Source: a bacterium (GTDB taxonomy: Bacteria; UBA8248; JACPRG01; G963555815). Taken from it: a DNA stretch of 64,000 bases. A program made the position numbers and the translations under genes. This document shows, piece after piece, positions 1-64,000 of this stretch (positions are counted from its first letter, which is position 1; each line of letters begins with the position of its first letter). The notes beneath the pieces were generated by a model. The model was not told where the DNA came from. It saw only the letters and a list, made by a program, of their open reading frames with translations, and searched no databases. The DNA lies in assembly GCA_965218795.1 (NCBI GenBank), contig OZ244653.1:4896001-4960000 (forward strand), written 5' to 3'.

Positions 1-1
1 G

Positions 2-1912
2 GTCGAGCCTCGGGCCATCTCTTCCCTGTTCCATGGAACGACGGTGACGACAAATGCCCTGCTTCAGCGCAAGTTCGAAGGGCTGGGGCTCGTCGTCACC
101 AACGGCTTTCGGTTTCTCCTGGAAATCGCGAGACAAAGTGTTCCGGACAATTACGGCAATTCCTATTTTTGGGTGAAGCCTGAACGGATCGTTCCCCTAC
201 ATTTTGTCCAGGAAGTGGACGAGCGGCTCGACCCGAATGGAAAGGTCCTGAAACCCCTGAGCGAGAAAAGCGCGGCGCGTGTGGCGAGGTGGTTCAAGAA
301 AAGAGGGGTGCAAAGCGTGGCTGTCTGCCTCCTCCACTCCTACGCGGACCCCCGGCATGAGCAGGCGGTCAGGAAGATCTTCAGGAAGGAATTTCCGGCC
401 GCCTTTATTTCTCTGTCGAGTGATGTCCTGCCGGAATACCGTGAATATGAGCGGGCCATGACGACTTGCATGGACGCGGCCCTGAAACCTCACATCAAGC
501 AATATGTTGACCAGGGCGAAAACCGGGTCCGTGACTTTCTTGGGAACACCCCCTTTCTGGTCATGAAATCCAACGGGGGCGTTATCAGCGCGAGGGACTC
601 CGCCGAGAATCCGATTTCCACGATTTTGTCCGGACCCGCCGCGGGTGCGCTTGCCTGCGCTTTCCTGGCGGAGCGATGCGGGTTCGACCGCGTCATCACT
701 TTCGACGCCGGCGGGACATCCACGGACGTAGCCGTGGTCGAAGGAGGCGAGGTCGCGCGGACCACCCAGACCGTCATCGAAGATTTTACAATCAAAGTTC
801 CCATGCTCGACATCGTGACGGTGGGAACAGGGGGCGGCTCCATCGCATGGGTGAGCACCGAGGGCCGCCTGAAAGTGGGACCCCAAAGCGCGGGTGCTTC
901 CCCGGGGCCTATGTGCTATGGCCGCGGGGGAGGGGAGCCAACGGTGACCGACGCGGCGATGTTCCTGGGCCAGCTCCCTCGAACGTTTCTGGGCGGAGAG
1001 GTTTCACTCCACCTCAATCAGGCCCAAGAGGGTATGCGGAAGCTCGCGAAAACGCTCGGATTGCAACCCCGCGAAGCGGCGACGGGCGTGCTGGAAATCG
1101 CCGCCTGGAATCAGGCGCATGGGATTCGGCGAATGACCATCCAGCGGGGGCGGGATCCGCGCGAATACTCCCTGGTGGCCTTTGGAGGGGCGGGCCCTAT
1201 GATGGCCGGGCGCATTGCCGACGTTTTGGGGATGAAGTCCGTTATTGTCCCGCCATCGCCGGGTGTCGGATCGGCGTTCGGGCTGCAGGTGGTTGATCTG
1301 AAGAATGATTACGTTCGGACCGTGACTCAGCGCGAGGACCAAATCGATCTCAAAGCCATTGATCATGCCTTTCGGGAGATGCAGCGGGAGGCGGCGAAGG
1401 ATCTGAAGCGAGAAGGCCTGACCCTCAAGGGGACCACGTATGCCCGGAGCATGGATCTGCGATATTTTGGCGAGGCGCAGGAGATGGAAGTCCCTTTGAC
1501 CGGATCCAGGATCACGGAAAAATCTCTTCGGGACGCCATAGAGGATTTTCACCAGCGGTACCTCGCTCTGTTCCGGCATGGGTATCGGAACGAGACGCCC
1601 GTGGAGATTGTCAACCTGCGGCTATCGGGCATCGGGTCTCTGGGCAGGCCCAACCTGAAAAAGGTCGCCCAGAGCGGTCCCAGTCCCATGGACGCTTACA
1701 AGTCCGCCCGACTGATCTATTTTAAAGAGACCGGGTTGCTGGAATGCCGCACCTATCACCGGGACAAGCTCCTGGCCGGGAACTTCATTGACGGGCCTTC
1801 CGTCGTGGAGGATTACGGCTCCACGACGGTGATCCTGCCGGAACAGAGCGCGCGGGTGGACCCCTTCGGAAATCTCGTCATCACACCGAAGCCATCAGGA
1901 AAAAGGGTATGA
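2..1912 (+). CDS. Hydantoinase/oxoprolinase family protein, A (ATP-binding) subunit; 5' end lies outside the window
   Basis: Frame is open from position 2 and reads HGTTVTTNALL. Motifs SGPAAG, FDAGGTSTDV, GTGGGSIA, GPQSAGASPGP and AFGGAG are present. Confidence 0.93.
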   Translation, partial: VEPRAISSLFHGTTVTTNALLQRKFEGLGLVVTNGFRFLLEIARQSVPDNYGNSYFWVKPERIVPLHFVQEVDERLDPNGKVLKPLSEKSAARVARWFKKRGVQSVAVCLLHSYADPRHEQAVRKIFRKEFPAAFISLSSDVLPEYREYERAMTTCMDAALKPHIKQYVDQGENRVRDFLGNTPFLVMKSNGGVISARDSAENPISTILSGPAAGALACAFLAERCGFDRVITFDAGGTSTDVAVVEGGEVARTTQTVIEDFTIKVPMLDIVTVGTGGGSIAWVSTEGRLKVGPQSAGASPGPMCYGRGGGEPTVTDAAMFLGQLPRTFLGGEVSLHLNQAQEGMRKLAKTLGLQPREAATGVLEIAAWNQAHGIRRMTIQRGRDPREYSLVAFGGAGPMMAGRIADVLGMKSVIVPPSPGVGSAFGLQVVDLKNDYVRTVTQREDQIDLKAIDHAFREMQREAAKDLKREGLTLKGTTYARSMDLRYFGEAQEMEVPLTGSRITEKSLRDAIEDFHQRYLALFRHGYRNETPVEIVNLRLSGIGSLGRPNLKKVAQSGPSPMDAYKSARLIYFKETGLLECRTYHRDKLLAGNFIDGPSVVEDYGSTTVILPEQSARVDPFGNLVITPKPSGKRV

Positions 1913-3762
1913 GCCGAACCATTGATCCCGTCATCCAGGAGATTGTCGAGGGGAGCATCCTGGCCGCCGAACGGGAGATGGAGGACCTGGTGGAACGGAC
2001 CGCCCGGTCTCCCATGATTCGCGACCAGCACGACTACCGGGTGGGATTGTTTGACCGGCATGGCAATAAATTGACCGGCCGGTCCTATTCAGCGGTGGTC
2101 GATCCGATCCTGAACAACTTCCCGATCGAGACGATGCGGGAAGGCGACGTCTTCCTGTACAACGATTGTTATCTCTCCGAGGGGGGGATCGGCCACCTCC
2201 CGGATCTTTGCAGCACCGTTCCGATTTTCTACGCAGCTCAGGTTGTGGCCTTCGCCGTGGTTTTTGGCCACCACGACGACATTGGCGGGATGGTGCCGGG
2301 GAGCATGCCCACGTACGCGACCGAGGCCTTCCAGGAGGGAATCATGATCCCCCCGATCCGCCTCTATGACGCCGGAACCCTCAACAAAGCCGCTTACGAT
2401 ATCCTTTTTCGGAATTCCCGCCTGGGGGAACATCTTCGGGCGGATATCGACGCGGAGATCGGCGCCTGCCGGGCAGGGGCTGAACGGGTCGTCGAGCTCT
2501 TCGGCCGTTACGGAAAGGAGACGGTCTTCGCCTGCTTCGACGCACTGCTCGATCGCTGTGAAGAGGTCGTCTCCAGAGAGCTTCTATCGAAAATCCCAGA
2601 CGGCTCCTATGCCTGGGAAGACTACATCGAAAACGACGGTGTCGTGCCGGATCAAGTCCACAAGATTCGTCTGACCATGACCAAGAAGAAGGGCAAGCTC
2701 GTGCTGGACTTCTCCGGCACCGATCCCCAGGCTCAGGGACCGGTGAACTGGCCCGGGAACTACGCCGGTGGAAAGTTTCTCAAGAAGTGGATCGGGCCCA
2801 TTCTTCGGAACCTTGCCGATACGCCGGAGCGCGCCAATGAGATCGACATCAACGAAGGCGTGTGCCGGCTGATGGAAGTCAAATTCCCCCCCGAAGGGAC
2901 ACTGATCACACCGAAATTTCCCGCCCCCACGAATATGAGGATGTTTACCATTCTGCGTCTTCTCGGCATTTTTTCCGCCTGCATTGCCAAATCGGTCAAA
3001 GGAAAGATGCCGGCCGACCAGGAGACGATTCGCATCTGGGGGTTGCACGGATGGGGGGCTGAAGGGGAATTCTTCATCTTTCGCGAGGTCCTGGGGGGCG
3101 GCTCTGGGGGCCGGTACTACGCGGACGGAGAGGATGCCATCCATGTTGTCCCGAATTCACGGAATTTGCCCGCCGAGTTTTCCGAGACCCGCTATGCCGT
3201 ACGGGTCGACAAGCTTGCCCTTTGCCCAGACTCCGGAGGTCCCGGAAAGCGGCGGGGGGGCCTGGGGTACTTGAAGGAATTCACCGTCTTGTGTGATGCG
3301 GGAGTCTTTTCTTTGGCGGATCGATCCAGGTTGGCGTGTTGGGGCGTGAGCGGTGGAAAGGCCGGCGGCAATTACCGGATCATTCTCAATCCGGGGACGA
3401 AAAAAGAGCGCGAGCTACCCGCCTTGTGCGACAACGTCCGTGTCAAGAAAGGGGACCGCGTCCGGGTCATGACGACCGGTGGGGGCGGGTGGGGCAACCC
3501 TCTGGACCGGGAACTCGAGCGCGTCCGGATGGATGTGATGCAAGGGAAGGTGACCCGGGAAGGGGCCAGGCTGGATTATGGTGTGGTCATGGGGCCGGGC
3601 GAGGAATGCCCGGTGGATGGAGAGGCGACGGGAGCCCTCCGCAAAAAGCTTCGAAAAATCAGGAAATACCAGTTTATCGACCGAGGGGAGTACTACGAAA
3701 AAGTCGTTCGGAAGGGAACAAGAAGAAGTCCACCGAAGAAAAAAGTCGCGGCCGGACGTTAG
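1909..3762 (+). CDS. Hydantoinase B/oxoprolinase family protein (metal-binding subunit)
   Basis: Motifs RSPMIRD, GHLPD, HHDDIGG..PGS, SGGPG..RGGLG and GGGGWGNP. ATGA overlap with the A-subunit stop. Confidence 0.93.
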   Translation: MSRTIDPVIQEIVEGSILAAEREMEDLVERTARSPMIRDQHDYRVGLFDRHGNKLTGRSYSAVVDPILNNFPIETMREGDVFLYNDCYLSEGGIGHLPDLCSTVPIFYAAQVVAFAVVFGHHDDIGGMVPGSMPTYATEAFQEGIMIPPIRLYDAGTLNKAAYDILFRNSRLGEHLRADIDAEIGACRAGAERVVELFGRYGKETVFACFDALLDRCEEVVSRELLSKIPDGSYAWEDYIENDGVVPDQVHKIRLTMTKKKGKLVLDFSGTDPQAQGPVNWPGNYAGGKFLKKWIGPILRNLADTPERANEIDINEGVCRLMEVKFPPEGTLITPKFPAPTNMRMFTILRLLGIFSACIAKSVKGKMPADQETIRIWGLHGWGAEGEFFIFREVLGGGSGGRYYADGEDAIHVVPNSRNLPAEFSETRYAVRVDKLALCPDSGGPGKRRGGLGYLKEFTVLCDAGVFSLADRSRLACWGVSGGKAGGNYRIILNPGTKKERELPALCDNVRVKKGDRVRVMTTGGGGWGNPLDRELERVRMDVMQGKVTREGARLDYGVVMGPGEECPVDGEATGALRKKLRKIRKYQFIDRGEYYEKVVRKGTRRSPPKKKVAAGR

Positions 3763-3939
3763 GGGTCTGGGGTCGCCGCCCGAATGCTCGATGGCTGGAA
3801 GGTTCACCCCATCAGCCCTCGATCGTTGCCTCGCGATGAACTCCTTCCGGACTCCCAGCGCCGGTCTGAAACATCCCGGCTCGTGTTCGGCGGAGTGGGT
3901 TATCTCGCCTCATGGTCTCTCCCGGCGACTTGAAAATGA

Positions 3940-5295
3940 ATGAAAAATGCAGTGGGGCGAACTGAAATGGATTCGGAAGCGCACTTTTCTCTGATCTCGG
4001 CGGAGGCGGAAAAGCGGCGGGAGGAGACCGTCCGAATTCGGCGGGATTTTCATCGTCATGCCGAACGCGGCTGGCTGGAGTTTCGTACGACTGCGGTCCT
4101 GGCTTCCCGATTGAAATCTCTCGGATATCAAGTTCAGATCGGACCGCAGGTGATCGATTCCCGTTCTCGAATGGGCGTACCTTCCGAGGAGGAAATCGAT
4201 GAAGCCTGTCATTGGGCTTTGAAGCAGGGGGCGGAAAAAGCCTGGGTTTCTGAAATGCAGGGGGGGTTCACCGGGGTCGTCGGGGTCTTGGAAGGCGATG
4301 GGGACGGCCCTACGGTTGCGATGAGGTTCGACATCGATGCCAACTCAGGGGAGGAGGCCCAGGATGACGGGCACCGACCCTTCCGCGATGAATTTTCTTC
4401 CATCAACCCGGGGGTGATGCACAACTGCGGTCATGATGGACACGCCACAATCGGGATCACGGTTGCTTCCCTGCTTGCGAACAACCGAAACCTTTGGAGG
4501 GGCCGACTGAAGATTGTTTTCCAGCCCGCTGAGGAGGGCGGGCGGGGTGCGTTGCCCATGGTCGAAGCGGGCGTGGTTGATGATGTGGATTATTTTTTGG
4601 CCCCCCATTTGGGCGTCCGCGCCAACCGGACGGGCAAAGTGGTGTGCGGGGTCAAAGGATTTCAGGCGACGACCAAGCTGGACGCAACATTCACGGGCCG
4701 GAGCGCTCACGCTGGACTTGAGCCCGAGGCGGGACGAAATGCCTTAACGGCGGCCGCGACGGTCCTCCTCCAGCTCCAGGCCATACCCCGCAACAGTCAG
4801 GGCCACACGCGAATCAATGTGGGGATGATGGAGGGAGGGTCCGGCCGAAACATCATCCCCGACCGAGCCGTGGTGAGGCTCGAGACTCGGGGCGAGACCG
4901 AGGCCCTGGATTCCTACATGCAGGAGCGCGCTCACGAGATTCTCGAGGCCGGCGCCAAGATGCACGGCGTAAAAGTACAGATCGAAAAAATGGGCCGGAC
5001 CATCTCGGGAAGAAGCGATCCTGAAATGCAGAATCTCGTATCCGAAGTGGCGTCCAACCTCCCGGATTTCGACGAGATCGTTTTGGAAGAAGAATTCGGC
5101 GCCGGGGATGATGCAGCCATCATGATGGACCGTGTCCAGCAGGCAGGGGGGAAGGCCGCATATCTTGTCCTCGGCACAGAACTGCCCGGCGGTCACCATA
5201 CCCCTTTCTTCGATTTCAACGAGGATGTCCTAGTCTCCGGTACGAAACTCTTTTCCGCCGTCGTGAGTCGGCTGACTCACGGTCCCGGCGGCTAA
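3940..5295 (+). CDS. M20D-family amidohydrolase, AbgA (p-aminobenzoyl-glutamate hydrolase A)-like
   Basis: Motifs RRDFH..AE.GW.EF.T, RFDIDA, MHNCGHDGH, FQPAEEG, AHAG..PE.GRNA and GHH..FDFNE, with the AbgA-type N-terminal insertion. Confidence 0.85.
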   Translation: MKNAVGRTEMDSEAHFSLISAEAEKRREETVRIRRDFHRHAERGWLEFRTTAVLASRLKSLGYQVQIGPQVIDSRSRMGVPSEEEIDEACHWALKQGAEKAWVSEMQGGFTGVVGVLEGDGDGPTVAMRFDIDANSGEEAQDDGHRPFRDEFSSINPGVMHNCGHDGHATIGITVASLLANNRNLWRGRLKIVFQPAEEGGRGALPMVEAGVVDDVDYFLAPHLGVRANRTGKVVCGVKGFQATTKLDATFTGRSAHAGLEPEAGRNALTAAATVLLQLQAIPRNSQGHTRINVGMMEGGSGRNIIPDRAVVRLETRGETEALDSYMQERAHEILEAGAKMHGVKVQIEKMGRTISGRSDPEMQNLVSEVASNLPDFDEIVLEEEFGAGDDAAIMMDRVQQAGGKAAYLVLGTELPGGHHTPFFDFNEDVLVSGTKLFSAVVSRLTHGPGG

Positions 5296-5697
5296 GGACG
5301 GGCTTCTCCCCCACCGTATGCCGGCGGATGTATCCCGACATCAGTGAGCCCTGCAATCACGCGGAAGCGATGGCCGAGACCGAGACCGATGTGTCGGATG
5401 AGGCGGTGGCATCAACTCCAAGGATGTGGTTTCAAGGTCAGAATTGCTCGATTCTTCCTTTGAGGTGATCCTGCTTTTGAACTGCCCCGCAATCTTGTGG
5501 AAGATATGACCGAACAAAGGGAATTTCCGGATTTCGAAGAGAAGCGGTTGTATCATCGGGAGGGATGGAGAAGGCAGGTCGTTGGGGCGTGGAGCGAGAA
5601 GACCTTCCAGATGTCCAGATCAAACGGCTCCGTCACCCGGCCCATGCCTGTCTATCCCTTGTATTTGATTGAACAGCGATTTGCCGGTCTTACAGTT

Positions 5698-6549
5698 TCA
5701 TAGCTTGAGCAGCCTTCTCGCGTTTTCAATAAAGATGTTCCCTCTCAGTTCTTCTTTAAAACCAGCATCCTCATAGTCCTTCATCCACCGTTCCGGTGAG
5801 AGGACAGGATAATCCGAGCCAAAGAGAACACGGTCTCCCAGAGCGAAGTTTGTGTAGTGGACGAGAGATGGGGGGAAATACTTCGGGGACCAGCCGGAGA
5901 GGTCGATATAGACGTTCGATTTATGCATTGCGACCGCCAGCATCTCATCCTGCCAGGGCCAAGCGGGATGGGCGCCGATAATGGTCAATCCCGGGAAATC
6001 AGCCGCCACGTCGTCAACATACGGGATGGGGCGAACAAACTTCAGTTTCATCCCCAACCCGCCCGGCGCCCCTGCGCCGATCCCGCACATCCCGATGTGA
6101 AACAGGCAGGGGAGTTCGTGCTCCTCGCATTTGGCCCAAAGGGGATAAAAACGTTGATCGTTGGGGTAGAAGGCTTGCTCGGCGGCGTGAAACTTCATGC
6201 CTCGGAGACCTAAATCCTTAATGCGGTCGACGATTTCCAAGGCACGTTTTCCTTTCCAGGGATCGACGCTGCCAAAACCCATGAATACGTCGGGATGCTT
6301 CTTGACGGCGGCGGCCACATGCTCATTGGATACGGGCGGGGTACCAAAATTGCTCTCGCAGTCGAGCGCCAACAGAACGGCTTTCATGTTGAGTGAGCGG
6401 TAGTAATCCGCCGTGACGTCCAGGCTTTCAACGGTCATTTTCCGACGAAAGTACTTTTCCGCATGATCAAAAAATCTTCCCAAAAAATTCACATGGGCTT
6501 CATCGGCTGGGTGAACATGAATGTCAATGGCCTTGAGGTCGTCGCTCAT
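5698..6549 (-). CDS. Amidohydrolase_2 family metal-dependent hydrolase (CouO/LigW-like fold)
   Basis: Motifs IDIHVH, GMKFH, LFHIG, GAHPAWPW, DLSGWSPKYF and FGSDYP. Confidence 0.88.
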   Translation of the reverse strand: MSDDLKAIDIHVHPADEAHVNFLGRFFDHAEKYFRRKMTVESLDVTADYYRSLNMKAVLLALDCESNFGTPPVSNEHVAAAVKKHPDVFMGFGSVDPWKGKRALEIVDRIKDLGLRGMKFHAAEQAFYPNDQRFYPLWAKCEEHELPCLFHIGMCGIGAGAPGGLGMKLKFVRPIPYVDDVAADFPGLTIIGAHPAWPWQDEMLAVAMHKSNVYIDLSGWSPKYFPPSLVHYTNFALGDRVLFGSDYPVLSPERWMKDYEDAGFKEELRGNIFIENARRLLKL

Positions 6550-6844
6550 GACTCAGTTCCTTCCCGGCGGAAATCCCTCCCGCTCTTGATCAGCTGCCGC
6601 GGCATTTTCCGGCCTCATTGGGGTCGTATCTCTTCTGTTTCCGTGGCTTTCGGTGAGCGGCTAACCGCCTGTCCAACTCAATCCATGTTCGGAGGCATTT
6701 CCCTCTGAGTGCGTGCGACCATGCTCTGCAACAGATGGGCCTCGCCTCGCGGCGGCTCGCTCGATCCAATACGATAATTGACAGCGGTTTGCGGTGTCCA
6801 GGACTCGGGTACAGAAGTGGACCCTCGCAAGGGGAACTCCCCCG

Positions 6845-6933
6845 TGAACCACCGTCGTGTGGTCATTGCGTATCCCTCCCTCAGTCGGTGGAATACACCT
6901 TAGCAAACTGTCCAAGATAGTGGGACCACCTCA
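6845..6933 (+). mobile_element. Remnant right end of an IS3-family element
   Basis: AAACTGTCCAAGATAGTGGGACCACCTCA (6905-6933) resembles an IS3 terminal IR. It is preceded by degenerate NHRR...VEY codons like an OrfB C-terminus. Confidence 0.5.
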
Positions 6934-7338
6934 TCATTCTCTTCTCCAGGCTTACTGTCGAGCGTTTCTCAGACTGGAAGCCCCGACTGCTCCTTCCGAA
7001 AGATGCTTTGGCGCGATAGTCTTGAGGTTCGTCGGAAGCGAGAGATTTTTGACGGGGCTGATTGGCCAAGCGATTAAGTTCTACCTGCGCATCATCTCGA
7101 CCAGTTTCAAGTGCGCCATCTTAAGGATGGGGCGTGCGTGACGAGAATTGCCGCCTCCCCCGACGATGAGGCGGATCGTACGAGTCCTGTCGGATCGTAT
7201 CACGGGTACGGGTCATGCCGAGATTGCGGATCAGGGCGACGCGAAGACTTTGCTCTGTCTGAAACCGATGGGGACCATCGCGCATCAGCAGCTGACGCGG
7301 GGAACGTCGAATTCCCGAATCACGACGGACGTGCGGAG

Positions 7339-8208
7339 TCAGTGACCGAACAGGTATTTCAGGGTGATCATCAGGGACCAATGGTTCATACCTCTGATTT
7401 TGGTGAGGTTGGTCAGGCCGTCAACGGGATGCTCTACATAGCTGCTTGTGTCCTCGATGTCCCCCACGTGAGTATAGGCCAGCTTCAAGCCGAGCAGGGT
7501 CTTGTTGCTCAGGCTGTAGTCGGCGCCGGCGTACAGGTGTTTGGCGAGGGCGGTACCGGACAGGTCGACGTCCTGCCGGCTGTTGAACGATTGCAGTGGA
7601 GGGTCCGAAGGACGCTGCGTACCCTTGTAATCGCTTTGAAAACGCAGGTTGGACACCTTGACGAACGAGAGGCCCAGTCCGGCGCCGAGGTAAGGAATCA
7701 CTCGGTTGGCCACGGTCGGGAAATCGTAGTAAAGGTTGAGCGACAGCGTGCGCGTCGTCAGATCGCCGATTGAGGTCATGGAGTTGGATCGAATGTCGTT
7801 TCCGGCATCCCTGATGGATGTTCCATCCAGATAGCTGATTCCAGAGAATTTCTGCTCAATATCATTTTTTCGCTGGCTGGCTGACAATTCCAGGCGCGCG
7901 CCATCGAACATGTAGCCGATTGCACCTTCGAACGCAACGCCGGTATCCGCTTCCAGGTCGTAGCGCCAGCGATAGCCGTCGGGCATTCCGCCGGGGCGAT
8001 GACTGCAATCGTCATTCGGATAACAGATCGTGTCCCGGTTGCGGCCCGCCTGCTCCATGCCGGAAGACCAATTCGCCCCGACGCCCGCGCCCACGTACCA
8101 CCCGGACCGCTGCGGCTCTCCGGCCGCGTTCCCGCCCGACGCGCCGAGCACAATGCAGACCCCCAGTATGCCCAGTATGGCGCGCAACATCGCCGATGAC
8201 AGCTGCAT
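7339..8208 (-). CDS. Outer-membrane beta-barrel protein (OmpA-TM/Opa/Msp2-like) with signal peptide
   Basis: Start re-called at the ATG at 8208, which has a GGAGG RBS. Signal peptide, beta-strand motifs GWYVGAGVG, ARLELS, NLYYDF and PYLGAGLG, and a C-terminal LKYLF. Confidence 0.8.
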   Translation of the reverse strand: MQLSSAMLRAILGILGVCIVLGASGGNAAGEPQRSGWYVGAGVGANWSSGMEQAGRNRDTICYPNDDCSHRPGGMPDGYRWRYDLEADTGVAFEGAIGYMFDGARLELSASQRKNDIEQKFSGISYLDGTSIRDAGNDIRSNSMTSIGDLTTRTLSLNLYYDFPTVANRVIPYLGAGLGLSFVKVSNLRFQSDYKGTQRPSDPPLQSFNSRQDVDLSGTALAKHLYAGADYSLSNKTLLGLKLAYTHVGDIEDTSSYVEHPVDGLTNLTKIRGMNHWSLMITLKYLFGH

Positions 8209-8359
8209 GACAACACCTCCCGTCTGATTCGATGATTCGGACAAATGCGAGCGGTATGCTCGAAGTCGGCTGTGTATCATACCTGAACCGGCGGCAACCG
8301 CTGCTCTGCCCGAGTCCAGGCGAGGTTGACATTCGGCATCCATAGCCTCGCGTATGAGG

Positions 8360-8578
8360 TCAGTCGAGTCCGCCACGCAGCCACCGGGCCAGCGCCTTGT
8401 TCGGAGAAGGGATCTCCCTCACAGACGTATCGTAGTCGTCTTCCCACCCTCATTCAGAGAGACCAGTGAGGAGCATGAGGTTCAGGGGATAATCTTCGAA
8501 GTCTATGCATCTTCTGACATCGTCGCGGAAGAGAAAAGTCTTTTTCCCGAGGCGGATCGCGACGCCGAACTCTACCAT
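8360..8578 (-). pseudogene. C-terminal remnant of a nucleoside 2-deoxyribosyltransferase-like gene
   Basis: Manual translation gives MVEFGVAIRLGKKTFLFRDDVRRCIDFEDYPLNLMLLTGLSE*GWEDDYDTSVREIPSPNKALARWLRGGLD. Internal stop at 8450-8452 and no N-terminal half. Confidence 0.6.
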
Positions 8579-8909
8579 CCAGGAGCGGCGGTGAATCGTG
8601 TCAAGTCCAAAAGCGTACTATTCCGACACCAAAAAGACCCGACGGGACCGGCCTTCGGTTCAGGCAATGGACCGGGGGACGGGCGTTTCTCTCATGTCCC
8701 CGGCCCCAGTGATTTTCGTTTATATTTCGTATAATATGGGACATCTTCACAACCTGTCAAGGGGTTTTTCGTCTTTATTTTGTTTTTCCGGGGGTTTCAG
8801 GCAGTCAAAAAAATTTTCCAGGGTGTACCAAAACCAGCGGTTGGAACGAACGCCGCAACGACCTTGGGGCGTTGTCCCCGCGATCAAGCCGGTGGATGAG
8901 ACAACGGAA

Positions 8910-8945
8910 AAGGGAACCCGTGTCCTGCGGTTCTGGAACAATGAG
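8910..8945 (+). pseudogene. Very short remnant resembling the DUF559/Vsr-like endonuclease C-terminus
   Basis: KGTRVLRFWNNE matches the G-x-x-VLRFWN-N-E signature; nothing else of the gene is visible. Confidence 0.35.
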
Positions 8946-9259
8946 ACGGTGACCCATGCAGAGGGTAAGGGCCATCATGGACCCACTTGATTCCGCCGCC
9001 GGCTATGAAGCATGGACCGATGTGCTCAAGCTGCGCGGCGGCGAGACGTTCTGACGAGATATTGGTGATGCGATCAAGGAAAACGGGTTTCCACGTCTTT
9101 GCGGCGGCGAGTACACGAGCATGCCATGCGCTCCCCGTCAAGTCGTGACCCGCTGAGGTGTTTTTTCCCGGCCGAAGGCACTCGTCCAAAACCATGGCGT
9201 AGGAGAGGGGATGTAGAAAAGGATTGTAAACTGAGAGGTGATAGGTTACATTCATGTAA

Positions 9260-9538
9260 ATGATCGTCCGCTTCCGGCATAAGGGACTCCAGCTTCTCTA
9301 CGAGAAGGGGGACCGGTGGCGGGTGCCGCCAGCATACGTCGCTAAAATCGAGCGTATTCTGGCACGTCTCGATGAGGCGACGGGGCCCACGAACATGGAT
9401 CTGCCGGGCTTCCGGCTGCATCCGTTGAAGGGCGACCTTGCCGGCTACTGGTCGGCCAGCGTGTCCGGCAACTGGCGCATCGTGTTTCGCTTCGAGGGCG
9501 TGCGTGCCAGCGACGTGGACCTGGTCGATTACCACTGA
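9260..9538 (+). CDS. higB: Type II TA toxin, HigB (RelE/ParE superfamily, plasmid-killer type)
   Basis: Motifs [31 protein letters not shown] and a DYH end. Toxin-first order. Confidence 0.93.
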
Positions 9539-9552
9539 AGGAGGACCATGAT

Positions 9553-9840
9553 ATGCCGATGAAGAATCCACCCCATCCGGGCCTGTCCGTCCGTCACGAC
9601 TGCCTGGAGCCGTTGGGGCTCAGCGTGACGGAAGCTGCAAAGAAGCTGGGGGTCAGTCGCAAGCAGTTGTCCGATGTGGTCAATGGCCATTCGGGGATCT
9701 CGCCGGAGATGGCGATTCGCCTTGACAAGGCGTTCGGCGGGGACGCGAACACGTGGTACCGTCTGCAGGCGGCCTACGACCTGGCCCAAGCGATGAAACA
9801 AGCCGACCGGATCAAGGTCGAGCGGTTGTCTTTGATATAG
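9553..9840 (+). CDS. higA: Type II TA antitoxin HigA (XRE HTH)
   Basis: Motifs [33 protein letters not shown] and W.RLQ..YDL. Confidence 0.93.
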
Positions 9841-10009
9841 AACAGGGCATGGGCGTAACATTCGATGGGGCTGGTCCTGCGTCCTGCGTTCATCGATTTG
9901 CAGTGAAATGGCATGGGATAAGGGTAAGACACCATCTTTTTCAATATATCCCAGGAATCGGAAACAATGTGTGTGGCGGCGTAAATACTTGAAAAATAGT
10001 CAGATACGA

Positions 10010-10043
10010 CAAGACCCCGATGGGGTCGCCCCTCGGGGTCTTG
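10010..10043. terminator. Inverted-repeat hairpin downstream of tRNA-Asn (possible terminator)
   Basis: CAAGACCCCGA (10010-10020) and TCGGGGTCTTG (10033-10043) form a perfect 11-bp stem. The U-tract is weak. Confidence 0.45.
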
Positions 10044-10082
10044 CGTTAACGAAGGAGCCGCCAAAGTTGGCGGTTGGATATT

Positions 10083-10158
10083 TGGCTCCCCGGGCCGGAC
10101 TCGAACCAGCGACATGGTGGTTAACAGCCACCCGCTCTGCCAACTGAGCTACCGGGGA
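10083..10158 (-). tRNA. tRNA-Asn (GTT)
   Basis: 76-nt cloverleaf: TCCCCGG/CCGGGGA acceptor stem, GCTC/GAGC D-stem, GGTGG-CTGTTAA-CCACC anticodon arm, TTCGAGT T-loop and encoded CCA. Confidence 0.98.
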
Positions 10159-10224
10159 ACTGAGGTTTCCACAAATTCACTTCGATTGGCGGCAATACAC
10201 GCGCCGCCTCCCGAACGCTGCAAA

Positions 10225-10253
10225 AATATGACGCCTCGCCCAGCCAAAGTCAA
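10225..10253 (-). promoter_or_regulatory. Sigma70-type promoter for tRNA-Asn
   Basis: TTGACT-N17-CATATT on the minus strand, ~65 nt upstream of the tRNA. Confidence 0.55.
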
Positions 10254-10539
10254 GGCAGAGGCCTGCTGAGGCCTCCTCTCTCGGCCTGCGGACGCCGCCC
10301 AACCGTTCAGATACACGGTCTGGAAAAAATCGGGACGCCCGATGTCGGTGATGAGGCGGCCTCCGGCCTCACTGTCGGCGTGGGAGGGAACGTGACACGT
10401 CTTTCCTTCGAAGGCGGACCGAACCGACAACAGGGCCAAGCCGCTCTCACAGGTCGCGCGATTCTTGCCATAACGTACGCGGCTCGGATGTCGAACATGG
10501 ATTGCGGCGCGATGACATGCGACAGTTCCCGGCGCACCA

Positions 10540-10652
10540 GACCGTCAAATCCGCAGGCGCTCAACGAACGCGATTCCGTATGTCGCCGGCACGGGTTGCA
10601 AATGGCGCGGCCTCTCCGTCGGCTTGGCAACTGGCATACCATCTACATGCGG
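10540..10652 (+). mobile_element. Degenerate IS5-family transposase N-terminal remnant
   Basis: Frameshifted SNPQALN...HG(C)KWRGL...GNWHTIYMR, resembling the IS5 (DUF4096) N-terminus. Confidence 0.55.
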
Positions 10653-10705
10653 CGGGCGCTGGGCGGGCAGACGCCGACTGGCGGTGATGGCGCCGGCGAG
10701 TGGAT

Positions 10706-11746
10706 TTACCCCGTTTCAGTGGACAGTTTATGGCTGTCACCTCCAGCCCTGAGTTGGGCGACAGCCGGTGGACGTAAAGTCTTCCCCAAGATCGGTGGAT
10801 AGGATATCGCTGGAGGGGATATCTTTCCCTTTGGCTCTCCGCTCCAGCAAGCACCGGGCACCCCTCGGGCCGGACGATGAACGTTGCGCACTGCACCCGG
10901 CGTTGCCTTCGCCGCGTCGCGTTCGTAGTCGTTGGGGCTGAGGTAACCCAGGGCGGAGTGCCGGCGGCGTGGGTTGTACCAGCCTTCGATGAATTGGAAG
11001 ATCGCCATGCGCGCCTCGGCCTGGGTACGGAACGAACGCCGGTCGATGAGCTCGCACTCCAGCGTGGCGAAAAAGCTCTCGGCCATGGCGTTGTCATAGC
11101 AGTCGCCGGCCGACCCGGTCGAGGGAAGCACCCCCATCTCCCGGCACCGCTTGCCGAAGGCGAGCGAAGTGTACTGCGTTCCCCGGTCCGAATGATGCAC
11201 GACCCCATAGGGCCGGCGCTGTCCCAGCGCCATGTTGAGCGCCCCGAGCACCAGCTCGGTGCGAAGATGATGGGCCATGCACCACCCTACGATCCGGCGG
11301 CTGAACACGTCGAGCACGATGGCCAGGTACACGAACCCCGCCCAGGTCGGCACGTAGGTGATGTCGGCCACCCAGATTCGGTCCGGCCCATCGGCCTGGA
11401 ACTGGCGTTCGACCCGGTCCGGGACCGCACGATGACTCGGGTCCAGACGCGTGGTGCGCGTGCCCCGGCGCCGGCTCACCCCGGCCAAGCCCGCCTCGCG
11501 CATCAGACGAGCTACCCGTTTGCGGCTCACCCGACGCCCGTTGGCCGTCAACTCGGCATGCATCCGAGGCGCCCCGTAGGTGCCGCCAGATGCCTCGTGG
11601 ATGGCCCGGATCGTGCCCCCCAACGCCTCGTCGTGCTTCGCACGATTGGAACGCCCACGGCTTCGCCACGTGTAGTACCCGCTGGAGGAGACACCCAGCA
11701 CCCGGCACATCGTGGCCACCCGATGACAGGCCTGGTTCGCCTTCAC
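10706..11746 (-). CDS. IS3-family transposase OrfB (DDE integrase core)
   Basis: Motifs TYGAPR, WVADITY, LDVFSRRIVGW, HHSDRGTQY, DNAMAESFF and YNPRRRHSALGYLSP. Confidence 0.93.
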   Translation of the reverse strand: MKANQACHRVATMCRVLGVSSSGYYTWRSRGRSNRAKHDEALGGTIRAIHEASGGTYGAPRMHAELTANGRRVSRKRVARLMREAGLAGVSRRRGTRTTRLDPSHRAVPDRVERQFQADGPDRIWVADITYVPTWAGFVYLAIVLDVFSRRIVGWCMAHHLRTELVLGALNMALGQRRPYGVVHHSDRGTQYTSLAFGKRCREMGVLPSTGSAGDCYDNAMAESFFATLECELIDRRSFRTQAEARMAIFQFIEGWYNPRRRHSALGYLSPNDYERDAAKATPGAVRNVHRPARGVPGACWSGEPKGKISPPAISYPPILGKTLRPPAVAQLRAGGDSHKLSTETG

Positions 11747-11806
11747 GAGCCCGAAGACCTCCCCGGCACCGAGCCGGTCTCCCGTGCGAACCAGACCGCG
11801 GCTTTC

Positions 11807-13172
11807 CTAAGAAACTGCCTCCGCACCCTCCTGCAGAACATACCCCAGAGAAGCGGCCCGTCGGCGAAGATTCTTCACCACACGCTGACGATAACGCTCT
11901 TCATAGTATGAAGCGCCGGGATCCACATACTTCTGCCCATATCGCAGCGTGTTGTATAGCAGGACCGCAATCTTTCGGGCGGTGGCAGTCACCGCCTTGG
12001 CCTTGCCGATCCGCGCCGACAATCGACGATAGAACGCTCCGAGCGCGGTCTCGGTCCTGCCCACCGCCACCGCCGCCAGACGCAGCACCGCAGCGGCCCG
12101 ATTCGACGTACGGCGCGTTCTCGAGGCCAGAACGCGTCCACCGGAGATCTTGTTCGCCGGCGCCAATGCAAGCCACGACGTGAAGTGCTTCGCGCTCGGC
12201 CATCGAGACATATCCGTCCCACATTCGGCGATGATCTTCAGCGCAAGGTAGGGGCCGACTCCGTGAATCTGGGTCAGGTCTACGCCGAGCAACGCATACA
12301 GGGCGCCTCGTACGTCGAAGTTCAATCCGTTGGGCTGACGCGCCTTGTGCCGAGGCGCGGGCAGCGCCGCCGACGGCTCATCGACGCCATCACTGAGGCG
12401 ACCCAGGACCGCCTCGATTTCCTGGTCGCAGCGAGCCACTTGTGCTTGATACACATCGTACAGCTCCAGGGCCTGTCTCAGCGCAAAGACGTGCTCGCGT
12501 TGGTAATGCCCGACAAGCGCTTCACGGATCGTCTCGCGTGAGGATTTACAACGGCTGTCGCGCCATGCCGCGAGTAAGTCGGGGTCGACGACCCCCGACG
12601 CGATCGCCCGAATCATCCGCAGCCCCGTCACCCCCGTGATGTCGGACACAACATGGTGAAGCTGAACATTCATCTGGGTCAGCGCCTTTTGCATGTGTTG
12701 AATGTGCGCCGCTGCATAGTCGCAGGAGGCGCTCGCGCTGTCTCAGGTAAGACCGCAACTCTGCGATCCCGCGAGTGGGGCGAAAACTGGCTCGCAACAA
12801 ACCGTACTGGTGCAGCTGCTGCAGCCACTGCGCATCGTTCACGTCACTCTTGCGTCCCGGAACCGTCTTCACCTCCCGAGCGTTCACCACGATCACTTCC
12901 AATCCATGCTCTTGAAGGATCTCGAACAACGGGATCCAGTAAACGCCCGTGGACTCCATCGCGACCGTCTCGACCCCAGCCTCTTCGAACCAGTCGGCAA
13001 GACGCTGCAGGTCGTTGGTAAAGGTCTTGAAGGTGCGTACGGGCTCGTCAGTACCCTTCGATCCCACCGCGGCCACATGGATTCGCGACCCAATGTCCAC
13101 CCCCGCCGCATTGGGATGGACCACCGTCATGCCTCGGGAAGAACGTTTCGTCCTGCGCTTTGTACTCGCCAT
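11807..13172 (-). pseudogene. IS110 DEDD recombinase, split by a one-base frameshift near 12722
   Basis: DEDD residues in GVDIG, AMESTG and KSDVNDA; C-terminal IHGVG and NKISGG. The sequence CTC CTG C GAC TAT has one extra C between RERLL and DYAAAHIQHMQKAL. Confidence 0.88.
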
Positions 13173-13179
13173 GGGTCCC

Positions 13180-13411
13180 TCTCCTTAATCATGTTGGGAG
13201 ATGTCCGAGAGGCGGGACGGCGGTTCCCATCATTTTCCTAATCGGGCTCGTCGATCGACGGCGCCACAGTCAAGTCCGCAGCAGTCCCTGAACCACGTTT
13301 TTTGCGGGGTCATGATCCTCCAAAAAGCTGACGGTTGCTCCCCCCGGACATCGCACATTCTACGCTGCCCACCAAGTTTCCATTCGTCCAGGAAGACGCC
13401 GTCTTGTCCCG
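13180..13411 (-). ncRNA. Candidate IS110 bridge RNA in the non-coding left end
   Basis: ~240-nt non-coding end. It contains TTAGGAA and GTCCCG, which match the circular donor junction TTAGG-AA-CGGGAC, and CGCAAAAAA and CTGCT, which nearly match the occupied target. RNA boundaries are not defined. Confidence 0.6.
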
Positions 13412-13665
13412 TTTTTTAGGATCTCCCGCTCTTCGCGAAGCTGACGGACCTCTCGACGAAGCCGCCGCAGCTCCTCGAGCTCCGTACTTGTCAGACCGTC
13501 CTCACGACGGCCCTCGTCGCGGTCGGCCTGGCGCACCCAGTTGCGAATCACCGAAGCAGAACACTCGAACTCCCGGGCCAGCTCCCCGGGCGTACGGCCC
13601 GAGCGAACCAACTCGACCATCTGGCGCCGCTACTCCGGCGCGTAGGGCGAATGAGTCTTTCGCAT
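13412..13665 (-). pseudogene. IS3 OrfA (HTH), with an amber stop at codon 12 and interrupted by IS110
   Basis: Translates as MRKTHSPYAPE*RRQMVELVRSGRTPGELAREF...NWVRQAD...EEREILK and continues as KAAVWFARE beyond the IS110. Confidence 0.85.
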
Positions 13666-13748
13666 CTGAACACCTCCTGCGCACACTCTGAAGGTGTCCA
13701 CGAAAACGGGTCAACTCCAGCGTGCCGCGCACGGCGAAGCCGTCGGTG

Positions 13749-15367
13749 TCAGCCGTTGAGAAGATCGTTCGCAACCTGCCGCGCTTCGTCCAGAGTTTCG
13801 ACGATGTGCTCCTCCGGTACGTGCTGCAGGATACCGAGGGTGTGAAGGGTGTTCGCAACGGAGCCCGAGGCGCCCATTACGATGAACCCGATCTGCTCTC
13901 TCGTGGCGACGTCCATGAGCTGCTCTATCACCATGGCAGCGCTGTCGTCGAGATATGTGGCGCCGGAGAAATCAAAGATGACGACCTCGTGGTCCTTGAT
14001 GTCCGCGCTGATCACGCCCACCAGCTTGTAGGAGGATGCGACGGTGAAGCTCCCCTTGAGCGCCACCATGCCGACCCGCGCCGCGTACGGGTCCGCCGTG
14101 GCCATGTCCTCCCGTTCGGAGAAGAACGTCCGGTCCAGCAGTGGCACGGAAACCACGCTGTCGAGTTCCAAACCTTCCAGTTGCCGCGCATGGGCCATTC
14201 CTCCGGCGATCAGCCCGATCGCTACCGCGGTTACCAGATCGACGAACACCGTAAGGCCCAGCGTCATCAGCATGACGAAAAGGTGTTCGCGCCGGATGCG
14301 GTGGACACGGGCGAGAAGACGCCAGTCGATGATGTCCCAGCTGACTTTCATCAGGACGCCGGCGAGAGCGGCAAGAGGGATCGGCTCGACAGACTGGCCG
14401 AGGCCCAGCACCAGCGCCAGCGTAAGGATCGCCCCCAATGCGCCCGATACCCGGGTGAGTCCGCCGGCGCGTATGTTGGTCACGGTACCCACGGTGGCCC
14501 CGGCGCCGGGCAGCCCCCCGAAGAGTCCCGCAACCATGTTTCCGATACCCTGACCGACCAGCTCCCGATCCGGGTTGTGGCGCGTACCGGTCAGCGAATC
14601 GGCTATCAGGGAGGTGAGGAGGCTGTCCACGGAACCGAGCAGGGCGAGAATGAGCGCCGGCTGCACTGCGTGCAACAGGAAGCCGACGGACGGCAGCCCC
14701 AACTGCACGCCCGGCAGGCTGGTCGGCACCTGCCCGATGATCGGCGCATCGTTCAGCCACAGCACGCCCAGCAGCGTGCCGGCCATCAGCGCCGCAAGAG
14801 GAGCCGGCAGGAGTCTCGCCAGCCGACGGGGCCAGAGCACGCCAACCGCGAGAGTAACGGCGGCGATGGCGAAGGCGCTGAAGTTGATGTTGGCCACCGC
14901 CTCGGGCAACGCCCCGGCCGCGCGCCCATGGGTCCGCCCGGCGCGGTGGGCGCTCCGAGGAAGGGCATGGCCTGAATCAGCATGATGATGATGCCGACCC
15001 CGGACATGAATCCGGAGATCACCACGTACGGCGTGTAGACCACGAAGCGGCCGACCCTCGATATGCCCAGGAGCGCCTGCAGCAGACCGGCCAGAACGAC
15101 GATGGTCAGGGCTTCGGTCAGATCGGCCGCGTGCTTGGTGACGATGACCGCCAGAGCGACGGTTATTGGGCCTGTGGGGCCGGATATCTGGGACCGCGTG
15201 CCGCCGAACACCGATGCGAAAAAGCCGACCGCGATCGCACCGTACAGGCCGGCCGCCGGCCCCAGGCCCGACGCCACACCGAAGGCCAGCGAGATCGGCA
15301 GCGCCACCACCATGGAGGTGACGCCGCCGAAGATATCCCCGCGAAGCGTATTGAAGTCGTAGCCCAT
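13749..15367 (-). CDS. SulP/SLC26 family anion transporter with STAS domain (frameshift near 14920)
   Basis: First ORF carries GDIFGG..VVALP.SLAFG, SGPTGP and GFMSG. Second ORF carries ELVGQGIGN, G.LPGAGAT..T and STAS YLDDSA. A one-base shift joins them. Confidence 0.88.
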
Positions 15368-15395
15368 GTGACTATGTCCCGCGCCGGGCGTACAG

Positions 15396-15696
15396 GTGAT
15401 CACTGACGGCTGGATCGGCTATGCCGGTCTGCCGGACCACGACCACGGATATCCGAAGCTCATCGGCGCGATGGCCGCCCACGTGGCGCTGAAATGGACC
15501 CACCGCGCGTTCTCCAATCTCAAGCGCTGGGCCGCTCGGCACCGCGGTACGCCTTCTCCTGTCCACACCGACCGACCCACGCTGTCAGCGGACCTTGCCT
15601 GCGTCCTGAAACCCACTGCCAAGCCCAACTGATCGACCCGATCGTCGGCCCAGACGAGCAATATCCTGGAGCACGGGGGGGGCAAAGGGATACGCC
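15396..15696 (+). mobile_element. IS1595-family (ISXO2-like) transposase remnant with a possible right end
   Basis: Motifs ITDGW.GY.GL and AH..L.W.HR.FSNLKRW. GGGATACGCC at the end resembles a terminal IR. Confidence 0.6.
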
Positions 15697-15745
15697 TTGA
15701 ATATCCTTATATCGATTGATTTGTGACAGCAGGATACCAGCTCCG

Positions 15746-17083
15746 TTACACCGGCGAATCGCGCCGAGGCGGCGCAATGCCATACTGGCGCAGCGTACTT
15801 TCCAACGTCGGCTTGCCGAGGCGAATGCGTTCGTCATTCAGCAGGTAAGAGAATACATATCCAAGGCCGAGGATCAGCACACCGATTAAGAAACAATAGA
15901 TGACGGCCCGGTCAGGATAACCATCCTTCAAATATCCCATATAGAGCGGGCCAAAGATCCCCGCCGCCGCCCAAGCCGTCAGAATCGCTCCGTATATCAC
16001 CGACATTCTCTTCGCACCGAAGACGTCAAGGACGAAGGACGGCATCGTCGCAAAGCCGCCGCCGAAGCACAGCATGATGTAACAGACAAGCGCCGAGAAA
16101 ATCCAAGGATCACTTTCCGTCATCAGGATACCAAAGACAACCAACTGGCTGGCGAGCAGTATTCTGAATACCCGTACGCGCCCGATGTGGTCCGAGAGCA
16201 ATCCCCAGAACAGCCGCCCCACACCGTTGCACAAAGAACTCACAGCGATCAGCGTCGCCCCGTACTCCACAAGCGTCTCCGGCTCCACCGAGGGGTCGGC
16301 AAGTCCCCAAACATCCTGCAGCAGCGACGACTGAAAGCTGATGATGGAGATCCCCGCGGCGATGTTGAAAAAGAACACGAGCCACATGATCGTGAATTCG
16401 GTCGACCGGAGACAGTGGGAAACGGAGCCGGACTCGTCGCCTTCCACCGAATCCTCGCCACTCCGGGAGCTTGCGAGGGTTCGGTCGAAAGCGGGCGGCG
16501 GATCCCTCAACGCCAAGCTCGACGGAATCAATACACAGGCAAACACGATACCGAGCCACATGAAGACAGAATGCAGCTCCCCCTCCGTACGAAACACAAG
16601 AAAGGGCGCCAACACCTTGCTCAGCAGAAACGCGCCCACGCCGAAGCCCATAACGACAATACCGGTCGCCAGTCCCTTGCGGTCCGGAAACCATTTGGCC
16701 ACCGTCGCGACGGGCGTCACGTAGCCAAGCCCGATCCCCGCACCGCCGATGACGCCGTAACCGAGATAGAAGAGCATGAGAATGTCCAAGTGAAGGGCCA
16801 GGCTGGCGATAAGATAGCCGCCCGAGAACATGACGCTGCCCGTCACCGCCAGTCTTCGCGGTCCGACCCGGGGCAGCTGTGCGCCCGCCCACGCCGCCGA
16901 TAGGCCCAGTGAGAATATCGTGATGCTGAACGCCACGGCCGTGTCCGTGAACGACCACCCATGATGCTTGACCAGAAGTGTTTGAAAGAAGCTCCACGCA
17001 TACACCGTCCCGAAACAAACCTGCAGCACGGTGCAAAGCAGCACTGTCATCGCACGCGGAATCACGACATGCGGACCCGTCAT
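15746..17083 (-). CDS. OFA-family MFS transporter (oxalate/formate antiporter-like)
   Basis: Motifs GTVYAWS, LGYVTPVAT..KWFPDRKGLATG...MGFG, NG.GRLFWG.LSD.IGR and FGGGF. Confidence 0.9.
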   Translation of the reverse strand: MTGPHVVIPRAMTVLLCTVLQVCFGTVYAWSFFQTLLVKHHGWSFTDTAVAFSITIFSLGLSAAWAGAQLPRVGPRRLAVTGSVMFSGGYLIASLALHLDILMLFYLGYGVIGGAGIGLGYVTPVATVAKWFPDRKGLATGIVVMGFGVGAFLLSKVLAPFLVFRTEGELHSVFMWLGIVFACVLIPSSLALRDPPPAFDRTLASSRSGEDSVEGDESGSVSHCLRSTEFTIMWLVFFFNIAAGISIISFQSSLLQDVWGLADPSVEPETLVEYGATLIAVSSLCNGVGRLFWGLLSDHIGRVRVFRILLASQLVVFGILMTESDPWIFSALVCYIMLCFGGGFATMPSFVLDVFGAKRMSVIYGAILTAWAAAGIFGPLYMGYLKDGYPDRAVIYCFLIGVLILGLGYVFSYLLNDERIRLGKPTLESTLRQYGIAPPRRDSPV

Positions 17084-17194
17084 CCTCGGTACGTCCCGAC
17101 CGTCTCGCCTGTCGGCTTTGAACGCCAGTCACCCGTCGCCGCGCGCGGCCCGTCAACCCGGCTTACCTGCGAATACGCTTCCCCATAAAAGAAA

Positions 17195-17938
17195 TCAGAC
17201 ATCTCCGATCGGCTGAGCGCCGCGTGCTTTCTCGACATCCATGACCTCCGCAAAATAGAGGAAAAAGCGGGCGAGTTGCCCCGCCTCGTCGTCTCGCGCT
17301 AGAAGGCTCTCCTCCGTCGCCATGTTATCGCTCCTATTCGATGCAAGCTCCACCGCATAGGCGAGGAGCCTCCCGATAGGTTTGGCGGCGAGGTTGACAA
17401 ACCAGATGGCGGCGAAGACACCGACGACGAATATGATGGAAATGAGGTAGATCTGCTGACCGATGGCCCTTTGAACCTTCAGCGAAATCAACCCCGTATC
17501 CATTCCGATGTGAACGGTCCCGGCAATGCCCACCAGGATCGGACTGCCGACTTCGATGAAATCTCCTACCCCGGGCAGGCTTCGTTCCACGGTCGCCGTG
17601 CTGTGCGGGTCTCCCGTTCGGATCTCTTCGGGAATCCCGGGCACAAAGGTGTGGGCGAGGAATTCTCCTGATTCAGTCGTAATATAGATGTAGCTGATGC
17701 CTTGAATCTCGACGAACTGATCAATCAGCGCTTGCAGGGCCGACAAGTCGCGATTCAGTATGATGTCCACGCTCGCGTCGGCGATGGTCTTCGCGATTCC
17801 CTTACTGTTGCTCTCGTATTCCCGGGACAAGTGCGTATCGACCGTATAGATGCAAAGAACGGAGGTTGATACCCCTATCAGACCGAACAGGCAGAAAACA
17901 CCGAACAGCGTCTTCCGGAAGAGTTTCTGGATCTTCAT
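17195..17938 (-). CDS. Two-TM membrane protein with periplasmic sensor-like domain and C-terminal HAMP, no output domain
   Basis: Two hydrophobic segments flank a ~130-aa domain. HAMP-like KPIGRL...DEAGQLARFF is followed by the stop. Confidence 0.7.
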   Translation of the reverse strand: MKIQKLFRKTLFGVFCLFGLIGVSTSVLCIYTVDTHLSREYESNSKGIAKTIADASVDIILNRDLSALQALIDQFVEIQGISYIYITTESGEFLAHTFVPGIPEEIRTGDPHSTATVERSLPGVGDFIEVGSPILVGIAGTVHIGMDTGLISLKVQRAIGQQIYLISIIFVVGVFAAIWFVNLAAKPIGRLLAYAVELASNRSDNMATEESLLARDDEAGQLARFFLYFAEVMDVEKARGAQPIGDV

Positions 17939-17939
17939 G

Positions 17940-19262
17940 TCACGAAAACCTCTCCTCCCAGTTATCCAGAGTGATAAAGCGGCCCTTGTCGACGATGGTG
18001 TAGTAGACGCGCTGCAAGCCCTGCCGGCGACCAGGACCGAAAGAGACCCGTTCGCCGATGCCTAGATCGAAATCCCGTATGCTGAAGACGGCGTTTTCGA
18101 GGCTGCGTCGTTCCGGGTTGTCGCCCAGGCGATATAGAATCTCGGCCATCAGCTTGGCGTCGAGAAATCCCTCCAGACTGACGAAGCTGTAGGGGAAGGG
18201 TGTGTAGGGCTCTCTCAACAATTCTTGCGGCGCCCTGGGATTGTGACGCTGCATCAACTCACGGTACTCTTTGACGCTCGGAACAGAGACGTCTTCGTAA
18301 CTGGGGACCACCTGAGAATTGACCAACAGATCTGTATATCGCTGACTGTCGCTGCGCCCTTCCGTGATGAGCTTCAGGAGATTTTCGCTTCCCACAAAGG
18401 AGAGGTTGGCAATCGGAACCTGCAGCCCGAAGTTCACAGCATCGCGCAGAAATGCCGCGCATGCGGCATAGGCGCCGATACATATCACGGCTTCGGGGCT
18501 TGACGCCTTCAGTATCTCGACCTGTCGACGCATGCTGCCGGTGAACCTCTCACCGCGCCGATAGGTCGCTTCGCCCACAATCCGCTCCCCGTGTCTTCTG
18601 AGAGCCCGCCTCACGCCCGCCCATCCGCTGCGGCCGTAGGCATCGGCTTGATAGAATACGGCAATGCGCCTTCTGTTGATGCGAACGAAATTGTCAACGA
18701 GACCCGCGGTTTCCTGACGATAAGAAGCACGCAGGTTGAAGGCGAAGTCCCCGTAGGGCTGCTCCCGTTGCGGTTGGGCGCCCGTGAACGGAAAAAACAG
18801 GTAGACTTCCTTCGCCTGGAACTTCTTCAGTATGGGCAGCGCGCGAGTCACGGTCGGCGTGCCTACGTAACCGAACAGGGCAAACACCTGATCTTGCAGC
18901 ATCAGCGCCACAGTGTTCTCAACACAAGGATCCGGTTGGTAACCGTCGTCATACGTCTTGAGCGTGATCTTGCGGCCCCTGACGCCGCCACGCTGATTGA
19001 CGTACGCGAAGTACGAGCTGGCGCCTCGATAAAGCTCAATCCCCAGACCGCGTGAGGGACCAGAGAACGCCGCCGACATGCCTAGAAAAATCTCGCTGTC
19101 GGTCAATCCGGCGGGCTGTGGCTGGCTCGATGAACTTCCCCATGACAGAGACCGGAAAGGTTTCAAACCAAGCGCGAGAAAGCATCCGGCAAGACCGGAA
19201 CGGAGCGCGACTCTCCTTGTTATCGTCCGCATATCGTGTACGTCACTTTCCTCTTCGGCCAT
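17940..19262 (-). CDS. Periplasmic binding protein, branched-chain amino acid (type I) family, Tat signal
   Basis: TRRVALR Tat-like motif, then GMSAAFSGP, NQRGGV.GRKI.L..YDDGYQP, GYVGTPT and NLRASY. Confidence 0.88.
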   Translation of the reverse strand: MAEEESDVHDMRTITRRVALRSGLAGCFLALGLKPFRSLSWGSSSSQPQPAGLTDSEIFLGMSAAFSGPSRGLGIELYRGASSYFAYVNQRGGVRGRKITLKTYDDGYQPDPCVENTVALMLQDQVFALFGYVGTPTVTRALPILKKFQAKEVYLFFPFTGAQPQREQPYGDFAFNLRASYRQETAGLVDNFVRINRRRIAVFYQADAYGRSGWAGVRRALRRHGERIVGEATYRRGERFTGSMRRQVEILKASSPEAVICIGAYAACAAFLRDAVNFGLQVPIANLSFVGSENLLKLITEGRSDSQRYTDLLVNSQVVPSYEDVSVPSVKEYRELMQRHNPRAPQELLREPYTPFPYSFVSLEGFLDAKLMAEILYRLGDNPERRSLENAVFSIRDFDLGIGERVSFGPGRRQGLQRVYYTIVDKGRFITLDNWEERFS

Positions 19263-19400
19263 GTCACGCTGGCCATGTCGACCAGTCGGTCACGGCCCTG
19301 TCCGGTCATGACCGCCTGCGGGCGTCTCCCGGCGGTGCGCGTAGGCGAGTACGTTGGTATCTACGACAACCAAGCGACTGGGTTAAAACCGGAGCGTATG

Positions 19401-19781
19401 TCAGCGTATGTTTATCGTTAAGTCAAGCCCGAAACCGACAGGGACCGGCTCCAGGCCGTATTTCCTTCCTGCACCATTGACGAGGTACGCCAATTCTGGC
19501 GCACGGGCAATGGCGGCCATCAGGCGTTGCCAACTCAGGCGGCGCACAAGCCCCGGCACGCGACACGCGGCGATTGCTAACCCCCATTGTTTTTCGGCCT
19601 TGCCATCGTCCCGGAACGCGGGGTTGCGAGCATCGTAAACGACAAGTGCGTGCCCTCCGGCCGGGTCAAGCGCGCCGTCCGGCGTCAGGGCGGCGGCAAG
19701 CGCGTTTCGCGCCAGTTGGTAAACGTCTCCGAACGGGCACGGCTCATGATCGCGGTCGGCCGGCCAGTCGAACAGCCACAC
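19401..19781 (-). pseudogene. C-terminal fragment of a putative restriction-endonuclease-like protein (PGN_0703-like)
   Basis: Motifs YQLARNALAA, HALVVYDARNP and LSWQ.L. The 5' part is replaced by an IS3 fragment. Confidence 0.4.
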
Positions 19782-20140
19782 ACGGCTTGGCGCCGTGCCG
19801 TGGGCCTCACCAGTTTTTTGACAACAGCTCCTTCAGCGCCGCGTTGTCCAGATGTGCCTCCGCCAGAAGTCGCTTCCCATTCTCCGCCTCCAGCTCGCGC
19901 AGACGACGGGTGCCGGATATCTCCATCCCCCCGTCCTTCGACTTCCAGCGGTACAACGTCTGCTCCGATATGCCATGGCGCCGGCAGTTCTCGCGTGCCG
20001 TGGCGCCGGCCTCATGCTCGCGCAGCACCCCGACAATCTGCTCTTCGGTAAACCGTTTGCGTTTCATATCGAGTTCTCCTGTACTCAGCCTCTCCAGGAA
20101 AACTCCACATGCAATGGCCTGAATTACGGGGGGAAGGTCA
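19782..20140 (-). mobile_element. Truncated IS3-family (IS407-group-like) element: left IR, orfA and first codons of orfB
   Basis: IRL TGACCTTCCCCCCG at 20140, OrfA MKRKRFTEEQIVGVLREHEAG (19807-20067) and slippery AAAAAAC. OrfB LVRPTARRQAV then breaks off. Confidence 0.8.
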
Positions 20141-20423
20141 AATCGACCGCAGGTCTTTCATCCCGCCGGACTACACGATCATAGAAACTCCGTTGCCGCA
20201 GGGTGCCCTGAATCCCGAATTTCCAGGCCGCCCGCGGGGTGGCGAAATCGGGGCGGCACGTTGCCGTCGGGCCGGAACCTGGTTGGCTTGCCCTCAAACA
20301 GGATAAGATTCTCAAGGCATTCTTCAACCCGGCGTTTCGTGAAGCCTCTGCAGATGCCGCGTTTGGATTGAACAATATCGGTTTGTCGGATCGGACCGAC
20401 CTGAACAGAGGGAACCCCCGACC

Positions 20424-21158
20424 ATGTCGAAATCAATGCCGGAAGAGGCGGGAGGGCCAGTCCTCCGACGCGACTTGGAGTCCTATGAATCATTGATGAA
20501 CGTGATCCGGAGCCGAAGGAGCATCCGGAAGTTCGACCCCAGGCCAGTGCCGGAGGAAGACTTGGTGCGGATCCTCGAGGCCGGCCGATGGGCACCTTCG
20601 GGGGCGAACATCCAGCCGTGGGCATTCATCGTTGTAGAGGAATCGGACCGGCGACGGGCCATCGCGGAATTACTGATAGAAGAGGAACGCTATCTGCGGC
20701 GAAAAGATCCGCGCTTTCCGGCGTACGACCGGCGATTTCATTTGGACGTTCCCCTGTTCCTGATATTTGTTTGTGACCATCGCGCAAAACACGTTTTTCC
20801 ACAGACAGAACCCTTTCCCGTGGACATCACGCTTTACATGAGCATCTCGGCCGCCATCATGAATATTCATTTGGCCGCGGCTGCGCTGGGCTTGGGAACG
20901 ATTTGGTACACCGTCGAGGAACCATCGGAAATAGAGCTGAAGAAATTGCTGAGGATTCCAGATGACTTCTTTATTCCGAGCCTCACACCCCTCGGCTATC
21001 CCCTGCAAAGCCGAACCAGCGCGCGCCGGCCGCTTGAACGGGTGATGCACCGGGAGCGAATGGATCTCGGGAAAGTGAGGGATGGCAAAGTGATGGAGGA
21101 GTTGTCCAGCCGAAAAATGACCGCCTTGGTGATGGGCGGAAAACCCATCGACCATTGA
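20424..21158 (+). CDS. Nitroreductase family protein
   Basis: Motifs RRSIRKF, WAPSGANIQPW.F, LAAAALGLGTIW and LGYP. Confidence 0.9.
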   Translation: MSKSMPEEAGGPVLRRDLESYESLMNVIRSRRSIRKFDPRPVPEEDLVRILEAGRWAPSGANIQPWAFIVVEESDRRRAIAELLIEEERYLRRKDPRFPAYDRRFHLDVPLFLIFVCDHRAKHVFPQTEPFPVDITLYMSISAAIMNIHLAAAALGLGTIWYTVEEPSEIELKKLLRIPDDFFIPSLTPLGYPLQSRTSARRPLERVMHRERMDLGKVRDGKVMEELSSRKMTALVMGGKPIDH

Positions 21159-21186
21159 GCCGGATGGCTGTCCTCTCCCCTCGCGG

Positions 21187-21888
21187 TCAGGAATGGGTGG
21201 ACCGGAAGAAATCCCAGACGAAGGGGAAGCGATTCGGTTTGAGTCCGACGTACGGATCGGAAAAGTCATCCGGCAATCTTTTTAACGGCTTGCCGAAGCT
21301 TTGCGCTACCCATTGGGTCCAGGCTGATTGCTCGAGGAAAATTGCGAGGATCACCGACTCCTCGATGTCCGTCCCTACCGTCACCGCTCCGTGGCCCTGG
21401 AGGAGGAGGGCGTTTTGCCCGCCGAGCGCACGAGCCGTTTCCTCTCCCAGTTCACGGGTGGTGATCAGGTCGGGTTTCTCATAAAGCGGAATCCCCCGGG
21501 CGAAATAGGCGGAGCGGTGATACAAAGGCTCGATGTCCACCTCCGCTACGGTCATTGCCGTGGCGACCAAGGGGTGGGTGTGGGCGATGGCCTGAACGTC
21601 CTTTCGGGCGCGGAATATCTCTGTGTGAAGGGGCCATTCGGATGGAGGATTGAGGTTCTTTCGAGACGGATCGCCGGCCCCCCAGTCCAGGACGTTGCCC
21701 TCCAGATCCATGACGAGGAAATCCTCAGGCCGCAGGCCGCCCAGACGGAGCCACTGGGGTTTAATCATCATCCGGTCCCCCGGATCCAGGCGGCAGGTGA
21801 CATGGCCAATCCAGTCTCCGAGTTTTTCCTTTTCGATGATTCGGTGCGCCTCGTTCAGTTTCTCGCGAATGTCGGTTTCACTGTCCAT
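21187..21888 (-). CDS. Class II aldolase/adducin family protein
   Basis: Motifs GHVTCR, PPSEWPLH.EIF.AR, AHTHP and LLQGHG. Confidence 0.9.
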   Translation of the reverse strand: MDSETDIREKLNEAHRIIEKEKLGDWIGHVTCRLDPGDRMMIKPQWLRLGGLRPEDFLVMDLEGNVLDWGAGDPSRKNLNPPSEWPLHTEIFRARKDVQAIAHTHPLVATAMTVAEVDIEPLYHRSAYFARGIPLYEKPDLITTRELGEETARALGGQNALLLQGHGAVTVGTDIEESVILAIFLEQSAWTQWVAQSFGKPLKRLPDDFSDPYVGLKPNRFPFVWDFFRSTHS

Positions 21889-22114
21889 GGCAATTTTTCG
21901 TCCTCTTCAAGCCGTGAAAGCGGTTCCATTTTCTGACCCGACGAAGGCGGCGTGCGCTCAGGATATGGGAGGAGCGGTCATTTTGCCAGAGCCCCGCATG
22001 GAAAAGCAGATGATGAGGGAGACGGTCCGGGCGCGCACGATGGACGCCGGTATCGCTCGCTTCCCTCCGCTGATCAGCGCGGATGGGAATCCTGGTGACC
22101 CCCGGGGCCGTTCT

Positions 22115-22822
22115 TCAGCGGATATCGGGATAAAGCCGCTTGAGACGCGCGGGTGAAACTCCGCACCAATAACCCAAAGCGATCGTCCACATCAGAAAGA
22201 TCGTTCGCCAGCATCCCAGACGTTCCCATCGTCTAGCCGAGGTGACAACGGAAGCCTTCAGCAGTCTCACCCGTCCGGTTTTTCGCATCCGCCACGTCAG
22301 ATCTCCATCCTCGAGAATTTCCTGTTCGCGAAATCCTCCCAGAGTCTCAAAGACAGACCTTCGAATGAAGGGGGCTTGATCTCCATATATGATCCCCGGC
22401 CACCGGGCCCTTAGGTTGGACATCCAGGAGATCAGGCGAAAAAGGATTCCCCGACGGTCGAGACTGTGCCGAAAGGCGCCTCCACAACAGTCCGGGTCCG
22501 CAAGCGATTGCTGGATCAGCAGAAATGCATTCGGTGGCAGACGCGTATCCGCGTGGAGGAAAAGAAGGGTCTCCCCGGAGGCGGAGAGGGCGCCGGCGTT
22601 CATCTGTCGGGCGCGTCCTGGGGACGAGGAGAGGACCCTCGCCAAGGGCCCTGCCCGCTCAACGGTTCGATCCCGGCTTCCGCCATCGACGACGATGACT
22701 TCCACACCTCCCGCACTCGGTCGAGGGAGGGTCTCCAAGGTCTGGCGGATCGCGGATTCCTCGTTGAGCGTTGGGATGATGACTGAAATCCGGGGAGACT
22801 TTGTCGCGGAAGACTCGTTCAT
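22115..22822 (-). CDS. GT2 glycosyltransferase (TIGR04283-like)
   Basis: Motifs SVIIPTLNEE, VDGGS.D.T, GRARQMNAGA, FLHADT, YGDQ and TSARRW. Confidence 0.88.
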   Translation of the reverse strand: MNESSATKSPRISVIIPTLNEESAIRQTLETLPRPSAGGVEVIVVDGGSRDRTVERAGPLARVLSSSPGRARQMNAGALSASGETLLFLHADTRLPPNAFLLIQQSLADPDCCGGAFRHSLDRRGILFRLISWMSNLRARWPGIIYGDQAPFIRRSVFETLGGFREQEILEDGDLTWRMRKTGRVRLLKASVVTSARRWERLGCWRTIFLMWTIALGYWCGVSPARLKRLYPDIR

Positions 22823-22985
22823 TCGCGGGTCAGCGGCTTTCTCGCGGAGCCAAGCAAGAAATATCTCATCATCTTCGGTTGGACTTTACATCAAACCAGT
22901 ACCGTCTAACGATACTCTTCGCAGGGGTCAAGGCATACTCAATGGTGTACGCCGGGAAAGGGACGTTGCCTGACGTGGAATCGGT

Positions 22986-23876
22986 CTAGGGAATCTCTCG
23001 CAGAAATTCCTGAAACCGTTTGCAGACAGGTGTCCGGTAGCGCGATTTGTGACGGACGATAAAGAGTTCGCGCTCCAGATTGACGCCCTCCACGGAGCTC
23101 TGCGCCAGCAACCCGGCGTCCAGATCACTTTGCACGGCAAGTTTTGACAGGATGCTGATTCCGATGCCCGCCTTGACGGCCTCACGGATGCCCTCGTTGC
23201 TTCCAAGTTCCACAACCGTGTTCAATTCGCCCGGGTCAAAATCCATCAAGGTCAACCGGCGTTCCAATGTCTTGCGGGTTCCCGAACCTTCTTCCCGGTG
23301 AAGAAACGGCTGCGTTTTGAGATCGGCGACCGATAACGACTCTTGATGGGCCCATGCGTGACCGGGAGGCAGGACGAGAATGAGTTCGTCAGTCCCGAAT
23401 ACCTCATGCACAAGATGGCTCTCATCCATCTTGGCGCCCACGATTCCCAGTTCAACCGCACCCTCCAGGACCATCCGCGAAATGACCTCGGAGTCTTCTA
23501 TCTTCAGGGATATGCGGGTCTCCGGATACGCCTTCTTGAATTCCCCCAGGACGCGCGGGAGGAGATAATCCCCGGGGATTGAACTCGCACCGAGCCGAAG
23601 GGTTCCGCGGCCCGCTCCGGCGAATTCCTGCATCGCGTCCTGGGCTTCCTGGCGCAGGGCGATGATCCCGAGGGCAAAATCGTAAAGAATCTTCCCGGCC
23701 TCGGTCAGGACGACCTCCCGGCCGAGCCGATCGAAGAGACGGACGCCAAACTCCTCTTCCAGATTTTTGATGTGTCCACTTGCGGTGGGTTGGGTCAGCG
23801 AGACCGATTCAGCAGCGCGGGAGAAGCTCTTGAGGTCGGCGATCTTACAGAACAACTCCAATTGGTGGATGTCCAC
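22986..23876 (-). CDS. LysR-family transcriptional regulator (CysL/CbbR-like)
   Basis: Start re-called at the GTG at 23876 (MDIHQLELF). Motifs SFSRAAE...LTQP..S..IK.LE, GASSIPG.Y.LP and REEGSGTR. Confidence 0.9.
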   Translation of the reverse strand: MDIHQLELFCKIADLKSFSRAAESVSLTQPTASGHIKNLEEEFGVRLFDRLGREVVLTEAGKILYDFALGIIALRQEAQDAMQEFAGAGRGTLRLGASSIPGDYLLPRVLGEFKKAYPETRISLKIEDSEVISRMVLEGAVELGIVGAKMDESHLVHEVFGTDELILVLPPGHAWAHQESLSVADLKTQPFLHREEGSGTRKTLERRLTLMDFDPGELNTVVELGSNEGIREAVKAGIGISILSKLAVQSDLDAGLLAQSSVEGVNLERELFIVRHKSRYRTPVCKRFQEFLREIP

Positions 23877-24057
23877 CGGATTCTTCCTTGGATTGCCTAT
23901 GTGTTCATTGTTTCCAAATCGGAAGTTCCGATGGTCATTATATACCAGCCTAGTGAATGGAAGGTGATCTGGTTTCCATTTCAAGCCTTGTGATAAGGTT
24001 CCGAAAAATTCAATCTGTTCGTCATATATCCAGAAATATATCTATCGGAGAAAGCCA

Positions 24058-24678
24058 ATGTCGTTGATAGATTTGACGCATCCGCTCAGCAACCGGTTGC
24101 CCGTCTACTGGCCTTGGCATCCAAAGACTGAACTGACTCCTCATTCCTCCTATGAGGAGAACAAATGCCTGGTTCACAAATTAACCGTGGGCACGCATTC
24201 GGGTACCCATATCGACGCTCCTTCCCACTTCTTCGCGGGTGCACAAAACATTGACGAAATGTCACTTGATTTTTGGGTCTCTCAAGCGCAGGTGGTCGAC
24301 TTTACGGGCAAGGGGGAACGGGAGGAAATCAACCGGGCGGAAATGGAAGCGAAGGATATCGAGCGCGGTCTCGGAGTCATCGTCAGGACCGGCTGGAGCC
24401 GGTTTCACGGGCGCGAGGACTTCTATCAGACCTATCCGCCGATGCTCAAAGAGGCCGGGAAGTACTTAATGGAATGCCAAATTCCGTTTCTGGCCGCGGA
24501 TACTCCCTTCAATTGGGACATCCACGAGATGTTCCTTTCGGCGGGCAAACCCCTCATGACCAACCTGAACAACCTCGATCTAATCTCCCGGCCCCGTGTT
24601 CGGCTCTACGCATTCCCGCTTCTTTTGGAAAATGGGGACGGCGCCCCGGCGCGCATAATCGCAGAGCAGGCGGATTAG
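24058..24678 (+). CDS. Cyclase family metal-dependent hydrolase (kynurenine formamidase-like)
   Basis: Motifs IDLTH, THSGTHIDAPSH, RTGW and GDGAPAR. Confidence 0.88.
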   Translation: MSLIDLTHPLSNRLPVYWPWHPKTELTPHSSYEENKCLVHKLTVGTHSGTHIDAPSHFFAGAQNIDEMSLDFWVSQAQVVDFTGKGEREEINRAEMEAKDIERGLGVIVRTGWSRFHGREDFYQTYPPMLKEAGKYLMECQIPFLAADTPFNWDIHEMFLSAGKPLMTNLNNLDLISRPRVRLYAFPLLLENGDGAPARIIAEQAD

Positions 24679-24736
24679 CCTGTCGGGAGGGGAGGCCGTT
24701 TCGCGGAGAATCCCGGCCAAAACGGATGAATCGAGC

Positions 24737-25153
24737 TCAGCCCGTAACCTGCACGATGACGCTTCTATTTCTGGGCCGGTTGTCGAAATCCATCAGGATG
24801 ATTTGTTGCCACGTTCCGAGGAGGAGGCGGCCGCCGGCAAACGGCACCGAGACAGAGGGGCCCAGGACTGCCGCGCGCACATGAGAAAAACCGTTGCCGT
24901 CACCCCATCGGGCATCATGGGCATAAAGAAGGTCGGAAGGCGCGATTCGTTCCATCGCGGCCTGCAGGTCCGAAACGGCGCCCGGTTCGAATTCGATGGT
25001 GGTCACACCGGCCGTCGAGCCCGGCACAAAGACTGTCACCGTTCCGGAATCCTGCCCTGATTCTCGAACGAAATCGGCGACCGCTTCCGTAATGTCGTGC
25101 GAATCCCCGCAGCCTTGGGTTCGCAGCGACATTTCATACGCGCTTGTGCTCAT
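24737..25153 (-). CDS. yjbQ: YjbQ/UPF0047 family protein
   Basis: Motifs GSTAGVTTIE.EPG, Y.H...WGDGNG.SH and LGTWQQI...DFD. Confidence 0.9.
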   Translation of the reverse strand: MSTSAYEMSLRTQGCGDSHDITEAVADFVRESGQDSGTVTVFVPGSTAGVTTIEFEPGAVSDLQAAMERIAPSDLLYAHDARWGDGNGFSHVRAAVLGPSVSVPFAGGRLLLGTWQQIILMDFDNRPRNRSVIVQVTG

Positions 25154-26634
25154 GTCTCACTCAACCCGCTCAGTCTGTTCGCCTGGGCGCCCCGGACGTC
25201 GATCTCGGGGGTCAAGGGCTTGCAGCCGATGCCCTGGGCCTGATAGACATCGGCCATGGCCTCCGCTATCGCCCGGGGGTCCGCTTGTTCCGTGATGGAG
25301 AAGGCAATGACCGTCGGGCCCGCCCCGCTCAATGTGACACCGGCGGCTCCGGACTTTCTCGCCGCGTTGAAGGCGTCCTGGATCGGCCCCATCAAGTGGG
25401 TTCGCTGCGGCTGGTGGAGGCGGTCCTGGGTTGCCGTCGGAAGCAATGATTCGTCGCCTTCCGCTAATGCCGCCATCAACAAAGCCGTCCGCTGGACATT
25501 GAATACGGCGTGCTCGTGCGGCACCGCCTTGGGCAGGGCCTTGCGCGCTTCCGGCGTGGAGACTTCGAATTCCGGAATCGCCAGGGAAATCTGGATCTTT
25601 TCGGAGATGGGTGCGCGGGCGAAACGGAGCGATTCCTCCCTTCCGGCAACGATTGTGAGCCCTCCGAGCAGGGAAGGGGCGGCATTGTCTGCGTGGCCCT
25701 CCAGCGCTTCGGCCTGCCTGAGCACCTCGTCCGGGTCATCGGCGAGGCCGCACCAGGTGCGGGCTGCGATAAGCCCGCCGACGCGCGCGGCCGCGCTGCT
25801 CCCGAGTCCCCTCGCCAGGGGAATGGTGTTGTCAAGGGTCAACCGCAGGGGCGGACGTTCCTTTTTCGATTGCCTGAAAGCCGTCTCCACCGCCTGGAAG
25901 ACGATGTTGGTCGTGTCGCGCGGGAGCGACGCCTGCCCTTCTCCGAAGACCCGGATCTCATCCCGGCCGGCAGGTTCCAGGGTGATCCGGTTATACAGTT
26001 GCAAAGCGATACCGAGCGTATCGTAGCCGGGGCCCAGATTGGCTGCGGACGCGGGAACAAGGACCCGTACACGTTCCCGGCGCTCCGGAGAAGCCTGACC
26101 CTCGGATGAGGCCGTATCAGCCACTTCATCGGGGCCCGTAGAAGGCGCGTCGACGGCGGCGGAACCTTTTCGCGGGAAGGTCTTGTCATAGAAGGCCTGA
26201 ACCGCCTGCGCAATCTGGGCGTAGCTGTTTCGATAATGAAATGCCGATCCCCCCAATGGATCGGGGATGGTATCGTCATCATTCCCGATCAGGTAACGGG
26301 CGAGAAACTCGATCTTGTCTTCCGTCTCGGGGAAGGTGGAGCGGATGAATTCGGCATGCTCAGGGGCCATGACGACGATGCGATCCGCTTCGTCCGCCAT
26401 GTCGGCATCCAGATGCCTCGCCCGGTGGGAATCCAGGCGATACCCGATATGCGAAGCGGTCTCAACCCCTTCTTCAGGGGTCACGTTGCCGTCGATGGCG
26501 TGCACTCCGGCGGAATGCGCTCTTACGTCCATGGGCCCGCCCTGACTCAACAACCGCTTCAGGTAAGCCTCGGCCATCGGACTGCGACAAATGTTTCCCG
26601 TACAGACGAAGACGACATTTTTTGGATAGGTCAT
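25150..26634 (-). CDS. thrB: Fusion of an N-terminal low-molecular-weight phosphatase and a C-terminal homoserine kinase
   Basis: FVCTGNICRSPMAE and IPDP in the N-terminal domain. VPASAANLGPGYD, IPLARGLGSSAAA, EGHADN, DRLHQP.R and LSGAGPT follow in the same frame. Confidence 0.88.
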   Translation of the reverse strand: MTYPKNVVFVCTGNICRSPMAEAYLKRLLSQGGPMDVRAHSAGVHAIDGNVTPEEGVETASHIGYRLDSHRARHLDADMADEADRIVVMAPEHAEFIRSTFPETEDKIEFLARYLIGNDDDTIPDPLGGSAFHYRNSYAQIAQAVQAFYDKTFPRKGSAAVDAPSTGPDEVADTASSEGQASPERRERVRVLVPASAANLGPGYDTLGIALQLYNRITLEPAGRDEIRVFGEGQASLPRDTTNIVFQAVETAFRQSKKERPPLRLTLDNTIPLARGLGSSAAARVGGLIAARTWCGLADDPDEVLRQAEALEGHADNAAPSLLGGLTIVAGREESLRFARAPISEKIQISLAIPEFEVSTPEARKALPKAVPHEHAVFNVQRTALLMAALAEGDESLLPTATQDRLHQPQRTHLMGPIQDAFNAARKSGAAGVTLSGAGPTVIAFSITEQADPRAIAEAMADVYQAQGIGCKPLTPEIDVRGAQANRLSGLSET

Positions 26635-26682
26635 GGTCTCAACGGCGGACGACCGATGAGTCTCCGGCCGGCCGGTTTTGTC

Positions 26683-27525
26683 TTATTGGCTGGAAAGGGT
26701 GAGCTGAATCTGCTTGTTTCTGCGATTGACAGAGAGTTGAATCGAGCGGTTCCGCGAGTCCGCGGAAGCCAGGAAGCTGAGAAAGTTCTGAAGGCCCCGA
26801 ACCGCAAGCTGATTGACCAGCAGGACGACGTCCCCCCGTTGAAGCCCGCTGCGATTGCCCGGACCTCCCTCCCTGACGTCCGTGACCAGGATGGAGCCGG
26901 GCCTGGCGCCGCGGAAATGGGGTAGAAGCTCTTGGGTGATCTCCTGTACCGATAAGCCGTAAGCCTTGAGCATGGAAGTGAGGGCCGGACCCTGCGGACT
27001 GGAACGTCCGGCCCGGGCCATGATCCGTGACGACGCGAAAATAGGGGCATCCGCCCGCAGTGCCAGGGCCACCGCATCACTAGGGCGGCTGTCAATCTGG
27101 ACCAGATCATCGCCTGAGCGGATGGTGATCGTTGCAATGAAGGTGTTCGCCCGCAAGTCGTTGATCGTAATTCGGACCACGTGGGCATCGAGATTTCGGA
27201 TGAGGTTCCGCAACAGGTCGTGGGTCATCGGCCGGGGCGCTTTCACTTCACGGAGCGCCATCAAAATGGCGTTAGCCTCGGCCAAGCCAACCCACAGGGG
27301 AAGAACTCGACTCCCGGTCTTGAAATCCTCCAGCAGGAGAACAGGGGTGCGGCTTCTGGGGTCGGGAATCACCCCCCGGACCTTCATCCGCTCATCGGCC
27401 GCACCGGCGAAACGGGACAGGACCAGGAGAGTGGCCAGAGCGCCCGACAACATCCATGCTACGGCCCGGATTCTTCTCGGGCGGCCGCCACCCGCGCATG
27501 AGTGGGTCCGAATCGAGGTGTTCAC
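26683..27525 (-). CDS. Bifunctional nuclease (DUF151) domain plus C-terminal PDZ, with a probable signal peptide
   Basis: DUF151 motifs LPLWVG..EA.AI, RPMTHDL and DSRPSDAVALALR. PDZ motifs YGLSVQ, V..V..G.P...SGLQRGDV. Hydrophobic N-terminus ends in AGA. Confidence 0.82.
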   Translation of the reverse strand: MNTSIRTHSCAGGGRPRRIRAVAWMLSGALATLLVLSRFAGAADERMKVRGVIPDPRSRTPVLLLEDFKTGSRVLPLWVGLAEANAILMALREVKAPRPMTHDLLRNLIRNLDAHVVRITINDLRANTFIATITIRSGDDLVQIDSRPSDAVALALRADAPIFASSRIMARAGRSSPQGPALTSMLKAYGLSVQEITQELLPHFRGARPGSILVTDVREGGPGNRSGLQRGDVVLLVNQLAVRGLQNFLSFLASADSRNRSIQLSVNRRNKQIQLTLSSQ

Positions 27526-27531
27526 GCTACC

Positions 27532-29475
27532 TTAGCCTTCCGGCGGAGGTCCTGGGTCTTCATCGAGGTACTCCCCCGTGAGATGCACTTGATAGCCGCC
27601 CAGGGAAAGAACCTTCTCACGGAACGTAGAATCCCGAAGGATGCCGAACAAAGGAGCCAGCAGGTTGGAACTCAGCAAATCTCCGCGCAAGGCAAAATCA
27701 TACCTTTCCCAGCCAATGGGCAGGAATTCCAGGTTCAGAGCCAGGGCGGCCGACATCACGCCCAGCCCGACATCGGCCGTCCCGCTGGCCACGGCCGCAG
27801 AGACGGCCATGTGGGTTGCTACGACACGGTCGTACCCCTGAATGGCATCCGGGTCGATGCCCAGTGTTTCCAGTTGATGATCCAGCAGGATCCGCGTCCC
27901 GGCTCCCCGCTGCCGGTTCACGAATCGGATCTCCGGTCGGGTGAGATCCGTCAGGCCGGCGATCCCGAGGGGATTTCCGCGAACCACGAGAAGACCCTGC
28001 TGTCGATAAAGAAAATTGACGAGAGCCATGTTCTCCTCGGGAAAATGTTTCTGGACCATCGGAAAATTATATTCGCCGGAATCCGGATCCAGCAGGTGAC
28101 ATCCGGCCAGATGCGCCTCACCCCCCTTGAGGGCCAGCAGGCCGTCCAGACTGCCCATAGGCGCCTTGGACAGCGTGATCCCCGAGACCCTCTCCGACAT
28201 GCAGACGGCAAGGAGGTCAAGCGCCGGGTCATGACTGCCGGCCAGAAGGAGGTTGCGTTCGATCTCCGATACGGGTCGGAACAGTTCCACCTCCGTTCGC
28301 CGTCCTTTCTCCAAACCCTCGGCGTTCCGGGGAATTCGCACCACCCCATCTGCTTCGGCCATGGAGGTGGTCAGTGACGAGGCCCGAGGAAGCGGGAGCG
28401 CCACGGTTCGACCGCCGACTTGGCCGACCTTGACACGAACGTGCTCAAGGACCCCCAGGCGGGAAGGAAGCTTACGGCCCACCTCGGCCTCGATTCGAGG
28501 CCCTGAAGGAGGCGCAATCCCGAGAAGACGCCCAATCAGGGGCCGAACGAATTCATTGAAGATGACGACACCCGAGACGGGAAACCCGGGGCAACCCAAA
28601 AGCGCCTTCCCGCCCGCGTGCGCGAAAATGGCCGGTTGACCGGGCGCCAGGGCGACTCCGTGCTGGAGGACTTCGCCGACCTCCTCGAATACATTGACGG
28701 TGAAATCCTCTTCCCCCGCCGAGGAGCCCGCGTTGACCACCACGAAATCGTTCTCGTCCAGCGCATTGCGAACCGCATCCAGCAACGCCTCGCGATCGTC
28801 CGGGACAATCGGATGGGGTGTCCATTCGCCTCCCCATTCCTGAATGAAAGCGCCCAGCAACCTGGAATTGAACTCGATGATGTCCCCCGGCTTGAGCGGT
28901 GTGCCCGGCTGGACGAGTTCCGTGCCGGTGGGAATGATGACGACGCGCGGCTTGCGCCGGACGGCGATCTCCGTGAGTCCCCCCGCCAGCAGCGCGCCCA
29001 TGTCGTAAGGACGAATTCGGTGGCCCGGCGGGAGGATCAGCTGAGAGGCCACCAAATCCTCTCCCATGGTCCGGACATGCTGCCAGGGACGGACCGCCGA
29101 CAGGATCTCGATGCGGCCCCCATTCAGGGGCTGAACGTTCTCAATGATGACGACCGCATTCGTTCCTTCCGGTAGAGGGTCTCCCGTATCCACGTACGTC
29201 ACGGTCGGTCCGAGAGCCAGCGTCAGCGGCGTGCTTTCACCGGCACCCGCCGTGGAGCCCGCTTCCACGGCCACTCCATCCATTGCGGCGGCATGATAGT
29301 GGGGGGAGGAGACTTCGGCGTAAACGGCCTGCCCCGTGATGCGTCCCAACGCGTCGGAAATGGGGATGGACTCCATAGGGATGGGGTCCGGCGCGCGGAC
29401 CGAGTCCAGGAAGGCCGGAAGAACTTCTTCCATGGGCTTTCGGTCCAGATACATTCTCCGCTTCGTCTTGGTCAA
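27532..29475 (-). CDS. moeA: Molybdopterin molybdotransferase MoeA fused to a PBP (LysR-substrate-binding-like) domain
   Basis: MoeA motifs AAMDG.AV, PTGTEL and GSSAG..DF. C-terminal PBP motifs GSHD, GSLDGL and NRQRGAGTR. Confidence 0.9.
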   Translation of the reverse strand: MTKTKRRMYLDRKPMEEVLPAFLDSVRAPDPIPMESIPISDALGRITGQAVYAEVSSPHYHAAAMDGVAVEAGSTAGAGESTPLTLALGPTVTYVDTGDPLPEGTNAVVIIENVQPLNGGRIEILSAVRPWQHVRTMGEDLVASQLILPPGHRIRPYDMGALLAGGLTEIAVRRKPRVVIIPTGTELVQPGTPLKPGDIIEFNSRLLGAFIQEWGGEWTPHPIVPDDREALLDAVRNALDENDFVVVNAGSSAGEEDFTVNVFEEVGEVLQHGVALAPGQPAIFAHAGGKALLGCPGFPVSGVVIFNEFVRPLIGRLLGIAPPSGPRIEAEVGRKLPSRLGVLEHVRVKVGQVGGRTVALPLPRASSLTTSMAEADGVVRIPRNAEGLEKGRRTEVELFRPVSEIERNLLLAGSHDPALDLLAVCMSERVSGITLSKAPMGSLDGLLALKGGEAHLAGCHLLDPDSGEYNFPMVQKHFPEENMALVNFLYRQQGLLVVRGNPLGIAGLTDLTRPEIRFVNRQRGAGTRILLDHQLETLGIDPDAIQGYDRVVATHMAVSAAVASGTADVGLGVMSAALALNLEFLPIGWERYDFALRGDLLSSNLLAPLFGILRDSTFREKVLSLGGYQVHLTGEYLDEDPGPPPEG

Positions 29476-29590
29476 CGATGTCTCTCCAAGATATCAGCCA
29501 GTCCAGAGAGCGCCCGCCCCCTCTGCGCGCGTTGGTTTTCGCCACCGGAGGTCATAGGCGAGCAGCGTGGCGGGTGGTTTCGCATCCCCC

Positions 29591-30832
29591 TTAGAAGGAG
29601 TATACCCGGACGCGTTCGCCCTGGGCGAGTCCTTCCGTATTGACATCGACGATGATGAACCCGTCGGCCCTGACCATCGTCGAGATCATGCTGGAGCCGC
29701 CGAGGACGGGATGCGCGATAAGACCCCCCCCGTCCCGTTCCAGCCGGACACGGATGTAGTCCTCGCGGCCGGAGGCCGATGGGAGATTTCGGGCCAGGGT
29801 TGCTTCGGTGAAGAAGTTCTCATTTTCGTCCTTTCGTCCGGCCAGACGGTGCACCAGAGGTTTCAGGAACACCTGGAAGACCATCATGTTGGAGACAGGG
29901 TGGCCCGGCACGCCGATCACGGCCTTCTTGCCGATCCGGCCGACAATCAGCGGCTTTCCGGGCTTGACGGAAACACCGTGTATCAGCACTCCCGGTTCGC
30001 CCAGGGAATCGATGATCTCGACGCTGTGGTCCCTCTGACCCATGGAGCTGCCGCCCGACATGAGAATGACGTCGTTCTCCTCGAAAGCCCCACGTACGGC
30101 CGCATCGAGGGCTTTGGGATCATCTCCGACGATTCCCAAAGGAACGGGGATGCCGCCGGCCTCGGTGGCGAGGGCGCTCAGAGTGAATCGGTTGATGTCG
30201 CGGATCTGACCCATCCGCGGGGTTTCGGAAGGGTCCACGACCTCGTCGCCGGTGGCCAGGATGGCCACGCGGGGCTTTCTCCAGACCGGAATGGACGTGA
30301 TGCCGAGACCGCATAAGGCACCGAGGTCCTGGGCGCGCAAGACTGCCCCGGCCTGCAGCACGGTATCGCCGGATTGAATGTCCTGCCCGACCCGGACGAC
30401 GTTCTCATGAGGAGCGGCCCCCCGGGCGATCTGCGCGGTCTCGGGGTCGGCAAAGGACGTGTATTCGTCCATCACCACGGCATCGGCGCCCTTGGGGAGC
30501 ATGCCGCCCGTCGGGATCTTCGCGGTCTGACCGCGTCCAATCTCAAAATCAGGTACCTCGCCCATACGAACGTTTCCCACGAATTCAAGCTGGATCGCGG
30601 AGGATTCGCTGGCGCCCGTGGTCTCCGATGCGCGCACGGCAAATCCGTCCATGGTGGCCCGGTCGAAATCGGGAAGGTTGACCGGAGAGCGTATGTCTTC
30701 GGCAAGGACGCGGCCCAAGGCTTCGGCCGTGGGGACATTTTCGGCGGAGAGGGGTTCGAACTCCTGAATGATGGCCAGCACTTCAGCCGGCGTTGCGACG
30801 TTGAAAAAGTCCTTCATGCGGACCTCCACCAC
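29591..30832 (-). CDS. moeA: Molybdopterin molybdotransferase MoeA (gephyrin-like)
   Basis: Motifs FDRATMDGFAV, PTGG.LP.GADAVVM, TGDE, SGGSS.G.RD and KPGKP. Confidence 0.93.
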   Translation of the reverse strand: MVEVRMKDFFNVATPAEVLAIIQEFEPLSAENVPTAEALGRVLAEDIRSPVNLPDFDRATMDGFAVRASETTGASESSAIQLEFVGNVRMGEVPDFEIGRGQTAKIPTGGMLPKGADAVVMDEYTSFADPETAQIARGAAPHENVVRVGQDIQSGDTVLQAGAVLRAQDLGALCGLGITSIPVWRKPRVAILATGDEVVDPSETPRMGQIRDINRFTLSALATEAGGIPVPLGIVGDDPKALDAAVRGAFEENDVILMSGGSSMGQRDHSVEIIDSLGEPGVLIHGVSVKPGKPLIVGRIGKKAVIGVPGHPVSNMMVFQVFLKPLVHRLAGRKDENENFFTEATLARNLPSASGREDYIRVRLERDGGGLIAHPVLGGSSMISTMVRADGFIIVDVNTEGLAQGERVRVYSF

Positions 30833-30900
30833 ATCATTTGCCAGTCGGAGGCCGAGCGTGAGCCTGTCGCCGGGAGCGTGCTGCCAAGGCTTCGAGCGGA

Positions 30901-31122
30901 CTATGCCTGCTTGCTCTCTCCGCTCTCCCCGGCGGACGTCTCCCGGATTCGCTCGGGATCATCCTTGGCGTCTTGACTGTCCTCCCGACCCGAGACTCCG
31001 GCCTTGAAGCTCTTGATGCCCTTGCCCAGGCCGGTTCCGATCTCCGGCAGCTTCCGTGCTCCGAAGACCACCAGGACGATGATCAGGACGATCAGTATTT
31101 CGGTCATGCCAATACCAAACAT
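30901..31122 (-). CDS. tatA: Twin-arginine translocase TatA/TatE
   Basis: Motif MFGIG..E...[20 protein letters not shown]. Confidence 0.95.
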
Positions 31123-31168
31123 GGTCTCTCACCTTCAGAGATGGGGATGCCGGTCAAAGGCGCCCCTC

Positions 31169-32347
31169 TTAGTTCATATACACTTCCTGGGCCGCCGTCA
31201 GCCCCGCCCCCGGAGCGGATGGAGGATGCCCCGCCTCGGCCAGAAGGGTCTCCATAGCGGAAAGAAGGTAGAGCACATTCCGCCGATCGGAGGCGTAGCC
31301 CATCATGCCTATCCGCCAGATCTTCCCTTTCAGACCTCCCAAACCCCCGCCGACCTCGATGTTAAATTCGTTCAGGAGCCTGCCGCGCAGCGCGGCATCA
31401 TCCGCGCCGTCGGGAATTCGTACCGTGGTCAGAGAGGGCAGGCGATGCTCCGGCTCAACGTGCAGGACGAGGCCCAGGCTTTCAAATCCGGCGTACAAGG
31501 CGGCCGCGTTCAGGCGATGGCGCGCCCACCGCTCCTCAAGCCCCTCCTCCTTCACGATCCGCAGGGCTTCCCGCATGGCGTAAATCATCGACATCGGGCC
31601 GGTATGGTGATAGACGTGGTTCTCGCCCCAGTACTCCTTGATGAGAGAGAGATCCAGATAGAATGAAGGGGGTTTCGTCTTACGCTCGGCCATGACTCCG
31701 ACGGCCCGGTCGTTGATAGTCATTGGCGACAGTCCCGGAGGCGCGCCCAGACATTTTTGAGATCCGCTATAGCAGATGTCGATGCCCCAGTCGTCCACTG
31801 CGAGCTCGACACCTGCGATGGATGTGACAGCATCCACCAAGAACAAAACACCGTACTCCCGACAGAGCTTTCCGATTCCATCCAAAGGCTGAAGAACGCC
31901 GGTGGAGGTTTCCGCATGGACGATGGCCAGGAGCTTGGCATCCTGATTGGCCTTGAGGGCTTCCTCGATAGTCTCCGTCCGGAAGGCCTTACCCCACTCC
32001 TGATCCAGACGGACGACTTCACCGCCGTACCGCTCGGCCATTTCGCACATCCGGGTGCCGAAGAAACCGTGGACCGCGATAATGACTTTGTCGCCGGGTT
32101 CGATCAGCGATCCGAAGCAGGAGTCCATGCCTGAAAACCCTGTTCCCTGAACCGGAAATGTCGTTTTGTTCTTGGTTTGGAAGACGTCGCGAAGGTTCTG
32201 CGCGACCTCGTCCATGACTTCGATGTAGGCCGGGTCGAGATATCCAATCATCGGGTTGTTCATTGCTCGAAGAACACGAGGGTCCGCCAGACTGGGCCCG
32301 GGACCCAGTAGGATTCGTTCGGGAATCGCATCCTGATGATCTTGCAT
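31169..32347 (-). CDS. Alanine-glyoxylate/serine-pyruvate aminotransferase (class V PLP)
   Basis: Motifs LLGPGPS, HAETSTG, VDAVTS, SGSQKCLG.PPG, YHHT and WRIG.MG. Confidence 0.92.
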   Translation of the reverse strand: MQDHQDAIPERILLGPGPSLADPRVLRAMNNPMIGYLDPAYIEVMDEVAQNLRDVFQTKNKTTFPVQGTGFSGMDSCFGSLIEPGDKVIIAVHGFFGTRMCEMAERYGGEVVRLDQEWGKAFRTETIEEALKANQDAKLLAIVHAETSTGVLQPLDGIGKLCREYGVLFLVDAVTSIAGVELAVDDWGIDICYSGSQKCLGAPPGLSPMTINDRAVGVMAERKTKPPSFYLDLSLIKEYWGENHVYHHTGPMSMIYAMREALRIVKEEGLEERWARHRLNAAALYAGFESLGLVLHVEPEHRLPSLTTVRIPDGADDAALRGRLLNEFNIEVGGGLGGLKGKIWRIGMMGYASDRRNVLYLLSAMETLLAEAGHPPSAPGAGLTAAQEVYMN

Positions 32348-32467
32348 GTCGATCCGTCTCCCAGGTGCAGAAAAACTGAATCAAAAGGGGTTACCATTCA
32401 TTTTCAAGCCATTCTTTCACAATCATAGCCCAGGCGAAGGTCCGCGGCAAAGCGTAAGGGCTTCATT

Positions 32468-33616
32468 TCAAATGAATTTTTCCGCAACGGCGTCGGCCAC
32501 GAGCCGCCCGGATGCGGAGAGCCGAATTCGATTCCCCTCCAAGATGACATGTCCGTCATCGACCAGTTCCCGGAGGGTATCGGAGAATTCCTCGAAGGGT
32601 TGAGTGCCCGTTCGCCGGCCGACCGCGCTCAGATCGATACCTTCCCTGATCCGAAGCCCCAGCATCAAAGCCTCTCCCGCAGCCTTTCGAGGGGGGAGGG
32701 ACTCGCTCTCTTCCATGGCGTGACCCTCCCTCAAGACGGCCTCCTGATACTCGGTCGGCAGATTGAAATTTCGTGAACGGACGCCCTTGAGGTAGGAATG
32801 GGCGCCGGCGCCGATGCCCAGATACTCTCCGCCGGTCCAGTAGTTGCAATTGTGAAGGCAGCGAAATCCCGGTCGGGCATAATTGGAAGTCTCATAATGC
32901 TCATATCCCTCGAATTCCAGGCGCGCCTCCGTCCACTGATGCATCGTGTTGAGCCGCTCATCATCCAAGGTGACGCCAAACCGGCGGGCGAGAGGGGTGC
33001 CGGGCTCCAAGGTCAATTCGTACACCGAAAGGTGAGGAGGGCAGAGTTCCACCGCTTCCTTCAGAGATTTCATCCAATCGGAGAGACTTTGCCCGGGAAG
33101 GCCATACATGAGGTCAATGGAGTAGTTTTGAAATCCTGCGTCCAGCATACAATCGATCGCTTTTCGCGCCGTCTCGGCGTCATGCAGACGGCCGAGAAAA
33201 CGAAGTTCGGTGTCGCGAAAAGACTGGACGCCGAGGCTTAATCGATTAATGCCCGCGGCTCGAAGGTCTTCGAGAATTTTCCTGGTCACCGTCCCCGGAT
33301 TGGCTTCCAGGGTCCGTTCCGTCGGCTGTCCGGCTGGTTCCAGGGGCGCCACCTGCTTGAGGAGATCCTGGATAAACTCGGGCGGAGCGAGGGAAGGGGT
33401 TCCTCCTCCGAAAAAGACCGATCGGACCAAGGGCGGGCGTGGCTCGGACCGCCTGGATATTTTTTCCAACCGAACCGCCAACTCTTGCTTCAGGGCCTCG
33501 AAATAGGTCCGGAACAAGTCTGGGTCGCCTCGGCCCACTGCATACGCATTGAAGTCGCAGTAATGGCACCGGCTTGGACAAAATGGCCAGTGAATGTAAA
33601 TGGAATATTCAGACAA
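32468..33616 (-). CDS. hemW: Radical SAM heme chaperone HemW
   Basis: Motifs YIHWPFC..RC.YCDFN, FGGGTPS, EANP, SLGVQSF, YE.SN and HN..YW. Confidence 0.9.
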   Translation of the reverse strand: MSEYSIYIHWPFCPSRCHYCDFNAYAVGRGDPDLFRTYFEALKQELAVRLEKISRRSEPRPPLVRSVFFGGGTPSLAPPEFIQDLLKQVAPLEPAGQPTERTLEANPGTVTRKILEDLRAAGINRLSLGVQSFRDTELRFLGRLHDAETARKAIDCMLDAGFQNYSIDLMYGLPGQSLSDWMKSLKEAVELCPPHLSVYELTLEPGTPLARRFGVTLDDERLNTMHQWTEARLEFEGYEHYETSNYARPGFRCLHNCNYWTGGEYLGIGAGAHSYLKGVRSRNFNLPTEYQEAVLREGHAMEESESLPPRKAAGEALMLGLRIREGIDLSAVGRRTGTQPFEEFSDTLRELVDDGHVILEGNRIRLSASGRLVADAVAEKFI

Positions 33617-33932
33617 CGGTTTGACTCGTTTATGCTGAGGGGATAGCCGATGTGTGCACTCTCCTTAAATGAGTAGTCGAAAAAATGAAAGCGGCAAGCA
33701 TAAAGTGAATCGACTGAAATTATCACGTCAAACGGATATCAACGATTATTCGTGAGCAGCAACCTAACAAAACAATTTTCAGTGGCTTACAGGATGCGGG
33801 AATCTATATTCTGTGCATCGGCTACGGTTGAGTATCAATCTTGCTTTTGGAAATTGTTGAGGCTATTATGGTATCGTGTGTGTGGGCCTCAATATGCGGT
33901 GCGCTGAAAAACCATCGAATTCAAGGGAGCCT

Positions 33933-34484
33933 ATGGAAATGTGGTCAAAATCATCGAACCCGGATAAGACGCCGGATCAGCCTTCCGAGCTGTCCATCGA
34001 CGTCGGTGAGTCCAAGAAATCCCCACCGGCCATGACTTCCACGCCCGCGGGGGGGCCTCAGGCCAAGATCGGAAGGACCATCGTTGTCCGGGGAGAACTC
34101 ACGGGGGGTGAAGATCTGACCATCGAAGGCAGGGTCGAAGGAAAAATCAGTTTGGAGGATCACCACCTGACAGTAGGAGAAACCGGCAATATATCCGCCG
34201 AAGTCATAACAAAGACCGCGACGATCATAGGCCGGATGGAAGGAAACTTGATCGCCAAAGAGAAGCTCGAAATTACAGAATCGGGTTCTGTGATGGGTGA
34301 TATCAAGGCCCCGCGAATCGTCGTTGCCGATGGAGCCAGGCTCAAAGGCTCAGTGGACATGGCCAGTGGAAACGGCTCGACATCGAGAAACTCACCCGTT
34401 GCAGCCTCCTCTCCGAAGCGAAAGGAAGGGGAGACGCCCCAGAAATCCCCCGTCAGCGAAGCCACCGCCCAGAAGGGGTCTTGA
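33933..34484 (+). CDS. Bactofilin (polymer-forming cytoskeletal protein, CcmA-like)
   Basis: Beta-helix repeats IG..IV..GEL.G.EDL.IEG.VEG.I and V.GDI.AP.I.V.DGA..KG.V.M. Start re-called at MEMW. Confidence 0.9.
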   Translation: MEMWSKSSNPDKTPDQPSELSIDVGESKKSPPAMTSTPAGGPQAKIGRTIVVRGELTGGEDLTIEGRVEGKISLEDHHLTVGETGNISAEVITKTATIIGRMEGNLIAKEKLEITESGSVMGDIKAPRIVVADGARLKGSVDMASGNGSTSRNSPVAASSPKRKEGETPQKSPVSEATAQKGS

Positions 34485-34593
34485 AAAGAGCATCGTGAGC
34501 CTCCATTTTTAGAGCTTTTTCCAATCCGGCGAGAAATTCCATCTTGTTGTCTCCGCTCGAATGTCAACCGCTTGACCTGGAGGAAGGGTCGGT

Positions 34594-35349
34594 TTGTTCG
34601 TAGGCAAACGCAGGGAAGCCCATAGGTGGAACGATAAGGTTACCAATGAGTTGTTCCTCTGGAAAAAATTCGTGGCGGACGAATCGCCGGCGGCCACTCC
34701 GGAGCCTGATGAAGAAGACATCGGATATTGTGTATCGAAGGCAATGGGGCCTTTTCTGACCTCGGTCGAGAGATTCGAGCGGCCGACCATTCTGGATCTG
34801 GGGCCCGTCACCAACTGCAACCTCTCATTCTACGGCGATATGGGCTGGAAGGTGTACGCTTTCGATCTGCTCCAGGAGTACAGGGAGGCCGTCGAGAAAG
34901 CCAGGTTGGTGCCCTGGGACGAGGATGAAGGCCCCGATCCAAATCCCATCGGGGAGATCCTGAAAGACTTTCAATATGAGCCCGGTTCCTTGAACGGAGT
35001 CCTTTGCTGGGATGTTCTGGACAAGCTCCCTCCGATTTGGCTCGGGGATTTGCTCCGCCGGTTATCCTTGGCTTTAGAGGGGGGAGGCGTGATCTTCTCG
35101 ATGTTTGGAATGCCATTCGGCGATATCGGTGGCGAGCAATACCGCGGATTTCGTATTCGGGAGGAGAACCGGCTGGAGCCCATACCGGACGTGGGAACCC
35201 GGTTGGAGCCTTACCAGTACGAGAACGGAGACATTATGAGCCTGTTCTTGGACTTCAAGGTCTTGTACTTCTTTTTCATGAAAAACAACGTTCGTGAAAT
35301 TCTCGTCCAGAAGCAACTCCAGGCCAGTCTTAAAGAAGTGACCGCCTGA
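34594..35349 (+). CDS. Class I SAM-dependent methyltransferase-like protein downstream of the bactofilin
   Basis: Motifs ILDLGP, Y.PGSLNGVLCWDVLD and L..GG. The start codon is uncertain. Confidence 0.65.
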   Translation: MFVGKRREAHRWNDKVTNELFLWKKFVADESPAATPEPDEEDIGYCVSKAMGPFLTSVERFERPTILDLGPVTNCNLSFYGDMGWKVYAFDLLQEYREAVEKARLVPWDEDEGPDPNPIGEILKDFQYEPGSLNGVLCWDVLDKLPPIWLGDLLRRLSLALEGGGVIFSMFGMPFGDIGGEQYRGFRIREENRLEPIPDVGTRLEPYQYENGDIMSLFLDFKVLYFFFMKNNVREILVQKQLQASLKEVTA

Positions 35350-35440
35350 CCCGCTTGATTTTTCAAATCAGCCTGTGAAGGAAGGGGATTGGTCCGTCTG
35401 TGGGAGAGGGACTTTCGATGGGGAGCGGGTTCATGAATTT

Positions 35441-38119
35441 CTAGTCCTCCTCCTCCTCCTCTTCTTCGTCCTCCTCCTCTTCGGCAGTGGTGACAACCCC
35501 TTCGGGAATTCCCTTCACCTCTCCTTTTCCGCCGTCGTAATGGAAGAGGTAATCCCGGATCGCGCCGATCTGCTTATTGGCGTCTCCCTTCCAGACCGTT
35601 TCCAAGGGGCTCTGGTCCCCGCTGAAGAAGGTGGGCATTCGGGTCCCCGGCTGAAGTGTTTGCGGGTCCTTCAGCCATTGATCAATCCAGGCGGGACGCA
35701 ATCGGCTCTTGGTCATTCTCAGGTCGGGCGCGAGGTCCGCCAAGGGGACGCCTTCCACGAATCCCTGGTGACATTCCAGGCACTGGAAGTTCTGGAAGAT
35801 GTATTTGCCGACGGCTGAGCTTTCGCGGATGGCCTGATTCGGGTTTTCAGAGGTGACGAACTGGTAGGGGTCCACGAACTGGTAAGGGGTCTTCAGGTCG
35901 ATACCCTTCTCTTGTGCGATGAAGTAGCGGACCAGGTCCGCCGCTTCCTGATCCGTCAATCCGAACTTGGGCATCCAGATGCCATCGTTCAGCGAGGGCC
36001 GCAACGGAATGGGCTTCTTTAGAAAGCTGTACAGCCAATGAGGTTGTACCTTGGCCCCTTCTCCGTTGAGGATGGGCGGCGCGAGATTCTTGTCCTTGTA
36101 GTATTGGCGGACGAATCCCCCCCTATTTTCGATGACGTGACATCCCGTGCAGTTGAATCGTTCCGCGACCCGGCGTCCCCGTTCCAACGCCTCCTCCCGG
36201 TGATGCAAATGTCGGACGAATCTCTCCGGCATATAGTGGCCGTTCCACCTGCGCAGGAATGTCCGGAGGGCACCGACCTCTTTGTCCGTCAGGTAGAAGT
36301 TCGGCATCCGCAGGCTGATCCGGTCCGTGGTGAAGAGGCGGGGATTTTTCAGCTTGGCGAAGACCCACGATTCCCAGTCCTCGTGAATTTCCGTCACATC
36401 GCCGAAGTCCAGCTCGGCCGGACCTTTGTTGGCAAAGGTCGTCAGCTCGACGCTCAGCCGGCCGAGCTTGTCGGTTTTCTCGATGTCGTGGCAGCCATAG
36501 CACCCATAATTCTCCACCAGCCAGCGGCCGCGGCGGATCAGGGCGGGGTCTTCGATCTGGGCGGCGAACTTCGCATTGGCCGGGGCAGGCTTGCCCTTCG
36601 TGAGGAGATAAGCGGCGATGTCCTGCACTTCCTTTTCGGGAAGCTTGAGATTGGGCATCACCGTGCCGGGGTCATAATGGCGGGGGTTTTGAAGCCAGTT
36701 GACCAGCCAGTCCGGCTTGACCTTGGAGGCTACGCGGCTCAGGCTGGGCCCGTGATCGCCGCCCTTCCCATCGATGTTGTGGCAGGCCAAGCAGCCACGG
36801 GTCTCAAAGAGGCGCTTGCCGTTCTTGACGGCTTGTTCGCGATTGTCACCGGTTTTGAACTTGAGAAGAGGCCCCGATGCTGGCAGGCTTTTGGACGCGT
36901 CCAGCAGATAGGCCGTAATCGCCGTCGCCTCGTCAGGCTTGAACGCGAAATAGGGCATCTTGGTTTTCGGCAGGTAGGACCGCGGCTCCAGAATCCATCC
37001 GACCATCCATTCGGGACGGAACTTCTCGGTGGATTTCATGAGCGTCGGTCCGACCTTCGGAAGGTTCTCAAACCCCTGCAAAAGGTGACAGCCATGGCAG
37101 CCCAGCTCTCTGAACATGCGCTGTCCCGCGGAAACCACTGGCGCATCGGGGATTTCCAGCCTTTGGGTATGGCACTTCAGGCAGTTGGTCTGGATGTCAT
37201 CGCCACGCAAAAGGGGCTGTTCCCAGAACTCGAGATGCTCTCCGGTCTTGAGGTCGATCCCGTGGGCTTTGGTCAGGCTGTTCAGGGCTTTGCCTTGCCC
37301 CCCGTGACAGAGGACACATCCGAAGGTCTTGACAGGGTGCTTGCCCAATAGAACGACCCGATTGGGATGCGTCTTGAAGGGGGCCGGGAAGTTTTCAAAG
37401 CCGGCGCGGTCGGCTCCCTGATGACAGGTCTGGCAGCGATCGACGGTGTCGACGGGTTCATTGAAATTGCTGAGTTCGACGCCCTGAATGACAGTCTGGT
37501 GAATGGCGGGCACCCGGCGCTCGATGGCGGCCAGCCTCCGCTTCAGCGCTTCGACCCGGCTTCCGACCTCGAACCTTTCCTTTTCCAATTTCTGGAGGGG
37601 TTCCCGTATTTTCTCCACCGCCTCTTTGGCCATGGCGGCCTGCTCGAGTAACTCGCTCTCGGCGCTTCCCAGCTTGACGGCCCTCGTCTGAATCTCGTCA
37701 AATCGCGCCTTTTCGGCGACGCCGGGCTTTCCTTCATGGATGGCGTGTTTGTATTCGTAGTACGCTTCATCGCGCTCGCTTCGCGTGAATTTGTTCTCCA
37801 GGGAGACTTTTTCCAGATTGACCTCGACGTCCGCGAGGCGGCCTCTGGCCGCCGCCAGCTTTTCGCTGCGGGCCAGTTCCTGCCCGGCCTTTTGGATAGC
37901 CGCCCCAAACCGCGACATCCTGGCTGCCACCTTTGAATTCTCCTGGGCGAGCGATTTGCGGACCGATCCGGCTTCCAGCCGATTGAATTCGGCTTGGTAG
38001 TCTTTCCATGGGCGGCGGTAGGTCACTTCGTCCCAGATGGACCAGATGATGCTGGCCAGCAGGACCATGGCGGTGACGAAAAAGAAGCGTGCTTTTGAGG
38101 ATCTTTCTACTGGCGGCAT
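35441..38119 (-). CDS. Membrane-anchored octaheme cytochrome c of a Rieske/cytochrome b complex
   Basis: Eight CxxCH motifs (CQTCH, CVLCH, CLKCH, CHGCH, CLACH, CYGCH, CTGCH, CLECH). N-terminal TM, long coiled-coil-like region, repeated P...MP distal-Met motifs and an acidic tail. Confidence 0.9.
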   Translation of the reverse strand: MPPVERSSKARFFFVTAMVLLASIIWSIWDEVTYRRPWKDYQAEFNRLEAGSVRKSLAQENSKVAARMSRFGAAIQKAGQELARSEKLAAARGRLADVEVNLEKVSLENKFTRSERDEAYYEYKHAIHEGKPGVAEKARFDEIQTRAVKLGSAESELLEQAAMAKEAVEKIREPLQKLEKERFEVGSRVEALKRRLAAIERRVPAIHQTVIQGVELSNFNEPVDTVDRCQTCHQGADRAGFENFPAPFKTHPNRVVLLGKHPVKTFGCVLCHGGQGKALNSLTKAHGIDLKTGEHLEFWEQPLLRGDDIQTNCLKCHTQRLEIPDAPVVSAGQRMFRELGCHGCHLLQGFENLPKVGPTLMKSTEKFRPEWMVGWILEPRSYLPKTKMPYFAFKPDEATAITAYLLDASKSLPASGPLLKFKTGDNREQAVKNGKRLFETRGCLACHNIDGKGGDHGPSLSRVASKVKPDWLVNWLQNPRHYDPGTVMPNLKLPEKEVQDIAAYLLTKGKPAPANAKFAAQIEDPALIRRGRWLVENYGCYGCHDIEKTDKLGRLSVELTTFANKGPAELDFGDVTEIHEDWESWVFAKLKNPRLFTTDRISLRMPNFYLTDKEVGALRTFLRRWNGHYMPERFVRHLHHREEALERGRRVAERFNCTGCHVIENRGGFVRQYYKDKNLAPPILNGEGAKVQPHWLYSFLKKPIPLRPSLNDGIWMPKFGLTDQEAADLVRYFIAQEKGIDLKTPYQFVDPYQFVTSENPNQAIRESSAVGKYIFQNFQCLECHQGFVEGVPLADLAPDLRMTKSRLRPAWIDQWLKDPQTLQPGTRMPTFFSGDQSPLETVWKGDANKQIGAIRDYLFHYDGGKGEVKGIPEGVVTTAEEEEDEEEEEEED

Positions 38120-38149
38120 GGTTTCACCCGATGTATGGACGAATCATCA

Positions 38150-39046
38150 TTAGATGTTGAACCAGGGCGTCACCCAGATGTACTTGATGTTGAACATGAT
38201 TCTCAGGAGGGCTTTGATGACCAGCGCCATCATCGAGAGGAACAGTAAGGCCTTGATGGCGTACCGTGTGATTCCGACATTCTCGTAACCCCCCGTCTTC
38301 ATTCGATAGACGTACCAGAGGACCCCGAGGAAATAGTACCCCGAGACGAAGAAGGCCCCCGTATGGAAGGAAGGGGAGGTGAGAAACGTATCGATACTGC
38401 CCGCAGGTTCGGTCTTGAACCCAAACAGCTTGAAGGGCAGATCGACATTGGTCAGCGCGACGATCTTATGCGGATCCCACTCCTGACCCGGCAAAAAGAA
38501 GTTCCACCCCGGGCCTCGAAGAAACACACCGTTGATGATCAGGACGACCCAGAGAACGACGAATCCGAAGAGGAAGATGAGAACGGCCACGCGGCGTTCA
38601 CGATAGGTGTAGTAACCGTTTCCCTGGGGGTTGATGTCGATGTAGGGAATGACCATAAGGCCGACAATAATCAGACTGGGGAGTACCACCCCCGCGACCC
38701 AGGGATCGAAATAAACGAGCATTTCCTGGAGTCCCAGGAAGTACCAGGGCGCCTTGGACGGGTTGGGCGTGAGGGAGGGGTTGGCCGGCTCTTCCAGGGG
38801 GGCATCGAGGCCCACGGACCAGACTGTCAACAGAATCATCACGCACAAGGCGCACAGGAACTCCGCGCGCACGAGGTAGGGCCAGACGTGGACTTTATCC
38901 GCCTCCCGCGTCCGAGTCCGCTTCGCCACGCGGAACTGACCCACGGTCTGGGCCGCTGGAGAACCTACCGCTTCCGGGTTTTGAGGATCGGGAGCCTGGC
39001 TGGCCTGGTCTTCCGGATTAACCGGCGTCTTTTTCCCTTTTGCCAT
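38150..39046 (-). CDS. Cytochrome b C-terminal part (subunit IV, PetD/QcrC-like)
   Basis: Motifs VWPYL and PANP..TPNP.KAPWYFLGLQE (PEWY-equivalent), with extra C-terminal TMs. Confidence 0.85.
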   Translation of the reverse strand: MAKGKKTPVNPEDQASQAPDPQNPEAVGSPAAQTVGQFRVAKRTRTREADKVHVWPYLVRAEFLCALCVMILLTVWSVGLDAPLEEPANPSLTPNPSKAPWYFLGLQEMLVYFDPWVAGVVLPSLIIVGLMVIPYIDINPQGNGYYTYRERRVAVLIFLFGFVVLWVVLIINGVFLRGPGWNFFLPGQEWDPHKIVALTNVDLPFKLFGFKTEPAGSIDTFLTSPSFHTGAFFVSGYYFLGVLWYVYRMKTGGYENVGITRYAIKALLFLSMMALVIKALLRIMFNIKYIWVTPWFNI

Positions 39047-39132
39047 GGTTCGATTCGTCTTTCAGCGAGGTCGGCCGGCAGAACACGGCAATCCCCGTTC
39101 CTGTGAGTCCGATCACAACCGGAGCGCGCCCC

Positions 39133-39918
39133 TCAAAGCGGGCCCGAGATGCCTCCGTCTTTCCGAATTCGCCAGAAATGAACGATCATCAATACACCGG
39201 CGACAATGGGCAGGACGATGCAATGGAGGACGTAGAAACGAAGCAAGGCCGGCGGTCCGACAATCGTTCCCCCCAAAAGAACCGATCGCGCGTCATATCG
39301 CGGCGTAACGCCCACCATTTCTGCGAAAGGCCCTTCGTGGCCCAGCAGGGGGGTCGCGCGGGCCATGTTGGTTCCGACGGTGACGGCCCAAATGGAAAGC
39401 TGGTCCCAAGGCAGCAAGTAACCCGTAAAGCTCAACAGCAGCGTGAACACCAGAAGGAGCACGCCGACGACCCAATTGAATTCCCGGGGCGGCTTGTAGG
39501 ATCCCGTCATGAAGACACGGAACATGTGAAGCCAAGTGGTGATGACCATCGCATGAGCCGCCCAGCGGTGCATGTTCCGCATCAGCATGCCGAACGGCGC
39601 GTCGAATTCCAGGTACTTGATATCCGCGTAAGCGTACTCCCCGACCGGCCGATAATAGAACATGAGGATGACGCCCGTGACGGTCAACACCAGGAACATC
39701 AGGAACGTTATCCCACCCATGCACCAGGTAAATCGGACGCGAAGGGCATGCCGCCGGATCTTGGCCGGATGGAGATGAAGCCAAACGTTGTTGGCCACTT
39801 GGAGTACGCGGTTTCGAGGAGTGTCGGCGTATCCATGCCGGAACATGGACTTCCATACGTAGGAATCGAACATCCTCTGAGACAACTCATTCAGACTGGG
39901 CAGCTTCAGTTTCGCCAA
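39133..39918 (-). CDS. Cytochrome b6-like N-terminal subunit (PetB/QcrB-like)
   Basis: Motifs WCMGG (heme ci-type Cys), [17 protein letters not shown] and TGYLLPWDQ. The last His pair is spaced by 14 residues. Confidence 0.93.
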
Positions 39919-39928
39919 GGCTCGTTCC

Positions 39929-40465
39929 TTATGCCCTCAGAAAGGCTTCCGGGTTGGTCCATTCCCCTTTTTCCTGTCGGAATCGTACCGCCTTATCAAT
40001 GACGATCTCGCCCTCTTCGTTCATTGCGATCTTCACACGCTCCAGGGGACGGGGCGCGGGACCCTCAAAGTTGACCCCCGAACGCCGGAATCCGCTTCCG
40101 TGACAGGGGCATTTGAACTTGTTCTCAGACGCCAGCCAGCGGGGAGTGCATCCAAGGTGGGTGCAGATGGCCAGCAGGGCATAGATGCTGCCGTCCTTTT
40201 CCCGGACGATCCAGACCCGCTTCGACAGCTTGAATTTCTCGCTGACCACCCCGACGACGTAATCGTCCGGTTGGCCGGCTTCAAAGCTGGAGGAAGGCTC
40301 GAAGAGCACACGCGGGAACATGAACCGCAACATCCCCAGCGCGCCGATGCCCAGCGAGAGAAGGAACCCGCCCCAGGCCGCCACCGAAAGAAAATGTCTC
40401 CGGGCAAAGGTATCCCGTTCTTTTCTCAGCCTGGGCGTGCGAGCTTCCTGTATGTGTTCGGTCAT
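39929..40465 (-). CDS. Rieske 2Fe-2S subunit (PetC/QcrA-like), Tat-exported
   Basis: Motifs RRHFL, CTHLGC, CPCHGS and GPAPRPL. Confidence 0.95.
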
Positions 40466-40507
40466 GAACGGCTCAACTGCTCCGGAGAGGAAGGGGGGCG
40501 CGTCACC

Positions 40508-40525
40508 ATGTGAACAATTTCACAA
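40508..40525. promoter_or_regulatory. Rex-like (also CRP-like) palindromic operator upstream of the Rieske/cyt b operon
   Basis: ATGTGAACAATTTCACAA differs by one base from TTGTGAA-N4-TTCACAA and contains TGTGA-N6-TCACA. It lies ~43 nt from the start codon. Confidence 0.6.
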
Positions 40526-40803
40526 ATCCGATTGCGATATTCAACCCCGTCTTTCGCTCAGTTCTACGCCGCGTTTGACGGTGAATTGAAGTCTCCGACC
40601 GATTGGTCGGAAGAGTGTCCTGGATAACCGGCCCGGAGCCGCCGGGCACTCCCCCAAAAAATCCATACAACCATTATGGATTATATATCGAGAGATCAAT
40701 TCAGTTGTCAACCCGCCCGCGACCGGTCAAGTAGCCTTGGAGGCCGTTTCTTCCTTATTTTGACTCTAAGTTCGGGGATTTCATCTTAATACGTCAATAG
40801 AGT

Positions 40804-40975
40804 TTGACCGAATGGCAATTCTCATCGTTTACGGTGTCCTTGCCGTTGGGCCCGCTCTCAAAGGTGGAGGAGCGTCTGATCGCCAAGGCCCTGGACGAGA
40901 CCGGGGAAAAAGCCCGAGGCGGCGCACCTCCTCGGGATCAGCCTGAAAACATTCTATAATAAGCTCAAAAAATGA
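40804..40975 (+). pseudogene. Small stand-alone Fis-type HTH (HTH_8), frameshifted in a GGGGAAAAA run
   Basis: Manual translation gives LSKVEERLIAKALDETG, then after the shift KPEAAHLLGISLKTFYNKLKK*. Confidence 0.7.
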
Positions 40976-40976
40976 A

Positions 40977-41129
40977 GGGAGAGCCCGAGGAGGAGTAACC
41001 GCCGGCCGTGTGCTGGCCCTTCGCTGACTGGGCAGCGTGTTCAACCACATGATCCTCAGGCTTGGACGACACAGGGCGGGCCGCTGACCCAAGCGGTCTC
41101 GTTTCTTTCTTGGTGAATGGATGTCTCCC
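40977..41129. ncRNA. Unassigned structured RNA candidate
   Basis: Nested complementary segments and two hairpins with complementary loops (see findings). No family assigned. Confidence 0.35.
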
Positions 41130-41168
41130 GGATCCGGCCGTCAGGGTTCGAGGGACAGGGGAGGTTGT

Positions 41169-41669
41169 ATGCCGCTGACTGACGCCGAGCGCAATGTGAT
41201 GTCCGATTTTCTTGAAAGGGTGAAGGACCGTTTCGCCTCGGATGAGCGATTTTCGAACGTGTCCGACAGGGATCCCGGCGCGCCGGAAAGTGAGCCTCCG
41301 GCGCCCGAAATCTGGCTGGAATGTTGGGAGGACACCTGGGTCCGGGTGAATCCGCACCTGGAAAAGGTGGCCCTCCAAGTCTCCCTGGCGACGCGCGACC
41401 GGAACGTCAGCGAGGATATCGAGGGCAACGCCCTTCACCTGGGCGACACGTTCGAGGAGTTGCTGGAAGACGGACTGGAAGATGCCGGAGAAGAGGATGT
41501 CTACGGCGTCTATCACTATCATGACAGTGGGGTTTTCTATTTCGAATCCGATTTTCCGCTGAAGAAAGGCTGGGAGGCCTTGAAATCCGATGAGGTCCTC
41601 GACAAAGTCTGCAAGCTGGTCTCGGGCTATCCCTTCGGGTTCGGCCGATTCTTTATGGGGGAAGACTGA
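41169..41669 (+). CDS. Hypothetical acidic protein
   Basis: GGAGG RBS before the ATG at 41169 and protein-like composition. No motif recognised. Confidence 0.7.
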
Positions 41670-41785
41670 GAGCGAGGATTCAGGCGGGCGCCCATCCGGC
41701 CGGGCTCGGATCAATCGGTTGGCCGCAGGACCGGTTGATCGGTGTTCGCGGTCTGGAGGGTATGGTTCATAAGGAGGTCACGGAA

Positions 41786-43153
41786 ATGACAGAGACAGTG
41801 AAATACCTCCTGTCGGAGGAGGAAATTCCGAAGCAGTGGTATAACATCGCCGCCGATTTGCCGGAGCCGCTCCCCCCGCCCCTGCATCCCGGCACCGGCC
41901 AGCCCATCGGCCCTGACGACTTGGCCCCCCTCTTTCCGATGTCACTCATCGGGCAGGAGGTCAGCGCGGATCGGGAAATCGAAATTCCCGAAGAGGTGCG
42001 ACGCGTCTATCGCCAGTGGCGGCCGTCTCCGATGTATCGGGCGCGCCGACTGGAGCGTGCCCTGGATACACCGGCGAGGATTTTTTACAAATACGAAGGC
42101 GTGAGCCCGAGCGGCAGCCACAAGACCAACACCGCGATTGCCCAGGCGTATTACAACAAGGAAGCCGGGGTCAAGCGTCTGACTACCGAGACGGGCGCGG
42201 GCCAGTGGGGCTCGGCGATCGCCTTTGCAGGAGCCCTGTTCGGTCTCGAAGTCGATGTTTATATGGTCAGGATCAGCTACGATCAGAAGCCCTATCGCCG
42301 CGCCATCATGGAAGCCTATGGCGCGAGGTGCGTGCCGAGCCCGAGCGAGGAAACGGAGTCGGGCCGCGCCATCCTGGCAGAGGATCCCGGCAGCCTGGGC
42401 AGCCTGGGGATGGCCATCAGCGAGGCAGTGGAGCTGGCCGCGGCGCGAGACGACACCAAGTACTCCCTGGGCAGCGTCCTCAACCACGTGCTGCTTCACC
42501 AGACGATCATCGGCCTGGAGGCCTTGAAGCAGTTCGAGCTCGCCGACGATTATCCCGATATGATCGTGGCCTGCACCGGCGGCGGCAGCAATTTCGCCGG
42601 CCTCGTGCTTCCTTTCCTCGGCGAGAAGCTGCGCGGCGGGAAAGACGTGCGCCCGATCGCCGTCGAGCCCGCGGCCTGTCCGACCCTGACCAAAGGAAAC
42701 CTCGCCTACGATTTCGGCGACACGGCGCACCTGACTCCGCTCGTCAAGATGTACACGCTGGGTTCGACCTTCGTGCCGGGGGGATTCCATGCGGGGGGCC
42801 TGCGCTATCACGGCATGGCCCCGATCATCAGCCATCTGCACAGCCTCGGCCTCATCGAGTCCCGGGCCTGCCACCAGACCGAATGCTTTGCCGCGGGGGT
42901 GGAGTTCGCGCGAGCGGAGGGCATCCTCCCCGGACCGGAGGCCAATCACGCTATCAAGGTGGCTCTCGACGAAGCGGCCCGCTGCAAGGAGGAAGGCGTC
43001 AGCCGGTCGATTCTGATCAACATCAGCGGGCATGGGCATTTCGACATGCAGGGCTACGCGGATTATTTCGCCGGCAAGGTGGCCGACGAGTCTTATGACG
43101 AAGCCGAGTTGGCTATGGCCCTGTCGGGCCTTCCGTCTCTCGGTGGGAACTGA
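41786..43153 (+). CDS. trpB2: TrpB-like PLP enzyme (tryptophan synthase beta type 2), no trpA adjacent
   Basis: Motifs [48 protein letters not shown] and SGHGHFD. AAGGAGG RBS. Confidence 0.93.
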
Positions 43154-43297
43154 TTCTGCGCGAGAACAATCCAATCGGATCATCCGGGTCGAACTTCCGA
43201 GGGCTGATGATCATGGCGGGGACGGATCGCTGAAAGGATGTTGAACATGCAATCCCGGACCGCCGCAAGGCCGGGATCAGAATGAAGGGGAGAGGGC

Positions 43298-44365
43298 ATG
43301 ATCAAGCCATACACCTGCGTCGGGCTGATTCCGACGGTGCGCGGCATTCGCAAGCGCGCTGACATCATGAACAACATCGAACACCTTTCGCATCTGGTGA
43401 AGGCGGCCGCGTGGCTGTCCAGCCTGGATATCCCCGTGCGTCTCATCGCCTATCCCGAGGGCGCGCTCCAGGGGTTCAACGATGAAGTGCTCGACATGGA
43501 CCACGTTCAGTTTGCGCGGGAATGCGCCATCGACGTCCCGGGGGAAGAGACGGAAGCGCTGGGAAAGATCGCGCGGGAGTACGATTCGTACATCATAGCC
43601 CAGGCCAAGGCGCGCCATCCCGACCTGAAGGACCGGTTTTTCAACGTGGGGTTCATCCTGGACCCGAAGGGGGAGGTGATCCTGGTCCATTACAAGGTAT
43701 CACCGCTGTTCCCGGTGGAGCATTCGGTCTGCCCCCATGACATCTACGACTGGTGGGTGGAGAAGTACGGCAACAACCTGGATGCCTTCTGGCCGGTCGT
43801 GGACACCGAAATTGGCCGGATGGGGATCATGATGGCCAACGAAGGATCCTATCCCGAGAACGCCCGGGCCCTGGCGATGAACGGGGCGGAGGTCGTCTAC
43901 CGGGCTTCGTATCCGCACCCGGCGACCGGCAACGAAATTTTCGAGATCCAAAGCCGCGCCCGTGCGCTCGACAACAACATGTACATCGTCGCGCCCAACA
44001 TGGGCACGTATTATTTGTTCCCGGAAGAAGACACCCCCATCGACACCTTCGGCGGGCGCTCCTACATCATTAATTACAAGGGACAGATCGTCGGCAAGCA
44101 GGAGTACGGTGCGGGCTCCACCTACGTCGCCGGGGTGATCGACATTGAGGCCATGCGCGACCACCGCGCCCGGTCCCAGTGGAACAACTGGATGAAAGAC
44201 CTCCGGACCGAGCTCTATCAGATCCTGTACGAACAACCCATCTATCCGAAGAACCTGTACCTCGACCGTGAACCCATGAAGCACGCCGAGTACCGGGAAA
44301 AGGTCATCCAGCGCCAGATCGAGCTGATGCACGAGCGGGACATCTGGGTGAAGCCGGATCGGTAG
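43298..44365 (+). CDS. Nitrilase-related carbon-nitrogen hydrolase family protein
   Basis: Motifs YPEG, FFN.GF..DP.G, HYK, V.DT.IG.MG, PE.ARALA.NGAE and RA.DN..Y.V.PN. Confidence 0.85.
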   Translation: MIKPYTCVGLIPTVRGIRKRADIMNNIEHLSHLVKAAAWLSSLDIPVRLIAYPEGALQGFNDEVLDMDHVQFARECAIDVPGEETEALGKIAREYDSYIIAQAKARHPDLKDRFFNVGFILDPKGEVILVHYKVSPLFPVEHSVCPHDIYDWWVEKYGNNLDAFWPVVDTEIGRMGIMMANEGSYPENARALAMNGAEVVYRASYPHPATGNEIFEIQSRARALDNNMYIVAPNMGTYYLFPEEDTPIDTFGGRSYIINYKGQIVGKQEYGAGSTYVAGVIDIEAMRDHRARSQWNNWMKDLRTELYQILYEQPIYPKNLYLDREPMKHAEYREKVIQRQIELMHERDIWVKPDR

Positions 44366-44384
44366 ACGAGGAAGGAGTGTGCGA

Positions 44385-45380
44385 ATGACGATGAATGCGA
44401 TGGTTATCGAGGAGATTGGCGGCCCGGAGGCCTTCAAGCGGGCCGAGGTGGCCCGGCCCGAACTGCGGCCCGGACACGTGGTGATCCGCGTGGAGGCAAC
44501 CAGCGTCAATCCTCTGGATTGCAAGCTGCGGAGCCTGCCGCTCCCGTTTTCGCCCGAACTCCCGGCCGTCCTCCACGGTGACGTCGCTGGCGTCGTGGAA
44601 GAAGTCGGGGAGGGGGTGACGGGGGTACGGGTCGGGGATGAGGTGTACGCCTGCGCGGGAGGGCTGGGCGGTTACAGCGGCGCTCTGGCCGAGTACATGC
44701 TGGCCGACGCGGCGTTTGTGGCCCACAAACCGAAATCGATCGGTATGGCGGAGGCCGCGGCGCTTCCGCTCGTCGTGCTCACCGCTTGGGAATCGCTGTT
44801 CGATCGGGCCGGGATCCGGGCGGGGGACAAGGTCCTCATCCACGGCGGCACCGGGGGCGTCGGTCACGTGGCCGTCCAGTTGGCCAGGAACACGGGCGCG
44901 AAGGTCATCGCTACGGCGGGCTCGGAAGAGAAGATGGCGATGGCCCGGGATCTGGGCGCGGATGGCGCCGTCAATTATAAAGAGCAGAGCGTCGCCGATT
45001 ACGTCGGCGTCCATACCGGCGGAGAAGGATTTGACATGGTCCTGGACACCGTGGGCGGCGAAAACCTTGAAAAGTGTTTTGACGCATCGCGCGTGTTGGG
45101 AACTGTTGTCACCATCGCGGGAGGCGGACCGCACGACCTGTCGCTCATGCAGGCCAAGTCGCTCACGCTGCATGTCGAGTCCATGCTCGTCCCACTCTTC
45201 CGGGGCGTCGGACGGGAAGCCCAGGGGCGGATCCTGCGGGAAACCGCCAAGCTGGTCGACGACGGAAAATTGAAACCCCTGGTCGATCCGAAGACGTTCA
45301 CCTTCGAACACGTGGGCGAGGCCCACCGGCATCTGGAATCCGGAAAGGCAGTCGGAAAAGTCGTCCTGACCCAACATTAG
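44385..45380 (+). CDS. MDR-superfamily NAD(P)H quinone oxidoreductase / zinc-ADH-like protein
   Basis: Motifs SVNPLD, VLHGDVAGVV, HGGTGGVGHVAVQLA and AH..LESG..VGKVV. Confidence 0.9.
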   Translation: MTMNAMVIEEIGGPEAFKRAEVARPELRPGHVVIRVEATSVNPLDCKLRSLPLPFSPELPAVLHGDVAGVVEEVGEGVTGVRVGDEVYACAGGLGGYSGALAEYMLADAAFVAHKPKSIGMAEAAALPLVVLTAWESLFDRAGIRAGDKVLIHGGTGGVGHVAVQLARNTGAKVIATAGSEEKMAMARDLGADGAVNYKEQSVADYVGVHTGGEGFDMVLDTVGGENLEKCFDASRVLGTVVTIAGGGPHDLSLMQAKSLTLHVESMLVPLFRGVGREAQGRILRETAKLVDDGKLKPLVDPKTFTFEHVGEAHRHLESGKAVGKVVLTQH

Positions 45381-45502
45381 GATCATTCGCCCCCCGGACC
45401 ATGAATCCGAAGGGTGCGAATGGAACCGGAACCGCAGCGAGCCTCGAACGCGCTCTCCTCACAGCAGCGGGCGGAGACAACGGCAACGCCGGCGGGTTGA
45501 CC

Positions 45503-46036
45503 TTAGAAACGTTTTTCCCCTGGATGGATTGACGAGAGGAGTCCGCGCATGGTCTCCGGCAAATCCGGGGCTTCTTGGAGACGCCGGAGCGACTCCTCGC
45601 CCAAGGCCGCCAGAACGGATTCGGCGATCATCTCCCGAGGCGCCGCCAAGTGATCCTTCCCGGCATAATTCCATAACCGGCAGTTCACACTATCCCCGCA
45701 CCCGTTGAGACATCCGCAGGCCTCACACCGGCTCTCGCCCCAGTCGGGCTGAATGTCCCGCCCGTCCATCCGAATCGTCGGCGAGATGGAAAGTTCCAAT
45801 TCCCGAGCCTGCGCTTCGGAGCGTACATGAATCTTCCTGACTTCAACGTCAACCCCGGCGGAAGCGAGGGCGGGCGATAGGTCCGCCAAGCATTTTCCCA
45901 GATTTTCGTGGGTATCGCGGCAGCGTGTACACACCGTCAAATCGGCGTAGAGAAATTCGATGGATAGTTTTCTCCGCCGGGCGCCGTGCCCTGAGATTGT
46001 CGATGGCTGATCTGCGTTGAAATTGCGTTCCGACAT
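45503..46036 (-). CDS. DUF2703-like thioredoxin-fold Cys-rich protein
   Basis: Motifs CTRC..T, SPTIR.DG.DI and ES.C..CG.L.GC...V.CR.W.Y.G. Confidence 0.7.
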   Translation of the reverse strand: MSERNFNADQPSTISGHGARRRKLSIEFLYADLTVCTRCRDTHENLGKCLADLSPALASAGVDVEVRKIHVRSEAQARELELSISPTIRMDGRDIQPDWGESRCEACGCLNGCGDSVNCRLWNYAGKDHLAAPREMIAESVLAALGEESLRRLQEAPDLPETMRGLLSSIHPGEKRF

Positions 46037-46081
46037 GAGAACCTCCTTTGGTGAGCCGATGGTTACCGGGCTTTTTCACTC

Positions 46082-46110
46082 ATAGACGGAGGTTCTGAAA
46101 AAAGGACGCA
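46082..46110 (-). promoter_or_regulatory. Possible ECF-sigma promoter for the DUF2703-like gene
   Basis: TGCGTCC...CGTCTA on the minus strand directly after the sigma gene. CGTC-type -10 elements are typical of ECF promoters. Confidence 0.35.
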
Positions 46111-46116
46111 AAATGA

Positions 46117-46680
46117 TTAGACGGGGGGATTACAAGCGCAGCGATTGGAGGCCTTCTGGCGGTAATCGACGACATTTCCATATGTGTCGAATTGGTACTC
46201 GCAACATTCCCTGAGCCGTTCCCTCAGTAGTTCCCGTCCCCGCTGAATCCTGGATTTTGCCCCCGACAGTGAAAGGCCCAGTCGTCTCGCCGTCTCCTTC
46301 TGCGTCAAACCCTGATGTTCGGCGAGGAGAAGGGCTGTTCGATACTTTTCCGGCAGGCGGACGGTGAAGGATTTGAGGCAGGAGGCGATTTCCCGATTGA
46401 AGTTGATTTCCGACGGCTCATCCGAATGGGCGGGGAGAGAATCCGTCAAGCCGGGTACGTCTCTCCGTTGCCGGATGGAATCAACAATCGCGTTCCGCGT
46501 GATCTGAAACAGCCAGGGTTCGAGCGCGGATGGGTCTTTGAGCTGCCCGATACCGGCGTGGAGCTTGGCGAACACCTCTTGGAGGAGATCGTCGGCTTCG
46601 GTTTCGCTCCGGATCGATTTCAGGATAAAGGCCCTGAGCCGGCCGCTGAACTCCCTCCAGAGCTTCTCAGTCGTTTCCAT
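46117..46680 (-). CDS. ECF RNA polymerase sigma factor, SigZ-like
   Basis: Motifs DDLLQEVF, WLFQI.RN.I.D, LPEKYR and LSGAKSRIQRGR..L...L.ECC..D.YG, with a Cys-rich tail. Confidence 0.85.
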   Translation of the reverse strand: METTEKLWREFSGRLRAFILKSIRSETEADDLLQEVFAKLHAGIGQLKDPSALEPWLFQITRNAIVDSIRQRRDVPGLTDSLPAHSDEPSEINFNREIASCLKSFTVRLPEKYRTALLLAEHQGLTQKETARRLGLSLSGAKSRIQRGRELLRERLRECCEYQFDTYGNVVDYRQKASNRCACNPPV

Positions 46681-46848
46681 CGGAGGCGACTCCAGATTTC
46701 GTCTATAAGAAACTAGCGTTCGTCACATCAGATTTCAATATTGTCGGGGCATCCGGGAGGTATTCGGTTCAAGCCCACCCGGTTCGGGGCCGGACGAAGC
46801 CGACTGAATCACGGGATCTAAGGACCGGATAAAAGGGATGACTTGCCT

Positions 46849-46896
46849 CGACAGGTCGACGGGAGCTGGCTCATCGTGATCGACAATCCCTCGGGC
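46849..46896 (+). pseudogene. C-terminal remnant of a DUF4440/SnoaL-like (YybH) gene
   Basis: RQVDGSWLIVIDNPSG resembles the family's R-Q-x-DG-x-W..IDNP-x-G end. Confidence 0.4.
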
Positions 46897-46949
46897 GCAG
46901 CAATTCTCGGCTGGTGGGTGGAATCTGTCCGGCGGGGATTGCGAACGGC

Positions 46950-48107
46950 TTACAACGCGACGGCCGTCTTCGATTCCCTCCGGAAGTGAGGGATCACCTC
47001 CTTGGCGAAAATCTCCAGGTTCTTGAAGGTCAGCCCCTTGGGCATGCCGCCGAAATGCATCAGCGCGACGAGAAGGCCGACCCCCGCTTCCCGCTCGAAT
47101 TCCTTCAGCCGGTCGCGAACCGTGGTCGCGCTCCCGATGATGATAGTTCCGTTTTCCTGAAGCGCGCGGGCGTCGAACTGGTCCTTGTTCATCAATTCAC
47201 GGAGGGCGATCACCTTGGTCATGGATTTCTCGGTGAGGTAGCCCGGCGGGAAAAATTGGTGGAAGGGCCGCTTCAGGAGCCTGTTGAAAAGGAACTCGAC
47301 GTGCGGCCCGGCCTCCTTCCATGCCTGCTCATCCGTCTCGGCCGCGTACACGGGGAGCGAGACTCCCAGCGCATCCGGCGGTGCCTCATACCCGAACGTT
47401 TCCGCCTGCTCCTTGTATTCCCCGAGGATCCGCTTCACGGTTTTCAGCGGGCTGAACACCTGCATGTAGGGATACCGGCGTTCCGCCGCGAATTCGATCG
47501 TCTCCGGACTTCCCGAAGAAGGCAGCCAGATCGGCGGATGAGGTTGCTGGTAAGGACGCGGCCAGGGATTCACGTATCGGAACTGATAGTGCCGGCCGTC
47601 GAAAGCGAAGGGGCCCGGCTCCGTCCAGGCCCGCACGATGAGGTCGTGGGCCTCGTAGAAGCGATCCCTGGAGGTGGTCGGGTCCATGCTGAAGGCAGTG
47701 TATTCATCGCCGACGCCTCGAACGAACCCGGAGATGATCCGGCCCTTCGTGATCACGTCGAGCATCGCCACTTCCTCCGCCACCCGGAGGGGATGGTTTC
47801 GAAGGCAGATGGCATTGCCCAGAATGGCGATCTTGGCCTGGGAGGTCCTCCGCGCCAGGGCGGCGGCCATGATGTTGGGGGCCGGCATGGTTCCGTAGCA
47901 GGTCTGGTGATGCTCGTTCACGCAGATTCCGTCATAACCCAACTCGTCGGCCCGCTCGAACGAATCCAGGTATTCATGGTAGAGATCGTGCCCCGTGTCG
48001 GGATCGTAGAGCGCGTTCGGGATGGTCGCCCAGGAAGTCCCGTAGGTCTCCAGATAATCCGCGGGCAGGTCTCGGTAAGGCATCAAATGGAAAAAGTAGA
48101 AGAGCAT
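46950..48107 (-). CDS. LLM-class (luciferase-like) flavin-dependent oxidoreductase
   Basis: Motifs ADELGYDG...NEHH, P.R.AEE.AMLD...GR...GFVRG, WPRPYQQPHPPIW and FAKEVIP. Confidence 0.92.
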   Translation of the reverse strand: MLFYFFHLMPYRDLPADYLETYGTSWATIPNALYDPDTGHDLYHEYLDSFERADELGYDGICVNEHHQTCYGTMPAPNIMAAALARRTSQAKIAILGNAICLRNHPLRVAEEVAMLDVITKGRIISGFVRGVGDEYTAFSMDPTTSRDRFYEAHDLIVRAWTEPGPFAFDGRHYQFRYVNPWPRPYQQPHPPIWLPSSGSPETIEFAAERRYPYMQVFSPLKTVKRILGEYKEQAETFGYEAPPDALGVSLPVYAAETDEQAWKEAGPHVEFLFNRLLKRPFHQFFPPGYLTEKSMTKVIALRELMNKDQFDARALQENGTIIIGSATTVRDRLKEFEREAGVGLLVALMHFGGMPKGLTFKNLEIFAKEVIPHFRRESKTAVAL

Positions 48108-48306
48108 GGGATGGTTCAAGGGCCGGGGGTAGCCGGAAGGAACCTGTCCCTCCAGCGGGAAGGTCCAGGTAAAGACATTGAGGACATTGACGCCCGGGAA
48201 AACCCAAAAGTCAAGTCGCCCGCCGGGGAAACGTGAACTTCAGCGCGGGGGGTGGGGGTTGGGATTTGAATGAGTGTCTGCGTCCGGCTCGGATAAGACT
48301 GAGGAT

Positions 48307-49650
48307 TCAGTTCGAGGGTGCGGCCGCCGGATTGACCTCTTTCCCGTCTTCATCCTCCACAATCCACCGGACGGACTTGGAGCACGGACAGGCCCCGCCG
48401 ACGTGCTTCAGGACGGGCGACTTCCGGATGGCCCCTTCGACCTCGATCTCTCCGGCCTCCACCTGCTTCACAAGGTCGAAGTAGAATTTGAACTCGAACC
48501 CGGCGAGATAGGCGTCTGGAAGGACCTTGACCAGATGCTTTCCGTAAGCGTCGCTGTCGGAGAGCGGTTCACCCTCGATGCCGTGCCTCTGGAAGGCATA
48601 CAGGCCGCGGCGGCGGTTGAATTTCGGATCCGGCAGGTGGATCAGGTCTTCCCAGGTGACGCCCTGGACCGGCTCCCGATACGTCAAGACCTTTTCAACG
48701 AGCGTTTCGGCCCCGTCAGCCGGAAGTTTCGGATTCTTGGCACGGACGTACCGAACATTGAGATCCCCGACCAGCTTCTCGACCTCTTCGATGTATCGTT
48801 GCTGGGCTTCGGCGTTATTCATGTCCTTCAGGCCCATTCGAAGGTTGCTGCCGCCGCCTTTTTCGTGGCCGAACATATCGAGGCCCAGCGGGAACCACTT
48901 GTAGAACACCTTCTGGAGGGCCGGAATCGTTGTATAAATCGCGCCTTGAGCCGCCTGCGTCACCCATCGGCGCAGCGGGACGACGCCCGCGGCCAAGTGG
49001 AACGCCTCTTCCTGAAGCATAGGGGGCATGCTCGCGGCGAACGGCTTGTAGGAGCAGACTTTCTGCATGGTGAGCTGATACTTCCCCACCCGATCAATCA
49101 ATGCGGCGAAGACGACGTTGTCCAGGAACGAATCATAACGGACATTGAAGGCGCCGAGCACGTGATTGCCGGTCTCCATCGAGAGGATTTCCTCGATATA
49201 TTCATCCGCCTTGTTCTTGGAGACCCCGCTCCAATCGTCATCGACGAGCATGGAGAACATCTGGTAGCCATGCCGGAGCTCCTCGGCCATGACGCGCAAC
49301 ACCCAGAAACGGTCCTCGTCGCTCTGGGCGCGGGCAAGGGTTTCCTGGTGCTGCTGGATAGAGCCGAACTCGGTGCTCGCCTGGGCCCGGAGAATATGAA
49401 GCAGGGCGCCCGCGAGCTTCTCGTCCATGTCACAGGCCTTCTCGAACTTCGATTGGCCTTGATGGTCGCCGGACAGGATCTCTTTCGGGATGTTGGGGTC
49501 GCGGTATGCGCAAAGAGCGAACTTGTCGTCGCGGGGGAAGTGTTTCTCCCAGTTCCCCAAGAGGAGATCGAAATCGGGCAGGAACTTCTCCCCCCATCGC
49601 ACAACCGCTTCATGATATTTCTTCGGCATCGTTGACTTCGGAAAGTTCAT
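48307..49650 (-). CDS. BoxB/PaaA-like ferritin-fold di-iron ring-CoA epoxidase homolog
   Basis: Di-iron ligand pattern STEFGS, EELRH, IDRVG and EEAFH, plus LDMFG. The spacing is BoxB-like. Confidence 0.78.
   Translation of the reverse strand: MNFPKSTMPKKYHEAVVRWGEKFLPDFDLLLGNWEKHFPRDDKFALCAYRDPNIPKEILSGDHQGQSKFEKACDMDEKLAGALLHILRAQASTEFGSIQQHQETLARAQSDEDRFWVLRVMAEELRHGYQMFSMLVDDDWSGVSKNKADEYIEEILSMETGNHVLGAFNVRYDSFLDNVVFAALIDRVGKYQLTMQKVCSYKPFAASMPPMLQEEAFHLAAGVVPLRRWVTQAAQGAIYTTIPALQKVFYKWFPLGLDMFGHEKGGGSNLRMGLKDMNNAEAQQRYIEEVEKLVGDLNVRYVRAKNPKLPADGAETLVEKVLTYREPVQGVTWEDLIHLPDPKFNRRRGLYAFQRHGIEGEPLSDSDAYGKHLVKVLPDAYLAGFEFKFYFDLVKQVEAGEIEVEGAIRKSPVLKHVGGACPCSKSVRWIVEDEDGKEVNPAAAPSN

Positions 49651-64000: not shown

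Follow-up and report, generated by a model that had tools for sequence, protein, structure and literature searches.

Within the window, the 64,000-nucleotide stretch of DNA analysed here, two insertion sequences lie one inside the other on the minus strand. The whole nested unit (10701–13719) comprises an IS3 element with 1411 bp of its own sequence and, embedded in the A-run of that element, an IS110-family element of 1606 bp (minus strand, 13411–11806); homology with other copies in the genome stops at the ends of the unit. The outer element has terminal inverted repeats of the form TG...CA, which read TGGAGTTGACCCGTTTTCGTGGACA... from 13719 downward and ...TGTCCACTGAAACGGGGTAAATCCA ending at 10701. 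It belongs to the IS3 family by its orfA (HTH), its orfB (rve, DDE) in the -1 frame and its A AAA AAA/G heptamer. The 5' part of orfA extends from an ATG at 13665 to the A-run (13412–13665, minus strand), with an ORF assigned to HTH_Tnp_1 by Pfam at 13620–13360. The rest of IS3 (10706–11802, minus strand) contains the orfA tail, which continues in the 0 frame as ...AAVWFARE... to a TGA stop, and then orfB in the -1 frame, whose ORF (11746–10706, minus strand) is assigned to HTH_21, rve and rve_3.

The junctions of the inner element are sharply defined. On the minus strand they read CCT-A6|CGGGAC on the left and TTAGG|A3-GCC on the right. The left A6 (13417–13412) is preceded by ...GAGCGGGAGATCCT, and CGGGACAAG begins at 13411; the right A3 (11805–11803) follows ...GCAGTTTCTTAGG, which ends at 11806, and precedes GCCGCGGTCTGG. 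Terminal inverted repeats are absent from the IS110 element, which is bordered on both sides by a short core without a longer target duplication. A genome BLAST returned four copies with the same ends, 99.94–100% identical, all with the same two junctions inside IS3 copies. The preliminary description had placed this IS110 precisely in the programmed -1 frameshift motif of an IS3, and both the junctions and the Pfam assignments of the two elements confirm it; its suggestion that the flanks of other copies be compared also came out in its favor, as all four copies lie in IS3 and none at an unrelated site.

Which sequence did the element enter? A search with the 100 nt left of the junction gave 23 matches: four occupied sites, two empty copies with the same site, 13 IS3 relatives and four matches ending before the site. 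The two empty copies read GAGATCCT-A7-GCCGCGGTCTGG (CCT-A7-GCC). They belong to a duplicated region, their outside flanks being identical, and therefore count as one independent empty site. The 13 relatives in the same genome differ in their site sequence and are all empty; variants of the A-run site in this genome include A6 and GGCAAAAG. Counting A's across the junctions (6 + 3 - 7 = 2) fits a 2-nt AA core, with one core copy at 13413–13412, after four A's of the IS3 slippery run, and the other at 11805–11804, before the last A of that run at 11803. The reading frames agree with the restored motif proposed earlier, ATC CTA AAA AAA GCC with a -1 frame running into orfB: in the empty copy L004 the 0 frame gives ...EILKKAAVWFARE...* and the -1 frame after CTA AAA AAA gives KSRGLVRTGDRLGAGEVFGLVRANQACHRVATMCRVLG..., that is, OrfB.

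The inserted element has the same orientation as orfA. As orfA and orfB are parted by it, some 1.6 kb now lying between them, no OrfAB transposase would be possible, and the inactivation of the IS3 claimed in the preliminary description would follow on this reading of the sequence. The IS3 in the window also has an in-frame TAG at orfA codon 12 (13632–13630) and thus was or is dead anyway.

The IS110 transposase gene (11807–13172, minus strand) is broken in the window by a 1-nt insertion near 12722 into ORFs at 13172–12546, assigned to DEDD_Tnp_IS110 (PF01548, E 8.1e-21), and 12694–11807, assigned to Transposase_20 (PF02371, E 5.9e-14). Both transposase domains of the IS110 family are therefore present. 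PF01548 is also assigned to the intact 454-aa protein encoded by two other copies in the genome, B and D, and to all 120 relatives among the matches listed. The stop codon TAG (11809–11807) lies one base from the right end of the element. To the IS621 transposase (8wt6) there is a weak match (E 1.9e-5) that spans the catalytic-Ser region and sets KISGG opposite YESGSS, where the identity of the catalytic residue as Ser241 follows the numbering in the accessible part of PMC11208158. The extra base near 12722 is present in X1 contigs and missing from X2, X3 and X5 contigs. The window copy is a frameshifted passenger, able to move only with help from the two intact copies.

In independent public runs, contigs cover the element, each side of its junctions and an empty form shorter by exactly 1608 bp; in X5 contigs this form joins 11803 to 13412, 1608 bases being skipped, and two letters fit either side. 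Empty-site loose ends in X2 and X3 may derive from the genome's own empty copies and are thus uninformative on excision, and uncovered parts in X5 carry no information either. Among the public-run contigs there is none with a circle junction, although contigs cannot show absence. Scarless excision is compatible with these data, and so are empty sites that were never occupied; for one relative, scarred deletion derivatives exist. The element may be active at present. It was not found in 60 related genomes, which gave only two chance-level matches of 34–47 nt.

Looking beyond this genome, we find relatives, among them the 91%-identical P0002, in a very large clade that reaches across many phyla; its members occur in bacteria of soil and water, on rhizobial plasmids and in roughly one in ten complete E. 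coli genomes. For 160 loci of relatives (transposase 62–92% identical), 80 from a genome set and 80 from an independent metagenome set, the flanks were classified. The genome set contains 40 IS3-type, 18 IS630-type (13 of which come from one MAG), four IS1380-like, two mixed and ten unclassified loci and six without flank; the metagenome set contains 54 IS3-type loci (about 18 of them near-identical), 11 IS630-type and 11 unclassified loci and four without flank. Taken together, for 94/160 loci the site is the orfA/orfB A-run of an IS3-type element, 29/160 are in IS630-type elements, and 21/160 have unclassifiable flanks. Where flanks are usable, 127/150 loci are inside IS transposase genes (94 IS3, 29 IS630 and four IS1380-like, the two mixed ones excluded). 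Pfam assignments of flank ORFs point the same way, with HTH_Tnp_1 in 31/69 on the left, and rve plus HTH_21 in 20/60 and DDE_3 in 11/60 on the right. When virtual empty sites are built, the downstream ORF lies in the -1 frame in 19/25 IS3-type and 13/14 IS630-type (DDE_3) cases.

E. coli provides an example in complete genomes. A relative (protein WP_172809872.1 or WP_008786676.1) is found in 546 of 5426 of them, in 74 at a coverage of at least 80%. In strain KFu019 it separates ...ENEILK from AAGGCTACC in an IS911-type element; RefSeq annotates elements of this type with 'programmed frameshift', and their intact copies read TATT-A6-GGCTACC. The occupied site has 6 + 2 = 8 A's against six in the empty state (three of the four empty copies read), which again gives a 2-nt core. 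A Citrobacter plasmid copy is located at ...DERDILK|. For IS630-type targets, the four natural empty copies found come from one long-read MAG and represent a different allele, A8-G: in that genome the copies with an extra G beside the run are the empty ones, and occupancy tracks the guide match described below. The run of IS630-type hosts may be either an A7 with a -1 frameshift or an in-frame A8. In G061 all three IS630 copies are occupied and there is no empty copy. Tandem dimers have AAA between the copies, one A above the prediction of a 2-nt core.

What could direct the element to such sites? Its left end is a non-coding segment of 239 nt (13173–13411, minus strand), recognizable in an alignment of 31–63 relatives as a bridge-RNA-like gene. 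It contains a conserved TAnnnT box (TAGAAT, 13362–13357) and a conserved GGAAAC (13381–13376), an inverted match to GTTTCT at the right end; more generally, a subterminal match of 6–7 bp pairs (T/G)AGAAAC, about 31–36 nt inside the left end, with GTTTCT(T)A at the right end. This short subterminal inverted match (AGAAAC/GTTTCT) may be compared with the subterminal repeats of IS1111-type elements, which are longer. A target-binding loop (13291–13336, minus strand) has covarying stems and is ordered as a stem AACCG, a 5' strand, an inner hairpin GGAGG..CCCC, a 3' strand and the closing stem. Its 5' strand TCAGCTTTTT (13331–13322) is antisense to core plus right flank. The 3' strand GCAAAAAAC (13305–13297), ending in ..CAAAAAAC, is sense to left flank, core and the first base of the element and thus can pair with the bottom strand. 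A donor-binding loop (13214–13288, minus strand) has the stem GGGAC/GTCCC, an inner hairpin at 13265–13245 and a 3' strand with TTAGGAAA (13241–13233) that is sense to the right end TTAGG plus the AA core.

The evidence for this structure is comparative. On its own, the left end does not fold better than shuffles (z = -0.09), so that only the comparative structure is informative. In the consensus structure 97.7% of cells are paired, compared to 88.8% when shuffled and 32–48% when slid, and double-change cells number 71 against 17.8 in shuffles; the basal stem of the donor loop alone has 9–11 double changes per pair. Rfam 15, which may lack a bridge-RNA family, returned just a tRNA and a sub-threshold sRNA match; an exact search with 27 nt of the target loop gave no match in metagenome contigs. 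Promoter scans gave no sigma-70-like site for the left end and no promoter-like site for the natural right-end/left-end junctions of tandem dimers.

Three guides, two for the target and one for the right end of the donor, covary with the sequences they would recognize. On the left, L007 carries CAGGGAAA and L051 carries CAAGAAA, each equal to its flank, and L063 shows TGGCAAA versus T(T/G)GGCAAA. On the right, guide and flank change together as AAGTTT/AAACTT, TCGCTT/AAGCGA, AGTGCTT/AAGCACT and GCCTT/AAGGC. In the donor loop, TTAGG becomes TCAGG or ATAGG jointly with the right end in L039/L062/L066 and L051. Cognate guide-flank matches amount to 614 against 535.7 +/- 9.0 in the first set and 558 against 495.4 +/- 8.2 in the second, values reached by 0/5000 shuffles in each case, with relatedness ignored and many loci drawn from few genomes, and in the metagenome set guide classes track target classes. 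Mutual information over 52 sequences recovers right-flank positions 4–5 and right-end position 4. No convincing guide emerged for the element's left end. Two further candidates were rejected for lack of covariation in relatives: GGAGGATC, complementary to the target at 13/15 positions, proved to form the inner hairpin within the target loop, and GTCCCG, complementary to the first bases of the element, the closing stem of the donor loop. Taken together, the covarying guides, the 94 IS3-type loci and the A6G site of IS911 in E. coli support the parasitism of IS3 at its frameshift motif that the preliminary description had proposed, and they suggest that site choice is guided by RNA.

Base pairing as modelled does not alone explain the exclusive use of IS3 sites in this genome. 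With a naive 8+8 guide score the IS3 site reaches 11/16 and does not rank first, 233 other AA sites scoring at least 12. Furthermore, the genome has 41 AAAAAAAGC sites, two of which are the empty IS3 copies, and none is occupied.

This brings up how the four local copies arose. They are not four independent insertions: a nonsense mutation is common to three of the host IS3s (A, B and C), and the fourth, D, looks like a mosaic. At orfA codon 12 these three have TAG, whereas D, E and F have TAC, and all three with this TAC>TAG change carry the IS110 insert. Copy D equals copy A over the 203 nt left of the junction, where the empty copies differ at ten positions. The IS110 alleles pair as A=C and B=D, which conflicts with the IS3 pairing A=B. 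Around the entire nested unit copy B has a clean 3-bp duplication, CAT/CAT, whereas the window copy has CGC versus CTC and copies C and D have none. Probably, one or two true insertions were followed by co-amplification with the IS3 host, either by IS3 transposase acting in trans or by recombination between IS3 copies. Could then the whole association be a by-product, a single chance insertion whose nested unit multiplied, such that a site preference is unnecessary? The shared nonsense codon in three occupied copies, the duplication around copy B and the mosaic-like copy D would all be expected, as would better guide matches elsewhere and the 39 empty AAAAAAAGC sites outside IS3. However, co-amplification leaves the other genomes unexplained, in which 94/160 loci fall at the same position in IS3-type elements. 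The OrfB proteins of those hosts are just 26–73% identical to the local one, too diverged for recombination, and many of their frames are uninterrupted; in E. coli it is IS911 that is split at A6G, and a single IS110 lineage is found in several IS families within one genome. We accept that co-amplification contributed to the four local copies but not that it explains the choice of site, and as a full account of the association we consider it unlikely.

Still less probable, and in our view a poor candidate, is a preference for any A-run through low complexity or DNA shape, with IS frameshift sites being simply the commonest long A-runs in GC-rich genomes. Both guide strands do consist mostly of U5 and A6, left flanks are variable upstream of the run, and several relatives, among the 21/160 unclassified loci, sit at A-runs outside recognizable IS genes. 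Yet this genome, at 60.5% GC, offers 339 exact A7 and 1521 exact A6 runs, and the occupied ones are only in IS3; the 127/150 loci within IS transposase genes also speak against it. Moreover, the bases past the run covary with the guides in distinct classes (for example AAGC, AACTT and AAGTTGCCG), and E. coli is not GC-rich, yet its relative is in IS911. Finally, that the insert is an assembly artefact, or that homopolymer errors in the A-run counts make the 2-nt core illusory, we practically dismiss: the genome is a single 5.17-Mb contig with an estimated contamination of 6.4%, several relatives come from long-read MAGs with unreliable A-run lengths, and the tandem junctions and one IS630 allele depart from the expected count, but identical junctions recur at four places, contigs of independent public runs cover the element, both junction sides and the form minus 1608 bp, and complete E. 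coli genomes show the same +2 count (8 versus 6 A's, in three of four empty IS911 copies).

The explanation that we hold with high confidence as a whole is site-specific recombination by a bridge-RNA-type IS110. On this view the element entered the slippery heptamer of IS3, A AAA AAA G, by recombination at a 2-nt AA core, and the A7 of the empty copies, consistent with a 2-nt AA core as the preliminary description had anticipated, agrees with this. The 239-nt left end would encode a two-loop RNA, with one loop for the target and a second, UUAGGAA(A), that is sense to the right end plus core. Within the clade, guides appear to be adapted to A-runs that lie at the boundary between domains in the transposase genes of other ISs, the main target being the IS3-type -1 frameshift site and the second an A7-8 run in IS630-type elements.

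How does this compare to known systems? In the accessible parts of PMC11208160 and PMC11208158, IS621 is described as a bridge-RNA recombinase system of the IS110 family, and it resembles the present element in its DEDD/RuvC-like N-domain and its Tnp domain with a serine, in a left end that is long, non-coding and upstream of the gene and gives an RNA with two internal loops, target and donor, in a 2-nt core within the pairings, and in the absence of terminal inverted repeats. A single additional guide base, matching the recombinant junction, recalls its handshake guides. Judged by the same portions of these papers, there are also differences: the protein is only weakly similar, the core is AA here and CT in IS621, the right end here lies about 1 nt past the stop codon, and the natural target is the coding sequence of another IS rather than a REP-type repeat. 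Assuming the same top strand, in the direction of the transposase gene, the guide order is reversed as well, since in both loops here top-strand pairing falls to the 5' strand, the sense strand being the 3' one.

The closest precedent is ISEc21, an IS110-family seekRNA element whose natural target, according to the accessible text of PMC11187229, is the conserved DDE-codon stretch of IS3-family transposase genes, and which shows the principle of RNA-guided parasitism of one IS on another. It shares with our element the IS110 type, an upstream non-coding region and a target within IS3-family transposase genes, but in its guide the bottom-strand match comes first and the top-strand match follows on the 3' side. 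The order found here, in which the guide RNA has the top-strand complement on the 5' side and the bottom-strand match after it, is that given in the available part of the same source for IS1111-type elements (ISEc11, ISPa11, ISKpn4, IS4321), some of which specialize on sequences of other mobile elements. [quoted passage not shown] An upstream, IS110-type RNA location combined with an IS1111-type guide order would be an intermediate architecture. ISPpu9 and ISPpu10 (IS110), in the portions of their description available, likewise insert with high site specificity into a multi-copy, host-neutral repeat (REP), although what they target is a host extragenic palindrome instead of a motif with a function in another transposon. 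Elsewhere in this genome, another IS110-like element, unrelated to the first, sits at an ISEc21-type site. Targeting of slippery sites by IS110 was not found in the available parts of the literature, including PMC10214660, PMC7285500, PMC3469429, PMC11213020, 10.1101/2025.10.25.684509 and 10.64898/2026.08.14.744561; the supplement of PMC11187229, with target logos of over 300 ISfinder entries, and Supplementary Data 2 of PMC11208160 may well list such a target.

Intense work is under way on RNA-guided IS110 elements as tools for genome writing. To our knowledge, natural targets have been established for only a few of them, namely REP repeats, attC sites, transposon ends and, for ISEc21, the IS3 DDE codons. 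IS4321 and IS5075, for example, insert in the terminal repeats of the Tn21 family. The target described here would follow a different logic, that of a translational recoding signal, and suggests that a whole clade lives on such sites. As the ribosome reads its nucleotides, such a signal cannot drift; the frameshift heptamer is the one stretch of the transposase gene fixed at the nucleotide level, which makes it an ideal portable and host-neutral landing pad. Such sites would combine conservation at the nucleotide level with multiple copies, transport between hosts and harmlessness to the host. We lean, by a narrow measure, toward the broader view of a cross-phyla IS110 clade with A6-type left and U5-type right guides that homes to -1 frameshift A-runs of at least two unrelated IS families (IS3 and IS630) as a dedicated hyperparasite of ISs, with the textbook IS911 site of E. 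coli among its targets. If this holds true, each IS copy that is entered would be silenced, with OrfA, the IS3 regulator, left in place; in its truncated form OrfA might inhibit transposition.

If confirmed, these findings would supply pairs of guide and target from nature, mirrored in guide order, with which the reading of RNA by bridge recombinases could be tested. They would also offer a rule for annotation, by which an incomplete transposase, an IS110 transposase and an incomplete IS3 transposase in succession form one nested unit, and the junction of this triplet marks the frameshift site of the host element. As a natural case of one IS policing others, they would bear on the control of IS load and on the frequent annotation of IS3 copies as split pseudogenes.

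The window carries an IS3-family element on the minus strand (13719-10701, inverted ends TGGAGTTGACCC...GGGGTAAATCCA), in which Pfam places HTH_Tnp_1 in orfA (start 13665) and HTH_21 and rve in orfB (ORF 11746-10706). Between these genes, on the same strand, lies an insert of 1606 bp (13411-11806) with two ORFs holding both IS110-family transposase Pfam domains; its domains, its core behaviour and the architecture of its RNA all place it in the IS110 family. In minus-strand orientation the left junction reads GAGATCCT-A6|CGGGAC and the right junction TTTCTTAGG|A3-GCCGCGG, exactly as in the preliminary description, which had placed the insert in the IS3 frameshift motif. Junctions, empty copies and reading frames together confirm this placement. 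The window comes from a genome assembled as one 5.17-Mb contig. Directly upstream of the IS3 left end lies a membrane-protein gene (13749-15403, minus strand) split into two overlapping ORFs (15403-14786 and 14909-13749), which could reflect a frameshift or a sequencing error. About 540 bp past the right end follows a tRNA gene (10086-10158, minus strand; Rfam, 64.7 bits), with no clear gene in between. Two small adjoining plus-strand ORFs at 9260-9840 (92 and 95 aa) resemble what we take to be a HigB/HigA-type toxin-antitoxin pair.

BLAST detects four copies of the IS110 element in the genome at 99.94-100% identity, all four with the same two junctions and each within an IS3 copy. A query made of the 100 nt that adjoin the junction on its left returned 23 matches: four are occupied, two are empty and read GAGATCCT-A7-GCCGCGGTCTGG, 13 belong to IS3 relatives whose sites have other sequences and are all empty (GGCAAAAGCTACGG in seven, ACAAAAAAGCTACGG in two, four singletons), and four end before the site. 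Occupied copies have nine A's and empty ones seven; two bases are thus duplicated, as a 2-nt core would have it. The 0 frame of an empty copy runs ...REEREILKKAAVWFARE...stop, while the -1 frame past CTA AAA AAA continues directly to OrfB, which places the insert within a canonical A AAA AAA G heptamer. In the public run X5, one form among the contigs passes directly from 11803 to 13412, omitting exactly 1608 bases, with two letters that could be assigned to either side; depth in this run is about 170-790 over the IS3 flanks and about 7 over the insert. Another form, found in the contigs of all four public runs compared at depths of 13.5-86, lacks 257 bases of orfA (13434-13692) and is presumably another, deleted IS3 copy.

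The same position recurs among distant relatives. Using the intact transposase as query, we collected 80 loci from one-genome-per-species contigs (set 1; 62-92% identity, many phyla) and, to replicate the result, another 80 from metagenome contigs (set 2). Their left end begins with C directly after an A-run; their right end is nearly invariant, GTTTCTTAGG, followed by AA. Most left flanks read ...GAGCG.GA.AT.YT-A6| and most right flanks |AA(A/G)GC.GC...TACTTCGC.AAGGA, encoding the end of IS3 OrfA (ERDILKK) and its continuation (AAAYFAKE). Profile searches seeded from the window and three loci classified the flanks in sets 1 and 2, respectively, as IS3-type (an HTH ORF, then an rve ORF; 40 and 54), IS630-type (18 and 11), IS1380-like (4 and 0), mixed (2 and 0) or unclassified (10 and 11), with no flank in 6 and 4; kinship inflates these counts, as a single MAG contributes 13 of the 18 IS630-type loci in set 1 and set 2 includes about 18 near-identical IS3-type loci. 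Pfam hits agree with the classes, with HTH_Tnp_1 in 31/69 left-flank ORFs and rve plus HTH_21 (20/60) or DDE_3 (11/60) in right-flank ORFs. If a 2-nt core is assumed, the downstream ORF lies in the -1 frame at 19 of 25 IS3-type and 13 of 14 IS630-type loci. OrfB of the host elements is 26-73% identical to that of the window, and hosts this different argue that the shared position is not due to recombination or co-inheritance. Head-to-tail tandem dimers occur in three genomes (L015:3854, L019:3875, L065:3860); their junctions read TTAGG-AAA-C..., one A above the 2-nt-core prediction, and their outer junctions have the usual counts.

Relatives are also present in 244 plasmid records, and one of 65% identity is found in 546 of the 5426 complete E. 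coli genomes, with coverage of at least 80% in 74. RefSeq annotates the order in strain KFu019 as 'transposase, incomplete', 'IS110 family transposase' and 'IS3 family transposase, incomplete', with junctions ...GAAATATT-A6|CTGTCC and CTCAGG|AAGGCTACC. The left flank shares 98-99% identity with elements annotated 'IS3-like element IS911 family transposase, programmed frameshift', of which three uninterrupted copies read TATT-A6-GGCTACC. Eight A's when occupied against six when empty again indicate a 2-nt AA core, here in an A AAA AAG motif. The IS911 copy in the BL21 chromosome (L199:1516-1540), annotated 'programmed frameshift', has A5 and thus no canonical A AAA AAG. In a Citrobacter plasmid the insertion follows ...DERDILK of another IS3-type orfA.

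How might such a site be recognized? An alignment of 31 left ends yields a consensus RNA with two stem-enclosed internal loops, each with an inner hairpin; counted independently, 97.7% of cells are paired versus 88.8% in shuffles and 32-48% with partners slid, and 71 cells show double changes versus 17.8. The 3' strand of the first loop, GCAAAAAAC (13305-13297, minus strand), is sense to the left flank, the core and the element's first base, and follows even unusual left flanks (CAGGGAAA in L007, CAAGAAA in L051, TGGCAAA in L063). Its 5' strand, TCAGCTTTTT (13331-13322, minus strand), is antisense to the core and right flank and tracks the latter: AAGTTT goes with AAACTT (the IS630 class), GCCTT with AAGGC, TCGCTT with AAGCGA, AGTGCTT with AAGCACT, and AAGTTGCCG-type guides with a third flank class. 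In the second loop, TTAGGAA(A) is sense to the right end and core; it becomes TCAGG or ATAGG in exactly those relatives whose right end has changed in the same way. Cognate guide-flank matches number 614 in set 1 (535.7 +/- 9.0 in shuffles) and 558 in set 2 (495.4 +/- 8.2), above all 5000 shuffles each time, with relatedness ignored. The element would thus likely work by the bridge-RNA principle, its loop strands matching target flanks and element end. Guide/DNA covariation in the relatives yielded no guide for the left end, and promoter scans found no promoter.

IS621, a distant relative (E 1.9e-5), shares this principle. In both loops of the window element the strand that pairs with the top strand comes first (5') and the sense strand follows (3'), which is the IS1111-type seekRNA order and differs from the ISEc21 order, as far as the consulted parts of Siddiquee et al. 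(PMC11187229) describe them, and likewise from the IS621 order in those of Durrant et al. (PMC11208160). Despite this order, the non-coding region has the upstream position typical of IS110-type elements. The genome also has a second IS110-like element, unrelated to the first (L003:1520-2876; host contig C1:2704319-2705675), with partial copies at C1:2644824-2645522 and C1:3132424-3132791 that begin at the same point in two other IS3 copies. Its site in the three IS3 copies, HHSDR|G, is the natural ISEc21 target in the consulted part of PMC11187229; IS3 in this genome is therefore hit at two conserved motifs by two IS110-type elements.

Guide pairing leaves part of the local pattern to be explained. 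Among at least 19 related IS3-type copies with several site variants, occupation is confined to A7-GCC; the left guide requires a run of six A's up to the core, and the right guide one further A after it, so the A6 and GGCAAAAG variants cannot suit both at once. The guides match their own IS3 site at 11 of 16 modelled positions; in this model 233 other AA sites of the genome outscore it, and 41 AAAAAAAGC sites are unoccupied. Either few insertions ever occurred here, or a factor beyond pairing contributes, such as DNA structure near frameshift sites; a structure requirement is argued for ISPpu10 in the consulted part of a preprint. In G062, a MAG with an IS630-type family whose members are identical over 303 nt of left flank, the site implied by the occupied copies (L107, L112, L114) is A7-CTTC, and four empty ones (L108-L110, L113) read A8-G-CTTC, though A counts in this long-read assembly may be off by one. 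Of three further copies (L105, L111, L106), two keep the first 5 nt of the IS110 element and then lack sequence into the right flank, and the third is deleted within the A-run. These look like scarred deletions of the insert, so that its loss is not always scarless, and A8-G looks like a resistant allele, a split that fits guide-dependent occupancy.

The four local copies have a history of their own. Copies A (window) and C are identical, with one extra base near 12722, also polymorphic among public-run contigs, that splits the transposase; B and D are identical and intact (454 aa). A TAC>TAG change at orfA codon 12 is common to the IS3s that host A, B and C, and D and the empty copies have TAC. 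IS3 flanks of A and B are identical, and in B a CAT/CAT duplication bounds the whole nested unit. Over the 203 nt to the left of the junction copy D equals A, and the empty copies depart from this sequence at 10 positions; farther out, D resembles the empty copies. Most simply, one or two true insertions occurred and the nested unit was then co-amplified, which might have proceeded through IS3 transposase in trans or through recombination of IS3 copies with each other. A search of 60 related genomes did not find the element, suggesting that it arrived recently. The empty copies L005 (C1:224475-225489) and L004 (C1:2857450-2858463) have identical outside flanks, and hence lie in a duplicated segment; both carry an internal orfB deletion (query positions 625-1018) that starts exactly at the insertion point of the second IS110-like element in copy C and may have been left by it.

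What does this mean for homing to the IS3 frameshift motif through an AA core, the main interpretation of the preliminary description? Locally, the site holds in all four copies, but these are largely co-amplified and the window copy is defective. It is the relatives' sites and the guide covariation that support the interpretation. The literature searched, with supplementary target tables and ISfinder outside its reach, gave no report of slippery-site targeting, which we rate as a variant on a known principle rather than new in principle. The sequence comparisons support a habit shared across the clade, with IS911 among its targets and, probably, IS630 as well.

Follow-up and report, generated by a model that had tools for sequence, protein, structure and literature searches.

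The left end of the insertion sequence described here (positions 13411-13173 on the minus strand, 239 nt of non-coding DNA) belongs to an IS110-family element and probably encodes a bridge RNA of ∼147 nt that is aimed at IS3. All positions refer to the window, that is, the whole stretch of 64,000 nucleotides that was analyzed. Comparison with homologs indicates that this is a real bridge-RNA system, a variant of the known kind with its guide order reversed relative to that of IS621. The predicted RNA structure rests on covariation, and guide–flank covariation was established between the loop strands and both target flanks across the homologs. The left donor passed the same kind of analysis, and none of the candidate strands gave a signal for the right donor. 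The features are collected in Table 1.

Table 1. Positions of the element, its predicted bridge RNA and the interrupted IS3 in the window
Feature	Position	Strand	Detail or basis
IS110-family insertion sequence, body	11806..13411	minus	1606 bp in this copy; left end 13411, right end 11806; junctions compared with empty IS3 sites
Transposase gene	11807..13172	minus	One extra base near 12722 leaves two parts, 12546-13172 and 11807-12694
Left copy of the AA core	13412..13413	minus	Closes the left target; A-count arithmetic, 6+3-7 = 2
Right copy of the AA core	11804..11805	minus	Between TTAGG and the right target AGCCG; A-count arithmetic
GGAAAC	13376..13381	minus	Inverted repeat of right-end GTTTCT (11815-11810); alignments and right-end listings read by eye
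TAGAAT, −10-like hexamer	13357..13362	minus	7 nt upstream of P1; TAnnnT at the matching homolog column, alignment read by eye
Predicted bridge RNA core, ∼147 nt	13203..13349	minus	Covariance model R1 and covariation
Closing helix P1	13349-13340 with 13212-13203	minus	10 of 10 pairs changed on both sides; 80.6% paired
Target-binding arm	13291..13336	minus	P2, 13336-13332 with 13295-13291; P3, 13322-13317 with 13309-13305
Right target guide, UCAGCUUUU	13323..13331	minus	5′ strand of the target loop; complementary to top strand A-AA-AGC.G
Left target guide, CAAAAAA	13298..13304	minus	3′ strand of the target loop; same sense as left target plus core
Donor-binding arm	13214..13288	minus	P4, 13288-13284 with 13218-13214; P5, 13279-13276 with 13223-13220; P6, 13266-13258 with 13251-13243
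5′ strand of the donor loop, ACUUGACUG	13267..13275	minus	No covariation with right donor or target in either sense
Left donor guide, UUAGGAA	13235..13241	minus	On the donor-loop 3′ strand; same sequence as the right-end terminus TTAGG with the core
Handshake-like bases, AA	13233..13234	minus	Directly follow the left donor guide; tend to agree with the first right-target bases
Host IS3	10706..13620	minus	Split by the insertion; orfA part 13620-13414, orfB part 11803-10706; Pfam HTH_Tnp_1, rve, HTH_21

The transposase gene ends with a stop codon at 11809-11807, and the element itself ends at 11806. The frameshift that had been suspected at ∼12722 proved to be real: the extra base is present in two of the four genomic copies of the element, and an intact transposase of 454 amino acid residues is encoded by the other two (L003 and L004), on which the copy in the window would depend. 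The assignment to an IS110-family RNA-guided element, made earlier from the sequence alone, was upheld by the matches to Pfam PF01548 (N-terminal DEDD RuvC-like domain, E = 8.1e-21) and PF02371 (C-terminal Tnp domain, E = 5.9e-14), and by the NCBIfam model NF033542, “IS110 family RNA-guided transposase”, which scored 259.1 bits against a cutoff of 140 with the intact copy. Residues D26, E73, D110, D113, and S343 were invariant in 16 homologs, and S343 was aligned to the SG in the YESGSS segment of IS621, which we take, by numbering, to hold the catalytic serine S241. The protein is only distantly related to that of IS621, the best comparison (PDB chain 8wt6_A) giving E = 1.9e-5 and 27 bits with lengths of 454 versus 326-328 residues. 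Relatives of ∼65% identity were found by tblastn on plasmids of clinical Enterobacterales.

The boundaries of the element were obtained by comparing occupied with empty sites. The occupied junctions read CCT-A6-CGGGAC and TTAGG-A3-GCCGCGG, and the empty site, found in two IS3 copies of the same genome, reads CCT-A7-GCCGCGG, so that two A residues are duplicated on insertion. Only this 2-nt core is repeated at both junctions, according to the empty-site comparison and to a joint in contigs of another sequencing run, in which 11803 is followed by 13412 and 1608 bases are skipped. Both the AA core and the junctions that had been predicted were thereby confirmed, and of 130 homologous right ends, 129 were directly followed by AA. 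The four genomic copies differ from each other solely by the 1-nt indel, and both indel alleles were present together with the empty site in contigs of four runs. The circle junction had 0 matches in the genome sequence, and the table of contig joints from the four runs contained the empty-site joint and no circle junction; as contigs drop rare forms, this table is uninformative on circles. Toward the element ends, the position of GGAAAC was occupied by AGAAAC in almost all homologs (alignment read by eye), and its right-end partner GTTTCT appeared from the right-end listings to be invariant even at synonymous codon positions.

The core falls within the A7 −1 frameshift window of IS3 (L-K-K-A-A), as the sequence-only reading had held. 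In an empty IS3 copy, frame 0 encodes ...EILKKAAVWFA..., and orfB can be reached from the A-run in the −1 frame without a stop. The IS3 copies that host the four copies of the element share 92-100% identity among themselves. An IS3 subtype that reads CTGGCAAAAGCTACGG at this place is present in seven copies in the genome, all of them unoccupied; two relatives of the element (L054 and L148), whose guides are TGAGCAAA, sit in a similar variant, TTGGCAAA / CTGGCAAA plus GGCTACGG.

The predicted fold consists of a closing helix carrying two arms, each of which is made up of a stem, an internal loop, and a UGG...CCCG stem-loop. With 52 left ends in a plain MAFFT alignment, 91.1% of the cells were paired compared with 82.4% after shuffling, and 191 cells were changed on both sides compared with 74, a level reached in 0 of 500 shuffles; when the pairing was slid along the same alignment, 39-52% of the cells were paired. 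In the model-aligned set of 63 distinct sequences, the paired fraction was 93.2% of cells overall, 100% in P2, 99% in P3, and 99.4% in P6. The covariance model R1 matched the window at 13351-13202 with 142.4 bits. In 64 of the 64 sources searched, some of them outside its training (Aeromonas and Agrobacterium plasmids, for example), it placed the RNA immediately before the transposase gene; its matches in the genome that carries the element were exactly the four element copies. The transcribed strand was fixed by invariant G-U pairs. The fold of the single sequence was no better than that of its shuffles (z = 0.30) and was therefore not used as evidence. No Rfam family was found, the four matches (E ≥ 0.18) all being far below the gathering scores and none of them a bridge RNA. 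The hexamer TAGAAT might be put forward as a −10 element by inference; a scan with the sigma-70 consensus detected no promoter in the left end, nor at the tandem right-end/left-end junction of L073.

Guide assignments were made with 137 distinct left ends, whose left boundaries were set from one MAFFT column and not from empty sites. Scans of all RNA columns against the flanks by mutual information and by excess matches were swamped by clade effects, so permutation tests of defined strands were used instead; these guide–flank tests are uncorrected for shared ancestry. Matches within the single sequence decided little: when the 239-nt left end was shuffled 20,000 times by mononucleotide, the chance frequency was 0.16 for a 7/9 match to CCTAAAAAA, 0.15 for CTGCT, 0.077 for GTCCCG, 0.011 for TTAGGAA, and 0.003 for GCTTTTT. 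As most of these matches are not beyond chance, the decision rests on the homologs.

In the target loop, the 5′ strand covaried in the complement sense with the right flanks (z = 9.7, 0 of 5000 permutations, 115 guide–site pairs), and the same-sense control was unremarkable (543 of 2000). This strand overlaps the GCTTTTT at 13328-13322 that had been mentioned earlier as an alternative pairing partner; it lies where it was described, and the fallback turned out to be the true right target guide. The 3′ strand covaried by identity with the left flanks (z = 7.6, 0 of 5000 permutations, 137 distinct left ends), which agrees with the earlier left target guide, the supported span being CAAAAAA. Natural retargeting of this strand was seen in homologs carrying CAGGGAAA, TGGCAAA, CCAAGAAA, TTGAAAAA, TTCTCAAA, and TTACATAA. 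An invariant C at 13297 directly follows the guide, and the base after this C was unrelated to base 2 of the right donor (3639 of 5000).

In the donor loop, the 3′ strand matched the variant right ends in 6 of 6 cases (TCAGG in 5/5 and ATAGG in 1/1; 26 of 5000 permutations, 137 distinct left ends), so TTAGGAA was correctly recognized from the sequence alone as the guide for the left donor. The first of the two bases that follow was identical to the first right-target base in 38 of 55 pairs compared with 29.5 expected (3 of 10,000 permutations), and both positions together gave 9 of 5000, a modest effect in tests uncorrected for ancestry. No right-donor guide was found when three candidates (GTCCCG, the 5′ donor-loop strand, and the distal 3′ strand) were compared, as complement and as identity, with the first 12 left-end bases, and by-eye comparison of candidate strands with the left-end hairpins and the right end revealed nothing consistent across homologs. 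At some loci, for example L009 with CUUAGGA, a same-sense likeness of the 5′ donor strand to the right-end terminus was seen; it was not significant (346 of 5000).

These data suggest the following mechanism. The left-end transcript (∼13349-13203) would fold so that the closing helix carries the target and donor arms, and the RNA would be bound by the recombinase while a circle forms from the element. In the target loop, the 5′ strand would read the right target and the 3′ strand the left target plus core; in the donor loop, the 3′ strand UUAGGAA would read the left donor, and its next two bases would tend to match the start of the right target in a handshake-like manner. At the AA core, the DEDD/Ser recombinase would then swap strands of the circular donor junction TTAGG-AA-C... 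with those of the target ...TAAAA-AA-AGCCG, the latter being the A7 −1 frameshift site of IS3.

A different arrangement had been proposed in the sequence-only reading, namely four guides placed in loops in the IS621-like order LTG-RTG-LDG-RDG: CGCAAAAAA (13306-13298), CTGCT (13284-13280), TTAGGAA (13241-13235), and GTCCCG (13218-13213). All four strings do occur at these minus-strand places, and GTCCCG matches the first six left-end bases of the element exactly as their reverse complement. However, GTCCCG pairs with GGGAC at 13288-13284 and forms the 3′ side of the donor arm's basal stem (P4), which is 98.7% paired and in which four of the five pairs are double-changed, three of them in 30, 12, and 23 sequences; it thus folds into a stem rather than a loop, an outcome that had been named beforehand as evidence against the proposal. 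The stem is kept even where the start of the left end differs (GTCCCG with CGCCCC in L006, and with CATCCA in L020), and no relation of GTCCCG to the right donor was detected (4953 of 5000). CTGCT marks the junction of two conserved stems and bears no relation to the target (3719 of 5000), and both strings are of the kind that chance readily supplies. The actual order is right target guide, left target guide, 5′ donor-loop strand, and left donor guide, and the IS621-like model as a whole is extremely unlikely. The covariance model and the guide–target covariation proposed as a check upheld the guides for the left target and the left donor and dismissed the other two, so that the earlier verdict of convincing donor guides and tentative target guides was right for one strand and wrong for one strand in each loop.

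The left end could also be a mere 5′ leader or promoter of the transposase gene, with a regulatory structure and incidental flank matches. The conserved left end does lie directly upstream of the ribosome-binding site, and the z-score of the single-sequence fold would suit such a leader, but this explanation is very unlikely given that the loop strands covary with the flanking target in many independent homologs and that the loop follows the right ends where these vary to TCAGG or ATAGG. RNA guidance has also been demonstrated experimentally for IS621 and ISEc21, according to PMC11208160 and PMC11187229, respectively. A further alternative concerns the four identical sites, which could have arisen by copying of an IS3::IS110 composite, through IS3 transposition in trans or gene conversion, and not by repeated RNA-guided insertion. 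The host IS3 copies of L001 and L004 are 99.7-100% identical, the IS3 ends are intact, and mobilization in trans is conceivable. In the genome, A7-GC-N-G is found at 19 sites, of which two are the empty IS3 copies; the other 17 guide-compatible sites are all unoccupied, so either further specificity or selection acts. By contrast, identity to the host IS3 of the window copy is only 97-99% for the host of L002 and 92-96% for that of L003, while the IS110 copies differ by one indel, and many relatives in unrelated genomes share the same IS3 position. Copying could account for at most one of the four copies and is an unlikely explanation of the whole set; on sequence grounds, the diverged IS3 hosts establish at least three independent insertions.

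The predicted bridge-RNA system was compared with known elements. As described in PMC11208160 and PMC11208158, IS621 has a DEDD RuvC-like domain and a Tnp domain with the aligned serine, an RNA encoded by the long left end that precedes the transposase gene, one internal-loop arm each for target and donor in a pseudo-symmetric arrangement, “left” guides in the top-strand sense and “right” guides complementary to it, and handshake-type bases 3′ of the 3′-strand guide, all as here; the strand logic is the same once the 5′ and 3′ positions are swapped. IS621 differs in that LTG and LDG are 5′ and RTG and RDG are 3′ (text of PMC11208158), whereas in this element the 5′ position belongs to the right target guide and the 3′ positions to the left target and left donor guides. 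The core is AA and not CT, a closing helix surrounds both arms here, no junction promoter was detected here, and the right donor, which is read by RNA in IS621, has no detectable guide here. ISEc21, of the IS110 type, likewise encodes its guide RNA in the upstream non-coding region and targets a conserved site inside IS3-family transposase genes (text of PMC11187229), so an IS110-type parasite of IS3 has already been published; in ISEc21, the bottom-strand match lies 5′ of the top-strand match, which is the opposite of the present order. According to the same text, the IS1111-type seekRNAs of ISEc11, ISPa11, and ISKpn4 share with this element a top-strand complement 5′ of the bottom-strand complement, and subterminal inverted repeats are common to both, here the 6-bp GTTTCT / AGAAAC. 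In the IS1111 type as presented there, however, the non-coding region is downstream of the transposase gene, and 7 bp (left) and 3 bp (right) lie outside the repeats, whereas here the right end is within ∼3 bases of the stop codon and the left repeat is ∼30-40 bp inside the end.

In the literature search, no publication was found that links an IS110 bridge RNA to the slippery frameshift site of IS3. Neither IS3 slippery-site targeting nor a reversed guide order in a left-end RNA is mentioned in the running texts of PMC11187229, PMC13604230, and the preprint 10.64898/2026.08.14.744561. Either point could be on record already in PMC11208160 (Extended Data Fig. 10c and Supplementary Data) or in PMC11187229 (Supplementary Figs 11-12). 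An upstream RNA, as in IS110, with an IS1111-like guide order contradicts the simple rule drawn from five elements in the text of PMC11187229, and this combination offers a way to learn what determines the order of strand exchange.

A missing right-donor guide, if real, would mean that donor recognition can be partly independent of RNA. Bridge and seek RNAs are, to our knowledge, the only single-protein, two-guide programmable recombination systems, and the engineering that we know of has so far used IS621/IS622-like RNAs with a CT core; the present family offers a natural scaffold with an AA core, a structure model, and clear examples of natural retargeting. Model R1 may also help to annotate the relatives on plasmids of clinical Enterobacterales.

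It is possible, if somewhat less than probable, that the large clade to which the element belongs (thousands of transposases of ∼65-70% identity, in soil and plasmid genomes) represents a distinct bridge-system architecture, with a left-end RNA of IS1111-type polarity, a closing helix that makes a three-way junction, a donor read by RNA on the right-end side only, and targeting of A-rich Lys-Lys windows. In such an architecture, subterminal repeats or conserved left-end hairpins may replace the missing right-donor guide, and the A-rich windows may often lie inside other transposase genes. The flank domain survey covered 19 loci, a non-random sample chosen from 30 for long open frames beside the insertion; the targets may include the orfA/orfB A-run of IS3 and, in IS630-type genes, an A-run that separates the HTH part from the DDE_3 part. 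If this reading is true, the clade would be a specialized parasite of other insertion sequences and could link the IS110 and IS1111 groups, with a bearing on which DNA strand is exchanged first. In the case described here, the insertion splits IS3 exactly at its frameshift site, so that the OrfAB fusion is abolished while the IS3 ends stay intact, and IS3 clearly serves the IS110 element as a safe harbor and possibly as a vehicle.

Occupied and empty target sites of the IS110-family element were compared within its own genome. The left junction of the occupied site reads CCT-A6-CGGGAC and the right junction TTAGG-A3-GCCGCGG, and two uninterrupted IS3 copies read CCT-A7-GCCGCGG, so that two A have been duplicated. 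If the core is 2 nt long, the junctions can be parsed in just one way: ...CCTAAAA as left target, AA as core, AGCCG... as right target, ...TTAGG as left donor and CGGGAC... as right donor, in exact agreement with the AA core and the target and donor halves named in the sequence-only reading. A contig from another data set joins 11803 to 13412, skipping 1608 bases. In the empty IS3 copy, frame 0 (...EILKKAAVWFA...) meets a stop 20 codons on, and reading in the -1 frame continues without a stop from the A-run into orfB; the insertion site is therefore the A7 frameshift window of IS3. Adjoining the IS3 end at 13749–15403 (-) are two long ORFs of 386 and 205 aa, which overlap in different frames and look like a single membrane-transporter gene that a frameshift has divided.

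The element gene carries PF01548 (DEDD_Tnp_IS110) and PF02371 domains (Pfam) and is divided into two ORFs (208 and 295 aa) in the window copy. The four genomic copies, each in an IS3 element, are identical except for a one-base indel near window position 12722. Copies L003 and L004, which do not have the extra base, encode an intact 454-aa protein scoring 259 bits against NCBIfam NF033542 ("IS110 family RNA-guided transposase"). Both alleles are present in contigs of public runs, and the frameshift is thus not just an assembly slip. The IS3 hosts of the three other copies were 100/99.7, 99.4/97.0 and 96.5/92.1% identical to the window IS3 (left half/right half); near-identical copies in such diverged hosts imply at least three separate insertion events at the same position.

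In the transposase homolog search, all 8000 scored candidates were significant, giving at least 8000 homologs (best ∼70% identical). Eighty loci were taken from species genomes and 80 from metagenomes, together with two plasmid loci, and aligning the 330 bases that precede each start codon yielded 137 distinct left ends. These were conserved from ∼60 bases inside the element as far as the ribosome-binding site. The right end was almost invariant (TCTTAGG in 124/130, followed by AA in 129/130), and the first base past the left junction was C in 132 of the 137 left ends. A member of the transposase family with ∼65% identity is carried by numerous Citrobacter, Enterobacter and Serratia plasmids of clinical origin (records H32–H41; 61 Citrobacter records). 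At five homologous loci (L017, L022, L056, L065 and L073), related elements stand in tandem head-to-tail, the next copy ∼1.6 kb downstream of the first, with 2, 3 or 4 A separating TTAGG from the next left end, a spacing that points to insertion, in shifted registers, into the A-run of a junction already present. A 2026 preprint (10.64898/2026.08.14.744561) describes IS110 loci that have expanded in tandem.

The structure of the predicted bridge RNA was analyzed with RNAalifold on 52 sequences, which returned two arms; a closing helix and two stem extensions were added by inspection. In a plain MAFFT alignment, 91.1% of the cells were paired (82.4% when shuffled) and 191 cells were changed on both sides versus 74, a value reached in 0/500 shuffles, and sliding the partners on this alignment gave 39–52% pairing. 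The model-fitted alignment, itself biased toward the structure, gave 93.2%. Both arms share a common pattern: a stem, a 9-nt 5′ strand, a UGG.G...CCCG stem-loop and a 3′ strand. Three G-U pairs were invariant and one was frequent; on the opposite strand these would be A-C mismatches, indicating that the RNA is read in the direction of the transposase gene. A covariance model (R1) built from this structure located the RNA in 64/64 sources searched, each time upstream of the transposase gene and including loci outside its training set, and gave exactly four matches in the element's own genome. Across 100 related genomes only three marginal matches (∼30 bits, E ∼8e-4) were obtained, which may be due to chance or represent a distantly related RNA; this near-absence fits a horizontally acquired element.

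Positions of the elements, predicted guides and marginal covariance-model matches
Feature	Position	Description
IS3 element	minus strand of window	orfA with HTH_Tnp_1; orfB with HTH_21 and rve
Inserted second element	13411 to 11806 (-)	interrupts the IS3 element
Right target guide UCAGCUUUU	13331-13323 (-)	first loop, 5′ strand; complementary to top strand of core plus right target
Left target guide CAAAAAA	13304-13298 (-)	first loop, 3′ strand; same sense as left target plus core
Left donor guide UUAGGAA	13241-13235 (-)	second loop, 3′ strand; equals right-end terminus plus core
Marginal covariance-model matches	G018:C1:28436-28534; G033:C1:366263-366396; G037:C1:2559905-2560038	genomes of one genus, same class

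Both target guides were found to vary with the flanks of the homologs. The left target guide followed the left flank (z = 7.6, 0/5000 permutations) through CAGGGAAA, TGGCAAA, CCAAGAAA, TTGAAAAA, CTTAAAAA, TTCTCAAA and TTACATAA. The right target guide, which in the window pairs with A-AA-AGC.G, tracked TCGT, TCAT, ACTT, CCTT, GCGG and others in the right flank (z = 9.7, 0/5000 permutations); its same-sense control gave no signal. In L111, a divergent metagenome locus with donor loop UAUGAGAG and a standard TTAGG right end, the target-loop 3′ strand UCUAGGAGC matches a left flank resembling a degenerate right end of the same family; L111 may be a chimera, or an element that targets the end of another one.

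In the element's own genome, 19 sites fit every guide-readable base (A7-GC-N-G). Two are the empty IS3 copies and none of the remaining 17 is occupied; either target recognition extends beyond the bases detected here, or insertions elsewhere have been lost. A second IS3 subtype in seven copies carries CTGGCAAAAGCTACGG at the frameshift place, with 0/7 occupied (e.g., genome G000, 1909876, 2655894 and 177622). In other genomes, the elements at L054 and L148, with guides reading TGAGCAAA, are inserted in a similar variant (TTGGCAAA / CTGGCAAA + GGCTACGG).

Variant right ends were mirrored in the donor loop (TCAGG 5/5, ATAGG 1/1). The outermost position of the left donor guide was looser: an ATAGG loop accompanied a TTAGG end in two loci, and GTAGG occurred in six. 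The dinucleotide that follows this guide tends to be the same as the start of the right target (GG, GT, TC), with the first base agreeing in 38/55 pairs versus 29.5 expected and the two-base test giving 9/5000 permutations; it resembles the handshake guides of IS621 (PMC11208158).

The sequence-only reading had assigned GTCCCG (13218–13213) as right donor guide, on its complementarity to CGGGAC. This complementarity is peculiar to the window element and locus L005; homologs with the same GTCCCG have left ends beginning CGCCCC or CATCCA, and the permutation test against the right donor was null (4953/5000). GTCCCG instead pairs with GGGAC (13288–13284) as the basal stem of the donor arm, which was 98.7% paired, three of its pairs having changed on both sides in 30, 12 and 23 sequences. 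CTGCT (13284–13280), taken for the right target guide, runs from the final base of the stem into a conserved bulge, and showed no relation to the targets (3719/5000 permutations). No right-donor guide was found among the strands compared with the left-end start in homologs: the semi-conserved 9-nt 5′ strand of the donor loop, ACUUGACUG, did not covary with this highly variable sequence, and loci L010 and L011 share the strand yet start with CCATCG and CGAGCT. The first ∼35 left-end bases (13411–13376) form two hairpins of constant shape and variable sequence, upstream of a -10-like motif, where they may act as DNA or as RNA. Directly after them lies a near-invariant AGAAAC, which forms an inverted repeat with GTTTCT of the right end; this GTTTCT shows no change even where the last codons could vary synonymously. 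Speculatively, these hairpins and repeats may take over donor recognition.

Regarding target range, the left flank ended in AAAAAA in 107 of the 137 distinct left ends. Flanking domains were surveyed at 19 loci, selected because open frames adjoin the insertion. Of these, 13 had transposase-type domains that scored above the Pfam cutoffs (IS3-type rve/HTH_21, IS630-type DDE_3/HTH_33, DDE_Tnp_1_4, Mu-type), three had weak matches, one lay in an epimerase gene and two gave nothing. A second common target class, TTTAAAAAA-ACTTC (L011, L019, L023, L080 and similar loci), has HTH_32/HTH_33 in the left flank and DDE_3 in the right flank, as in IS630-type transposase genes. ISEc21, an IS110-type element, is already reported in PMC11187229 to target IS3 transposase genes, but at the DDE codons; no published report of slippery-site targeting was found in the main texts searched.

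According to PMC11208158 and PMC11187229, the left target and left donor guides of IS621 are 5′ strands and the right guides 3′ strands, ISEc21 follows the same order, and in IS1111-type seekRNAs the top-strand complement comes first. Set against these accounts, the window family has the IS1111 guide order, yet its RNA is encoded upstream of the gene, in the position typical of IS110 types, and it resembles IS621 only when the site of recombination is read from the opposite strand. Its transposase is far from that of IS621 (E = 1.9e-5), the Tnp domain alone aligning well. The feature first proposed is real and its general reading correct, with two of the four guides misassigned and the IS621 guide order wrong. 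Judged from these sequence comparisons, the kind of system is known and the element is a new variant in its architecture.
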